DNA of 46,055 nt from positions 8,792 through 54,846 of the forward strand of contig CAYOYV010000009.1 in the NCBI GenBank assembly GCA_964408285.1. Reading direction: 5' to 3'. The translations under genes were made by a program, and so were the position numbers. A model generated the notes under the pieces. It was not told the DNA's origin, searched no databases, and worked only from the letters and a program-made list of their open reading frames with translations. Within the stretch, counting starts at the first letter, position 1; each line of letters starts with the position of its first letter. The stretch comes from an uncultured Nitrososphaerota archaeon (GTDB lineage Archaea; Thermoproteota; EX4484-205; JAAOZO01). Of the stretch, positions 1-46,055 are shown piece after piece.

Positions 1-452
1 TAAGGCAGTGTTACAGAAGTGCTGTATTCCTTCCCGCCGCTGGAGTGCAGACCGACTGTTACCGTCACGCCGCTTACGAGTTTCGATTGCCCTGCAGTAG
101 CCGGATTTGTGATCGCTAGCGTCAGAGTTTTGTTATTCCCCACGGGCAATGAAATTGGAAGTACTAAGTCCGGCGAGACGGTTGTCCAATCACTATGCAA
201 TTTTCCGTTCACCAGAATCGTATCTATTGTGGTGTCCGTTGAACCTGTGTTCATGAAAGTGATTTTTACAACGAAATTGCTGCCTACAAGTGAAGCGTAT
301 GAGTTACGGATTTCGACCTTCTCGAACCTTGTGAAGACGCCGACAAGACCGCTCATCCAGAGAGCGACTGCTATGGCCACCGCAATGCCCACCGCCACTA
401 TGATGACCGTTGTTATTACTGGGCTTATGCCTCTCCTGTCTCTCAGGTTCAT
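1..452 (-). CDS. Archaeal type IV pilin/archaellin-like protein with class III signal peptide (150 aa; probable stop codon cut by window edge)
   Basis: Not in ORF track. Manual translation from ATG at 452: MNLRDRRG|ISPVITTVIIVAVGIAVAIAVALWMSGLVGVFTRFEKVEIRNSY...FMNTGSTDTTIDTILVNG...LHSSGGKEYSTSVTLP, then 'TA' at the edge. Basic leader, RG|IS prepilin-peptidase site, hydrophobic helix and beta-rich body. TTATTAA box about 25 nt upstream. Confidence 0.9.
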   Translation of the reverse strand, partial: MNLRDRRGISPVITTVIIVAVGIAVAIAVALWMSGLVGVFTRFEKVEIRNSYASLVGSNFVVKITFMNTGSTDTTIDTILVNGKLHSDWTTVSPDLVLPISLPVGNNKTLTLAITNPATAGQSKLVSGVTVTVGLHSSGGKEYSTSVTLP

Positions 453-792
453 GGGGGGATTTCGCTCAGCAAAGTTAATAAGGCTTAGCCCTCGAAATGG
501 AATCACGATATATTTTCTCTAATATTGTTGCAGTCTGACAGTTTCCAATGGTTGATTCTTAAGTGGCTGGAAAAGGTTTGGTTCATATCGAATCCACATT
601 CGAGGCTTGTGACACTTCATCATTGCCTCAGATATCTGCTCGGCATGTCCAGTCCAATGCATGGACACGAACTGCCGCGCGCTGAAGTGCTGAAGGGCCT
701 GCCTCGGCGTTGGTTCGATCTATTTGGAATGGATTGCTGTCTGACGCCTCGTCGGCAAGATTTATAGGTCAAAGCATGTAGCACTGGCCAAG

Positions 793-1299
793 TTGGGCTC
801 AAGAGAAAGGCCATTAGGGGTCGCCATATTGGGTGTCCTTGGAATCCTCGGTAGCATCTTGGTTGTGTTGATTGGACTAGGTCTTGCTGCATTGGGCGCC
901 ACAGCAGGAGCCGCGGTCCTCACGGGCCTTCTGAGCCAGATAACAGAGCTGCCAGTAGCCAGCGGGCTTCTCGGAGCACTGATAGGGGGTTTGGGAATCG
1001 GGATTGGCTTATTTATCGCGTTGATCGGCTTGATCATGCTGCTCATTAACTGGAAATTCCTTCATGGGAGCTACCTGGCTTGGGCCATTGTGCTGGCCCT
1101 AAACGTCCTTTCCTTGCTTGGTTCGTTGCCGAATTTGTTGTCGGGCTTGCGGGTGCCTTTCCTCCTTTTTGTCTCTCTCCTGCCTTTCCTCTTTAACGTA
1201 ATAGTGATAATTTACCTCATCCAGCCTAGAGTCAGAGCGTACTTCGAGGGCAAACCGAAGGAACCGTTACTTCTGCCTCCTCCTCCACCAACAATTTAG
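793..1299 (+). CDS. Multi-pass membrane protein (about 4 TM) with C-terminal polyproline tail
   Basis: RPLGVAILGVL N-terminus typical of small archaeal membrane proteins; hydrophobic segments; ends YLIQPRVRAYFEGKPKEPLLLPPPPPTI. TTTATA at 761-766, TTG start. Confidence 0.75.
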   Translation: MGSRERPLGVAILGVLGILGSILVVLIGLGLAALGATAGAAVLTGLLSQITELPVASGLLGALIGGLGIGIGLFIALIGLIMLLINWKFLHGSYLAWAIVLALNVLSLLGSLPNLLSGLRVPFLLFVSLLPFLFNVIVIIYLIQPRVRAYFEGKPKEPLLLPPPPPTI

Positions 1300-1402
1300 A
1301 TTGGCCCCGAAGTCAGCAGCATCAGATCCTGCAAACATTGGTCTCAAGCCTGGCGAACATAGCTGCTAATGAACAGCACTAGATCTGCGGATATGTCAAT
1401 GC

Positions 1403-1573
1403 CTACTTCTTCTTGGCCTTGCCAGGTGCCTTCCTCGGCATCGGCGGCCTGATTGAGAAGCGTTTCATTGCTTCCCTGATTGCCTCAGACCTATTCATGT
1501 GAGCCTTCCTTCTGGCTTTGTCGAACGATGCAAGCAACTTCTCATCTATCAGCACATATATCGGCTTTGCCAT
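1403..1573 (-). CDS. Ribbon-helix-helix (CopG/NikR-like) DNA-binding protein, 56 aa
   Basis: From ATG 1573: MAKPIYVLIDEKLLASFDKARRKAHMNRSEAIREAMKRF. Beta-strand, helix, then the NRSEAIREA RHH signature. TATAAAT box about 30 nt upstream supports this start over 1654. Confidence 0.85.
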   Translation of the reverse strand: MAKPIYVLIDEKLLASFDKARRKAHMNRSEAIREAMKRFSIRPPMPRKAPGKAKKK

Positions 1574-1830
1574 AGTAATCGGATTCATTGCGTGTTGGGT
1601 ATATTTATATCTATTTCGACGCTGGGAGCACCTCAAACGATTCCAATGTTGCATTGACTGGCATCCTTCTGGTCTTCCATTGCATTCAGAATTCGAGAAG
1701 CTAGGATGTTCTATTAGAAGGCTAGTGAGTATTGTGTTTAGATGCTCCTTGTCACGACCAGCACTCTAAGAAATGCCACCTTCATCTGCGAAGAATCTAG
1801 CCATCAGATTGTATTGAAGCTTCAAGGTGC

Positions 1831-1953
1831 TCAAATTCTCTTTCTGTGAATCAGGCATGATTTCCTGTAGGGACCCACCCTTCTTCTTCTTGCCTTTTTC
1901 CTGCGTTCCACATCTCTGATGCTGTCAAACCTGTCTCCATCCTGGGTTCGCAT
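1831..1953 (-). CDS. Putative small basic protein (40 aa)
   Basis: Manual translation MRTQDGDRFDSIRDVERRKKARRRRVGPYRKSCLIHRKRI; occupies an otherwise empty gap; below the ORF-track cutoff. Confidence 0.4.
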   Translation of the reverse strand: MRTQDGDRFDSIRDVERRKKARRRRVGPYRKSCLIHRKRI

Positions 1954-2128
1954 GTCAGTCAAGCATGGAGATAATCCTCAGAAGATATGCCTAACGGCGC
2001 CTCTATTGGCTCGGGCGCATCACAGTTAAACAATCCCTCTTTTCTTGCCAAGGCAGAAGCATCGCCCTCGTAAAGTGCGCGAAGAGAAAAAATAAATCCT
2101 TGTTATTCTAACGGAAGATAGTGAGACA

Positions 2129-2842
2129 TTGACGACTGGCCCTGAGATATCCGTGATCGTACCTTCATTAAACGAAGAGAAATATATTGAGTCCTGTCTT
2201 GCTTCGCTTAGATCGCAAGAAATCAGCAGGACTTACGAGATCATCTTAGGAGATGGATACAGCAGCGACAGGACCTTGGAGATAGCTTCCAAGTATGTTG
2301 ATAAGGTGGCTTTTGAAAGGAAAAGGACAGTGGGGGCTGGTCGACAGACTGCCGCAAAGCAAGCAGAAGGGAAGGTCATTTCCTTTGCGTGTGCAGACTC
2401 TTATTACCCAGAGGATTGGCTGGCTGAATTGACAAGACCGATATTTGATCAGGGCTTTGGGGGAGCATTCGGTTTGGTTCTCTGCCGTGAAGGGGACAAA
2501 TTGGACGAATTGGGCAGCAAATACGTTCTGGCACCTACTGCCTTGATCCTTTCGAAACTGGGGATCTGCTTCTCCCCCGGTGAGACAATAGCTCTTGATC
2601 ATGAAGTGTTCAAGAGAGTCGGCGGCTTCAACGTCGACATGGTCACGAACGAAGACCAAGATCTAGTGAAACGTGCGTCCAAGATCTCCCGGATCGCATT
2701 CAATCCAAGGGCTAAAGCATATGTTTCGATGAGGAGAGTCAAGAAATGGGGCAGACTGCGATACCTCATGTTCCATACGGCAAATTTCCTTCAATACCAG
2801 ATCCTAGGTCGCGCGAATAAGGTATATGAGCCAGTAAGATGA
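2129..2842 (+). CDS. Glycosyltransferase family 2
   Basis: ISVIVPSLNEEKYI, EIILGDGYSSDRT, DxD-like CADS, GGFN...NEDQDL, VSMRR motifs. Confidence 0.9.
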   Translation: MTTGPEISVIVPSLNEEKYIESCLASLRSQEISRTYEIILGDGYSSDRTLEIASKYVDKVAFERKRTVGAGRQTAAKQAEGKVISFACADSYYPEDWLAELTRPIFDQGFGGAFGLVLCREGDKLDELGSKYVLAPTALILSKLGICFSPGETIALDHEVFKRVGGFNVDMVTNEDQDLVKRASKISRIAFNPRAKAYVSMRRVKKWGRLRYLMFHTANFLQYQILGRANKVYEPVR

Positions 2843-2928
2843 GGCTTGTAGGTCTTCATCTGTGAGAGAGTAGCCTCATTCGGGTCGGATATTGATATTC
2901 GTCAGGTGCCACTTCGGGCAGGAAGCCG

Positions 2929-3192
2929 CTAGACTCCTATTCTATAGACTAGGTCACCTTCTCGGACCCTTGTTTCGACCTTCAAACCTATTGACTGCCC
3001 GATGCCTGCACTCTGCACGTTCTGATGCTCTATCTGCATCGAGGAGACTTTCTGCCTGACTTGCGTCACACTCCCTTCTATGCTTATTTCGTCACCGACC
3101 TTGATGGTATCCCCAAGTTCGACAACCGCAACGCCTATTTTGCTGTAGTAATGGCTGATCTTTCCAACGAGCTTCTTCGTTTCTTCTCCCAT
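2929..3192 (-). CDS. Small beta-barrel protein (translation-factor domain II-like / U32 peptidase C-terminal domain family)
   Basis: VGKISHYYSKIGVAVVELGDTIKVGDEISIEG...SMQIEHQNV...GQSIGLKV..RVREGDLVY. Start set at ATG 3192 from a TTATTA box about 30 nt upstream. Confidence 0.8.
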   Translation of the reverse strand: MGEETKKLVGKISHYYSKIGVAVVELGDTIKVGDEISIEGSVTQVRQKVSSMQIEHQNVQSAGIGQSIGLKVETRVREGDLVYRIGV

Positions 3193-3364
3193 CTTGCGTG
3201 AAATCCCGCCCAACTTGGGCTAATAAGACTTTTCTGCGATTCACACTAACCTTGATGCTAGAGGGACAAGCGAGGCCCACATGCCCTGTTGTCTTGAGAT
3301 ATTGCAGCGGATATATCAATCAACCTATGTAAGCGCGGTCGGCACGATTCGGGCTCAATCGTCT

Positions 3365-3541
3365 CTAGTGTTCAAAGAGGCGTCCATTCAAGTTCTTGAC
3401 TGTGAGAGGAGATGCACATCTGAAGAAATCGGCGCTGAAATCTGACTCCGTAGATGGCTTCTTTTTTATGGATCCCTTTCCGTATCGCGCCATTATTTCG
3501 TCCAAATCCATATCAGTCGCGCTTCCCATTCTTCCCTTCAC
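3365..3541 (-). CDS. Putative small protein (58 aa from GTG; 54 aa from ATG 3529)
   Basis: Manual translation MKGRMGSATDMDLDEIMARYGKGSIKKKPSTESDFSADFFRCASPLTVKNLNGRLFEH; AT-rich ATAATTAT box about 30 nt upstream. Confidence 0.4.
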   Translation of the reverse strand: MKGRMGSATDMDLDEIMARYGKGSIKKKPSTESDFSADFFRCASPLTVKNLNGRLFEH

Positions 3542-3566
3542 CCTAGCACGGAAGCTATGGCTTTCT

Positions 3567-3582
3567 ATCGATAATTATCGAT
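3567..3582. promoter_or_regulatory. Perfect 16-bp palindrome with TATA-like core (candidate operator/promoter)
   Basis: ATCGATAATTATCGAT equals its own reverse complement; intergenic, 26 nt upstream of the small ORF at 3541. Confidence 0.45.
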
Positions 3583-3832
3583 GTGTAGGTCAAGAAATCA
3601 ACTTACAGACAGAATGGCGATCCGGTTAATATCTGTGCGGGATTGAGGCCCTTGACGCAAGCTTCTAAGAACACTCCATCGCTGGGTGTCCATGCTCGAG
3701 GGCTGAACTGATCTCGCGAAATGGCACAATCATCCAAGTCACCTTCCCCGAAAGGGGCGAGACCGAAGCCCCCCGTCGCGCGCGCTAGATAGGAGGATCG
3801 GCAAAAGGGTAATACGCCGGCTGACCCATTCC

Positions 3833-5278
3833 GTGGCCATGCCAGTGGCCTCGTATGCGGACCCGAACAAGATAAGATATGCAATGAGGTTTGTGAGAGA
3901 GGATCTGATTGACCGCACCTACTTCTACTTGCCTTTCAATATCCCAGAGGGAACGAAGAGAATCGAGGTCGCATATCGATATTCGCCTGGAGACCAGGGC
4001 GATCCGAACATCATAGACATAGGAGCATTCGGACCCGGCCCAACCGGCCTATTCAATATGGAACACTTCAGGGGCTGGAGCGGCAGTTTTAGAAATAGAT
4101 TCTATATATCCCAAGACGATTCGACTCCCGGATATCTGCGAGGAAGGGTCGAATCAGGAATCTGGAAAGTGATTCTGGGCTTGTACAAGATATCCAAGAC
4201 CGGCTGTGATTGCGAAGTTGAGATCTCTCCACTTCCTGAATTCGAAGAAAGACAGACAGCTGGTTCGGGGCATGAATGCTTCTCAGGGGTTGCTTCCCCA
4301 AGGGAAATTGGTTGGTCAAGGGGAGACCTACATGTGCATTCGGTTCACAGCGACGGGAATAATTCCATCCTCGAGCTTGCTAACGAAGCCAGAAGGAGGG
4401 GCCTGAACTATGTGGCCATAACTGATCACAACACGATTGCCCAAAGATGCGAAATCAATGAGATGGCCGCCCACGACCTGCTGATGTTTTCAGGGCAAGA
4501 GATCACTACATACCATGGCCACGCCAATGTGTGGGGAAACCGCAACTGTCTTGAATTCAGATGCCAGTCGGAATCAGATGTGTCCCTTCTTCTGGGGCGG
4601 GTCCATCAAGAAGGGCTGGTGTTCTCCATAAATCACCCGAATGACATTGGACCGAATTGGGAATTCAAGGGACTGAGGGGGTTCGATTGCCTTGAAGTAT
4701 GGTGTGGACTTTGGCCCAGATTGAACTTCCAGTCCTTGGAATGGTGGGATATGCTGCTTAATGAGGGAAACAGGGTAGTCGGTGTAGGAGGCAGCGATTT
4801 GCATGAAATAGAGGATAGCTCCTCTACGGACGGATATGGCGTGGGGAGTCCTACAACTTGGATTCATGCTGATGTGCTCACAAGCGATCTACTGACCTCT
4901 TCTATAGCTCGCGGCAACGTCTTCATCTCAAGGGATCCGGAGGGTCCTATGCTCAATCTAGAGGCTTGGAGTCCTTCGAACGATAAGCACGCGGTCATGG
5001 GAAGAGAGCTTGTTTCCAGAAAACACGAGCCGATATTCCTACGTCTCAACGTTCGATCCGCTGAAGGTGGATTTGCCAGATTGGTTGTTGACGGAAGGGG
5101 TAGCTCAATCGCGCGAATCGACTCCGGGGATTTCACCAAGGTCTGGCAACTAGAATCCGGGGCCAACAGATACTGCAGAATGGAGATCCTAAGCAAAGAT
5201 TCAGATCCAGATTCCAATGACAAAATGGATCAGGAAATCACCGCGCTCTCAAATCCGATATATATAAAACGCGTCTGA
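3833..5278 (+). CDS. CehA/McbA-family PHP-domain metallohydrolase
   Basis: GDLHVHSVHSDG, ITDHN, EITTYHGHAN, SINHP and GGSDLH PHP motifs, plus an N-terminal beta domain with FRGWSG/TPGYLRG. Confidence 0.8.
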   Translation: MAMPVASYADPNKIRYAMRFVREDLIDRTYFYLPFNIPEGTKRIEVAYRYSPGDQGDPNIIDIGAFGPGPTGLFNMEHFRGWSGSFRNRFYISQDDSTPGYLRGRVESGIWKVILGLYKISKTGCDCEVEISPLPEFEERQTAGSGHECFSGVASPREIGWSRGDLHVHSVHSDGNNSILELANEARRRGLNYVAITDHNTIAQRCEINEMAAHDLLMFSGQEITTYHGHANVWGNRNCLEFRCQSESDVSLLLGRVHQEGLVFSINHPNDIGPNWEFKGLRGFDCLEVWCGLWPRLNFQSLEWWDMLLNEGNRVVGVGGSDLHEIEDSSSTDGYGVGSPTTWIHADVLTSDLLTSSIARGNVFISRDPEGPMLNLEAWSPSNDKHAVMGRELVSRKHEPIFLRLNVRSAEGGFARLVVDGRGSSIARIDSGDFTKVWQLESGANRYCRMEILSKDSDPDSNDKMDQEITALSNPIYIKRV

Positions 5279-5298
5279 GTGGACGATTGAGCCAAGGT

Positions 5299-5991
5299 CT
5301 ACGGGAACAAGCTGAAAGCGAGGAGAACAGACCAGGAAACCAGCGGCACTGAGATGTTGTCGTCCACCAACTCATAGTGCTCCACCACGCTGGCTAGAAT
5401 AGCGGCAAGTATCCCCTTCCAACCAAAGGTGAAGTATCCTATTGGAATACACACCATCAGCATGGCTATATTGCCATCCCAAGATTTCACTCTCTTGGAG
5501 TAGAGGATGTTCCTCACTATTCCCGTTATTCCATCTCCAAAAGACATGAACAGTATGGGGACAACTGCCAGCCAGATGCCCCCTAGCTGTGCAGGGACAT
5601 ACCACATCAGGAGGATCAGGAAAGCCCAAACGACACAGAAATAGACTTCGGAGATGTTATCCTCGACTTGGAACCACTTGAAGATCCTACCAATCTTGTG
5701 TGGAATATATGTCATCATTGCAAGCCCCATGGCAAGGAGAAAAGGTACGAATGGTTCGGAGAGAAATGGAACGACCAAAGCGGTGAGGCCTCCCGAAAGG
5801 AAATGAATCACTTTCCGGGAAAAATAGGCTGCCTGAATCTCGCTTTTGCTCTTGTGCACTAGGATGAACGATTGCCTGGAGATCACGAAAACAACGGCAA
5901 GGTTCCAGACGAGGAGGATCGCCGTGGGAACCATGTCATTTGGTATTCTTGCTATATCAAGGGCTATCCTCGCAAATATCTCCTCGAACAT
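5299..5991 (-). CDS. Dolichol/phytol kinase-like integral membrane protein (CTP_transf_1 family)
   Basis: SRKVIH, SFGDGITGIV, KSWDGNIAM and DDNISVPL motifs with multiple TM helices. Confidence 0.8.
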   Translation of the reverse strand: MFEEIFARIALDIARIPNDMVPTAILLVWNLAVVFVISRQSFILVHKSKSEIQAAYFSRKVIHFLSGGLTALVVPFLSEPFVPFLLAMGLAMMTYIPHKIGRIFKWFQVEDNISEVYFCVVWAFLILLMWYVPAQLGGIWLAVVPILFMSFGDGITGIVRNILYSKRVKSWDGNIAMLMVCIPIGYFTFGWKGILAAILASVVEHYELVDDNISVPLVSWSVLLAFSLFP

Positions 5992-6091
5992 CGACCGACC
6001 TGTGCAGGTCGCTTCTCGTGCGTATTTATTGTGTCCTTCGAGGTTATGACGGAGTTCGACTATAGACTATTCGGCCTCGACTAGATCGGTT

Positions 6092-6391
6092 TCAGCCTCT
6101 TATTCCTCCTTCCCCGCAGATGACCCGATCGCCCATTCTCCTGACAAATCTGGAACAGGTGCCGCATTCGCTGACCAGCGTTGGTTCTCCATCCTGGGCG
6201 CAAGCCACAATCTCGACGGTGAAGGTTCTGTACCTTGGTGGATCTGGCTGAAGTCCCGATTGCTTGATGAATTCATCCTTGACAAAAATGGGCGAATATG
6301 AGTCCTCTGTATCGATAACGATCGGCACTTTCCTTATCCGGGGGAGAAGAGAATCCACCCCATTTGGCTTCCTATCCGCGAAGCGCCCCAT
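6092..6391 (-). CDS. Small Cys4 (Zn-binding) protein in the crenactin operon, arcadin-3-like by position
   Basis: ATG 6391 follows the upstream TAG after one base (TAG-C-ATG); 99 aa with C-x11-C-x2-C-x12-C. The arcadin-3 label rests on size and gene order only. Confidence 0.55.
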   Translation of the reverse strand: MGRFADRKPNGVDSLLPRIRKVPIVIDTEDSYSPIFVKDEFIKQSGLQPDPPRYRTFTVEIVACAQDGEPTLVSECGTCSRFVRRMGDRVICGEGGIRG

Positions 6392-6392
6392 G

Positions 6393-7052
6393 CTAGGGTT
6401 GGCCCCTTTCAACCAGGACTTCCAGCCACGGATTCTCTTGCAAGTAGGAGGGAAGTCCTTGGCTCACTCTTGGAGCTTTGAGGACCACCGGCGTTTCTGT
6501 CGATGCTATCCGAACTCCGCTTGCAGCAATTCTTCCCATCTCCGTTCTCAGCCTCTCGATTTCTTCCAGTACTGTTTCCATCTTGTCTTCCATAAGGCCT
6601 AGGGCTCTTTCGAGTGAGGCAACCCTTTCATCCAGGTGAATAAGGTCGTCGCTCGTCGAAGGGGACGGCTCTCGGCGGGCTGGCCCAAGGACCACATCGA
6701 GCTTCCTCGCAGGCAACGCTATTGCGACCCTTCTCTCGTCGAACGTAAGGAGGCCTACGCCATGCTCCGTCAGCAGTTCAGCGTCAATGGAAGAAGCATA
6801 CGATTTTGGCATGGCAAGGTAGACCTCGTTTGCCTTGCCAGACATTGAGGTGCTTCTGACCACAGCCCTGATCAGTGAATTCCTATCCGTCAATTCGTCC
6901 CTTGAAAGAGCCAACACCGCGATTATTCGCCCCTGCCCCTCAAAGACAGAGATCGGATGACCTGGCAGTCCGATCGCGACAGAGTTCTCGACTTGCCTGA
7001 GGCCTATAGATTCGAAATGCTGCCTAATTCGTCCTACGACATAGTTAGGCAT
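6393..7052 (-). CDS. rkd-2: Arcadin-2-like crenactin-binding protein
   Basis: Start overlaps the crenactin stop by 8 nt. Central heptad coiled coil (LDERVASLERALGLMEDKMETVLEEIERLRTEM). C-terminal LPSYLQENPWLEVL resembles the ENxWxxxL crenactin-binding helix of Pyrobaculum arcadin-2 (recalled, not aligned). Confidence 0.75.
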   Translation of the reverse strand: MPNYVVGRIRQHFESIGLRQVENSVAIGLPGHPISVFEGQGRIIAVLALSRDELTDRNSLIRAVVRSTSMSGKANEVYLAMPKSYASSIDAELLTEHGVGLLTFDERRVAIALPARKLDVVLGPARREPSPSTSDDLIHLDERVASLERALGLMEDKMETVLEEIERLRTEMGRIAASGVRIASTETPVVLKAPRVSQGLPSYLQENPWLEVLVERGQP

Positions 7053-8316
7053 GAAATCTCATCCAACCCTCCATTCTCTCCCAGCTCCACTCATAGTCCT
7101 GTGGGACTGCGTAGCCATAGACAATTGCGCCCCTCCACACTGAGAATTGAGGAGAATCTGTTGTGATGACGCTTACATCTGATATTTTCTGTCTCTGCAT
7201 CAACATCTTGAGCTTTGTGGCCGCGTCGGTAGCTGAATCCTGAACTCCATCGGGAGTTCTCCAGGAGAAGTTGCCCCCCGATAGTAGTATCTGTCTGTAG
7301 AGGTGAGGCTGCAACTCAACTGGCGTTCTCTCGACTGATTCGACTATCGCCTCTCCCAAGTCAAGCATCCCTCTGAAGTTGATATCGCCTATCTTCACAT
7401 CACTCGGCTTAGGCATTCCACGAGCGAAATAGCTCCCAAAGATTTCATTGTTGGGATCGAAAACATATTCTCCTATGAGAAATCTCATCCATGAGCTCTC
7501 GGATAGATCGACCTCTATTCTTGTGCCTTCAATCTTGCACCTCGCCCTAAATCTCTCTGGTTCATTCTTCGCTGCCTGTATGGATCTGCTGAGATCCAAA
7601 GGGACAAGGCCTATCGTCTCCTTGATGCGCCTAACGAGTGATTCCTCATGGGCAAGGTCTCCATAACCTGTGTCTCTCAGAATTTCCGATGTGATGTTGT
7701 TGCCATCTCCTCCCCCTCTGTTTAATGCGACTATCGCGTTCCTTATGGGATATCTTGAGATGGGAGCAACCTGTGTGTTCCCGTGTCCACTTTCCAGTAC
7801 CACGCAGGTCAGGATCTTGTGGGCAATCGCAACGCACAGGGGTTGAGGGATTATTGTGACTGCGGATATTGTGCCGTCTGCTTCACCGATTTCCCTGAAT
7901 GCATTGAGAAATCTTTCATACATGTATCTAGGAGTCACCGAGGATAGGGAGGCGACCAGATGGAAACCTCTGAAATCTGCGTCAGCAGGCCTGAATCTGT
8001 TCAGGGCATACCTTGAGAGTTCCTTCACGACGATCCATGCCCTTTCATCATCCTTCTCGATTATTCCGTTCTTCATAGGGTATATGAGCCTAGAAGACAG
8101 ATCTTCCCGAGCCTCAAGGTAGAATGGGATTTCCTTGCCAACAATTACATCGGCCTCGACCCCTGCAATCTTCGACATTATAGATCTCCTGTCGGGAAAA
8201 TAGCCCCTGTTCTCCAACATCTCTGGCATCTCGCCCAAGCTTATCGGTCCGAACTTGAAATCCCTCGTTCCAAAATCCATGCCGAAGATATATTTCTGCT
8301 TCAACGCCTCAGACAA
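7045..8316 (-). CDS. cren-1: Crenactin (archaeal actin homologue)
   Basis: Actin-fold motifs: phosphate-1 FGMDFGTRDFKFG, YPMKNG, connect-1 IPQPLCVAIA, phosphate-2 ESGHGNTQVAPI, LNRGG, RFLIGEYVFDP, adenosine ILLSGGNFSW, connect-2 PQFSVWRGAIVYGYA. These match crenactin rather than MreB/ParM; 423 aa. Confidence 0.95.
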   Translation of the reverse strand: MSEALKQKYIFGMDFGTRDFKFGPISLGEMPEMLENRGYFPDRRSIMSKIAGVEADVIVGKEIPFYLEAREDLSSRLIYPMKNGIIEKDDERAWIVVKELSRYALNRFRPADADFRGFHLVASLSSVTPRYMYERFLNAFREIGEADGTISAVTIIPQPLCVAIAHKILTCVVLESGHGNTQVAPISRYPIRNAIVALNRGGGDGNNITSEILRDTGYGDLAHEESLVRRIKETIGLVPLDLSRSIQAAKNEPERFRARCKIEGTRIEVDLSESSWMRFLIGEYVFDPNNEIFGSYFARGMPKPSDVKIGDINFRGMLDLGEAIVESVERTPVELQPHLYRQILLSGGNFSWRTPDGVQDSATDAATKLKMLMQRQKISDVSVITTDSPQFSVWRGAIVYGYAVPQDYEWSWERMEGWMRFHA

Positions 8317-8357
8317 GATGGTCTACAGCCTATTGTTGATCATGTTGGACTGATTGC

Positions 8358-8364
8358 TTTAAAA
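8358..8364 (-). promoter_or_regulatory. TATA box of the crenactin operon
   Basis: TTTTAAA on the minus strand about 42-48 nt upstream of the crenactin TTG, in the 69-bp gap. Confidence 0.5.
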
Positions 8365-8385
8365 CCTTCAGCACACCCAGTCTCC

Positions 8386-8979
8386 TCAATGAAAGTGCAA
8401 AATCTTAGCTAGCCTATGGACGAAGTCGTCTCCCTCGATGCCCATAACTTCACGTAGGATGCCTTCAGGCTTCATTGTGAATGAGTTGTAGGTACCCTCA
8501 ATGCTCAGGGCCCCAGCCGACGGATAGGCATTCACTGTGATGTCTCGTCCAGATGCCCGAATCGAGAAGCAGAAGTTACCCCCTTCTGCCACTCGCAGTT
8601 CTTTTCCATGGGTTGTCCTCGCCTTGAGCAATATCCTTTGGAAGTCAATCGGACCTCTTGCCGAAATCCTTAGTTCGCAAAGAGGACTCTCAATGGTGGC
8701 AATTCGAAGAATCGACTCAATAAATGAAATTTCACTGACGCTTCTAAATCCAACGGACACTGCATAGTACCCGTCCCTTCGCGCAGTTGGAAGAAATCTG
8801 TATACGATGCCACCTTCCGTGAGATAGTCCCCGCCCTTTATCTCCCATACCTTTGTTTTTTCCTTGATCCTCTGGAAAACAAGCTCCTCCATCCTATCCG
8901 CCGAAAAGCTATTCCCTCTGTCGCGAAGATACACGGTGATAGCTCCCCCATAGACAACTTGATTCCCATTCTCGACCAT
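8386..8979 (-). CDS. Hypothetical soluble alpha/beta protein upstream of crenactin
   Basis: 197-aa ATG-started ORF filling the gap between the permease and crenactin; no confident family motif. Confidence 0.65.
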   Translation of the reverse strand: MVENGNQVVYGGAITVYLRDRGNSFSADRMEELVFQRIKEKTKVWEIKGGDYLTEGGIVYRFLPTARRDGYYAVSVGFRSVSEISFIESILRIATIESPLCELRISARGPIDFQRILLKARTTHGKELRVAEGGNFCFSIRASGRDITVNAYPSAGALSIEGTYNSFTMKPEGILREVMGIEGDDFVHRLAKILHFH

Positions 8980-9007
8980 GCTCTATTCGCTATCTTGCAG
9001 AAACGTT

Positions 9008-10348
9008 TTATCGTTTTCCGAAGCTCATCTGAAGGTCGACTTGGCGATGGGTTAGACGCGCACGCGACCCTCTTGTGTAGATCACGTACCAGCTCAATCC
9101 CGCAATCGCTACCAGGCCTCCTAGGAGAACCGTTCCCAGTCCAAGGCTAAGACACAGGGCACAGCTCATCATCAAACCGGCCAGGCTATGAAGAGGACGA
9201 ATTGGTGACTTGAAAGGGACATTGTTTCTGCTGGATCGGTATAGCTTGAAGGCAGCATAGTTCGTGAAGATGTGGGTGAAAAGAATGCAGAAGCTGGCAA
9301 GGGAAGCCAATCCAGTTATGTCTATTGACATGGCAAACATCACCATTATGATTCCCGAAAGGATGATCGAATATATGGGGGTGTCAAACCTCGGGTGCAC
9401 ATCCGAAAGGATAAGGGGGACCTCCCCGTTGCGAGCCATGGCAAAGAAGATCCTAGACTGTCCCATAACTGATGTCAGAATGACGCTGAAAGTTGCCACT
9501 AGGGCGCCAATTTCCAAAACGGACCTCAATCCCAAGGCCTCCGCAGCATCTCCTATGGGAGTCACCGATGCTCCGAGCTTTTCATACCCGATCAACCCAA
9601 CGGCAGTAATCGCTGTCAGGAAATACAACAACACTGACAAAACAAGGGCGATTATTATGGCAGCAGGTATGTTCCTTTCTGGTTGCTTGATTTCCTCTGC
9701 GGTCGTGGAGATTCTGGGAAAACCTATGTAGGCGAAGTAGAAGAGTCCAGCAGCTTGGACTACGGGGAGAAAGCCGTTGGGGAATGGATTGCTGAAATTT
9801 GATATTTCGATTTGGGACAGTCCAATGAGCAGGAAAAGCAACAAGGCGCCAATCTTCACTAGAACGAGGACATCATTCACCATTGCTGATAGCCTGATCC
9901 CCATCACGTTCAGGAAGACCACGATTGTGAGGATCACGATGGCCGCTGTCTTGAATGGAATGAAGGTGAGAATGGATGATAGGTAGTATCCGAATCCGAT
10001 GCTCGCGGTTGCTCCAAGAACGATGTTTCCCAACACCCACATCCAACCAAGAAGGAATCCCGTCGAGTGAGATATGATCTCGTGGCCATACTCGTAGACT
10101 CCGCCTGCTCTTGGCATCGCCGACCCAAGTTCCGCGAAACTCAGGGCCGAGAATGTAGCGCTGAGTCCAGACAGAAGAACTGAAAGAAACACGCTTGGAC
10201 CGGCCATGCCTGCTGCCGCCCCGATTACGACGAATATCCCTGCACCGATCATCGCACCAAGACCAATGGAGACAGCGTCGAGCAGTCCTATCTTTCTCTT
10301 AAGAGATGATCGAATTGCATCTGGTGCCGTAGTCGACAATTTATTCAC
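9008..10348 (-). CDS. APC-family amino acid permease
   Basis: GAMIGAGIF, FAELGSAMPRAGGVYEY, FYFAYIGF, AEEIKQPERNIP and SRIFFAMARNG motifs; about 12 TM. Confidence 0.93.
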   Translation of the reverse strand: MNKLSTTAPDAIRSSLKRKIGLLDAVSIGLGAMIGAGIFVVIGAAAGMAGPSVFLSVLLSGLSATFSALSFAELGSAMPRAGGVYEYGHEIISHSTGFLLGWMWVLGNIVLGATASIGFGYYLSSILTFIPFKTAAIVILTIVVFLNVMGIRLSAMVNDVLVLVKIGALLLFLLIGLSQIEISNFSNPFPNGFLPVVQAAGLFYFAYIGFPRISTTAEEIKQPERNIPAAIIIALVLSVLLYFLTAITAVGLIGYEKLGASVTPIGDAAEALGLRSVLEIGALVATFSVILTSVMGQSRIFFAMARNGEVPLILSDVHPRFDTPIYSIILSGIIMVMFAMSIDITGLASLASFCILFTHIFTNYAAFKLYRSSRNNVPFKSPIRPLHSLAGLMMSCALCLSLGLGTVLLGGLVAIAGLSWYVIYTRGSRARLTHRQVDLQMSFGKR

Positions 10349-10443
10349 TTTTCACGAAGATGGCGTCTGATAAGACTATCTCTGGCGTCCGCAATAGCGC
10401 TCCCAATAGGTTTAATTCAGTGGAGGCATCGCTTCGAAGTCAT

Positions 10444-11088
10444 ATGGCCACCAGAAAAATCTACTATGAGGATCAATACCTGGCGAGCTTCGAAGCGAAA
10501 GTGATCCAAATATCCGGAACTGAGTTGCTACTAGATGCGACCGCTTTCTATCCCTCAGGCGGAGGCCAGACATATGACACGGGAGAAATAGAGGGAATCA
10601 AGGTCATTGGTGTGAGGAAGGAGGACGACGTCATCGTACATTCGCTCGAACGGCAGCCCAGTCTAGCTATTGGCGACACGGTATCATGCTCCTTGGATTG
10701 GCCAAAGAGATACAGGACAATGAGGCTACACTCAGCAGCGCATTTGGTGTATTATGTGATGAAAGAATTCTTCGAAACCGAGCCAGCGTCTTCAGGGCTT
10801 GTTGATGATCAGAAAGACAGGAATGACTACGTATTCGAAGCTGGAATAGACAGAAGCAGACTGGAACTCGTAAACGGAAAGGTCAATGAATTGATAAAGG
10901 CTGCTTGGCCGGTATCTACATGGCAAGAGGGAGAGATCAGATTTTGGAAAATAGATCCCTATCCTGCAATGAAATGCGCAGGGACTCACGTGAGGAATCT
11001 GGACGAGATAGGTCCGGTCGAGGTCAGGAGAGGAAAGAAACCTGGTAAGGGGAAGGAGAGGATCGAAACAACATTGCTTAAACCTTGA
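10444..11088 (+). CDS. alaXM: Alanyl-tRNA editing protein AlaX (AlaX-M type)
   Basis: TAFYPSGGGQ, Zn ligands HSAAH and CAGTH, GKGKERI. ATG 10444 preferred because TTTAAT at 10411 lies inside the longer ORF. Confidence 0.9.
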   Translation: MATRKIYYEDQYLASFEAKVIQISGTELLLDATAFYPSGGGQTYDTGEIEGIKVIGVRKEDDVIVHSLERQPSLAIGDTVSCSLDWPKRYRTMRLHSAAHLVYYVMKEFFETEPASSGLVDDQKDRNDYVFEAGIDRSRLELVNGKVNELIKAAWPVSTWQEGEIRFWKIDPYPAMKCAGTHVRNLDEIGPVEVRRGKKPGKGKERIETTLLKP

Positions 11089-11232
11089 GACAGCAAGAAT
11101 GAGGTCTCTGGCTACATCGGAATTAGGAAACGTTCTGATTTCATTCCTTGCCGAGTCGCGTCCAGCTAGCGCGCGATGATGGTAGACTCTCCCGCAAGAA
11201 ATTAATAACGGCATCATCCGTTCAAGGAAGGT

Positions 11233-11799
11233 TTGAGGCTTACCATTCAGCCCCTGCTGGCTGTCAACCCTCAAGAAATCGCACAAGTCGTTCCAATGCT
11301 TTCAGACACATTCGGGTTTGATGATATCATAATGGAGCAACCTTTGATGGAGATCCCAATGGAGCTGTTTGAGAGAAGACGATTCCAATATTCTGCTCAG
11401 GGATTGCTGGAGCTAGTCTCCAGAGCAGGCAAGGGCAGAAACCGGATTTCCCTAGGGGTCATTGAAGCAGATATATATCATCCTGGGCTCAATTTCGTCT
11501 TCGGACTTGCTAGGCCGGGAGAAGCCGCGGTCATCTCTCTGTGCAGACTTCGCCCCGAATATTATGGGCCTAGGGCCGATGCTGAGTTGTTCCGAATGAG
11601 GGTAGTGAAGGAAGCTTCTCATGAGCTGGGCCATGTGCTTGGTCTGGACCACTGCCGTTCTTTCTCATGTGTCATGTTCTTCAGCAATTCAATTGCGGAC
11701 ACGGATAGAAAAAGCCATGAGTTTTGCAGATCATGCAAAGAAAGGCTATCGAGCTCAGAATCGCATTCAAATGGGAATCTCAGACGCATACAACGATAG
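11233..11799 (+). CDS. amzA: Archaemetzincin (Zn metalloprotease, M54)
   Basis: LNFVFGLA, HELGHVLGLDH, Met-turn CVM and the Cys4 site C-x4-C...CRSC. Confidence 0.93.
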   Translation: MRLTIQPLLAVNPQEIAQVVPMLSDTFGFDDIIMEQPLMEIPMELFERRRFQYSAQGLLELVSRAGKGRNRISLGVIEADIYHPGLNFVFGLARPGEAAVISLCRLRPEYYGPRADAELFRMRVVKEASHELGHVLGLDHCRSFSCVMFFSNSIADTDRKSHEFCRSCKERLSSSESHSNGNLRRIQR

Positions 11800-11984
11800 A
11801 GCGTTCTTCTCAGGCGGTTCCTACGATGCATCTGAAGACGCCAGTTCGCCCATTTTCTATTCTAGGTCGCCTATTGTTGGGCCAAGCATGGTCTCTTTGC
11901 GTCCTGCCTACTATTTCTTGTTCGAATAAGGTACAGAATAGATGAAAGGGAAACTTAAAAGAAGCCCCCAGTCAAATATCGCAA

Positions 11985-12167
11985 ATGCTCCTAAAATCGA
12001 TCATGTTCAATGTTTTCACTATAGCGCTGGGCGCCGGTTTTCTATACTTCGGGTATGAAGCTTATCTCATCAGCAATTGGCCTATTGCCTTTCTGGGCAT
12101 CGTAGGTGGAGCAGCGATAATCCTGTTCTCGATAGCCCTGATAGTTTTGAAGATCGTAACAACGTGA
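11985..12167 (+). CDS. Small two-TM membrane protein
   Basis: 60 aa with two hydrophobic helices; AAACTTAAAA box about 30 nt upstream. Confidence 0.65.
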   Translation: MLLKSIMFNVFTIALGAGFLYFGYEAYLISNWPIAFLGIVGGAAIILFSIALIVLKIVTT

Positions 12168-12253
12168 TCATGACAAAAACCGGAGGAAAGGCCTTCGGCC
12201 GCAGTTGTCGATTCTCCATGGGGCATTTGATCACCTCGATCAGGACAGGCTTT

Positions 12254-13204
12254 TCATCTCGGGATGAGATCAGCGACAAGTATTTCCTCTTCGTTCCAGG
12301 AATTCGCTCTCTTGATATATCCTCTCCCCTCCGACCCTTGCAGTCGCTTGCCTACTATCGAAGACCTGCCCTCAAATGGGATGTCGAACATCATACCGAC
12401 CATCATGGGATTTATGCCATATTGCAGTTGATCGTAATCCTGCACCTTGCTAAGAATCCCAGTCTCCCATTTTTCCTCTTCCTCAGGAGTCCACAGTGCA
12501 GGATTTGCGGAAGGCTGGACTAGGACTTCGGCTCCTTGACTTGCCAGCTTTCCCACGACATCCGTGAAAAAGGCATCATAGCATATGGCCAAGCCGATCC
12601 TAGCGAACCCTAGATCCATGATTGACATTTCCTGCAAATCTGAAGATTCAACATCTAATCCTTTCTTGCCCTCAAGATCCACCAAATGGACCTTTCTCTG
12701 CTTGTGGATGATCTCTCCGGAAGGAGCAAAAATGAACGAGACATTGTACACATTCCTTCCAACCGGTTCAAGGCGATCGTAGCTTTCAAAGTCGGGCAAT
12801 AGAAGGCTGCCCCCGATCAGATGGACTCTGAATCGAGAAGCCATATGCTTCATGGCGCCAAAGTACATGCGGGCGATATCCCTAGCCTTGAGGAGATACA
12901 GGGCCCTAACATGGCCAATGCCCTTCTGCAATCTCAACAACGATACATTGACGATATTGCGTCGTATCAGGCCTGAGGCAACGGAGGCGAACGATTTGAA
13001 TTCACCAGGTCGGACCCGACAAGCAGCTAGGATAAGCGGGGTCCCGAGGTCCTCCGGAAATATGACAAGATTGGGCAGTTCCTCTGAAAGAAAGGGCTTG
13101 ACCTTTGTCATCGCAGATTCCGTCTTGTCAACAAAGGCTTTTTCACTGAGGTAATTCTCGACTTTCCAGCTCATCTGAACGGAAATGGCTCTGAATGGCC
13201 TCAG
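12254..13204 (-). CDS. Carbon-nitrogen hydrolase (nitrilase superfamily), probable CTG start
   Basis: Glu-Lys-Cys triad contexts IFPED, RKVHL and AICYD. The frame stays open upstream of ATG 13174 as (L)RPFRAISVQM, the family's first beta-strand, back to CTG 13204. Confidence 0.85.
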   Translation of the reverse strand: MRPFRAISVQMSWKVENYLSEKAFVDKTESAMTKVKPFLSEELPNLVIFPEDLGTPLILAACRVRPGEFKSFASVASGLIRRNIVNVSLLRLQKGIGHVRALYLLKARDIARMYFGAMKHMASRFRVHLIGGSLLLPDFESYDRLEPVGRNVYNVSFIFAPSGEIIHKQRKVHLVDLEGKKGLDVESSDLQEMSIMDLGFARIGLAICYDAFFTDVVGKLASQGAEVLVQPSANPALWTPEEEEKWETGILSKVQDYDQLQYGINPMMVGMMFDIPFEGRSSIVGKRLQGSEGRGYIKRANSWNEEEILVADLIPR

Positions 13205-13250
13205 CTCGATTACCGATTTGGGTGATCCGATGCCGGATATATGGATATTC

Positions 13251-13538
13251 TCAGAACGACACAGGCGCTTTGACGGACATGAGAAAGAGCGCCATCATAA
13301 TTGAACCGATCACAACAAGCCAGAAAACGAGATCGATTGCGAAGGCCACGAGATTCAGCTCCCATTTGTCAACTGGCCCTGCAATGGTGTTCAATGTGTG
13401 CCTTCTCCAAGGAATCGGCAGGCCGAAGTCAACATGGACGAAATCAGGCATGTTCCTCTCTATCCCGCTTAATCCCGTCAAGAGGCAAATCATCAGGGCG
13501 GATATCACTATTATCAATATTTGCTCGACAATGGACAT
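13251..13538 (-). CDS. Small membrane protein (2 TM)
   Basis: From ATG 13538: TM helix, FGLPIPW loop, FAIDLVFWLVV helix. TTTATC box about 30 nt upstream. Confidence 0.65.
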   Translation of the reverse strand: MSIVEQILIIVISALMICLLTGLSGIERNMPDFVHVDFGLPIPWRRHTLNTIAGPVDKWELNLVAFAIDLVFWLVVIGSIMMALFLMSVKAPVSF

Positions 13539-13683
13539 GTTGATTGCGAAGTTTGCTCGACCTGACTGATAAATGTCTTTCGTGTAGCTGTCTCTGCTGA
13601 TCGCCTGAGCGCGGAGCACAGACTTCGCGGGTTGATCGAAGCCAACACTTAACTAAGCCATCGCCCTGATTTCGTCGGTTCGA

Positions 13684-14274
13684 TTGGCGTGCGCAGACGA
13701 GAGGGTCGCCGACCTTGAGACAATTCGGCGTCAGGTGAACACGTGCACGAAATGCCCGCTTCACCGAACAAGACGCAAAGCTGTTTTTGGAGAGGGGGAC
13801 TCACATCCCATTGCGATGCTGATTGGTGAGGCCCCAGGTTACAACGAAGACATTGAAGGGAAGCCCTTCGTGGGCGCTGCAGGGGAATTCTTGGACGAAT
13901 TGCTTTCGATCTGCGGCCTCAGAAGGGAATCAGTTTTCATAACTAACATCGTGAAATGCAGACCGCCGAACAACAGGGAACCAACCGACCTCGAGGTCTC
14001 ATCTTGCAAGCAATACCTGGATAAACAGATTGAGCTAATCAACCCAAAAGCCATAGTCGCTCTCGGAAACGTGGCATCTCTGAATGTCATGAGTCGCTTC
14101 GGAATAGCTTGGGCTCCTATGGGGACTATCCACAGCAAGATATTCCGTGTTGCAGTCCCCGCGGGTGTCCTCAAGATTGTGCCAATGTACCACCCGGCTA
14201 CTGCGCTCTACAAGCAACCGTTGGCAGAGACAATGAAGGAAGACTGGGCTAGACTGCGACAGGTCGTGACATGA
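13684..14274 (+). CDS. udg: Uracil-DNA glycosylase family 4 (Fe-S)
   Basis: CTKCPL, IGEAPG, GKPFVGAAG, TNIVKCRPPNNREP and YHPA motifs. Confidence 0.95.
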   Translation: MACADERVADLETIRRQVNTCTKCPLHRTRRKAVFGEGDSHPIAMLIGEAPGYNEDIEGKPFVGAAGEFLDELLSICGLRRESVFITNIVKCRPPNNREPTDLEVSSCKQYLDKQIELINPKAIVALGNVASLNVMSRFGIAWAPMGTIHSKIFRVAVPAGVLKIVPMYHPATALYKQPLAETMKEDWARLRQVVT

Positions 14275-14293
14275 ATCTGCCAGGCTCGGCCGA

Positions 14294-15010
14294 CTATCTC
14301 ACGGGAATGTACTTCCTGTATCGAGCTAGGTACCGAGTGGGCGCCACGGGGAAATCCGTCACGAGACCCAGACTCGCGTAATACATTATGGCGTTGAGAA
14401 TGCCTCCCCTGCGTATTCTACGAGCCGATGTTGTCACTCTTGGCTCGGGGAGGTATACTAGCTTACCATCATGCCGGAGCTTTTTTGCCATTGCCGCATC
14501 CTCGAGAGGCGCATTTGGGAAACCCCCGGTCTTTGAGAAAGCTCTTCTACTGATCGCTGCATTGAATCCCAGCAACTCGCCTTGCCCTAAGAGGCTTTTC
14601 GTCAACAGGTAGTTATTTGCCATGTCCTGTACTATCTTGAGTGGCTTGCTCCTTCTATCGAACCTGAAAGCGCACGACAGTGCGCAGATCTCTTCGTCCT
14701 GAAGGATAGCATGTATCGCTTCCAGATAGTTTGGTGGCGCGGCGGTGTCAGCATCGATGAATATTAGAATCTCTCCCTTGGCGATCGAAGCTCCTCTGTT
14801 CCTTGCGAGCCAGATGCCATGCTCAGGAACGCTCAGCACCTTGTCGGCATACTTCTTTGCCAATCTCGGAGTATTGTCATGGCTGTCGCCATCAACTACG
14901 ATCAATTCGAAGTCAACACAACTCTTCTGGGTCACCAAGGACTTCAGGGAATTCTCTATGTACTCCTCCTCGTTGAGTGCAGGAACGATGAATGAGGCCT
15001 CAGTCATCAA
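14294..15010 (-). CDS. Glycosyltransferase family 2 (paralogue of 2129-2842)
   Basis: SFIVPALNEEEYI, VVDGDSHDNT, ARNRGA, FIDADT, LED and TSARR motifs. Confidence 0.92.
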   Translation of the reverse strand: MMTEASFIVPALNEEEYIENSLKSLVTQKSCVDFELIVVDGDSHDNTPRLAKKYADKVLSVPEHGIWLARNRGASIAKGEILIFIDADTAAPPNYLEAIHAILQDEEICALSCAFRFDRRSKPLKIVQDMANNYLLTKSLLGQGELLGFNAAISRRAFSKTGGFPNAPLEDAAMAKKLRHDGKLVYLPEPRVTTSARRIRRGGILNAIMYYASLGLVTDFPVAPTRYLARYRKYIPVR

Positions 15011-15063
15011 GACAGAGCATGTTGAGGGCGGTTTTATGCGTTTATGATGTCTTTCTTCCGTCT

Positions 15064-16389
15064 CTAGGTGTGTACGCGCCGACTGATTGATCTAGCCAGT
15101 CGGGCAGTTCTCTCGGCAAGCTTGGAAATACTAGCTCGGCCGATTTCGGGGATTGCACTATCTAGCGCATCATTCAGTGGAGAAGACCACTTTGCCGGGA
15201 TGGAACTTGCACCTTTCAGGACACCAATGATGGAACCCAGGGTTGCGCCATTGCAATCAGTATCCATTCCACACATTACTGCGGTCGTGATTGATTTCTC
15301 GAACTCGCCTTCACCCACCAGCAACGAAAGGACGATCATCGCTGCGTTGTTTATCGTGTGAACTGGATGATAGTGCCCATATTTCTCTGAGACTCTGCTC
15401 CAAAGTTCCTTCCAGTCTTGGGTTTCCCTGTACCATCCCATCACATCAACTATCGCACGATGTAGCCTTGAGGATCGAGGTATCTCTGACAGAGCCGACC
15501 GTATCATTCTCTCAATGTCGCTTTGTACGAATGCAGCGGAAATAAGGGAGGAGAAGAACATCTCCCCGTATATTCCGTTCTTCACGTGGGAGAGAACAGA
15601 ATCCCTGTACGCGAAATCGGAGGCTTGATTCGGATCTCCCGGACACACATACCCCCAAATGTCCGCCCTGATCTGCGCTCCTATCCATTCCCTGTATGGA
15701 TTGAGATATGTAGCTGTATCAGGCGGTTGGATGCCATTTATCAGATTCCTATAGGCGGCCCTTTCTGCTGTATAGACTCGATTATAGGGCAGCTTGTCAA
15801 GCCATTCCCGACCAACATCCTCGGTCCTGAAATCTGCTCCATGCCTTTCCAGAATCATCAGGTTCAATACCGTGTAGTCAATGTCGTCATCCCGAAGAGC
15901 ATGTGTTATCCTCCCCCTCAAGCCTGTTTCATAGTATCCCCGGTCAAAATCAAATCCGGCAGGATGTGGAATGACCTCCGGAATGAAGTCAGACAATGGA
16001 TATGAACCGGCTATCATCAGATATCGTTCTATCTTTTCCTTTGTCCAGCCTTCGACGGGCTTTCCCAGCATACAACCTATGCACCGCCCAAGCCACCCTC
16101 CATGGATTTTGTCTGAGATCTCAACATCTGACAACTGCGATTTCTCTCTTGCAGATGACCTTTCACTCCTTCTGCGTATGTCTTCCAGCTGATTGGGCTC
16201 CTCCTCGCGTGCAAGATCTTGGGGGTAAATCCTCGACAGGACATTCCATATCTCGAGAAGGGCTCTCTCCTCTTTCGCAGAAGAGATCATCTGCAATAGA
16301 GCTTGTTCGTCGTCTGCCACCCTGCAACCTTCTTCCCTCCTTTCTTGGATCTCGAATATGAGTATAGTCCTCAATTCATCCAGATTCAT
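15064..16389 (-). CDS. ADP-ribosylglycohydrolase family protein
   Basis: GRCIGCMLGKPVE, DDDIDYT, EWIGAQIRAD and Mg-binding DTDCNGAT motifs. Confidence 0.88.
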   Translation of the reverse strand: MNLDELRTILIFEIQERREEGCRVADDEQALLQMISSAKEERALLEIWNVLSRIYPQDLAREEEPNQLEDIRRRSERSSAREKSQLSDVEISDKIHGGWLGRCIGCMLGKPVEGWTKEKIERYLMIAGSYPLSDFIPEVIPHPAGFDFDRGYYETGLRGRITHALRDDDIDYTVLNLMILERHGADFRTEDVGREWLDKLPYNRVYTAERAAYRNLINGIQPPDTATYLNPYREWIGAQIRADIWGYVCPGDPNQASDFAYRDSVLSHVKNGIYGEMFFSSLISAAFVQSDIERMIRSALSEIPRSSRLHRAIVDVMGWYRETQDWKELWSRVSEKYGHYHPVHTINNAAMIVLSLLVGEGEFEKSITTAVMCGMDTDCNGATLGSIIGVLKGASSIPAKWSSPLNDALDSAIPEIGRASISKLAERTARLARSISRRVHT

Positions 16390-16605
16390 GTGAAACAGAA
16401 CCTGAAGAACCTATTAAAAAACAGAACGTGAAATTCACCTTCGTGCACGAATCACCAATGTCTCGATTGGAGCTGCAGATGGCAAATAGGCTGAATTGGA
16501 CAGCTCGCGGGGTTGATTTAAGGCAGATATGAGTTCAGTCGACCGAGAATCGTTCGCAATCTTTATATGGATGAGAATGGACATCGCAAAATCAGTGGAG
16601 ATATC

Positions 16606-17496
16606 TTGGAGAAAAGCGCTTTCCAAGGATGGGGAGCCTATTTCAGACTGATGATGCTCTTCGCGCTGTTGAGCGGGGTAGTTGTAGGTCTTGGATATCT
16701 GGTAGGTGGGATTGAGACTGCAACGATGTTCCTCGGTGTTTCTCTGTTCATGAACTTGCTCGCGTACCTATTCAGCGATAAATTGGTCTTGATGTCGACA
16801 GGGGCCAAGGTTCTGTCCAAAGATGAATCCCCTAGGCTACAGGCCATAGTTTCTAGCATCGCCGCGAAAGCAGGGATGAAGGAACCAAGGATTGCCATCG
16901 TTAAATCTCAACAGCCAAATGCATTCGCAACTGGAAGGAATGCAGAGAATGCCGTCGTGGTAACAACCACAGGGTTGATGGACATGATGACAGACGAAGA
17001 GGTGGAGGCTGTGATTGGACATGAGATCAGCCATGTGATTCACAAGGACATGTTAGTAATGACGATTGCGGTGGCTATGGCAACGGCTGTATCGTATATC
17101 GCGAACATGGTTTTCTATTCGCTGTTCTGGGGCGGCTATTCAGGGAGAGATAGGAGGGAAGGAGGAAGCAATCTTGCTCTAATTGGAGCAGCCATCACAG
17201 CCCCATTGGCTGCGACCTTGATACAGCTCGCAATCTCAAGGGGGAGGGAGTACTATGCGGATGAGGGATCCGCCCTACTAACAAAGAAGCCTTCAAATCT
17301 GGTGTCTGCCCTGACAAAGATTGATGGCTTCATCAAGAGAGGAGCCAGAATCAACGCGCCGCCTTCGACTTCGTCGTTATGGATCATGAATCCGTTCTCC
17401 AGAATGGATCTTGTCGACATCTTCTCCACACATCCGAGCACTGCAAAAAGAATCGAGAGACTAAGGGAGATACAAAATAGTCTGGGAACTCCCTGA
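16606..17496 (+). CDS. htpX: Zn metalloprotease HtpX (M48)
   Basis: PNAFATGR, HEISH, SRGREYYAD and FSTHP motifs. TTG 16606 (upstream GTGGAG) preferred because ATG 16567 overlaps the TTTATA box. Confidence 0.93.
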   Translation: MEKSAFQGWGAYFRLMMLFALLSGVVVGLGYLVGGIETATMFLGVSLFMNLLAYLFSDKLVLMSTGAKVLSKDESPRLQAIVSSIAAKAGMKEPRIAIVKSQQPNAFATGRNAENAVVVTTTGLMDMMTDEEVEAVIGHEISHVIHKDMLVMTIAVAMATAVSYIANMVFYSLFWGGYSGRDRREGGSNLALIGAAITAPLAATLIQLAISRGREYYADEGSALLTKKPSNLVSALTKIDGFIKRGARINAPPSTSSLWIMNPFSRMDLVDIFSTHPSTAKRIERLREIQNSLGTP

Positions 17497-17615
17497 ACGA
17501 AGATCATTCCGCAGACTACAGGCGAGATGACCTCCTGTTTGCAGAGGCACGATAGTTCCCTGACCATGTTTCCGTGGGTTAAATTCTCGTTCTTCGCCTC
17601 AGGGAAGGTCCCAAA

Positions 17616-18299
17616 ATGGTAAAGGAAACGGGATTCAAGATTGACCTTCACGTTCATACAGAATACTCGGAGGACTCAGTCATAGACCCCAGGGATCTAG
17701 CAAGGCTCGCAAGAAACAAGGGACTCAGAGGCATCGCTATAACTGATCACGGCACAATGGAAGCATGCGGACAGCTGAGTAGTCTCGATGACGTTCTGAT
17801 CATAAGGGGCGTAGAGACTTATACGAACAAGGGCCACATGATTTCGCTCTTCGTTGAGGAACCTCCGAAGTCCAATGACCTGGATGAAGCCATCGATCAG
17901 ACAAGAGCGCAGGGAGGCCTAACGATCATGGCTCATCCATTCGGATTCCCTAGATTGGGCTACGTCCTCGGAACGACTGAGACAGACCGCTATGTCCCAC
18001 TGGCGAGGAGATTTGATGCAATTGAGGTCTGCAATTCTAGAGTAATACTCCCTGTGCAGAACGATTTGGCTAGAGAACTCGCGGCCAAGGCCAGAAGGCC
18101 AGCAACCGGAGGAAGCGATTGTCATCTTGGTCACGAACTGGGGAATTGCTACACCCTTTTTGAAGATGCCTCGTCGGAGGATGATGTCTATCGCCAACTC
18201 AAGAACGGGAATACGGCAGGATGTGGTGGCTTGAGTTCGCCCATGGGCCACGCCTTGAGCTTGCTGGCCAGGGTCCACAAAATCATTTCGGGGCAATAG
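17616..18299 (+). CDS. PHP-domain phosphoesterase
   Basis: DLHVHTEYSED, ITDH, AHPF, IEVCN and GGSDCH motifs. Confidence 0.9.
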   Translation: MVKETGFKIDLHVHTEYSEDSVIDPRDLARLARNKGLRGIAITDHGTMEACGQLSSLDDVLIIRGVETYTNKGHMISLFVEEPPKSNDLDEAIDQTRAQGGLTIMAHPFGFPRLGYVLGTTETDRYVPLARRFDAIEVCNSRVILPVQNDLARELAAKARRPATGGSDCHLGHELGNCYTLFEDASSEDDVYRQLKNGNTAGCGGLSSPMGHALSLLARVHKIISGQ

Positions 18300-18472
18300 A
18301 TACGACCATCGACAGAATCGTAGGAATCTGGCCGGAACTCTCCATTGATGCTACATCCGAGAATTAGGCGAGATGGACTATTGAAGCGATCTCGCACCGC
18401 AAGTCGACCTTCTGACTCGATCGGCGCCGATCTAGGAAAATGGATATTAGTCAAAACCAGTCACGTCCTGCA

Positions 18473-19456
18473 ATGCAAGAAAAAGACTATGACGTTGTGG
18501 TTGTGGGGGCAGGAATCGCTGGGCTGACTGCTGCACTTTTCGCATCGAGGCAAGGCCTACGGACCTTGGTGATAGGTAAGAATCTTGGAGGCCAGGCTTT
18601 GATGGCCCCTGTGGTAGGGAACTATCCGGGATTGCCTTCCGTAGAAGGATTAGCTCTCATCGAGAGGGTGAAAGATCAAGTGGAGAGCTTCGGGGCTATT
18701 ATTGTCTTCGATGAAGTCAAAGGCATTGATGCTGATCCCAGCCATTTCAACATCAGAACAATAAGGGATGTGTACACTTGCCCAGCGCTCATACTTGCCT
18801 CCGGCAAAACTCCTCGCGATATGCTATTGGCAGATGAGGAGAGATTCAAGGGGAGGGGGATCTCATACTGCACCATATGCGACGGGCCCCTCTTCAAGGG
18901 AAGAACGGTGGCTGTCTTCGGATCTGGACAAATGGGCTTGGAGTCGGTTGCCTATCTGTCCGAGCTGGCCAGCGAGGTCTTCTACGTGACAAGGGAGAGA
19001 AAGTTGATCGGTGATCAGGGACTGATAGACAGAATATCGCATTCAGGAGTGGTAGTGACCTTGACCCGTTCGGAGGTCGTTGGTCTCATTGGGGATTCGC
19101 GGCTGAGGTCGATCGATGTTAGGAATTTGGACGATGACTCTAGGAATAGGATCAATCTGGACGGCCTATTCGTGGAATTGGGGTATGTGACAAAGACCGA
19201 TCCATTCAGGAAGCTCGTCGAGATCAACGACAAGGGAGAGATCATTGTAGACAGGCTCTGCCATACGTCAACAGAAGGCGTCTTCGCGGCTGGCGATGTG
19301 ACCGATATGCCGCATAAGCAAATGGTGATAGCCGCAGGCCTAGGCGCTATCTGCGGATTGGAGGCGGTGGACTTCATGCTAAGAAAAGAGGGGAAGCCTC
19401 CAATCGGGATGGACTGGAAGAAGCTAGAGGGTCACTCGCCAAGTTTGTCCCCCTGA
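18473..19456 (+). CDS. trxB: Thioredoxin reductase-like FAD oxidoreductase
   Basis: VVGAGIAG, NYPG, redox-active SYCTICDG and TEGVFAAGD motifs; ATG 18473 (MQEKDYDV) preferred. Confidence 0.88.
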   Translation: MQEKDYDVVVVGAGIAGLTAALFASRQGLRTLVIGKNLGGQALMAPVVGNYPGLPSVEGLALIERVKDQVESFGAIIVFDEVKGIDADPSHFNIRTIRDVYTCPALILASGKTPRDMLLADEERFKGRGISYCTICDGPLFKGRTVAVFGSGQMGLESVAYLSELASEVFYVTRERKLIGDQGLIDRISHSGVVVTLTRSEVVGLIGDSRLRSIDVRNLDDDSRNRINLDGLFVELGYVTKTDPFRKLVEINDKGEIIVDRLCHTSTEGVFAAGDVTDMPHKQMVIAAGLGAICGLEAVDFMLRKEGKPPIGMDWKKLEGHSPSLSP

Positions 19457-19537
19457 TTGCGTCAATCGAAGTTGATGCTTTCAAGGATCTTCGTTTCACT
19501 TGGGCGCATCGCGGTTTGGCCTGGGCTCTTGATCTTA

Positions 19538-20269
19538 CTACTTTGTCCCGAACAAATAACCATACAGAACGAAGGGTCGAAGCCTTAGTATGCTGTGAAG
19601 AAGAACTCGCCAAAAGGGGGATTTCAGTTCCCGCCTGGCCATGCCCGCCCTTATCTGGCCATTTATTGCTCTTCCGATGGTCATCCTTCTTGTGTGCAAG
19701 GCTATTGCATCACTCAAATATCTCCTTTTACCCTTTAGTCTGAGATCGACCTCTGTGTCGGGTGCCATGACATCCCTGAATCCTGCCTCCTTCAATTCCC
19801 TAGTTCTATATATCCTAGCTCCTCCTCTTGGTTCCCTGCCGAGGTTGATTATGTCATAACTTCTTTCCCAGATGCTGTAAATGCGATTGAAGATGCCAGA
19901 AGCCTCCGTGAGGATTCTACCGGAAACGGAATCAACTCTGGGATCTCGAAACGAGGGCAACAGCTTCGTGAAGTAATCTGGCTCCAAGGCAATATCGGCG
20001 TCCACCACCGCCGTGAACTCCCCACTGGCTCTTTCTAGTCCCATCTGAAGGTTCTCTGCATAACTATTCCTCCACCTGCTCTCCTTCTTCTCTATCACTA
20101 ATACCGGGAAATCGCGCGCCAATTGAGCAGAGTCATCAGAACATCTGTCGCATATCACAATCACATCTGGCTCAGCCTGCGCCTTCTCCAAGGTCAGGAA
20201 TATTGAACTGAGGCACCTGCCGAGATATGGAGCTTCGTTGTGAACGCAGACTATGATGCTTATTCTCAG
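19538..20269 (-). CDS. Glycosyltransferase family 2, probable CTG start
   Basis: RISIIVCVHNEA, ICDRCSDDS and VDAD motifs. The GT2 first strand begins at CTG 20269, which has GGGTGG 6 nt upstream; TTG 20299 sits only about 5 nt from the ATTAAAA box. Confidence 0.85.
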   Translation of the reverse strand: MRISIIVCVHNEAPYLGRCLSSIFLTLEKAQAEPDVIVICDRCSDDSAQLARDFPVLVIEKKESRWRNSYAENLQMGLERASGEFTAVVDADIALEPDYFTKLLPSFRDPRVDSVSGRILTEASGIFNRIYSIWERSYDIINLGREPRGGARIYRTRELKEAGFRDVMAPDTEVDLRLKGKRRYLSDAIALHTRRMTIGRAINGQIRAGMARRELKSPFWRVLLHSILRLRPFVLYGYLFGTK

Positions 20270-20481
20270 GCAGAGCCACCCTTGACGCAGTTTCTTCAAG
20301 ATCTTTTAATGTTTATCGCCTCCCATTCGCATCTGGCCAAGGGTAAGGACCAATGGCTGGATAGGGAGGACGGCATGATGAGGGGGAATTGGAACAACCA
20401 CGCGTGTGCGACGCCAACGGACGAGCAGAAAAATGGTGAATGGGGCGAATACAGTCGTCCTCGACAGCAGTGGAATTCCGT

Positions 20482-21075
20482 TCAGTAAGAGAGGTCTGCC
20501 AGCATGATACTCCTCGCCCCTTTTCTGGACATTTCGTCAATGGCGTCATCACTATCCCCAGGATGAACATCCACGCCCATCGAGGCATCCGAGAGAAAAT
20601 ACACCTCGAATCCTTCCGCTATGGCATCCACTATGGTGCTCTTTACACAATAGTCTGTTGCCAGTCCCCCTACGAATAGCCTTGATATCCCTCGTCCCTT
20701 TAGAACCTCCGAAAGCTGAGTGCCGTGGAACCCGGAGTAGGAGTCTGTCATCGGGTCAGTGCCTTTGCCGATAGAGATGATGGTAGCATGATCCGGGATT
20801 TCGAGGTCTGCATGTAATTGAGCCCCCACGGTGTCCTGGACGCAATGGCGTGGCCATGGACCTCCATTCTCTTTGAAGGACACGTGATTAGGGGGATGCC
20901 AGTCTCTCGTGAATACGATCGGTCTTCCCCTTTTCTCGAAAATCCCGATGTAGCGATTGAGTGGTCCTATTACCTTGTCGCCACCTTTGACGGGCAAAGC
21001 CCCACTTGGCATGAAATCGTTCTGGACATCAACGACTACAAGAGCGCTCTTGTCGTCAACCTCGACTCCAGACAT
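20482..21075 (-). CDS. pncA: Nicotinamidase/pyrazinamidase
   Basis: VDVQNDF, DWHPPNH, WPRHCV, KG, YSGF and GLATDYCV motifs. Confidence 0.93.
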   Translation of the reverse strand: MSGVEVDDKSALVVVDVQNDFMPSGALPVKGGDKVIGPLNRYIGIFEKRGRPIVFTRDWHPPNHVSFKENGGPWPRHCVQDTVGAQLHADLEIPDHATIISIGKGTDPMTDSYSGFHGTQLSEVLKGRGISRLFVGGLATDYCVKSTIVDAIAEGFEVYFLSDASMGVDVHPGDSDDAIDEMSRKGARSIMLADLSY

Positions 21076-21174
21076 ATAGAGGGCGATTTCTTCATCCTGA
21101 CGATAAAAACTGATTGGTGGTGTGTATCCCTCGCCACCGCTATTCCCGGATAGACATAATAATGGAAAGCGCGC

Positions 21175-22344
21175 TTGAGCATGGTATTGACAGATATTCT
21201 CATAGGAACATCGGGGTGGAGCTATAAGGAGTGGGTTGGGCCATTCTACTCCGACAAGAAGAATTGGTTCTCGCGATACTCGGAGATATTCAATACTGTT
21301 GAAATAAACTCGACATTCTACGCGTACCCCTCGGAAAATCTCATAAAGGGACTGGCCAAGTCATCACCGAGTAATTTCGTATTCTCAGCCAAGGTTCCGC
21401 AACTCATAACTCATAAGAAAATGCTCGATTTGTCACAAGGGGTCGAAGCAGATCTCAAGAGATTCTTGCGCATAATGGGGCCTCTCCAAGACAGAGAAAA
21501 GCTGGGGCCCTTGTTGATCCAGTTGCCACCGAGATCCAAAGAATTGTTTTCCACTTTCGAAGGATTTCTTGAGACTCTGCCAGTTGATGTTTTCAAATTC
21601 GTCGTTGAGTTCAGGGACAAAAGCTGGATGGAATCTGAATCTTGGAAGGTACTGAAGGACCATGATATTGCTTATTGCATAGTAGATGAGCCATTGCTTC
21701 CCCCAACTATCATAACTACGAGCGATGTGGCCTATTTGAGGTGGCACGGCAAAGGTACCAGTCCTTGGTACTATTACGACTACAAGCAACCGGAGTTGAG
21801 TCAGTGGTCAAAGAAGGTGTTGGACCTGAAGGGACAGGTCAAGGAGATTTTCGGATATTTCAACAATCACTTCAGGGCCTACGCACCCAAGAACGCCCTT
21901 CAGATGCTCGACATGATGTCGCTTGCCAATCAGAAACAGAAGGAAGAGCTGGAGAAGATAACCTCCTATTTCGAAGTTGGGGCGGTGGAGGAGACAAAGA
22001 GAGTTGCACAAAAGGCAATCTTGAAGGGGGATCTGAACGAATTGCTCAAGACTTTCCTGGACAAGAATAGGATGCAGAAAGCGATCGAAATGGACGAGGA
22101 GCCTAGTTTCACCGCCTCATCTTCCAATCTTGTCGAGGGAAAGATCAAGGGGTATGACTTTAGCATTGACGTAAAGAACAGGACACTGACCCACAACTGC
22201 GAGGATTGGTTGAAGAGATATGGAACAAAGCAATTCTGCAAGCATCTCGGAAGAGTCTTTCTGAGCTTGCCATTTGCAACGTCACTGGAGATACTGAAGG
22301 ACATAGTAGGGCATCTTGATGACTGGTCATTCGGACCTTCCTGA
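21175..22344 (+). CDS. DUF72 (YecE) TIM-barrel protein fused to a C-terminal SWIM-like Zn finger
   Basis: IGTSGWSY, VEINSTFY, FSAKVP, VEFR, YLRWHG and YFNNH motifs; extra C-terminal domain with HNC-x12-CKH. Confidence 0.88.
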   Translation: MSMVLTDILIGTSGWSYKEWVGPFYSDKKNWFSRYSEIFNTVEINSTFYAYPSENLIKGLAKSSPSNFVFSAKVPQLITHKKMLDLSQGVEADLKRFLRIMGPLQDREKLGPLLIQLPPRSKELFSTFEGFLETLPVDVFKFVVEFRDKSWMESESWKVLKDHDIAYCIVDEPLLPPTIITTSDVAYLRWHGKGTSPWYYYDYKQPELSQWSKKVLDLKGQVKEIFGYFNNHFRAYAPKNALQMLDMMSLANQKQKEELEKITSYFEVGAVEETKRVAQKAILKGDLNELLKTFLDKNRMQKAIEMDEEPSFTASSSNLVEGKIKGYDFSIDVKNRTLTHNCEDWLKRYGTKQFCKHLGRVFLSLPFATSLEILKDIVGHLDDWSFGPS

Positions 22345-22363
22345 ATCCCGCCGCAGGATTAGC

Positions 22364-23998
22364 CTAGTGCCATTCCTCGGGGATCGATCCTTTGTGTAGG
22401 AACTGACCCTGGAACAGCTGTCTGACCTTCTCTATGGTGTCCGCATCTGTCGATCCCTTGTCATCCCTTATCCTTGTTATCCTCGCGAATCTCAAGGCGA
22501 AACCGGATTCGTACCGGGGACTTCTCTGAATCTCCGAGTACGCGACCTCCACAACTATCTGGGGTCTAACCCATACAACATGTTCTGCCTGAGATGTTTT
22601 TGCCTTTAGCAATCTTGATGTCATCTCTTTGAATTCTTGATCGGTCAGCCCCTTGAAAGTCTTCCCGATTATCCGGAATCTCCCTTGGTTAGGATCGTAT
22701 GCTGCGAGATAGTAATCGCTTAGCCATCCGGTCCTCCTTCCATATCCCCATTCCGCTCCGACTATCACGAGGTCAAGGTAGTAGGCGCTCTTGATCTTGA
22801 ACCACTTCTTGCCTCGGACTCCCGGAGAGTATGTGCTTTCAAGGGCTTTGGCCATCAGGCCCTCATGCCCCTCTCTTACTGCTTGGATCATGAAAGCGTT
22901 GGCTTCCCGAACGGAAGAAGTAACGATCCTCGGAGCGCTTCCCAGGGAACCCTTGGATTTCGCCAATCTTTTCCACCTTTCAGAATAGGTTAGGTCGATG
23001 AGGCAAGCGTCGTTGAGGTATAGAATATCAAAGACATAAAGCTTTAATGGAATTTTGGTTCTGAGCCGCTCAACCTCCTTCTTCCTCTTGAACCTTCGCA
23101 TGAGTTCTTGGAACGGCAAGGGCTTGCCAATTTTGTCTAGAGCTATGACCTCTCCGTCTAGGATAATCGTTTCCGCGTTCACTTCCTTTCGCACGAGTTC
23201 GGCCAATTCACCTAGACTATCTGTCACCTCTGTGAGCCTCCTCGTGAAAATCCTCACATGTTTACCTTTCTTGTGGATCTGCACTCTGGCACCATCGAAT
23301 TTGTACTCAAAGGAGACATCCCCCTGCAGCTCACGGAGTACTTCCTCAACGCTATAGGAGATCTCGGCAAGCATCGGCTTCACCGGTTTGAACAAGGATA
23401 TTGCCACTTGCCGTATATACTTCGGCCCCTTATTGACTGCTATCTCAGCAACTTCTCCCAGATTGCCGAGAAACATTGAGGCTCTTCTTACTTCATCAAC
23501 GCTCGCGCCTGATGCCTCCGAAATGGCTTCTACCATCAGCCCTTCGACCACGCCGATCTGCATTTCGCCAAAGATGTTCTTCACGATGTACTTCGATTCC
23601 AGAGGGCTCGCGCTTCCCAGCAGGGAGGAAAGAAGCCTCTCCTTCGTTTCTCTTGATCCCCTGCCGGTTGCTTTCGCAATTCGCTCGAAGTAGTCTCTAG
23701 CCTGGAGTATTGTCAGGGGCTTCTTGAACAACGTAGTCTGAACAGGTCGTCTCTCCAATCGAGAAAGGGAAGCATAGCTCACCTCAAGAGGCTTCTTTTC
23801 TGATTCTGGGAATATATATCCCGTTATGAGAAGCACAGCTGGCGCGACCTCTGGCAGAGCCAAGCTCTTGAGAAATTCGGATATCATTCTTACCTTCTCC
23901 TTTCTCCTTGTGGTCTTGCTGAGACGTTCGCACAGATTAGCCAGTGCAGCAAACGTCGTCTCTGACCTGCCTCTTGTGCTATCTTGCATCCCCGACAA
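22364..23998 (-). CDS. lig: ATP-dependent DNA ligase
   Basis: Motif I EYKFDGAR, ILDGE, FDILY, EGLMAK, WFKIK, DLVIVG and ALRFAR; N-terminal DNA-binding domain. Confidence 0.96.
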   Translation of the reverse strand: MSGMQDSTRGRSETTFAALANLCERLSKTTRRKEKVRMISEFLKSLALPEVAPAVLLITGYIFPESEKKPLEVSYASLSRLERRPVQTTLFKKPLTILQARDYFERIAKATGRGSRETKERLLSSLLGSASPLESKYIVKNIFGEMQIGVVEGLMVEAISEASGASVDEVRRASMFLGNLGEVAEIAVNKGPKYIRQVAISLFKPVKPMLAEISYSVEEVLRELQGDVSFEYKFDGARVQIHKKGKHVRIFTRRLTEVTDSLGELAELVRKEVNAETIILDGEVIALDKIGKPLPFQELMRRFKRKKEVERLRTKIPLKLYVFDILYLNDACLIDLTYSERWKRLAKSKGSLGSAPRIVTSSVREANAFMIQAVREGHEGLMAKALESTYSPGVRGKKWFKIKSAYYLDLVIVGAEWGYGRRTGWLSDYYLAAYDPNQGRFRIIGKTFKGLTDQEFKEMTSRLLKAKTSQAEHVVWVRPQIVVEVAYSEIQRSPRYESGFALRFARITRIRDDKGSTDADTIEKVRQLFQGQFLHKGSIPEEWH

Positions 23999-24103
23999 GA
24001 TCCTAGCTGGATGATGATATTGCTAGCTGAAATAAAAGCATGCGTGGAAGGGCAATGAGGGCCTTTAGAAATGCCGTGATTCCAAACCATGATGCGCGTG
24101 AAG

Positions 24104-26059
24104 CTATTGAGCACTAATTCTCCTTCGTGCAACAAAAGCGCCGACGATCAAGACTAGAACAACCAGAACTCCTATGCCAATCAATTCGAATGGAATGGAT
24201 GGCTGTTGGACAGGCTGTGATTGTTTTGCGATATTCATTGCCGCCTTTCCAGTATTGCCGGCGAAATCGGAGATTCCAGCCCTTATCGTGACATTTGCGC
24301 CTGCGTCAACCTGCTGTTTGGAGACAGGGATCCACGCAGCCAGAGTGACCGAACCGTCTTTGTAAGATACTATATCTGTCAGCGAAGCCGGCCTCCAATT
24401 CCTACCATCAGTTGTGAACTCAATCTCCATCCTTGCCACGCCCCATCCAGAGTCTGAAGCATCCAAAGATACGACTATCCAATTGCTCTGATTCAAGTAG
24501 CTTGCCCTGAAAGCTCCGACGGGGGGTGCGCTATCCTGCTCTGAGGCAAAAGTCAATGAGACCGAGGAATTTCGGGCCAAATAAACTCCTTTGGGGAGGA
24601 CGAAGTAATTCCTCTGCGTCTCGACTATCTCGTAGGTATCAGGTGGAGCGGGATACCATCTGTATGAGCTCAATGGTCGATCCTTCGGAAGCTTCAGGAC
24701 GATTGATATGTTCTTGAAATCCTGCCTCAGTTCGTTGATGGCCTTGAAGGAAACTGCGTGGTGTTCGCCGTCGTTGTAGGAGAAGTAGTATTGAAGGAAA
24801 CCGATTTTGTATGGATATGTGCCCTGTCCAAGCTCTATGGGGATTGAACTGGGATCAGAAAGGAAGCTGGTTCCTTCGTAGAATGTCATCCTTTCGTTCA
24901 ATGAGCCATTCGCATAGAACTCGAGAAGCTTGTACCCCTTGCTTACACTTCTCGATCCTCCTATTGTTCCCAGAGTGATGAAATAGTGCTTCTTGCCGTT
25001 TGGATCAATCAGTATCGTATTCAGATCGGTGTGAATGTGCCCAGAAATGATCGTCCTTACGTCCTGATCTATGATGAGGCTGAGCAATTGCTTCACTTCT
25101 TCCTTATGTGTCCGATAACTCGTGTAGATGTACTCACTGCCGATCAGCGTATCAAGATCAGCCATGGATTTGAGTCTGAGGATTCCATCACTCAGGTCTC
25201 TCGCGGCATTCCCGAATATCGGGTGGTGGAATATCAGTGCCTTGAACCCGCTTCGACTTCCCTTGAAAACGTTCTCCGCCCAGTGTATGTGATCAGATCT
25301 CACCCATCCATCGCTATCAGTGGGCAATACCACGAACAGGAAATCCCCTATTCTTATGGAGTAGTTCAACCATCCAATAATCTGACTATATGTGACTGCT
25401 GAGCCAACCCCTTCATAGTCATGGTTGCCAGCAGCTCCATATACTGGTATCTTCGAGGTGAGCAGGGAGCCCAGAAGCAGCTTCCAGCCATTCGCGATGG
25501 TGGGGGAATCCACTAGATCTCCTGCCATGATGGCTACGTCTGGACCTATTAGATTCATTTCCCTGAAGGTCTCATAGAAATATTGCGCCCCTAATGGAGA
25601 ATGCAGATCGCTGAAGGCAAACAACCTTAGGGTTTGGGGCGGAACGTTCAAAACCCAAATGCTATTCGGTTCGAAAATGCCCACAGCTTTTCCCCCCGCG
25701 GTAAAATTGATAGTGAGAGAATACAATCCATTTCTGATGGGAGTCGGCACTAGGAATGACAAGTTCCAAACACCGTTCGATCCTCTAGCCGAACTAGCCA
25801 ATGTCAGATCGCAGGAAACGAATTCATTCGAGATCATGGCCTCCCAATTCGAGGCATCAGGTCCAGATCTTACGAGAACGTATGGAGCCGCGCTTCCGAT
25901 GAGAACCTCAGGAATCATTGGCAACGGATAGATCACCGTGTCTGCGTAATAGACCACTTCGGCAGATGGCGGTTCAGCAATTGCCATGAATTGGTGTGGG
26001 ACTAAGCTTCCGAGCAGCAACCCTATCAGGATCGCAGAGGGGAATTCCCTGTGGCTCAT
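24104..26059 (-). CDS. Secreted, C-terminally anchored calcineurin-like metallophosphoesterase
   Basis: Signal-like N-terminus; FSDLH, AGDLVD, GNHD, FHHP and SGHIH motifs; Ig-like flanks; C-terminal TM plus RRR; many NxS/T sequons. Start is ATG 26059 (TTATAA upstream) or 26116. Confidence 0.85.
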   Translation of the reverse strand: MSHREFPSAILIGLLLGSLVPHQFMAIAEPPSAEVVYYADTVIYPLPMIPEVLIGSAAPYVLVRSGPDASNWEAMISNEFVSCDLTLASSARGSNGVWNLSFLVPTPIRNGLYSLTINFTAGGKAVGIFEPNSIWVLNVPPQTLRLFAFSDLHSPLGAQYFYETFREMNLIGPDVAIMAGDLVDSPTIANGWKLLLGSLLTSKIPVYGAAGNHDYEGVGSAVTYSQIIGWLNYSIRIGDFLFVVLPTDSDGWVRSDHIHWAENVFKGSRSGFKALIFHHPIFGNAARDLSDGILRLKSMADLDTLIGSEYIYTSYRTHKEEVKQLLSLIIDQDVRTIISGHIHTDLNTILIDPNGKKHYFITLGTIGGSRSVSKGYKLLEFYANGSLNERMTFYEGTSFLSDPSSIPIELGQGTYPYKIGFLQYYFSYNDGEHHAVSFKAINELRQDFKNISIVLKLPKDRPLSSYRWYPAPPDTYEIVETQRNYFVLPKGVYLARNSSVSLTFASEQDSAPPVGAFRASYLNQSNWIVVSLDASDSGWGVARMEIEFTTDGRNWRPASLTDIVSYKDGSVTLAAWIPVSKQQVDAGANVTIRAGISDFAGNTGKAAMNIAKQSQPVQQPSIPFELIGIGVLVVLVLIVGAFVARRRISAQ

Positions 26060-26090
26060 TGTGCTTCCGATTCCAAAATACCTTATAACC

Positions 26091-27197
26091 TTATCGCGTA
26101 GCGAGTTCCCTAGCATACGCGATTTCTTCGCCCTTTTCGAGAGGGATCACTATGACTTCGCTATATGGAACATAGAGTGTGATCAAGTCCCCAATCTTTG
26201 CATCATACCCGACTCCTATGTTCGCAAGCAAGTCACCATATTCTGTTCGGATCCTCAGCTGATTGTAGGATCCGGCGAAAGAGGCCCATTCCACCGTACC
26301 CTTGAATACATTGCTGCTTTCGTATGCTGCCAAGGAGAATGATTCGGGCCTTATGACGCAGCTGACATTACTGCCCGGATCGATTCTCAAATCCCGAGAC
26401 GAAGTCATTCCGACTATCTCATTCTTTCCAATTGCCACTCTAGCCCGCCCTTCGTCAGCCTCCTTAGAAACACCTGAGATCATGTTGCATCTGCCTAGGA
26501 AGCTTGCCACGAAGAGATTCGCTGGTTTCTTGTATGCATCCAAGGGGGAAGCCACCTGAACTATTGTGCCCTTGTTCATTATCGCCATCCTATCCGAAAG
26601 AACCATTGCTTCCTCTTGGTCATGTGTGACATATGCTGCTGTAATCCCCAATTCCCTCTGGATTCTCTTTATCTCCTCCCTCATTTCTACCCTCAACTTC
26701 GCATCCAGATTGCTTAATGGCTCATCCAATAGTAGCAACTTCGGTTCGATCACCAGAGCCCTTGCCAATGCAACTCTCTGTTGCTGTCCTCCGGAGAGTT
26801 GGGTGGGAAATTTCCTTTCTGTGCCTCCAAGCTTCACGAATTCTATTATCCCATTGACCTTCTTACTGATCTCCTCACTGGTCAAATGCCTGAGTTCTAG
26901 GCCGTAGGCCACGTTTTCATAGACGGACATATGGGGCCAAAGGGCATAGTTCTGAAAAACCATGCCTGTTCCCCTCTGGTAGGGAGGAGCGTTTGTCACG
27001 TCCTCGGAGTCGAAGAAGATTCTCCCGGCATCAGGATATTCAAGTCCAGCGATGAGACGCAGTAATGTGGTTTTTCCGCACCCACTTGGGCCGAGGATCG
27101 TGAAGAATTCCCCATTCCTGATTTCTAGGCTTGCATTGTCCACTGCCACTACGTCGGCAAACTGCTTCACGGCATTCTCAACGCGAACCTCTACCAT
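26091..27197 (-). CDS. ABC transporter ATP-binding subunit (PotA/FbpC/AfuC-like, TOBE domain)
   Basis: GPSGCGKT, VFQNYALWPH, LSGGQQQR, LLLDEP and YVTHD motifs. Confidence 0.95.
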   Translation of the reverse strand: MVEVRVENAVKQFADVVAVDNASLEIRNGEFFTILGPSGCGKTTLLRLIAGLEYPDAGRIFFDSEDVTNAPPYQRGTGMVFQNYALWPHMSVYENVAYGLELRHLTSEEISKKVNGIIEFVKLGGTERKFPTQLSGGQQQRVALARALVIEPKLLLLDEPLSNLDAKLRVEMREEIKRIQRELGITAAYVTHDQEEAMVLSDRMAIMNKGTIVQVASPLDAYKKPANLFVASFLGRCNMISGVSKEADEGRARVAIGKNEIVGMTSSRDLRIDPGSNVSCVIRPESFSLAAYESSNVFKGTVEWASFAGSYNQLRIRTEYGDLLANIGVGYDAKIGDLITLYVPYSEVIVIPLEKGEEIAYARELATR

Positions 27198-27200
27198 GAC

Positions 27201-29054
27201 TCACACACCCCAGAATGCAACCTTCTGCTTGAGCACCAGATTGGACACTGTCATGGCGATGAGTTGTACCCCCATGAGCAAGACGCCAAGGGCAGCCGCT
27301 ATGCTTACAGCACCCACAGACCCCCCAGCATACACGATCTGACTCATGTAGAAAGTGACGGGTCCCTGTTGGGGCTTCAGACTACTCAAGGTAATGCTAG
27401 TGCTGACCTCATTCATCGAATAAACGAATGAAAGTAGGGCACCTGATATCATGTTGCTTGCTATGAGGGGCGCTACTATGTTCTTGAATGTTGTGAGCCT
27501 ATCTGCTCCCAGATTCATGGAAGCTTCCTCGAGACTCTCATGCGTCTGCTGAAGACCTGAGAATACCGCCCTCGTCGTGAAGGGCAATCTCCTGACACTG
27601 TACGAGAACACAAGAAGTAGGCCGGGGAACAGAAAAGGATCAAGGGGCTGGCCAGAGAAGAAGACCGAGAAGAATAGCAGGTAGCCAATCGCGAGTATCA
27701 CTCCGGGAATAGCAGTTGGCAGCGTCGCCACGGCATCCAGTATTTCGAGGCCCTTCAACTTCTTCCTCGCCACGATGTATGCGATGCTGGTTCCGATGAC
27801 CAGCATGATAACAACAGCGCTGGCGGAGTAGATGAGGCTGTTCGATATTGCCCTGAGTACCTCCTCCTCAGTCCACATATCGATCACATATTTCAGTGTG
27901 CCCGCTGTTGGAAAAGGCAGACCGTTCGTGGCCCAATCGGAGAAAGCCAATACCAGAACTCCCAGTTGAGGAAAGGCCACGACTAGGCTGAGAAGAGTGA
28001 GAAGTGCGATCACGGTCGCGGTTCCCAACTTGCCCAACTCCCTGACCTTCAGGCTATATCGACTTCCCTTTGCTATCATCGCGTATTTTCTCAGCGTCAC
28101 GTATTTGCGTATAATGATGAAGGTCGCAACGGCGATGAGCAACATGATGGCCGCAATCGCGTATGTTGAGGGATGAATCTGTTCAATCGATCCTAGGCCT
28201 CTCTTGAATTCGCCATATATATAGAAGTTCATGACCCTTTGGTGAATTCCGCTCCCAAAAGCGCCACTCAGGCCTACCGGAGCTCCAAGGTCCTCAAGAC
28301 TAAGTATGAAGACCAATACGGCGCCGGCAGTTATGCCCGGCATGGCGAGTGGCAAGGTGATCGTTCTGAGGACATGAAACCCTTTTCCGCCTAGGCTCTG
28401 TGCTTGCTCCTCCATTGAAGGATCGATGCTTATGAACGAGGACATCGCATTGAGATACACAATGGGAAAGAAGCTTATCGTCTGTATCAGGATCAAGGCG
28501 GGCAATCCGGTTATCTGCACACTGAAGGGCAGGATCCCGAGGGTATCATGGAGAAGCTGATTGAACAACCCATTCTGTCCGAGCACTTTCCCAATCACGA
28601 ACGCATTTACGAAAGGCGTGGCAAGCAAGGGAACGAGGAGGATAGTCCTGAAGAATGTCTTGCCGAGGAAATTGTATCTTACGACAAGATACGCGACTCC
28701 TGTTCCTATGATGAGGCACAGGACCATGACGCTCACAGAGACTAAGACACTATTCAGAAGAATGCCGAAGTCAGGTCCCCTGTCTCCTATGAAAATAAAC
28801 GAGCCGAGGGGCGTGTCTCGAATGACGAATAATGTTAATTCGGGATTCATCTTGAGGAAATCCGGGTCTTGCACTACTGACTGGAAGTAATAGGTCGTGA
28901 TCGATCCCTCTCTGTAGAAGGCTCGCCACATCATGAAAACGAGTGGGGAGAAAAGAAAAAGGACCAGAAAGAGGACTGCTACTAGGATTTGCCAAGAAGT
29001 GAGTGAGTCCAGTTCCCTTCTCAATTGCAGGAGTGGGTCGCCCTTCCTGCTCAC
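27201..29054 (-). CDS. ABC transporter fused permease (FbpB/AfuB-like)
   Basis: Two EAA loops (SMEEQAQSLGG, SLEEASMNLGA); about 12 TM; 3-4 nt spacing to neighbours. Confidence 0.92.
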   Translation of the reverse strand: MSRKGDPLLQLRRELDSLTSWQILVAVLFLVLFLFSPLVFMMWRAFYREGSITTYYFQSVVQDPDFLKMNPELTLFVIRDTPLGSFIFIGDRGPDFGILLNSVLVSVSVMVLCLIIGTGVAYLVVRYNFLGKTFFRTILLVPLLATPFVNAFVIGKVLGQNGLFNQLLHDTLGILPFSVQITGLPALILIQTISFFPIVYLNAMSSFISIDPSMEEQAQSLGGKGFHVLRTITLPLAMPGITAGAVLVFILSLEDLGAPVGLSGAFGSGIHQRVMNFYIYGEFKRGLGSIEQIHPSTYAIAAIMLLIAVATFIIIRKYVTLRKYAMIAKGSRYSLKVRELGKLGTATVIALLTLLSLVVAFPQLGVLVLAFSDWATNGLPFPTAGTLKYVIDMWTEEEVLRAISNSLIYSASAVVIMLVIGTSIAYIVARKKLKGLEILDAVATLPTAIPGVILAIGYLLFFSVFFSGQPLDPFLFPGLLLVFSYSVRRLPFTTRAVFSGLQQTHESLEEASMNLGADRLTTFKNIVAPLIASNMISGALLSFVYSMNEVSTSITLSSLKPQQGPVTFYMSQIVYAGGSVGAVSIAAALGVLLMGVQLIAMTVSNLVLKQKVAFWGV

Positions 29055-29058
29055 GAGC

Positions 29059-30513
29059 TCACACCCCTAGTTTCTTCAGCTCTGTCAGAATCGCGTCATA
29101 TCTTGTGAGAGCCGCTTCATACCATGCCTTCGTGATCTTGCTTCTGTAGTCCACAGAGCCATAGATGGTGTCCCTAGCACTTATTGCAAAGCTCTCGGAG
29201 AAAATCACCGACTTATTCGTGGCAGGATCAGTGAACCGCAGGAGCGAAGGGTCAGTCATCAAATCGACGAGGCGCGCGAAGTCCTCCTGCCTGATCTTGC
29301 CTTGGAGCCTTGCCAGGGCCAGGGCTTCCCAAGTCTGTTGTAGCTTATCGTGCGGTTTCGAGATCGTTGCATAGTAGTACCATTGCAATGACTCACGGTA
29401 TTTGGCGACTAAGTCGTCGCTGAAATTGATGCTTGTTGCCTTCGCCGTGTTCTCGAATGCGATCTTGAGGTCAGTTCGATTGGCGCCCTCGGGTGTACTG
29501 AAGACTCGACCATCTATGGGCATTCGGTTTACTTTGGGGAGGACCCATATCTTCTGCCCTCCGTTGTAGTCGAGTACCCAAGCGATGAACGCCATTGCTT
29601 CGGCGCGGTGCTTGCTGCTCGTTAGCAGAGCTATCGGATCCGCATTCACTATCGATCCGTCGACCGGAACGACATACTTGCAGAGGTCGGGATTTGCTAT
29701 TATTGCTTGGTAGCCATAGAAATCGATCGTCGTGCTTATCCCGACATCACCACGAATTGCCGCATCTCTCACTAATCCAGATTCATCGTACATCCTGGCG
29801 TTTGCGGCCATGAGGGTCACTATCTTCCAGCCTTCCTCCCATCCGTAGGCCTGTATAATTATCTCGAATATCCTCTCGTTGCTGGTGCTGACTATGGGGT
29901 CCGCAGTCGCCACACTCGGGATGGGAAGTGTTTTCGCATATGTTTCGTTCGACAAATCGGACCATCGGTTCGGGGTAGGAAGACCTGCTTTTTTCAGGAA
30001 GTCCAGATTGATTGTGAAACCGAAGGATGAAATCGCTGCGCCCACCCAAATCAGATCCGTTCCGGACTGGCGATAGACGATTGCACCTGCAATCTCCTTT
30101 GGAAATCCGCTGACCAATCGCTTCACATCGTCACTCGTTATGGGCGAGAGCAGACCTCTGCTGTTCAAGAAATCGAAGAGAGGAGGCCCGCCTCCCCATC
30201 CTACATCGATTTCCTGCCCAGGCTTGTTTGCGCTCTCCTTGATGACTTCCTCCCAGCCCACAGGGTCGACCGGCACCCATTCGACATTTGTTATTCCGGC
30301 CTTCTTTGCGTATTCAGATTTCAGGAAAGCTTCCTTGGCCGGTGTCAGTATGTCAGGTCCATGCCTTGTTATGACTCTGATCTTTAGCTCCTTCGGAGTC
30401 ATGAGATAACTGTAAAGGAAGTAACCTCCTATCGCAGCTATTCCAATGAAGAAAATGATTAGAATTGTCCGAAGGTTAGGGCCCTTTGAACTCATTGTGT
30501 TGCTTCGAGCCAA
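29059..30513 (-). CDS. ABC substrate-binding protein (AfuA/FbpA-like), N-terminally anchored
   Basis: N-terminal TM; ITRH, DVGWGGG, ISSFG, GWEEGW, IDFYG and NADPIA motifs; alternative start ATG 30495. Confidence 0.88.
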   Translation of the reverse strand: MARSNTMSSKGPNLRTILIIFFIGIAAIGGYFLYSYLMTPKELKIRVITRHGPDILTPAKEAFLKSEYAKKAGITNVEWVPVDPVGWEEVIKESANKPGQEIDVGWGGGPPLFDFLNSRGLLSPITSDDVKRLVSGFPKEIAGAIVYRQSGTDLIWVGAAISSFGFTINLDFLKKAGLPTPNRWSDLSNETYAKTLPIPSVATADPIVSTSNERIFEIIIQAYGWEEGWKIVTLMAANARMYDESGLVRDAAIRGDVGISTTIDFYGYQAIIANPDLCKYVVPVDGSIVNADPIALLTSSKHRAEAMAFIAWVLDYNGGQKIWVLPKVNRMPIDGRVFSTPEGANRTDLKIAFENTAKATSINFSDDLVAKYRESLQWYYYATISKPHDKLQQTWEALALARLQGKIRQEDFARLVDLMTDPSLLRFTDPATNKSVIFSESFAISARDTIYGSVDYRSKITKAWYEAALTRYDAILTELKKLGV

Positions 30514-30621
30514 AACAATTTGACGCGGCTATTAAAGCTTCACAATACTAGAAATCGCCAAGATTCCGTGGCGTCATAAAAAAGATTTAATTGGGCTCAG
30601 ACATAGAGGAGGCGAGGCAAG

Positions 30622-31617
30622 ATGAACCGAAAGTCGTTCTTGGAATGGATTCTCGTCATGGTCATCGCTTCCTTTTTCCTGCAATACCTGAACACAATCC
30701 AAGCTGACCCGGGCCCAACTGTCATAGCGTATGCTAAGGGGATGCTTGACCCGACAAAGGACAGGTTCCTTGTATACATGCAAGGTAACATGACGCAAGT
30801 AACCTGGGTTGTCATAACGGACGTGTTGAACTTCGACAAGATAAAGAACGCGGACATGATAATCATGGTTGGTGTGGATACCTCGCAGAATTTCACTAGT
30901 GATGAGTTAGCGGCCGTCAAGCAATGGTTTGATCAGGGGAACAAGGTGATATGGATTACGGGAGATTCTGACTACAGTGGCGACAAACCTAGGATGATTC
31001 AGGCGAATAGAGTTGCAGAGACGCTGGGGACTAAACTGAGGAATGACGATTGCCAGCCAAACGACGCAGTGAGATCACCAACCGGTGCCTATAGAATCGG
31101 CTGTGACATAACTCCAGATCCTGCTGCGAGCACATTGAGCGATGGAGTGACCGGCATGGTTCTCTTCCACGGACCTGGAGTACTGGCAGCGATACAGGAC
31201 TCAAACTGGGTTTCTCTGACGGACAAAACGATCGACAATATCTACAGGATAGCTTACACAGGTCCGCAAGCAATCATAACGGAGCAGACACCCCCGACGG
31301 CCAAGGCATACGTTGCCGGTGCACAGGGGAAATTCGTCCTAATGGCCGCGGAAGTGATGCGGAACAACGGGATTGTGATCTTCAGCACCTCTGCGCCATT
31401 TGACCAATACAGAGGGATGTGGCAAAGTGGAACCTACAATGACCTAAAAGACTTGGCCGGCCCACAATTCGTGACAAACGTTGTACTCTGGAGTGTAGGC
31501 CTAAAGGGAACCAAGCCTAAATTCCAGACACCCCTGATCGAATACTTGCCCTATGCAGCCGTTGTCGTTGTCGTAGTAATCGCCGCTGTCTACGTATTCT
31601 ACCTGAGGAGGAAGTGA
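30622..31617 (+). CDS. Secreted surface protein with C-terminal TM anchor (GATase/DUF4350-like alpha/beta domain suspected)
   Basis: Signal peptide; FTSDELAAVKQWFDQGNKVIWITGDSDY and LFHGPG; C-terminal TM plus RRK; divergent from the ABC operon across about 108 bp with two TATA-like boxes. Confidence 0.7.
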   Translation: MNRKSFLEWILVMVIASFFLQYLNTIQADPGPTVIAYAKGMLDPTKDRFLVYMQGNMTQVTWVVITDVLNFDKIKNADMIIMVGVDTSQNFTSDELAAVKQWFDQGNKVIWITGDSDYSGDKPRMIQANRVAETLGTKLRNDDCQPNDAVRSPTGAYRIGCDITPDPAASTLSDGVTGMVLFHGPGVLAAIQDSNWVSLTDKTIDNIYRIAYTGPQAIITEQTPPTAKAYVAGAQGKFVLMAAEVMRNNGIVIFSTSAPFDQYRGMWQSGTYNDLKDLAGPQFVTNVVLWSVGLKGTKPKFQTPLIEYLPYAAVVVVVVIAAVYVFYLRRK

Positions 31618-31744
31618 CGGGACTTCCTCCCTAATCATTTTTCCAATAACTAAATCACCACATTTATTGAGACCACTGTCTCCAGGCATAAGACATCCTA
31701 TGGAAAGCTGGCGATCGATCTCATCGCATGCTCGGCACAAGTTC

Positions 31745-32788
31745 TCAAAGAAGCATTCTCGTGGCAAAGTCTATGATCGCGCTCACGACTGACATAACGA
31801 CCATACCTCCTATTGCCGACAGAAAGCCGAGTTCGACTGGCCATTCTTGGGCCTCTTTCACTGTCTCCCCTTTGATACGAGTGGCCAATAGGCGCGCCAT
31901 GATTGTCGCTATTCGGTCCTTAGTATCCTGGGTTGCAATTCCCGTTGCAGCGTTATTCAATTCTGTAATTAGTTCATTCGTTTGCTTGTCAATATTCGAC
32001 AGTTCATCCCTCTTCATCCCAACGAGAACGAGATGGATATTGTAGAAGGGCACGAGAAAGGCTAACACGCCCAGCAAGATGACGAACCGGTTGATAAGCA
32101 GCTCCGGCACAGACGCAGGAGGATAGAAGAGTTGAACAATGAACATCAGTAGGAAGACTGATGCAGACGCGTACAGACTTGGACTGGCGAGTGGTCTGAA
32201 AATCTTGCTGGTTTCACGAGACAATTGCAGGTTCAGCGGTTGCCGTGACACCCAGAAAATCAGTAGCCAAAGTGATATGATGATCCAAACGCCAGTTCCG
32301 GCAAGCAGATTGGAGAAGAAGGATGCCGCGAGGTTCCAAGCTGAATGTGCTGTGGAGATTTCAGAAAATAATGAACCGGATATGTATGAGAAGGTGAGTA
32401 TCGTTGCTATTGCCCAGATCAACGGTGGAATGAAACTCAATGCCCACCATTCCACCTTCTCGAACGACCTTTGGAACTCGTGTTCATCAAGTCTCAGTAT
32501 CTGACACGCCCATGTCGGAAGCCATTCCAAGAATGAGCGGAAGCCATGGACTGCATAGAGAATTATGATGCCCTGGACGAAAAAGGACAAGTGGAATCCC
32601 AAGTTTCCGAGATACTGAAGCGGGATTCCGTCAATGGCGAATACTGCCAGGCCGGATAGCCAGATGACAGATAGAAAAGAGAAACGGCTGACAAACCACC
32701 AGAAGAGACCAGGCCTCTGAGTTCGAGATATAGCGGTCCAGAAATCCAATATAACCTCGATCCACATCCTTCCTATCCGCTTGCCCAA
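31745..32788 (-). CDS. Polytopic membrane protein of unknown function
   Basis: 347 aa, about 7 hydrophobic helices and a cytoplasmic coiled-coil-like segment before EWP. Confidence 0.7.
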   Translation of the reverse strand: MGKRIGRMWIEVILDFWTAISRTQRPGLFWWFVSRFSFLSVIWLSGLAVFAIDGIPLQYLGNLGFHLSFFVQGIIILYAVHGFRSFLEWLPTWACQILRLDEHEFQRSFEKVEWWALSFIPPLIWAIATILTFSYISGSLFSEISTAHSAWNLAASFFSNLLAGTGVWIIISLWLLIFWVSRQPLNLQLSRETSKIFRPLASPSLYASASVFLLMFIVQLFYPPASVPELLINRFVILLGVLAFLVPFYNIHLVLVGMKRDELSNIDKQTNELITELNNAATGIATQDTKDRIATIMARLLATRIKGETVKEAQEWPVELGFLSAIGGMVVMSVVSAIIDFATRMLL

Positions 32789-33058
32789 GAGACACGAGCC
32801 GTCAAAGTCCGTATTGGAGAGAGCAGACGTATAAATGATTTAGCTCAATTGAGAGGGAAGAAAGCCATGCAAGAAACCGGCATGGGGGAGATTCACGGTC
32901 AAGACCCGACGGTCCAATCTCACATCGTTCACCGCCTTGGATCGCGGGGGGCAGACCTGACCACGTCCGGGAAGCTCTACTTTTGCGATCTGTTCCTATA
33001 GGGGTCATCAGGCATAGGTCAGCAAAAACTTATTACGATTTTTGCGGTCCGAGAAGCA

Positions 33059-33919
33059 ATGAGCATCCCAGTGATCTCAGTCAAGGGCAGGAACATACCG
33101 CAGGCTTGGGAAAGCTCGCTTCTCGAACTGTGGAATTCTGGAATCAGCATAAGGACTGAATATGATAGTGAAGGAGTCCCCCCTAGCAAGGATGCAACGA
33201 TGGTCATGACCATAGAAGAGCCATACTCTGAACCAAGGATCCACATGTGCATACCGGGCGGCCTTGAGGATCTTAGGAAATACGTCAGGGAAGTCGTTGA
33301 TGGAGTCCATGATGATTGGATTGATCCCAAACAAGGCAAATGGATCTATACCTATCATCAGCGTCTGTTCGGATACGAGATGGGGAAAGACACGATCGAT
33401 CAGGTCAACTTCATGATCACGAAGCTTACGTCTGCACCTCATTCTAGGAGGGCACAAGCAATAACGTGGAATCCCATGCTCGACCCTCTATCATATGATC
33501 CGCCCTGCCTTCAGAGAATATGGGGAAGGTGTGTCTCCGACGAAAAGGGGAAGATGTGGTTCAATATGAACGCCCACTGGAGATCAAGGGATGCATACAA
33601 GGCAGCATTCATGAATTTGTTTGCCCTGACGGAACTCCAGAGGATCATCGCAAGAAGGATTTCGGAAAAAGCCGGAAACGAGATTTTTGCCGGAAGGTAT
33701 GTAGATATTTCCGATTCATATCACATCTATGGATCAGATTTCAATGATTTCAGAATTCGCTTCCTAGCAATGATCGGGAAAAGGAAATTCTTCAATGATA
33801 ATCTCACGGACTCAAGAACGCTGCGCAGCGACCATCCCTTGGTCCTCAAGGCATTTGCCAAGGCAGATGACGCACTATTGAAAGAGAAGTCAACCGGAAG
33901 GAAGGGTACGACGGGCTGA
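33059..33919 (+). CDS. thyA: Thymidylate synthase-like protein (archaeal ThyA family)
   Basis: YTYHQRL, SRRAQ, catalytic PPCL, WRSRD...AFMN and SYHIY motifs. Confidence 0.8.
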   Translation: MSIPVISVKGRNIPQAWESSLLELWNSGISIRTEYDSEGVPPSKDATMVMTIEEPYSEPRIHMCIPGGLEDLRKYVREVVDGVHDDWIDPKQGKWIYTYHQRLFGYEMGKDTIDQVNFMITKLTSAPHSRRAQAITWNPMLDPLSYDPPCLQRIWGRCVSDEKGKMWFNMNAHWRSRDAYKAAFMNLFALTELQRIIARRISEKAGNEIFAGRYVDISDSYHIYGSDFNDFRIRFLAMIGKRKFFNDNLTDSRTLRSDHPLVLKAFAKADDALLKEKSTGRKGTTG

Positions 33920-34164
33920 GACCGCACTTTGGATTGCCGTGGAATGTTTGCTTGCGTACATGATGGCCCCTGGACATTGCCAGTCCAAGAAAAACCTTTT
34001 CGACAGCATTCTGGGTCTCCTGGCCTTAAGCACGCCTGCTTGAGCGATCGGGCGATTGGGCCTCAGGCCTGCGCGAATGCGTCGAATCGTACACAACCTT
34101 TATATGGGAAAGAGATGGAGTTGGCATATCGTGATATATCGCGTCCGCAGAAGGTGACATCTGG

Positions 34165-34908
34165 TTGGCTACCAATGTATTGGATGGGCAAGTTGAAGGA
34201 GCCTCTCAACGCATAGGACCTGTTATCTCGCTCCAGTCAGTGCGCAAGGACTACTCTCTCGGCAAGACAAGAGTGGCTGCACTATCAGGCGTAACAACCG
34301 AGATAATGCGGGGCGAAAGAATAGCCATAATAGGTCCATCGGGGAGTGGTAAGTCCACTCTACTCAACATAATCGGTTTGTTGGACAGGCCGACCGGCGG
34401 CAAGGTGTTGTTTGACGGGAGAAGCGTTGAGAACCTCGGGGTGGATGAAGCTTCTGATTTGAGGATGAAACGGATTGGCTTCATTTTCCAGCAGTTCCAT
34501 CTGGTACCATGGCTAAACGCCCTCGAGAACGTGGAAATCCCTCTGGCGATCTCAGACTTCCCCTCACCAAGCAGAAGAAAAAGGGCGAAGAAGCTACTGG
34601 CAGCTGTCGGGCTCATGCATAGAACTCATCACAAGCCTAGCGAGCTAAGTGGAGGTGAACAACAAAGGGTCGCAATTGCCAGAGCATTGGCCAACGAGCC
34701 ATCGCTCCTACTTGCTGACGAACCAACTGGGAATGTAGACTCAAGAACCGGGATTGAGATCGCTGAATTGCTCAGGGATTTCAGCGAGAAGCGCAAGGTA
34801 ACGTTGGTTGTGGTGACACACAACTTCGATCTAGTCAATGTGCTAGCGCAGAGGGAGATATATCTAAAAGATGGAATGATCGCAAAGGAGGTAAGGATTT
34901 CACAATGA
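34165..34908 (+). CDS. ABC ATPase, LolD/MacB family
   Basis: GPSGSGKST, IGFIFQQFHL, LSGGEQQR and LADEPTGNVD motifs. Confidence 0.93.
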   Translation: MATNVLDGQVEGASQRIGPVISLQSVRKDYSLGKTRVAALSGVTTEIMRGERIAIIGPSGSGKSTLLNIIGLLDRPTGGKVLFDGRSVENLGVDEASDLRMKRIGFIFQQFHLVPWLNALENVEIPLAISDFPSPSRRKRAKKLLAAVGLMHRTHHKPSELSGGEQQRVAIARALANEPSLLLADEPTGNVDSRTGIEIAELLRDFSEKRKVTLVVVTHNFDLVNVLAQREIYLKDGMIAKEVRISQ

Positions 34909-36191
34909 GAAAGGAATTGTGCCTCATTGTTGTGCTGTTGTTGTTTTCCAAGGTTGGGACTCCTAAGTCTCTCGGTGAGGGATCCTACTTCCTGATATTG
35001 GACTCATACTGGGGATCACCGGGAAATCCATCGGAGACGATCGCCGGCGACTCAAATGCTCAAATGGTCGTCAGCGTGCTCTACTCTGGCCAAGTGCAGA
35101 TCACGAATCCGAGGATGACCCTCAATCTCCCGCAGGATTTCGCGAATGTGACTGGCGGGCCGACCGCGACATCCGTATATCAGGGAACAGTCGGCTATGG
35201 TAGCAAGATGGATTTCACTTTCAGGATTTCTGTTGACAAGGAGGCGGCGGCAGGACTTCATGCCTGCAATGCAGTGATGGACTGGGCTACATATACATCA
35301 TACTATGACACAACTCTGAGACAGGTTGTGAGTGAACTGTCGGGGACTTGGAGCCAAGACGTGACAGTCCCGATCATGCTACATGCAAGGCCGATTCTGG
35401 AATTGTCAATCCAGCCGGCTTTCCTCGTTGCTGGGAGATCCAACAACGTGAGTCTCGAAATCACAAACGCGGGTTCAGTAGAAATAAGGAATCTCGAACT
35501 GACAATCACCGCAGGAACGGGATTGGCCTTGATCGAAATGGACAACAAATTCTACGTTCCCGCTCTTTCGGTGGGTGTAACGAAATCGATCCGACTGGAT
35601 CTGTTTCCACTGTCTTCACTAGCTGGTGGAATGTCACAGGTGACTGTCGCCTCCTCTTACAGATCTGCCTACGGATTCACGAAGTCCGAAACCAGAACTC
35701 TGACAACACCAATAAGGGGGTACACTGAAGTGCGGCTGGTGAGTCTAGTTGTTCCTGCATCCTCCTCTTCAAGATATGTGGCAAGTGGGACTGTGGCAAA
35801 TACCGGGATGGTCACCATAAGAAGTCTGACGATTTCGGTGGAACGAACTCAATATTTCTCGTCGCAATCAGCTGCGTTCGTTGGTGATGTGTCGGTAGGG
35901 GCCCAATCTCCATACTCTCTTCAGCTGATGGCCGCGAACGTGCGGAACGGGACGTATCCGATCACTCTCACAATGAACTACAAAGATGATTTCGGGAGCC
36001 AGACGGTCACAAACCAGACTCTGTACATCGATGTCACAGTACTAACACCTCAACCGAAAGCGGGACAACAAGAGGGGGCTGATAGCTTGCCATTGGTCAT
36101 CAGGATATTACTGCTTGTTGTGCCCTTCTTGGCAGGCATAGCAATCGGGTACCTGCTATTCGGAAGAAAGAAGAGTGAAGAAGTTGATTGA
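34905..36191 (+). CDS. COG1361-like S-layer/Ig-domain membrane-anchored protein
   Basis: Signal peptide, repeated beta-sandwich motifs (ITNAG, VANTG, GTYPITLTMNYKDDFG), C-terminal TM plus RKK; ATGA overlap with the upstream gene. Confidence 0.75.
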   Translation: MRKELCLIVVLLLFSKVGTPKSLGEGSYFLILDSYWGSPGNPSETIAGDSNAQMVVSVLYSGQVQITNPRMTLNLPQDFANVTGGPTATSVYQGTVGYGSKMDFTFRISVDKEAAAGLHACNAVMDWATYTSYYDTTLRQVVSELSGTWSQDVTVPIMLHARPILELSIQPAFLVAGRSNNVSLEITNAGSVEIRNLELTITAGTGLALIEMDNKFYVPALSVGVTKSIRLDLFPLSSLAGGMSQVTVASSYRSAYGFTKSETRTLTTPIRGYTEVRLVSLVVPASSSSRYVASGTVANTGMVTIRSLTISVERTQYFSSQSAAFVGDVSVGAQSPYSLQLMAANVRNGTYPITLTMNYKDDFGSQTVTNQTLYIDVTVLTPQPKAGQQEGADSLPLVIRILLLVVPFLAGIAIGYLLFGRKKSEEVD

Positions 36192-37435
36192 AGCCCATCG
36201 AGTATTTCCGATTCGCCTTCAAGTCGCTCTGGTCGAGGAAGCTTAGAAGCAGCCTGACGATCATAGGAGTCTCGATCGGAATAGGGCTCTACGTAGTGTT
36301 GCTTTCTCAGACACAGGGACTCTACGAATCAGTTGTCGGCCAGATCAAGGAAATGGGCGTCAATAACATCTTTCTCTTCCCCTTGAGAAGCGACGTTTCT
36401 CTTTCGATTATCGACGTGAACAACCTGAGACTGACGGGGGGAGTTTCTGATGTCGTTCCGGTGGTCAGAGGAACCGCCACATTGACATTTGGGGGCACTA
36501 CTGCTGCAGTGAGTGTGACTGGCATTGACTTCTCGTCCCTTCTACGGACCTACCCCGGAATGACGTCGGAAGATGGAGAAATACCTGCCTTTCCTGGGCT
36601 TTTTGACACGCTCGTCGGGCACAGCATTGCATATCCACCGGACAGCAACTCAAGCGATCCTCTGATAAGGGCCGGCGACAGCCTATTGGTAAGGATCAGA
36701 GTTGTGTCTGGAAGGCAAGTTCTGCAGACCTATAGGTACTTTACCGTATCTGCGGTCCTTTCTCAGTATGGCATTTCGGTTGGGGGTGTGGGACCCGACG
36801 TAGGAATTTTCATACCAATAGAGGTCGCTGACAGTCTCTTCAATAGAAGAGGGACATACAACGGGGCTATAGTCGTGGTGGACGATGTCTCTAGGACAGA
36901 AGAGGTATCGTCGTCGATCCAACAACTTCTGGGGGGAAGGTTCAGTGCGATCTCTCCCGAATCCATCATCCAGAATGCCCAGACCATCTTGAATCAGATA
37001 CAGTTCTTCTTGGGTGCAATAGCTGCGGTCTCACTTGTGGTCTCTGGAGTGGGCATAGCAAACATAATGTACATCTCGGTGATAGAGCGCGTGAAAATAA
37101 TCGGACTCTATAAGGCGCTTGGCATGAGGAAGCTTGATGTCGCTGCTCTATACGTCGTTGAATCCGGGCTAATAGGTTTTCTCGGTGGAATCTTCGGAAT
37201 CCTCATAGGAGTCCTGGTTTCAGCGTTCGGGCTCAATATACTTCCCATCAATATGCCCAATGTTGGTCAGGCAAGATTGGCATCCTTCGTTTCGCTTTCT
37301 CTATCGCCCACTTTCACTCCAGAGTTGTTCTTGTCTGGGATGGGAATAGCTTTGTTCGTGAGCATCGTGGCGGGCCTGTATCCCGCGTACAAGGCATCTC
37401 AGCTTGAGGCCGCTCAAGCCTTGAAATACGAATAG
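36188..37435 (+). CDS. ABC permease, MacB/FtsX family
   Basis: RKLRSSLTIIGVSIG, large extracellular domain, GIANIMYISVIERVKIIG and GLYPAYKAS; TTGA overlap with the upstream gene. Confidence 0.92.
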   Translation: MKPIEYFRFAFKSLWSRKLRSSLTIIGVSIGIGLYVVLLSQTQGLYESVVGQIKEMGVNNIFLFPLRSDVSLSIIDVNNLRLTGGVSDVVPVVRGTATLTFGGTTAAVSVTGIDFSSLLRTYPGMTSEDGEIPAFPGLFDTLVGHSIAYPPDSNSSDPLIRAGDSLLVRIRVVSGRQVLQTYRYFTVSAVLSQYGISVGGVGPDVGIFIPIEVADSLFNRRGTYNGAIVVVDDVSRTEEVSSSIQQLLGGRFSAISPESIIQNAQTILNQIQFFLGAIAAVSLVVSGVGIANIMYISVIERVKIIGLYKALGMRKLDVAALYVVESGLIGFLGGIFGILIGVLVSAFGLNILPINMPNVGQARLASFVSLSLSPTFTPELFLSGMGIALFVSIVAGLYPAYKASQLEAAQALKYE

Positions 37436-37460
37436 GGATAGCCGCTCAAGTGCATGGGAA

Positions 37461-38720
37461 TCATACCCAGCCCCTGGCTTTCATTGCCTGGGCCACTCTT
37501 TCTATGGCATTAGCATATGCGGCCATTCTCATATCGACATCCAGCTTCTTCGCAGTGGCTTTGACTCTGGAGAAAGAATCGAACATCATACCACGCAATC
37601 TCTGATCTATCTCGTTCTCGGTCCAATAGAAACCTGATAGATTCTGAACCCATTCGAAATAGGATACCGCCACACCTCCGGCGTTCGCAAGCACATCGGG
37701 CACCACAAGGATTCCATTCTTCCTTAGGACATCATCTGCCTCGGGAGTGGTGGGCCCATTTGCCCCCTCCACAACAAATCTTGCTTTTATCCTACCTGCA
37801 TTCTCACTTGTTATCTGGTTTTCGAGGGCAGCGGGTATTAGGATGTCAACTTCGATCTCAAGCAATTCCTCATTCGAGATTCTTTCGACGCTTGGAGCTT
37901 CTACTAATGTGCCGGATTCCCTCTTCAGCGAACTCAGTTCCTCGTATGTCAGACCTTTCTTTGCGTGGATTCCTCCCTTGCTGTCGCTGGCTGCCACTAC
38001 ATGCACTCCGAGTTGCTGAAGGAATTTGTGAATGTATGATCCGACTTTGCCATACCCCTGGATCGCGGCTGTGCACTTGCGAAGGTCAAACCCGTAGTCT
38101 TCAGCCATCTTCTCAACCACAAAGGCCAAACCCCGAGCTGTTGCCGTCTCCCTTCCCAGTGAACCCCCGATCATGGGGGGCTTCCCTGTAACGACGCCAA
38201 ACGCGTTGTGTCCTACAATCTGATAATACTCGTCCATGAACCAAGCCATTGTCTGAGCGTCCGTATACACATCCGGAGCAGGAATGTCAATATCGGGGCC
38301 TATAATAGGAGATATCATTCTGAAATATCCTCTGGAGACGCCCTCGAGTTCCCTACGACTCAATAGATGGGGATCCACAATGACCCCGCCCTTGCTTCCT
38401 CCATACGGGAGAGCCAGTAGTGAACACTTCCAAGTCATCCAGATGGAGAGCGCCTTGACCTCATCCATCGTGACATTAGGATGGAACCGAACGCCTCCTT
38501 TGTATGGGCCAAGAGCATTATTGTGCTGGCTTCTGAATCCGACAAAGACTCTCAGTGATCCATTATCCATATGAACAGGAATCGCAACCTCCAAGACTCT
38601 ATCCGGCTTTCGGAGCCTCTCTATGATGTTCTCCTCGAGATTGAGTATCTTCGCGGCCTTCTCAAGTTGCACTATGGCCATCACATAGGGATTGTTTTCT
38701 TTCGCTGATTCTCGGGTCAA
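37461..38720 (-). CDS. gdhA: Glutamate dehydrogenase (Glu/Leu/Phe/Val family)
   Basis: GPYKGGVRF, MTWK, GGSKGG, DIPAPD, GYGKVG, EGANGP and NAGGVAVSYFEW motifs. Confidence 0.96.
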   Translation of the reverse strand: MTRESAKENNPYVMAIVQLEKAAKILNLEENIIERLRKPDRVLEVAIPVHMDNGSLRVFVGFRSQHNNALGPYKGGVRFHPNVTMDEVKALSIWMTWKCSLLALPYGGSKGGVIVDPHLLSRRELEGVSRGYFRMISPIIGPDIDIPAPDVYTDAQTMAWFMDEYYQIVGHNAFGVVTGKPPMIGGSLGRETATARGLAFVVEKMAEDYGFDLRKCTAAIQGYGKVGSYIHKFLQQLGVHVVAASDSKGGIHAKKGLTYEELSSLKRESGTLVEAPSVERISNEELLEIEVDILIPAALENQITSENAGRIKARFVVEGANGPTTPEADDVLRKNGILVVPDVLANAGGVAVSYFEWVQNLSGFYWTENEIDQRLRGMMFDSFSRVKATAKKLDVDMRMAAYANAIERVAQAMKARGWV

Positions 38721-39128
38721 ATCATGTGCTCTGCTCTATTGGGATCGATTTGATGATAAAAGGGTTATTGAAATCCGAACATGGGAGGCTTCTTCGAGTA
38801 AGGGCCGACTGAGGAGTTGACGCGTGCGCGCTAGGATATCATGCGGACTATCTTCCGGCTCTGGTGAGAAATGAGAGGCTGTGTGTCCTTGATCTCCACC
38901 GAGAAAGCTCCATGAATCTCAAAATAATGGGAGATCAAGGAAATTATGGCGTCTACATAGCAAAGATCGTCCAATACAGCGGAAGAAGCAACCTGTGGTC
39001 AAAGGAAGGGCGACTCGTCGAAGCATATCCAAGGCCTGCGGGTCACTCTGATCGCGGTGAATCAAGACAAGCCAAACCTGAATAAGACAGTCTAGCGTTC
39101 CACGGACCTGCAGTATCAAGTCGTGAGG

Positions 39129-42100
39129 CTATAAAGGAGATAGGGCCTTCGAACTGACCTTGATCCGAACTGTGCGTATTTCATGGGGATTCATTCTTAT
39201 CTTGATCATGCCGGAAGAGAGACTGACATCAGATACATCTTTCTCCAAGAGGTCAACTTCCCTTGCCCCGATAATGTCCTTAATGGAGATCTCCGCTTCT
39301 GCTCCGTCTCCGGTCGCGTCATAAAGCCTCAAGATCACATCGTCAGAATCTTCAGAGATCTTCAGACATGACATTACTATGTTATCTGGTGTGATCTTGA
39401 TGAAGCTAGCCTCTTCAGGAAGCGACCCGTTGTTCTTCGTAGGTTTGGGCACAAGGAGTGGAGTCAAGGGATGATCTATTTCGTAGCCCTTCCTGAACGA
39501 GAGCGCAGTCTTCCAGTCATTCGAATGCGGATACAGTGAGTAAAGGAGTTCGTGGTGCCCTTGGTCTGGGTTCGGATCTGGGCTGTAGCTGGTTCGGAGA
39601 AGCGTCATTCTGATCGTGTTTCCTTGCACATCATAGCCGTGCTTGCAGTCATTCAGAACGCTCACTCCATATGCTGCGTCGGAGATGTCGGCCCATCTCA
39701 GGGCTGGAGTTTCTCTTCCATCAGGAACGCGAGTGATGCTGCCGAATGGTATCTCGAATGTCGCGACAGAGTTCTCCAGCATCGGCGAGAAGGAGACCTT
39801 CAGCATCGGTCCATCGATGTCAGCGCCCCCGATCTCATTCCAATCTATCTTGGTGCGGAAGTCCACCCTCCGCAGACCACTATAGAGGATGATCTCTTGA
39901 ATTATCACTGAATCCCGGAAGTTGTGACGGAATGATATCTTGCTGAATACTGGCCCCTTCACGACGGATTCGATCCGAGCTCCTTTTCTGAGATTGTCGA
40001 TGTGCGTTATGTCTCCAATTGCCCAAGCTGACATTCCGTGGGGTGCTTCATGCAGGATCTGGAAGAGATTGCTATATACAGGCCTCGTGGCTTCGTCCCT
40101 ATGGAAATTGAACACTACTCTCGAAATCTCCTTGTCAAACAGGGACTTCATTGCGGCTGAATCCTTATCGATCTCAACCTTGAGGAATTCGTTCTCTAGG
40201 ATCAGCTCATTCGATCTGATCTCCTCAGCCCCACTTCCTTCCGCCAGATAGTATGTGGAGTATCCAAGGCTAGGAACATCGGCGATGAAAGTCAGTTGTC
40301 CGCCATCGACTTGAACCGGACTCTCTTTTCCCTTATGATCGAAAACGGCTGGGTCCTTGGGAATCGACATACCGGACATAGATAGGCGAACTACATCCTT
40401 TCTGTCCCATGGCAATGGATTGAACACCACGACTGACACTTGATCTCGTGAGAATGCTATTTCGTCGCATATTCGCTGAAGAGCGTCCTTGATGATCCCT
40501 TCGGTCATCGATAAAGCCTCTCTAGCAAGGTCGTTCGAATAGGCATAGGTTTCTCCGTATCCGCTTCCGTCAAGGATATCGTGGAATTGATTGAACAGTG
40601 TCTTTTCCCAGCAGTTGTTGATCTTGGCTCTGGGACTATTGCCGGAAATGACGGAGAATCTCTCGGCATTCAGCAGATCTCTCTCGCAGATTCTGTTGTA
40701 GCGTTTCGTATCACCATGCGTCGTGTAACATCCGTCAAAGGTGAAGTTCAACTCATCGTTTACTACTGGAATGTTGGCCTTGGATCTTGAAACCTCTTGG
40801 AAGAATCGGTGAGTCGACCCGAATTCGATGCTTGGCATGGTCGGTTTCGTTCTCATTGCATAAGTTGCATTGATGTCCTCGACAACTGGTCCTCCACCGT
40901 GATCTCCCACTCCGTATACAAACATGCTTGTCCTGAGGCCATATTTTTGATAGAAAGTCTTTGCTGTTTCAACGATATTCTTCGGAGTCACTGAATTGTT
41001 ATAGACGCTGTTGAAGGCGAGGACCTCTGAACCGTCTGGGCCTTGCCATCTAAAGAGAGGGAGACCTCGGCCGCACCGCATAAAGTAGTAGCCATTGATG
41101 GCACTTCTCTTCAAGACTTGTGGCAGTGTCCATATGTGACCGAAGGTGTCTGGCTCCCAACACACACTCGGTTCAAAACCGAATCTGTCCCTCAGGTATC
41201 TTTTAGAATACAATATCTGTCTCACAAGGGATTCGCTTCCGATCATGTTCAGGTCAGCTTCCACCCACATTGACGCAGTTATGTCCCAATTGCCGGAATG
41301 GACTTTTCTCTTTATCTGCTCAAACAGATTCGGATATCTCTCCTCAACAGCCTTGTATGTAACCGCCTGGCTTTGGGAGAAATGAAGATCTGGGTATTTG
41401 TCCATGAGAGAGACCACAGTCGAGAAGTCTCGTCTGATGACATTCACCGTCTCGTCCCAAGGCCACAGCCAATTCATGTCTATATGTGCGTGCCCTATCA
41501 AATACACCTTGAATCGCTTTGCCTCATCCGACAGGACTGACAAACCCTGTCTCGCCCTCTCAATCTCTCGGACGAGGGCCAAAACATCCTTCTGGAAGAC
41601 ATCCGTGTCGAATTCCCTGACTAGTCTCTCCACTCTCTCTTCGCTATTGGGCAGAAGGGTTGCGAAATCCAACTCGTGAACAAAGGAGTCAATCTCGAAC
41701 GCCAGCCTATCGACTGCTTCATATGACAGGTACATACGGGGAATGCCGGCCTTCTCCCCCCTAGGAACAGGGCGAATCTCGAAACCATGAATGGCAATCA
41801 GGTGCTTGTCGCCTGGTTCGGCCTTATCTGTCACGAGTATTCGGGGGCCCCTGAAATCGGTCCAGTATTTTTCCTTCAGGACCAGCCTCGAATCCACAAA
41901 GATCTCTCCGCCAGTTATCATGGCAGAAGAGAAAATCTCCACCTTCGATCCACGCAGATCCACACCCTCTACCATATCTGGAATGACGACCTCACACCTC
42001 AGCCAAGCATCTCCTTTTGTCGGGTCCCACTGAAAGGGCAAGTCGACGTTGGGCCATGAAGAATCGTCAACTGATTCCTTTTCAGATCCGTCGAGATGAC

Positions 42101-42203
42101 CTTGGAACCATTTCCACTTGAGAGTGTTTCGATATTCGGTGAGCTTTTTGTACTTCTCCTGAAGTTCGTGCAGAAGCTTCTCGGAACCGGTCTCGACTAC
42201 CAT
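39129..42203 (-). CDS. Alpha-mannosidase, GH38
   Basis: GHAHIDMNWLW, WEPDTFGH, GVGDHGGG, FNQFHDIL and VFNPLPW motifs; extra N-terminal beta-sandwich. ATG 42203 preferred (TTAATA about 30 nt upstream). Confidence 0.93.
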   Translation of the reverse strand: MVVETGSEKLLHELQEKYKKLTEYRNTLKWKWFQGHLDGSEKESVDDSSWPNVDLPFQWDPTKGDAWLRCEVVIPDMVEGVDLRGSKVEIFSSAMITGGEIFVDSRLVLKEKYWTDFRGPRILVTDKAEPGDKHLIAIHGFEIRPVPRGEKAGIPRMYLSYEAVDRLAFEIDSFVHELDFATLLPNSEERVERLVREFDTDVFQKDVLALVREIERARQGLSVLSDEAKRFKVYLIGHAHIDMNWLWPWDETVNVIRRDFSTVVSLMDKYPDLHFSQSQAVTYKAVEERYPNLFEQIKRKVHSGNWDITASMWVEADLNMIGSESLVRQILYSKRYLRDRFGFEPSVCWEPDTFGHIWTLPQVLKRSAINGYYFMRCGRGLPLFRWQGPDGSEVLAFNSVYNNSVTPKNIVETAKTFYQKYGLRTSMFVYGVGDHGGGPVVEDINATYAMRTKPTMPSIEFGSTHRFFQEVSRSKANIPVVNDELNFTFDGCYTTHGDTKRYNRICERDLLNAERFSVISGNSPRAKINNCWEKTLFNQFHDILDGSGYGETYAYSNDLAREALSMTEGIIKDALQRICDEIAFSRDQVSVVVFNPLPWDRKDVVRLSMSGMSIPKDPAVFDHKGKESPVQVDGGQLTFIADVPSLGYSTYYLAEGSGAEEIRSNELILENEFLKVEIDKDSAAMKSLFDKEISRVVFNFHRDEATRPVYSNLFQILHEAPHGMSAWAIGDITHIDNLRKGARIESVVKGPVFSKISFRHNFRDSVIIQEIILYSGLRRVDFRTKIDWNEIGGADIDGPMLKVSFSPMLENSVATFEIPFGSITRVPDGRETPALRWADISDAAYGVSVLNDCKHGYDVQGNTIRMTLLRTSYSPDPNPDQGHHELLYSLYPHSNDWKTALSFRKGYEIDHPLTPLLVPKPTKNNGSLPEEASFIKITPDNIVMSCLKISEDSDDVILRLYDATGDGAEAEISIKDIIGAREVDLLEKDVSDVSLSSGMIKIRMNPHEIRTVRIKVSSKALSPL

Positions 42204-42376
42204 GTGCTGCGTCACTTCTGACGTGGAGATATTAACGTTTGCGCAGGTTTCAAGATTCCAGTTGGAAAACCGCACCCGTCCGTGAAATGAAACGGTGTGG
42301 TGACGGGGATGATTGCTCCGCTATCTTCATCGTCGTTACATACCATCGGTCTGATCGTGTTATGATGATCACGGTC

Positions 42377-44536
42377 CTACATTCGCGACAGCAAGAGACT
42401 TGCCACCTTTCCAGCAAAGTCGGGTATAACAACATCCACAGTCTTGTCCGTTGTCTTAGGAACCAGATCAAAGACCTCTTCGTCAATTGTATACATCGTT
42501 GCGGTCAAATGGCCCAAGATAGGATGGACTGATCTGTCTATTGAGATGGTGAATGGACCTCTATTGGTCCTGTAATCAACGAAATTGACGAGAAGATTGT
42601 TCTGATCGATGCTACGAAAGCACTTCGCGGCAACCCGCTCGCACGTGCACTTGAGTCCGATGTCATCAGTGAAAGTGGAGTTATATTGGATCTGTTTTGT
42701 CTTCCTTCTGAGCCTTATCAATTTCTTGATATGTTCGGTCAAGCCATGACCTCTCTTGATTCTGGGCTCGCCGTGAGGAAGTGTCACATCAAATCTGAAA
42801 CCGAGGAGATAGACCCTGTTCATAAGGTCCTCGAGAGTTGGCTCCTTCTGGATGTCAGGATAGTAGCATCTTCCAATCCAGTCAGCGGGAGAGTTCGCGA
42901 AACCATCGATAATGATGTAATCGGGAAAGGTGTACGCAAAAACTTCTGGTGCGGGAAATCTGGTCTGACTCGAGAAACTAGTGTATAGATGAAGATCCGA
43001 GAACTGACCTATGGAATCTCCATTTCCTTCAATGCATATGGAAAAATCCGCGTCAATGTCTCTGCCTTCTTCTGAGATTCTTTTCACCAGACTAACCCTT
43101 CCTTGAGCGGAACACCCGTGGTGATCATGCCCATGCCCGAAGTTGAAACAATAAGACACAGGGGGCGAGAACGCTTGATCTATGTACGCAAAATCCGCTC
43201 CGTATTCCTTCAGGTACCTTTGCACGACCCAATGAACGAGATAATCCTGCCAACCCTTGGAGAAGGTGCACATTATCCTGAAGCCATCGTCCTCAGATTC
43301 CCTGCCCGGATACTGGATCGTCGCAGCTCCATCGAAATTCGTTTGCGCGTAGTTCTTGAATTCCCCCGCCCAGTCCGGGATCTCCACCTCATTCGGGACT
43401 CGGTAACCTCTTTTGGAAAGATACTCCTTTATGTATGGTGAGAATGCTTGAATGTTGAAATAGAATCCGATTCGACAGCCTCTGCTCCTCAGATCCGATA
43501 TTGCCTTCTTGAGTTCTTCGACAGTTCCTAGCCTTGGGTCAGGGTAGTAGAATCTGTAACAACATGAGTCGCCTACCATCTGGCCCCAGAGTTGGACATG
43601 CGAAAGGCCGAGATACTGAGCGTCGTCATAGAGACGCGCTATGTCTTTGAAACCCAGCGGAACCGTGGTGCCCTGTTTGAAATTCGCCCCATACCAACCA
43701 TCCATTTGCCGTATGTCTTCGGGAACCCTAGGTTGGGCCATCCAAGACCGGGCCCAATCCCTGTATCTATCAGCGGCCCAATGCCAGTCACCTTCGTGAA
43801 CTCCTATGACAAAGGGCTGAGATCTCCAATCTCCTGCAGGGGGCACGAAAGCGTACTTCCTGAATCCAATTCTCATCGTCCCTGAATCTGCGTCTGGGAT
43901 GGATTCCAAGGCGGTAAGGAGAAGGGTCTTGTCATAGCTTGCCATGTACATCCCTCCTTGCCTGTCGTAGAAGTCCATCCACATCATCGAGGCCATACCG
44001 CCATAGAGAATGGAATCATGGTACATACCTACGTTGCCAATAGGATCAGGAATCTTCTCCCCGAATCTATTGGGCCTGACCAGAATGCTGTCCTTTGAAC
44101 CACGGCCAAAAGAGATACCCTGGACCTGAGGAAACCCGATAGCCACGATAGGATTTGGGTGCTCGCCCTTGGATCTGTTGTTAACACCTATCTCGCAGTC
44201 AACTAGTTCAGTCTGTTTGCGCAAGTAATAGCGGCACTTTATATCGAAGGAGCCAAGAACATGTGACGTCTCGACTGAACTTCCATCTGACCCATCCTTC
44301 CTGCTTGCATCTATTAGTCTGAAGGAGGAGGATGAGAGAGCTCTGAAAGGTTCGTCATCGTTCGCGTAGGGCCCGGATTTCTTTCCTGTCTGGAGCACCC
44401 AGATATAGAATGCCTGCTTGGGGGCGTCTCTTAGATAGCTGAGAGAGGCCTTCTTGCCCAATATCCGCGAGATAGCACCGGTTTGAGAGTCTATCGATAA
44501 CTCCAATCTGTCATTGCTGAGAGTAAGATCGCTCAC
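42377..44536 (-). CDS. Putative glycoside hydrolase-like protein (DUF6259-like TIM barrel)
   Basis: HEGDWHWAADRYRDW, YYPDPRLG, MC...WQDY, AYIDQ and IEG patterns typical of GH-like barrels; GTG start with AAGGTGG SD; upstream of GH38. Confidence 0.6.
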   Translation of the reverse strand: MSDLTLSNDRLELSIDSQTGAISRILGKKASLSYLRDAPKQAFYIWVLQTGKKSGPYANDDEPFRALSSSSFRLIDASRKDGSDGSSVETSHVLGSFDIKCRYYLRKQTELVDCEIGVNNRSKGEHPNPIVAIGFPQVQGISFGRGSKDSILVRPNRFGEKIPDPIGNVGMYHDSILYGGMASMMWMDFYDRQGGMYMASYDKTLLLTALESIPDADSGTMRIGFRKYAFVPPAGDWRSQPFVIGVHEGDWHWAADRYRDWARSWMAQPRVPEDIRQMDGWYGANFKQGTTVPLGFKDIARLYDDAQYLGLSHVQLWGQMVGDSCCYRFYYPDPRLGTVEELKKAISDLRSRGCRIGFYFNIQAFSPYIKEYLSKRGYRVPNEVEIPDWAGEFKNYAQTNFDGAATIQYPGRESEDDGFRIMCTFSKGWQDYLVHWVVQRYLKEYGADFAYIDQAFSPPVSYCFNFGHGHDHHGCSAQGRVSLVKRISEEGRDIDADFSICIEGNGDSIGQFSDLHLYTSFSSQTRFPAPEVFAYTFPDYIIIDGFANSPADWIGRCYYPDIQKEPTLEDLMNRVYLLGFRFDVTLPHGEPRIKRGHGLTEHIKKLIRLRRKTKQIQYNSTFTDDIGLKCTCERVAAKCFRSIDQNNLLVNFVDYRTNRGPFTISIDRSVHPILGHLTATMYTIDEEVFDLVPKTTDKTVDVVIPDFAGKVASLLLSRM

Positions 44537-44630
44537 GTGGTTGTGTCCACCTTAAGGTTGATATGCCTATCGCAAGCAAGCCTCGTCATCGTCTCCGCCT
44601 ACCAGCAATCTTAACTACTGGAATCCATCG

Positions 44631-45770
44631 TTGCTTTGGGAGCAAAGGATGCTGCCTTCAGAAAAGCTCGTGGCGGCATTTGAGAACACATTCTCAGAGA
44701 CAATGCCTTGGTTTGCGGACCTTACCTATTGGTGCTCATCGCACATAGCCATGGGAGACTTCCCTCAGAAATACATTGGAGAGGGGAGACTAGCCCTGTA
44801 CAAGGAACTGGGATGTGGGGCCCATGAGGAATTGTATGGGTCCGTTGTAGGCATCCGACACTCCCAAGTCGAAACAACAGTCCACGAAGTTCGCGAGAAA
44901 GATGGCAGCGCTACCACTTACACGACATTCCACACTCCCATCGGGTCACTCACCAAGGTAGACAGATCATCCGTTGTTTCATACAGTAAGGCCACGTTGG
45001 AATATCCTGTAAAAACAGAAGAGGACCTGAAGGTACTGAGATTCATCATCCGCGACCAAGATATCCGGCCAAACTTCGAGGCTTATGCGAATCAGACTCG
45101 ATTGAATGAGCTCTGGGATGGATGGGGCATTGTGAGTTCGCTTCCTCCGAGAACACCTCTCTTGCGGCTAATCGTCGAGTGGGCTGGATTCATGAATGTG
45201 GTCAGGCTTCAGCGGAGATCAAGAGAGGAGTTTGATGAGACGATTGAGCTGATGTACCAGTTCGATGATCCCATATATGAAGCCATATGCGAAGCTCCGG
45301 CCAGATTCGTCTACTTCGGGGAAAATCTTTCGAGCGATCTAATAAGCCCAAACTTGTTCAACATTTATCTGGATCCCTACTACCGAAAACGTTCCTCTCA
45401 ACTTCATGCGAAGGGAAAATCCATATTCCTGCACATAGATGGCGGCATGAGAGGCCTTCTGCCTCTTCTTGCCGGAGCTGGCATTGACTGCGCACAATCG
45501 CTTACCCCCGCTCCGTTTGGCGATCTGAAGGTCCAAGATCTTAGGAGAGTCGGAGGCCATGACATAGTACTCTGGGGAGGACTTGCAGGCGTTCTTTTCA
45601 GCAGAATATACTCCCCTCAGATGCTAACAAGCACTGTCCAAGACGTACTGGACACCTACATCGACGACCGCCGCTTCATAGTCGGAGTTTCAGATCAAGT
45701 GCCTCCGGATGGAGAGATAGGAAGGGTCAAGATTGTCTCGAGTTTGATCGAAGCGAGAAGGCGATCATAG
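44631..45770 (+). CDS. Uroporphyrinogen decarboxylase-superfamily protein (MtaA/CmuA-like)
   Basis: TPIGSL, YPVKTEEDL, ISPNLF, FLHIDG, TPAPFGD, LWGG and DQVPP motifs; alternative start ATG 44649. Confidence 0.85.
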   Translation: MLWEQRMLPSEKLVAAFENTFSETMPWFADLTYWCSSHIAMGDFPQKYIGEGRLALYKELGCGAHEELYGSVVGIRHSQVETTVHEVREKDGSATTYTTFHTPIGSLTKVDRSSVVSYSKATLEYPVKTEEDLKVLRFIIRDQDIRPNFEAYANQTRLNELWDGWGIVSSLPPRTPLLRLIVEWAGFMNVVRLQRRSREEFDETIELMYQFDDPIYEAICEAPARFVYFGENLSSDLISPNLFNIYLDPYYRKRSSQLHAKGKSIFLHIDGGMRGLLPLLAGAGIDCAQSLTPAPFGDLKVQDLRRVGGHDIVLWGGLAGVLFSRIYSPQMLTSTVQDVLDTYIDDRRFIVGVSDQVPPDGEIGRVKIVSSLIEARRRS

Positions 45771-45897
45771 CTCTCACGACTATTGGGCACACATCATCCC
45801 TACTGGTCAAGTCCTTTGTAGGAATCATGTAGTATCGAGCCCGTTTCAAGGCACGAATAAAGGATTATCTTTCCTTAGGGGCAACAGGTTGAGGACC

Positions 45898-46055
45898 ATG
45901 CCAAGGATGTACGTTGCCGGAAATGCTCACATTGATCCTATTTGGCTTTGGAGATGGAGCGAGGGGCAGCAGGTCATAAGATCGACATTTTTGTCTCAGC
46001 TCAGACTTCTGAAGCAGAGACAGGATTATGTCTTCTGCGCAAGCTCAGCATCATT
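45898..46055 (+). CDS. Second GH38 alpha-mannosidase, N-terminal fragment (runs off window)
   Basis: Not in ORF track. Manual translation MPRMYVAGNAHIDPIWLWRWSEGQQVIRSTFLSQLRLLKQRQDYVFCASSAS carries the GH38 Zn motif AHIDxxWLW. Confidence 0.88.
   Translation, partial: MPRMYVAGNAHIDPIWLWRWSEGQQVIRSTFLSQLRLLKQRQDYVFCASSAS

Follow-up and report, generated by a model that had tools for sequence, protein, structure and literature searches.

A crenactin and arcadin-2 gene cluster with two conserved partner families in an uncultured Thermoproteota archaeon

Introduction

Crenactin is the closest relative of eukaryotic actin among prokaryotes outside the Asgard archaea, and in Pyrobaculum calidifontis its gene reportedly lies in an arcade cluster made up of arcadin-1, crenactin, arcadin-2, arcadin-3 and arcadin-4. 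To our knowledge, arcadin-2 is the sole crenactin regulator understood so far, and it has been studied in one genus. Its last 17 residues, which include a tryptophan, bind a hydrophobic groove of crenactin and depolymerise the filaments, as described in the sections used here of Izore et al. 2016 (PMC5173319). Crenactin together with arcadin-1 and arcadin-2 is recorded for Caldarchaeales (Aigarchaeota) and marine Culexarchaeia, and crenactin with no arcadins detected for some Methanomethylicales, in the parts drawn on here of Kohtz et al. 2022 (PMC9723716).

Here we describe a crenactin locus in a 46,055-nucleotide stretch of DNA (the window), the host of which appears to be an uncultured Thermoproteota archaeon with nearest named relatives filed as Candidatus Brockarchaeota. 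The locus would constitute a crenactin cytoskeleton module of four conserved same-strand genes (Table 1): homologues of crenactin and arcadin-2, and two genes from unnamed families, here called up197 and g99.

Gene layout of the crenactin locus

Table 1. Genes and sequence elements of the crenactin locus, in window positions
Feature	Position	Strand	Remarks
up197	8386-8979	-	197 aa; directly upstream of crenactin
TTTTAAA TATA-like box	8358-8364	-	Within the 69-nt up197-crenactin intergenic gap
Crenactin homologue	7045-8316	-	423 aa; TTG start
Divergent arcadin-2 homologue	6393-7052	-	219 aa
Arcadin-2 homologue, C-terminal motif LPSYLQENPWLEVLVER	6405-6455	-	Residues 200-216; presumed groove-binding helix, by homology
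g99	6092-6391	-	99 aa from ATG
g99 motif C64-x2-D67-x8-C76-x2-C79	6155-6202	-	Candidate metal site; from the family alignment

As read in the sequence, the crenactin and arcadin-2 genes share 8 nt (ATGCCTAA) and the arcadin-2/g99 junction is TAG-C-ATG; an alternative TTG at 6412 would extend the g99 open frame to 106 aa. The open reading frames, overlap, junction and TTTTAAA box listed in the first-pass annotation are all present. Its description of the unit as a minimal three-gene operon, on the other hand, missed up197, a conserved fourth partner lying just outside the region it had delimited. The locus is single-copy, surrounded by housekeeping genes and free of plasmid- or virus-like features, and profile searches of the genome's contigs found one crenactin gene and no second copies of the other cluster genes.

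For comparison, a Thermoproteales-type reference cluster was re-derived from genome G035. In both clusters arcadin-2 comes after crenactin in the same orientation, with a small gene after arcadin-2 and another gene directly before crenactin. The identities of the outer genes differ: the window has up197 (197 aa, two alpha/beta repeats) in place of arcadin-1 (113 aa) and the Cys-rich, beta-rich g99 in place of arcadin-3 (56-74 aa, helical, without Cys), and its cluster has no SMC-like arcadin-4. In this arrangement up197 would hold the position of arcadin-1, and g99 that of arcadin-3, while apparently being unrelated to those proteins.

The TTTTAAA box lies 42-48 nt upstream of the crenactin TTG and is the sole copy on either strand of the window; with 3.6 copies expected by chance over the same length, one copy is no excess. 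Its placement is instead supported by conservation in related loci, since a T-rich TATA-like box precedes crenactin in 14/14 of those having an intergenic gap; relative to the conserved TTG start, it lies at -46 to -50 in 13 loci and at -41 in L025. The proposal that crenactin has its own box thus holds up. We infer from this conservation that the box probably acts as a promoter from which crenactin, arcadin-2 and g99 would be transcribed. Many other lineages have overlaps between all four genes, in the manner of a single operon.

The 423-aa protein belongs to the crenactin family

By its database matches, the 423-aa protein is a member of the crenactin family, in agreement with its first description as an actin of crenactin form. 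Reference entries for this family are NCBIfam NF053560 and the PDB structures 4cj7 and 5ly4. Residues 2-419 match P. calidifontis crenactin (PDB 4cj7) at E 4e-112, whereas the next best PDB match is Arp6 (1.5e-9) and eukaryotic actins and Arps as a group match at 1e-9 to 1e-7. The NCBIfam crenactin profile NF053560 is matched at E 5.6e-166, compared with 1.1e-7 for MamK, and the Pfam Actin profile at 9.2e-13. The NF053560 score of 552.6 bits falls under the 630-bit equivalog cut-off, a position shared by most crenactins of the phylum: in a sample of 401 Thermoproteota genomes, crenactin was found in 137, with 40 matches passing the cut-off and 97 scoring below it like the window protein. Identity to the G035 protein is 42% by tblastn and 43% in our crenactin alignment (A1). 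In a neighbour-joining tree (Biopython, without support values), the window crenactin pairs with that of genome G002 and the 'Thermoprotei' rooting group is not monophyletic; the tree does not resolve the position of this crenactin, and we base no claim of ancestry or transfer on it.

Functional residues are retained. The PQPL and VE(I/L)Q motifs are kept in the HMMER alignment to 4cj7, Q164 and V339/E340 (P. calidifontis numbering) are conserved, and Q158, E334 and Q336 are invariant in alignment A1. In P. calidifontis crenactin, Q164 is the glutamine of the nucleophilic water and V339/E340 are polymerisation residues, according to the sections of PMC5173319 used here. Since the 423-aa protein keeps its ATPase motifs, along with those residues at which mutations stop Pyrobaculum crenactin from polymerising, it most likely assembles in an ATP-dependent manner into double filaments resembling F-actin.

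The 219-aa protein is a divergent arcadin-2

Searched alone, the 219-aa protein retrieves only coiled-coil noise from the PDB sequences and scores 13.2 bits (E 0.052) on the arcadin-2 profile NF053561 (Rkd2), which has a curated cut-off of 290 bits. As a family, the matches are clearer. A profile HMM made from 77 family members, none of them from Thermoprotei, matches a genuine arcadin-2 (L105:7659-8240, 307.8 bits on NF053561) at 7.2e-13 over nearly its full length, and 43/60 family members match NF053561 at E<=0.1. The architecture is also that of the Thermoproteales protein, with an N-terminal alpha/beta domain, a coiled coil, a linker and a C-terminal motif with the Trp helix; N207, W209 and L213 do not vary across 60 sequences, the genuine arcadin-2 among them, and the linker is variable. 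The gene adjoins crenactin in 77/78 loci with enough flank, among the matches listed. Taken together, these comparisons identify the 219-aa protein as a divergent arcadin-2, which gives substance to the earlier suggestion of a regulator. Neither it nor the crenactin is an equivalog by the NCBI standard.

By homology, residues 200-216 are presumed to form the helix that binds the crenactin groove. The N-P-W-x-E-x-L helix would insert into the hydrophobic groove and compete there with the D-loop of the next subunit, leading to monomer sequestration or filament depolymerisation. Eukaryotic and Asgard actins likewise combine a filament-forming actin fold with a regulator helix that enters a hydrophobic groove (the parallel is drawn by homology to the arcadin-2 mechanism as given in the sections of PMC5173319 used here), but their regulators (thymosin beta4, WH2, profilin and gelsolin) have no sequence relation to the window regulator.

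Two conserved partner families, up197 and g99

Among the matches listed, 50/50 loci carrying the up197 family have it immediately 5' of crenactin and in the same orientation, with an overlap in 30, and the family is present in 49/77 loci with enough flank. In the phylum sample it matches 45/401 genomes, in 43 of them adjacent to crenactin; 44 of the 45 are crenactin-positive and the other has a crenactin fragment. Searches of Pfam and NCBIfam gave no match for up197, and no consistent Pfam match was obtained among 49 members. Comparison with Arcadin_1 by hhalign gave a probability of 0.15%, and up197 was rejected as an arcadin-1. The AF2 model (pLDDT 88.8) has two tandem alpha/beta repeats and no clear relative in the PDB; its best fold matches are generic two-layer alpha/beta proteins, namely AdoMetDC, TBP, glutamine synthetase and Med18/20 (Foldseek E 5e-4, TM 0.41; VIA Z<=7.1), and we draw no function from such resemblances of a predicted model.

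The presence of TBP in this list bears on a different reading of the locus, in which the genes form a ParMRC-like DNA-segregation module, with up197 or g99 as a DNA-binding adaptor and arcadin-2 engaging the groove as ParR does on ParM. ParM/ParR/parC and AlfA/AlfB do resemble the locus in pairing an actin-like ATPase gene with small genes for adaptors; on ParM, ParR engages the same groove (sections used here of Izore et al. 2016, PMC5173319), Pyrobaculum arcadin-2 was localised between segregated nucleoids (as stated in the parts of PMC9723716 drawn on here), and many TBP chains match the up197 model (Foldseek E about 1e-3, TM 0.3-0.37). The TBP resemblance is weak, however, with VIA Z of 5.5-5.8 being no better than for unrelated folds (best Z 7.1). 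Unlike ParMRC and AlfA/AlfB, the window locus is chromosomal, conserved across the phylum, and single-copy in its housekeeping setting, and its adaptors are unrelated to theirs. Its filament protein is of the crenactin/F-actin type, and filaments of crenactin resemble F-actin and not those of ParM (PMC5173319, in the sections used here). We therefore regard a segregation module as improbable and continue to treat the locus as a crenactin cytoskeleton module.

The g99 family lies directly 3' of arcadin-2 in 35/35 loci carrying it and is present in 34/78 loci with enough flank, again among the matches listed. It occurs in 19/401 genomes of the phylum sample, 18 of them crenactin-positive, with 16 of the matches adjacent. 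It was found in 0/17 genomes of family f4 and was not detected in most same-order relatives, so that g99 would be dispensable for crenactin function in those relatives. Database searches place it in 180 clusters, all labelled 'hypothetical protein' and without Pfam assignment, and no fusions were seen among longer proteins, which is weak evidence. Over 151 distinct family sequences, C64, D67 and C79 are conserved in all and C76 in 150, while position 92, the fourth Cys, is C in 69 and F in 82. The protein had been called a Zn protein. What stands of this is that the protein is small and its Cys-rich motif conserved; with CxxD...CxxC, a variable fourth Cys and no zinc-ribbon match in Pfam, a metal site is no more than a plausible guess, and zinc as the metal likewise. 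The AF2 model (pLDDT 84.3) has no Foldseek match in the PDB at E<1 and a best VIA Z of 2.8 among 48,161 chains. Comparisons by hhalign with arcadin-3 (0.13%) and arcadin-1 (0.49%) led us to reject g99 as either of these.

Both models are of high confidence, which suggests that g99 and up197 are folded proteins rather than spurious ORFs. Strict synteny and co-occurrence with crenactin lead us to infer that they may be accessory factors dedicated to the crenactin system. Could they instead be conserved neighbours without a functional tie to actin, either hitch-hiking ORFs or genes of another pathway? Among the matches listed, g99 is absent from 44/78 crenactin loci and up197 from 28/77, Thermoproteales crenactin functions without either, and the tie to the actin system is drawn from sequence comparison. 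However, position and strand are fixed in every locus that carries either family, across class-level divergence, with stop and start codons often overlapping; no strong match to either was found outside crenactin-bearing genomes in 401 genomes of the phylum; and both families are otherwise unknown and single-copy in the genome of the window. Mere neighbours are thus very unlikely, and dedicated accessory factors remain our reading. In the literature searched, taken as main articles and in part, neither the up197 nor the g99 family is described, nor is crenactin reported for Brockarchaeota; none of the terms actin, crenactin, cell division, cytoskelet- and FtsZ occurs in the De Anda et al. 2021 main text.

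A reduced cluster or a widespread alternative form

The first-pass annotation had treated the locus as a minimal three-gene operon, a reduced or rewired actin module of an uncultured TACK lineage; on this view the five-gene Thermoproteales arcade cluster would have lost arcadin-1 and arcadin-4 there. Several observations are in keeping with such a reduction. Arcadin-1, -3 and -4 are all missing from the cluster itself, and the TATA-like box parts the three genes from the one upstream. Arcadin-3 (NF053562) was not found in the genome, the best match having E 0.21, and neither was arcadin-4 (NF053563), for which the best match in this 93.7%-complete genome reaches 58.4 bits against a cut-off of 860. 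That best match is Rad50, encoded beside Mre11, and a separate arcadin-4 HMM retrieves just Rad50 and SMC, so the genome-wide search for arcadin-4 agrees with its proposed absence.

The genome-wide search for arcadin-1 had the opposite outcome. An arcadin-1-family gene of 107 aa is present elsewhere in the same genome, unlinked to the cluster, at 208101-208445 of contig C1. It matches positions 5-108 of 111 of PF18653 at 21.6 bits (E 2.3e-4), below the 25-bit gathering score, and it matches at 7e-39 an HMM of five same-order arcadin-1-like proteins, which themselves pass the PF18653 cut-off at 26.3-40.3 bits. The claim of a system without arcadin-1 or arcadin-4 is therefore correct for the cluster with respect to both genes and for the genome with respect to arcadin-4, and incorrect for the genome with respect to arcadin-1. 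An arcadin-1 gene elsewhere in the genome was among the findings that the first-pass annotation had itself named as counting against its reading. Moreover, the Arcadin_1 family is found in 219/401 genomes of the phylum sample, compared with 137/401 for crenactin, and is mostly unlinked to crenactin; in family f15 it occurs in 25/25 genomes and crenactin in 0/25. Given this wider and mostly unlinked distribution, lacking arcadin-1 is the usual state of a crenactin cluster and not a loss. Arcadin-1 itself seems to be a protein of broad distribution with no particular tie to crenactin.

The distribution of the layout points in the same direction. Our synteny set comprised 87 distinct loci from Bathyarchaeia, Caldarchaeales, Brockarchaeota and Culexarchaeia; the 80 named ones among them are the best 80 out of 224 matches, a selection that favours query-like sequences, and the Thermoproteales type is therefore under-sampled in the counts. 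Among the matches listed, the complete four-gene set occurs in 14/87 loci and arcadin-1 or arcadin-4 lies beside crenactin in 4/87, all of Thermoprotei type. Loci from Caldarchaeales and Culexarchaeia carry the same crenactin neighbours as the window. With the groups covered by Kohtz et al. 2022 (PMC9723716) the window shares a crenactin of the non-Thermoproteales kind, an arcadin-2 and an arcadin-1 homologue located elsewhere in its genome; that survey scores arCOG presence and absence, and the parts drawn on here make no mention of up197, g99 or gene order. A locus labelled Methanomethylicota (L036) has arcadin-2 and g99 beside crenactin.

Rather than being reduced or rewired in one lineage, then, the crenactin-arcadin-2 core with its partners is prevalent across Thermoproteota outside the Thermoprotei. 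With the same layout in several classes, up197 as a conserved partner directly upstream and an arcadin-1-family gene in the same genome, the reduction scenario is already partly refuted, and we give it little credence. The four-gene set is likely a widespread alternative form of the arcade cluster, and a module of crenactin, arcadin-2, g99 and up197 is likely the right explanation of the locus as a whole. The five-gene Pyrobaculum cluster looks like a special case.

Implications

These results correct the picture of a 'canonical' arcade cluster: outside Thermoproteales, two unnamed families accompany crenactin and arcadin-2, and in this locus and its approximately 85 relatives up197 and g99 are confined to crenactin-bearing genomes, at fixed positions. 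At 99 aa and 197 aa, g99 and up197 are small, well-folded candidate actin-associated proteins that could be tested in vitro with a crenactin from a mesophilic sediment archaeon. More tentatively, and with the balance of probability still against it, up197 and g99 might be previously unrecognised actin-binding or actin-regulating proteins which with crenactin and arcadin-2 would make up a widespread, possibly ancestral module of Thermoproteota, Thermoproteales having later swapped in arcadin-1, -3 and -4 at the same positions. A profile search of the genome found no Snf7, Vps4_C or MIT, which are weak negatives because the same search with PF18653 missed the arcadin-1 homologue. If the proposal is true, the module would, alongside ESCRT-III, have a leading part in determining cell shape or a division step in FtsZ-less families of the Brockarchaeota type.

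Gene layout and promoter of the crenactin cluster

The first-pass annotation had described a minimal operon of three genes, and its open reading frames, the 8-nt overlap of the 423-aa and 219-aa genes (ATGCCTAA), the TAG-C-ATG junction between the 219-aa and 99-aa genes and the TTTTAAA box all proved correct in the sequence as far as they were described. The three-gene reading missed a fourth gene, up197, which lies directly before crenactin on the same strand in 50 of 50 loci that carry it, overlapping it in 30.

Features of the crenactin cluster and selected neighbours in the window
Feature	Position	Strand	Remarks
up197 ORF	8386-8979	minus	197 aa; first of four consecutive ORFs
TTTTAAA box	8358-8364	minus	42-48 nt upstream of crenactin TTG; sole copy on both window strands
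crenactin ORF	7045-8316	minus	423 aa, TTG start
arcadin-2 homologue ORF	6393-7052	minus	219 aa
g99 ORF	6092-6391	minus	99 aa from ATG; alternative TTG at 6412 gives 106 aa
membrane protein	5299-5991	minus	230 aa, unannotated; just downstream of g99
PHP-domain phosphoesterase-like gene	3833-5278	plus	
PHP-domain phosphoesterase-like gene	17616-18299	plus	

As 3.6 copies of TTTTAAA are expected over the whole window, a single copy is not above chance, though conservation in relatives supports its placement. In the window's own family (f1) and a further family of its order (f4), crenactin starts with TTG in all 14 loci having a gap between up197 and crenactin, the start context being TTGTCYGARGCG in 13 and TTGTCTTCATTC in locus L025. 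A T-rich box (TTTTTTAAATAG or TTTTAAA) lies at -46 to -50 in 13 of these loci and at -41 in L025, and it is absent from three f1 loci without the gap. Its presence in 14/14 gapped loci supports the earlier reading of a separate promoter, predicted to serve crenactin, arcadin-2 and g99 in this order. The two genes up197 and crenactin overlap by 4 nt in Bathyarchaeia and Caldarchaeales.

The remainder of the window holds housekeeping and transport genes, and the 230-aa membrane protein has no tblastn match in the 1.5-kb flanks on either side of 23 relatives' crenactin loci. Eight metagenome runs from sediment or freshwater sediment contain DNA near-identical to window 5900-9100 (at least half of sampled words). 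One of these runs may be the source, and none of the matching runs listed is RNA.

Crenactin

That the 423-aa protein is an actin of the crenactin type was borne out: residues 2-419 match the crenactin of P. calidifontis (PDB 4cj7) at E 4e-112, as against 1e-9 to 1e-7 for the next-best PDB families (Arp6, actins and Arp3), and the Pfam Actin match is 9.2e-13. The NCBIfam crenactin model is matched at E 5.6e-166 with 552.6 bits, below its 630-bit equivalog cut-off. In an even phylum sample of 401 genomes, crenactin is found at E<=1e-30 in 137, only 40 of them above the curated cut-off, and the window's crenactin is a member of this larger, sub-cut-off type. It retains the V-E pair, in which the mutations V339K and E340K abolish crenactin polymerisation (PMC5173319), as well as the PQPL glutamine, Q164 in P. 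calidifontis. The gene is single-copy in the genome carrying the window (1.82 Mb, 46 contigs, 93.7% complete).

The window's crenactin shares 65-69% identity with that of the relative G002 and with Bathyarchaeia records; other members of its family and order reach only 58-62%. The distribution of g99 parallels this pattern. Together these suggest that the cluster was transferred or that rates are uneven, alternatives which a neighbour-joining tree did not separate.

The 219-aa gene as an arcadin-2 homologue

On its own, the 219-aa protein scores only 13.2 bits on the arcadin-2 model NF053561. An iterated HMM started from it reached a genuine arcadin-2 of a Thermoproteales-type genome (G035, L105:7659-8240, 307.8 bits on NF053561) at 5.9e-28. 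As the iterated model may have taken in its target, it was rebuilt with all Thermoprotei sequences left out, from 77 members of the family, and it still matched the genuine arcadin-2 over nearly the full length at 7.2e-13. NF053561 is also the commonest family match, found by 43/60 family members. On these three lines of profile evidence, the gene is identified as an arcadin-2 homologue. In the family alignment, an alpha/beta domain at the N-terminus is followed by a coiled coil and then by a variable linker leading to the C-terminal motif LPSFLxDNPWxEILSxRG, in agreement with the published arcadin-2 architecture. None of the 60 sequences, the genuine arcadin-2 included, departs from N207, W209 or L213. 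By homology, the protein would be expected to act by the arcadin-2 mechanism.

Two unnamed families, up197 and g99

No family match was found for up197, whose database relatives are called hypothetical protein. Its AF2 model (pLDDT 88.8, pTM 0.82) consists of two tandem beta-alpha-beta-sheet-alpha repeats with generic fold matches (AdoMetDC at E 5e-4 and TM 0.41, many TBPs at TM 0.3-0.37, VIA Z<=7.1). One database copy is called 29 residues shorter, at 168 aa; the longer ATG start is the probable one, supported both by the alignment of homologues over profile positions 9-190 and by an N-terminal strand that is modelled with confidence. We considered whether up197 might be Arcadin_1, and found the two unrelated (hhalign 0.15%). 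In the 401-genome sample, up197 occurs in 45 genomes, 44 with crenactin and one with a crenactin fragment; 43 matches adjoin crenactin, and the remaining two are weak and away from it.

For g99, there is no Pfam or NCBIfam match, its 180 database clusters are all hypothetical proteins without Pfam, and the protein atlas returned only unnamed archaeal clusters. Among 151 distinct sequences, C64, D67 and C79 are conserved in 151/151 and C76 in 150/151. The fourth cysteine proposed earlier, at position 92, did not hold up as a conserved position, being C in 69 sequences and F in 82, which leaves CxxD-x8-CxxC as the candidate metal site; to call g99 a Zn protein is a guess. Its AF2 model (pLDDT 84.3, core above 90) has no Foldseek match at E<1, and the best VIA Z among 48,161 chains is 2.8. 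True arcadin-3, which four loci of Thermoprotei type have between arcadin-2 and arcadin-4, is a helical protein of 56-74 aa with no Cys, and g99 is unrelated to it (hhalign 0.13%). The 401-genome sample has g99 in 19 genomes, 18 of them with crenactin (one a contig-end fragment) and one, a weak match, without; 16 matches adjoin crenactin. Within the window's order it was found only in the window's genome, G002 and G006, and in 0/17 genomes of f4.

Gene order among relatives

A scan of species-representative genomes found 224 stretches with a gene for a relative; the 80 best were examined, and they represent Bathyarchaeia, Caldarchaeales (Wolframiiraptor, Geocrenenecus, Caldarchaeum and Pelearchaeum), Brockarchaeota, Culexarchaeia, one Methanomethylicota record and some Thermoprotei-labelled MAGs. 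Sixteen of the relatives' loci match named public records identically. Relatives of the window's family and order are publicly labelled as Candidatus Brockarchaeota isolates or generically as Thermoproteota, Thaumarchaeota or Nitrososphaera.

Of the 87 distinct loci in the synteny set, 85 have a crenactin ORF. Where at least 1200 nt is available downstream, arcadin-2 adjoins crenactin in 77/78 loci and g99 is present in 34 of the same 78; up197 is present in 49/77 loci with at least 700 nt upstream. Arcadin-2 lies downstream of crenactin in 76 cases and upstream in 5, g99 directly follows arcadin-2 in 35/35, and all four genes occur together in 14/87 loci, the window counted. Loci with arcadin-2 upstream and without up197 and g99 are L021/L106, L065, L087, L097 and L103, Caldarchaeum- and Pelearchaeum-labelled records among them. 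Arcadin-1 and/or arcadin-4 stand beside crenactin in only 4/87 loci, all of Thermoprotei type, a layout that is under-sampled because the 80 named loci were the top 80 among 224 matches and the query alignment was mostly of non-Thermoproteales type.

Arcadins and division genes elsewhere in the genome

Neither arcadin-1 nor arcadin-4 is in the cluster, as first described. In the whole genome, the best arcadin-4 match (58.4 bits, cut-off 860) is a Rad50 next to Mre11, and arcadin-3 was not found (best E 0.21). The claimed lack of arcadin-1 did not extend to the genome. A first search with the Arcadin_1 model PF18653 was empty, but an HMM built from five relatives' PF18653-matching proteins found an ORF of 107 aa on another contig (C1:208101-208445, minus strand; L123:5099-5422) at 7e-39. 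It matches PF18653 at 21.6 bits (cut-off 25 bits; E 2.3e-4, positions 5-108 of 111) and neighbours an M20 peptidase (4-nt gene overlap), a D-aminoacyl-tRNA deacylase and an Lhr helicase. By these profile matches, the genome has an arcadin-1 homologue unlinked to crenactin. PF18653 occurs in 219/401 genomes, compared to 137 for crenactin. It is present in 17/17 genomes of f4 and 3/5 of f1; two other families, f15 and f12, have it in 25/25 and 7/8 genomes and crenactin in 0/25 and 0/8. It usually lies far from crenactin in this sample. Being much wider than crenactin, Arcadin_1 may not be specific to it.

No FtsZ/tubulin was found in the window's genome (tblastn with a relative's FtsZ, best E 0.4) or in 22 other f1 and f4 genomes; f2 (1/1) and f3 (2/2), two more families of the order, do have it. 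The pattern is near-reciprocal: the 23 f1 and f4 genomes are crenactin-positive with FtsZ not found, f3 has FtsZ with crenactin not found, and f2 has both. A Vps4/CdvC-like ATPase (MIT, AAA and Vps4_C) is present in relatives (f1 5/5, f4 16/17), flanked by ESCRT-III-like genes in loci L127 and L128. The window's genome has an ESCRT-III-like ORF (C1:86049-86678, L129:2050-2679; Snf7 E 1.3e-3); CdvC was not found in its assembly.

Implications

Crenactin has been on record from Bathyarchaeota and Aigarchaeota since 2015 (PMC4571567), and PMC9723716 gives crenactin with arcadin-1/-2 for Caldarchaeales and with arcadin-1/-2/-4 for marine Culexarchaeia. The main text of the Brockarchaeota description mentions neither actin nor cell division, and in the main texts of the open literature we found no description of the up197 and g99 families or of the gene order outside Thermoproteales. 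By synteny, both families would be functionally linked to the actin system. The cluster is a genuine crenactin-arcadin-2 module with two unnamed crenactin-linked families, of which the window has the full four-gene version; rather than the reduced module proposed at first, it is the common form outside Thermoproteales.

Follow-up and report, generated by a model that had tools for sequence, protein, structure and literature searches.

The window, by which we mean the whole stretch of 46,055 nucleotides analysed here, comes from an uncultured Nitrososphaerota archaeon and carries on its minus strand a gene for crenactin directly followed by a gene for a distant, by profile and gene order, homologue of arcadin-2. 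The genes of this group are:

8386–8979, minus strand: 197-aa gene upstream of crenactin, at the place where Pyrobaculum-type loci have arcadin-1
7045–8316, minus strand: crenactin, 423 aa, directly upstream of the arcadin-2 homologue (matches to PDB 4cj7 and NCBIfam NF053560)
6393–7052, minus strand: arcadin-2 homologue, 219 aa plus stop, ATG start (open reading frame call; profile and pairwise matches)
6092–6391, minus strand: small four-cysteine protein, 99 aa from its ATG, beginning 1 nt past the stop of the arcadin-2 homologue

The arcadin-2 homologue itself is divided as follows:

6699–7052, minus strand: N-terminal domain, residues 1–118, with a restriction-endonuclease-like fold (AlphaFold2, Foldseek, hhalign)
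6906–6956, minus strand: β2/β3 hairpin of that domain, residues 33–49 (PISVFEGQGRIIAVLAL), the expected site of PD and ExK (alignments and column counts)
6663–6698, minus strand: short linker of low confidence, residues 119–130, with pLDDT 59 for the block 121–130
6522–6662, minus strand: heptad coiled-coil helix, residues 131–177 (AlphaFold2 helix, pLDDT 77–98)
6456–6521, minus strand: non-conserved, P/E-rich linker, residues 178–199, pLDDT 62–67
6396–6455, minus strand: conserved tail, residues 200–219, LPSYLQENPWLEVLVERGQP, a predicted crenactin-groove helix (conservation and Pyrobaculum alignment)

The arcadin-2 homologue occurs in one copy in the genome, and its start overlaps the stop of crenactin by 8 nt. 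The crenactin matches that of Pyrobaculum calidifontis (PDB 4cj7) with an E-value of 4e-112, and the NCBIfam crenactin model NF053560 with an E-value of 5.6e-166 and 552.6 bits, somewhat below the cut-off of 630; its identity to Pyrobaculum-type crenactin is about 43% (tblastn). The adjacency of the two genes is common: crenactin adjoins the arcadin-2 homologue in 69 of 78 matched loci (tblastn), some of which are one place retrieved by two tools, so that they do not represent 78 independent cases.

On the downstream side, the four cysteines of the small protein are conserved as C...C-x2-C...C in an alignment of its homologues, one of which stands immediately 3′ of arcadin-2 in 21 of the 78 loci. 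Pfam and NCBIfam assign the protein to no family, and a word-index homologue search returned the query alone. Its gene is probably the third member of a crenactin/arcadin-2 operon. The 197-aa gene upstream of crenactin has homologues in 3 of the 78 loci; its identification as arcadin-1 was rejected, as it has no match in the PDB and shows no similarity to the gene of 119 aa that precedes crenactin in L114, a Pyrobaculum-type locus. With the arcadin-4 of L114 as the query, no arcadin-4 homologue was found in the window genome.

The preliminary description had called the protein arcadin-2-like, an identity upheld by the family profile, by the N-domain profile and by pairwise alignment. A family profile of 98 sequences finds matches in all four Pyrobaculum-type genomes, which a single-sequence search missed, with E-values from 7.8e-20 to 2.8e-14 and covering model positions 10–208 of 213. 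The profile HMM of the N-domain alone recovers all four Pyrobaculum-type proteins as well (E 5.6e-13 to 2.2e-8, in a small set of open reading frames). In L114, a protein of 203 aa is encoded directly after a crenactin that resembles the 4cj7 sequence. Its residues E167, R187 and R203 coincide with the ends of the arcadin-2 constructs in print, namely ΔC 1–167 and the peptide R187–R203 (PMC5173319), and it scores 300.3 bits against the NCBIfam arcadin-2 equivalog NF053561, whose cut-off is 290. The window protein aligns collinearly with this arcadin-2, at 24% identity over 210 columns and an E-value of 4e-5 in a single pairwise comparison.

Against NF053561, a narrow model covering the Thermoproteales type, the window protein reaches 13.2 bits (E 0.052), short of the same cut-off; its membership in the family therefore rests on the wider profiles and on gene order. 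From the family and N-domain profiles, the L114 alignment and the adjacency to crenactin, we class the protein as a remote arcadin-2 homologue that takes the arcadin-2 place in gene order and lies outside NCBI's narrow equivalog. An already known family thereby gains a new member.

Like the gene of P. calidifontis arcadin-2 (Rkd2), that of the window protein adjoins crenactin, and the two proteins have a common order of parts: a folded N-domain, a helical middle, a non-conserved linker and a conserved C-terminal Trp helix. Their homology is full-length by profile, yet the identity is as low as given above. They differ in the tail, which in the window type reads (D/E)NPW with LPS(F/Y) before it and in Pyrobaculum ENEW; in the downstream neighbour, a four-cysteine protein in the window and the Rad50-like arcadin-4 in Pyrobaculum-type loci; and in their hosts, a Bathyarchaeia-type archaeon for the window protein, judging from the labels of its relatives, and Thermoproteales for Pyrobaculum arcadin-2.

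The family is broad and its divergence very deep, with identities of 20–35%. A HMMER search over a library of 1.84 billion proteins gave 121 relatives at E ≤ 1e-3, 68 of them at E ≤ 1e-10 and nearly all 190–260 aa long; a word-index protein search returned the query alone, its index being too coarse for such divergence. Single-sequence search found a full-length match in 23 of 61 related genomes. The tail pattern, in a search of public genomes seeded with a 17-row alignment, led to 55 loci in metagenome-assembled genomes labelled as Bathyarchaeia, Methanomethylicia, Brockarchaeota, Caldarchaeales/Aigarchaeota, Culexarchaeia, Thermofilaceae and Thermoproteales. The closest relatives of the window protein, at 31–34% identity, are labelled Bathyarchaeota or Bathyarchaeia. 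Among 401 genomes sampled from the phylum, 142 contain matches to the N-domain profile, with open reading frames of other architectures at its weak end. A virus-borne tail was considered and rejected: the pattern has four matches in viral contigs, none of them a relative, and besides these there is a sub-threshold PSV_ORF131-like match on the library protein P0113. No FtsZ was found in the window genome, in any of 5 genomes of its family or in any of 17 of a sister family. All family counts and conservation values below refer to the alignment of 98 members.

A restriction-endonuclease fold had been proposed for the N-terminal ~120 aa, and both the structural model and its matches bear this out. 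AlphaFold2, run with the 98-sequence alignment, gives a mean pLDDT of 87.4, with 84–97 per 10-residue block over residues 1–120; this model supersedes a single-sequence AlphaFold model with a pLDDT of 65.1. The elements of the N-domain are helix 3–15, strands 19–21, 35–39 and 42–48, helix 51–69, strand 76–82, helices 83–86 and 91–96, and strands 99–104 and 109–113, among which the α-β-β-β-α-β core fold of the PD-(D/E)XK superfamily is present. In a Foldseek search of the PDB, the top match has an E-value of 6.7e-5, and the single match at E ≤ 1e-3 is 3dnx, a protein of unknown function. At probabilities of 0.8–1.0, the N-domain matches XisH (2inb, 2okf), the restriction enzymes PaqCI, BamHI and OkrAI, EndoMS/NucS (5gke, 2vld), Hjc (4tkd, 1hh1, 2eo0), tRNA-splicing endonucleases (2zyz, 3ajv), SfsA and YaeQ; nitrilase-type matches of lower probability are also on the list.

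Direct sequence searches are less telling. The N-domain falls into no Pfam or NCBIfam family: on all 98 members Pfam returns coiled-coil families only, and a sub-threshold match to TREH_N was taken as chance. Searches of PDB sequences gave coiled-coil noise with the single sequence and a best E-value of 0.63 with the N-domain profile. Alignment of the N-domains with Hjc from 8 genomes by hhalign is not significant (probability 1.1%), though collinear, and the best ESM Atlas score for residues 1–120, 0.85, lies under the meaningful level.

The nuclease relatives appear at the weak end of the N-domain profile matches in the 401 genomes, where proteins of other architectures are found at per-genome E-values of 4e-9 to 6e-5. 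The six archaeal homologues examined there contain ...PDIVA...IEVK... or near variants, and have in common with arcadin-2 a Y-x-(A/L)-x-P strand, a G-I-G-L strand and a V-x-E-x-x-P end. In two of the six, the domain is joined to a helix-turn-helix (winged helix) and to a nucleotidyltransferase domain. Sub-threshold Hjc matches at the motif occur in four, and matches to NERD, HSDR_N or UPF0102 are also seen among the six; for the remaining two, Pfam gives no family. When 49 arcadin-2 N-domains are aligned with the six homologues, hhalign returns a probability of 98.9% and an E-value of 3.2e-17 over 104 columns. By profile comparison, we thus show that the arcadin-2 N-domain descends from PD-(D/E)XK nucleases. 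Its core fold and strand order are those of Hjc, EndoMS/NucS, XisH and type II restriction enzymes, and its profile homology is to an unnamed archaeal branch with an intact PD...EVK, whereas Hjc, Pfam families and PDB chains give no significant sequence match.

The catalytic residues of this ancestor are gone. The preliminary description saw PD and ExK replaced at HPIS and AVLAL, and these positions agree with the alignments to Hjc and to the PD...EVK homologues. At the aligned catalytic places the window protein has P33/I34, L47 and L49; the register of the hairpin is off by one residue between the two alignments, and no register contains a catalytic residue. Across the family, the combination of acidic 34, acidic 47 and Lys49 occurs in none of the 98 members, nor does its equivalent in the alternative register; column by column, lysine at 49 is found in 0 of 98 and glutamate at 47 in 6. 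A register-free scan detects [DE]xK in the β3 segment of 3 members and, together with an acidic start of β2, in none, while the same motif is detected in 5 of the 6 PD...EVK homologues used as a control. Since no arcadin-2 member keeps the motif, the assignment as a dead PD-(D/E)XK domain is confirmed as far as residues can tell: the Asp, Glu and Lys of these nucleases are absent in 98 of 98 members, a loss by which the domain would not cut by the canonical mechanism.

Relocated active sites occur in the PD-(D/E)XK superfamily, and the N-domain could accordingly be an active nuclease with a non-canonical site. Strongly conserved among the 98 members are G17, R57, Y78, A80, P82, D90, G98, G100, L101, D105 and E111, of which the acidic residues D90 (82/98), D105 (74/98) and E111 (94/98) would be candidates. 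We consider such a site very improbable. Equivalents of these three residues also stand in the homologues with PD...EVK, alongside the intact motif, so they are not its replacement; the window protein has I111; and the canonical triad is kept in no member. Y78, A80, P82, G98, G100, L101, D105 and E111 are all common to arcadin-2 N-domains and PD...EVK homologues, and as most conserved residues occur in the intact homologues they look inherited rather than part of a new active site. Inactivated nuclease domains that serve as non-catalytic partners are known in ERCC1, EME1 and FAAP24. By analogy with them, the arcadin-2 N-domain would be a nuclease fold kept for binding after catalytic loss; in DNA repair each of these three pairs with a paralogue that is active, whereas the arcadin-2 domain forms one chain with a regulator of the cytoskeleton.

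After the first linker, the heptad coiled coil, earlier estimated at ~40 aa, appears in the AlphaFold2 model as a continuous helix. Within residues 134–177, 12 of 13 a/d positions are occupied by L/I/V/M/F, a score reached by none of 10,000 shuffles. The lengths of the coiled-coil segment in the family peak at 31 residues (51 of 98), with 7 members at 38 and 6 at 45; groups seven residues apart fit insertions of whole heptads. A two-copy complex prediction of residues 1–180 scored 0.02, against a mark of 0.42, and weighs neither for nor against a dimer. The P/E-rich linker that leads from the coil to the tail spans 17–38 residues across the family.

A few relatives are built differently. Two from one genus are devoid of the coiled coil, one with two tails and the other with one; tail duplication as a compensation for coil loss was dropped in view of this second, single-tailed relative. 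In the library proteins P0101 and P0113, a probable winged helix stands in for the N-domain, and three tails come behind it and a coiled coil; the match of the winged helix to HTH_20 is weak (E 0.003) and short of the cut-off. P0101, P0113 and L117 constitute the tandem-tail variants, which recall tandem-WH2 proteins by analogy only.

The terminal helix of the preliminary description corresponds to the conserved tail LPSYLQENPWLEVL with its invariant tryptophan, which lines up with the peptide by which Pyrobaculum arcadin-2 plugs the groove of crenactin. Residues L200, P201, N207, P208, W209, L213 and R216 are conserved in 81–98 of the 98 members, N207 and W209 in all of them, and the family motif reads L-P-S-(F/Y)-x-x-(D/N)-N-P-W-(L/V)-x-(I/V)-L-x-x-R. 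At the same place the Pyrobaculum-type tail has E-N-E-W-V-K-I-L-R-S-K-R. AlphaFold2 places helices at 202–205 and 209–216. In the pairwise alignment the window tail falls opposite the end of the 203-aa Pyrobaculum-type protein, the segment 187–203 whose peptide was crystallised on crenactin (PMC5173319). Fold, motif loss, coiled coil and tail all lie where they had been claimed, far beyond chance, and are confirmed.

The tail's binding of crenactin and the depolymerisation that follows in Pyrobaculum, mentioned in the preliminary description, are in print. There, the 17-residue tail peptide depolymerises filaments as well as full-length arcadin-2, arcadin-2 without its tail is inactive on filaments, crenactin is bound in a 1:1 complex (Kd 31 nM), and the peptide sits in the hydrophobic groove of crenactin with its Trp as a main contact (PMC5173319). 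We infer, by homology with Pyrobaculum, that the window tail would bind the groove of the window crenactin. Thymosin-β4/WH2 and the C-terminal helix of ParR on ParM likewise place a short helix in the hydrophobic inter-subdomain groove of an actin fold (PMC5173319). They have no sequence relationship to the arcadin-2 tail and, unlike these groove binders, the arcadin-2 helix shares its chain with a coiled coil and an inactivated nuclease domain.

We now propose, as the probable reading, that the arcadin-2 homologue of the crenactin operon combines a groove-binding tail, an oligomerising coil and a dead nuclease domain that serves for targeting or docking. The amphipathic C-terminal helix, centred on Trp209, would enter the hydrophobic groove of crenactin, as measured for Pyrobaculum and transferred here by homology, and in the groove it would compete with the D-loop of the next crenactin subunit, so that monomers would be sequestered or filaments dismantled. 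The 47-residue heptad helix would assemble an oligomer, and thus provide two or more tails per particle; multivalency is no strict rule, given the coil-less relatives of one genus, one of them with a single tail. The N-domain would most likely be the module that sets where crenactin is released or held. Among its candidate ligands, DNA may be the most attractive single option.

In its stronger form, the last point would have the dead nuclease domain bind DNA and tie the chromosome to monomers of crenactin or to the ends of its filaments, either to serve segregation in the manner of ParR on ParM or to act in nucleoid occlusion by dissolving those filaments that lie over DNA. The preliminary description had suggested such a protein, a putative dimeric DNA-to-actin adaptor, which is plausible; the link to chromosomal DNA we rate as possible but rather unlikely, and the DNA binding that it predicts for the N-domain as similarly doubtful. 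Its attraction lies in the ancestry among intact-motif nucleases, some of which also carry a winged helix and a nucleotidyltransferase domain, and in P0101 and P0113, where a probable winged helix takes the place of the N-domain beside the coiled coil and the three tails. Semi-conserved basic positions are present at 57 (80/98), 83 (73/98), 116 (57/98), 107 (55/98) and 47 (44/98). Family N-domains are nevertheless mostly acidic to neutral, with a median pI of 5.83, below 6 in 53 of 98 and above 8 in 13; that of the window protein has a pI of 9.29. The Rad50/SMC-like arcadin-4 adjoins arcadin-2 in Pyrobaculum-type loci, and ParR occupies the same groove of ParM (PMC5173319), but the window genome yielded no arcadin-4 homologue with the L114 query and the available text of PMC5173319 makes no mention of DNA binding. 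Localisation bears on both sides: arcadin-2 was reported between segregated nucleoids, as the preliminary description had it (10.1101/2022.04.06.487207, citing Ettema 2011), yet the published position is between the nucleoids and not on them.

An alternative reading would do without any external ligand, the N-domain being a folded scaffold or self-association module and the protein a multivalent sequesterer of crenactin monomers. The most conserved N-domain residues, common to the nuclease homologues, look structural rather than like an arcadin-specific binding site, and the tail peptide alone reproduces depolymerisation in vitro (PMC5173319). However, the N-domain is kept in those 142 of 401 sampled genomes at 20–35% identity, a retention over deep divergence that suggests more than a spacer, and localisation at mid-cell (10.1101/2022.04.06.487207) needs some targeting determinant. 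We regard a pure scaffold as unlikely, and retain the targeting or docking module as our preferred reading of the N-domain.

Of the regulators of crenactin, the archaeal actin that most resembles eukaryotic F-actin, arcadin-2 alone has been characterised biochemically. The part of it explained so far is its last 17 residues, the remainder being referred to as 'the core' (PMC5173319), and reviews, in their available text, treat the arcadins as regulators of unclear role. A search of openly available article text gave no description of a nuclease ancestry for this core. What is new here is the descent of the core domain and its inactivation, together with how broadly the family is distributed and a few variants of its architecture. 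Read as an inactivated nuclease domain with a coiled coil, the core gives the arcadin-2 family an evolutionary origin. If the N-domain is merely a scaffold, this is a useful annotation and nothing beyond. Some lineages with this family yielded no FtsZ, so its N-domain bears on division and DNA segregation in archaea of this kind. That arcadin-2 is a DNA-anchored actin regulator, its dead nuclease domain holding the chromosome while oligomeric tails grip crenactin, we judge to be a long way from probable; if true, it would be most important in those lineages, where it could contribute to coordinating the segregation of chromosomes with division by an actin-based apparatus.

The closest motif-bearing relative of the N-domain of the arcadin-2 homologue is a PD...EVK nuclease domain of the kind found, with its motif intact, in two fusion proteins of about 330-350 aa from the genomic loci L119 and L120. 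Stand-alone versions of this nuclease, 130-170 aa long, are encoded in loci L121-L124. At position 111, the window protein carries an isoleucine where 94 of the 98 family members carry a glutamate, which is also present in the intact nuclease homologues.

L119:2108-3088, plus strand: fusion of a PD...EVK nuclease, a helix-turn-helix and a nucleotidyltransferase
L120:1324-2361, minus strand: fusion of the same three parts
Window 6720-6722: residue 111 of the arcadin-2 homologue, Ile

Both the N-domain and the coiled coil vary between relatives. The homologue from a sister genus in the window's family (L115) retains the coiled coil and the tail; its N-domain is highly divergent and has lost the G-x-G strand motif, and an N-domain profile search missed it, with a match in none of three genomes. 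In one genus (L117, L125), the coiled coil is absent, and the tail is present twice in tandem in one genome's copy and once in another's.

L115:2726-3580, minus strand: divergent arcadin-2 homologue
L117:1483-2232, minus strand: arcadin-2 homologue devoid of the coiled coil

Arcadin-2 tails are also found on other architectures. The library proteins P0101 and P0113 end in three tandem tails, preceded by a coiled coil and what is probably a winged helix; P0113 has, in addition, an N-terminal zinc ribbon that matches an ORF131-like domain of Pyrobaculum spherical virus below the threshold. Proteins of this type may be mobile-element proteins that acquired tails predicted to bind crenactin.

L118:1477-2526: genome copy of this architecture, stopping after the winged helix, tail absent

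The crenactin and arcadin-2 genes have two neighbours in the window.

6092-6391, minus strand: four-cysteine protein, 99 aa, starting 1 nt past the arcadin-2 stop
8386-8979, minus strand: 197-aa gene, 70 nt upstream of crenactin

The 99-aa protein has no family match in Pfam or NCBIfam; its alignment displays four conserved cysteines (C...C-x2-C...C) and a PPRYR motif. Of 78 matched loci (some being the same place counted twice), 21 have a homologue immediately 3' of the arcadin-2 gene; they are labelled Bathyarchaeia, Methanomethylicia, Culexarchaeia and Nitrososphaerota. The 99-aa protein is thus far a candidate for a further component acting with crenactin. The 197-aa gene is kept in 3 of the 78, again with repeated places; the equivalent position is taken by a 200-aa gene in L115 and by arcadin-1 in Pyrobaculum-type loci. 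The product of the 197-aa gene has no detectable similarity to that of the 119-aa gene at the equivalent place in the Pyrobaculum-type locus L114, and no match in a PDB search.

Arcadin-2 adjoins crenactin in L029 and L045, from genomes labelled Methanomethylicota or Methanomethylicia; the arCOG survey in the Culexarchaeia preprint (10.1101/2022.04.06.487207) is reported to have shown no arcadin-related proteins for Methanomethylicia.

With a profile positive in 13 of 14 known genomes, FtsZ/tubulin (PF00091) had no match in the genome that the window comes from, which is 93.7% complete, in the 5 genomes of its family, in the 17 of the sister family f4 or in 4 Pyrobaculum-type genomes. Snf7, whose control was weak, and Vps4_C were not found in the window's genome either. 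Crenactin and arcadin-2 are present in all these groups devoid of an FtsZ match, and these lineages, like Thermoproteales, may live without either known division system.
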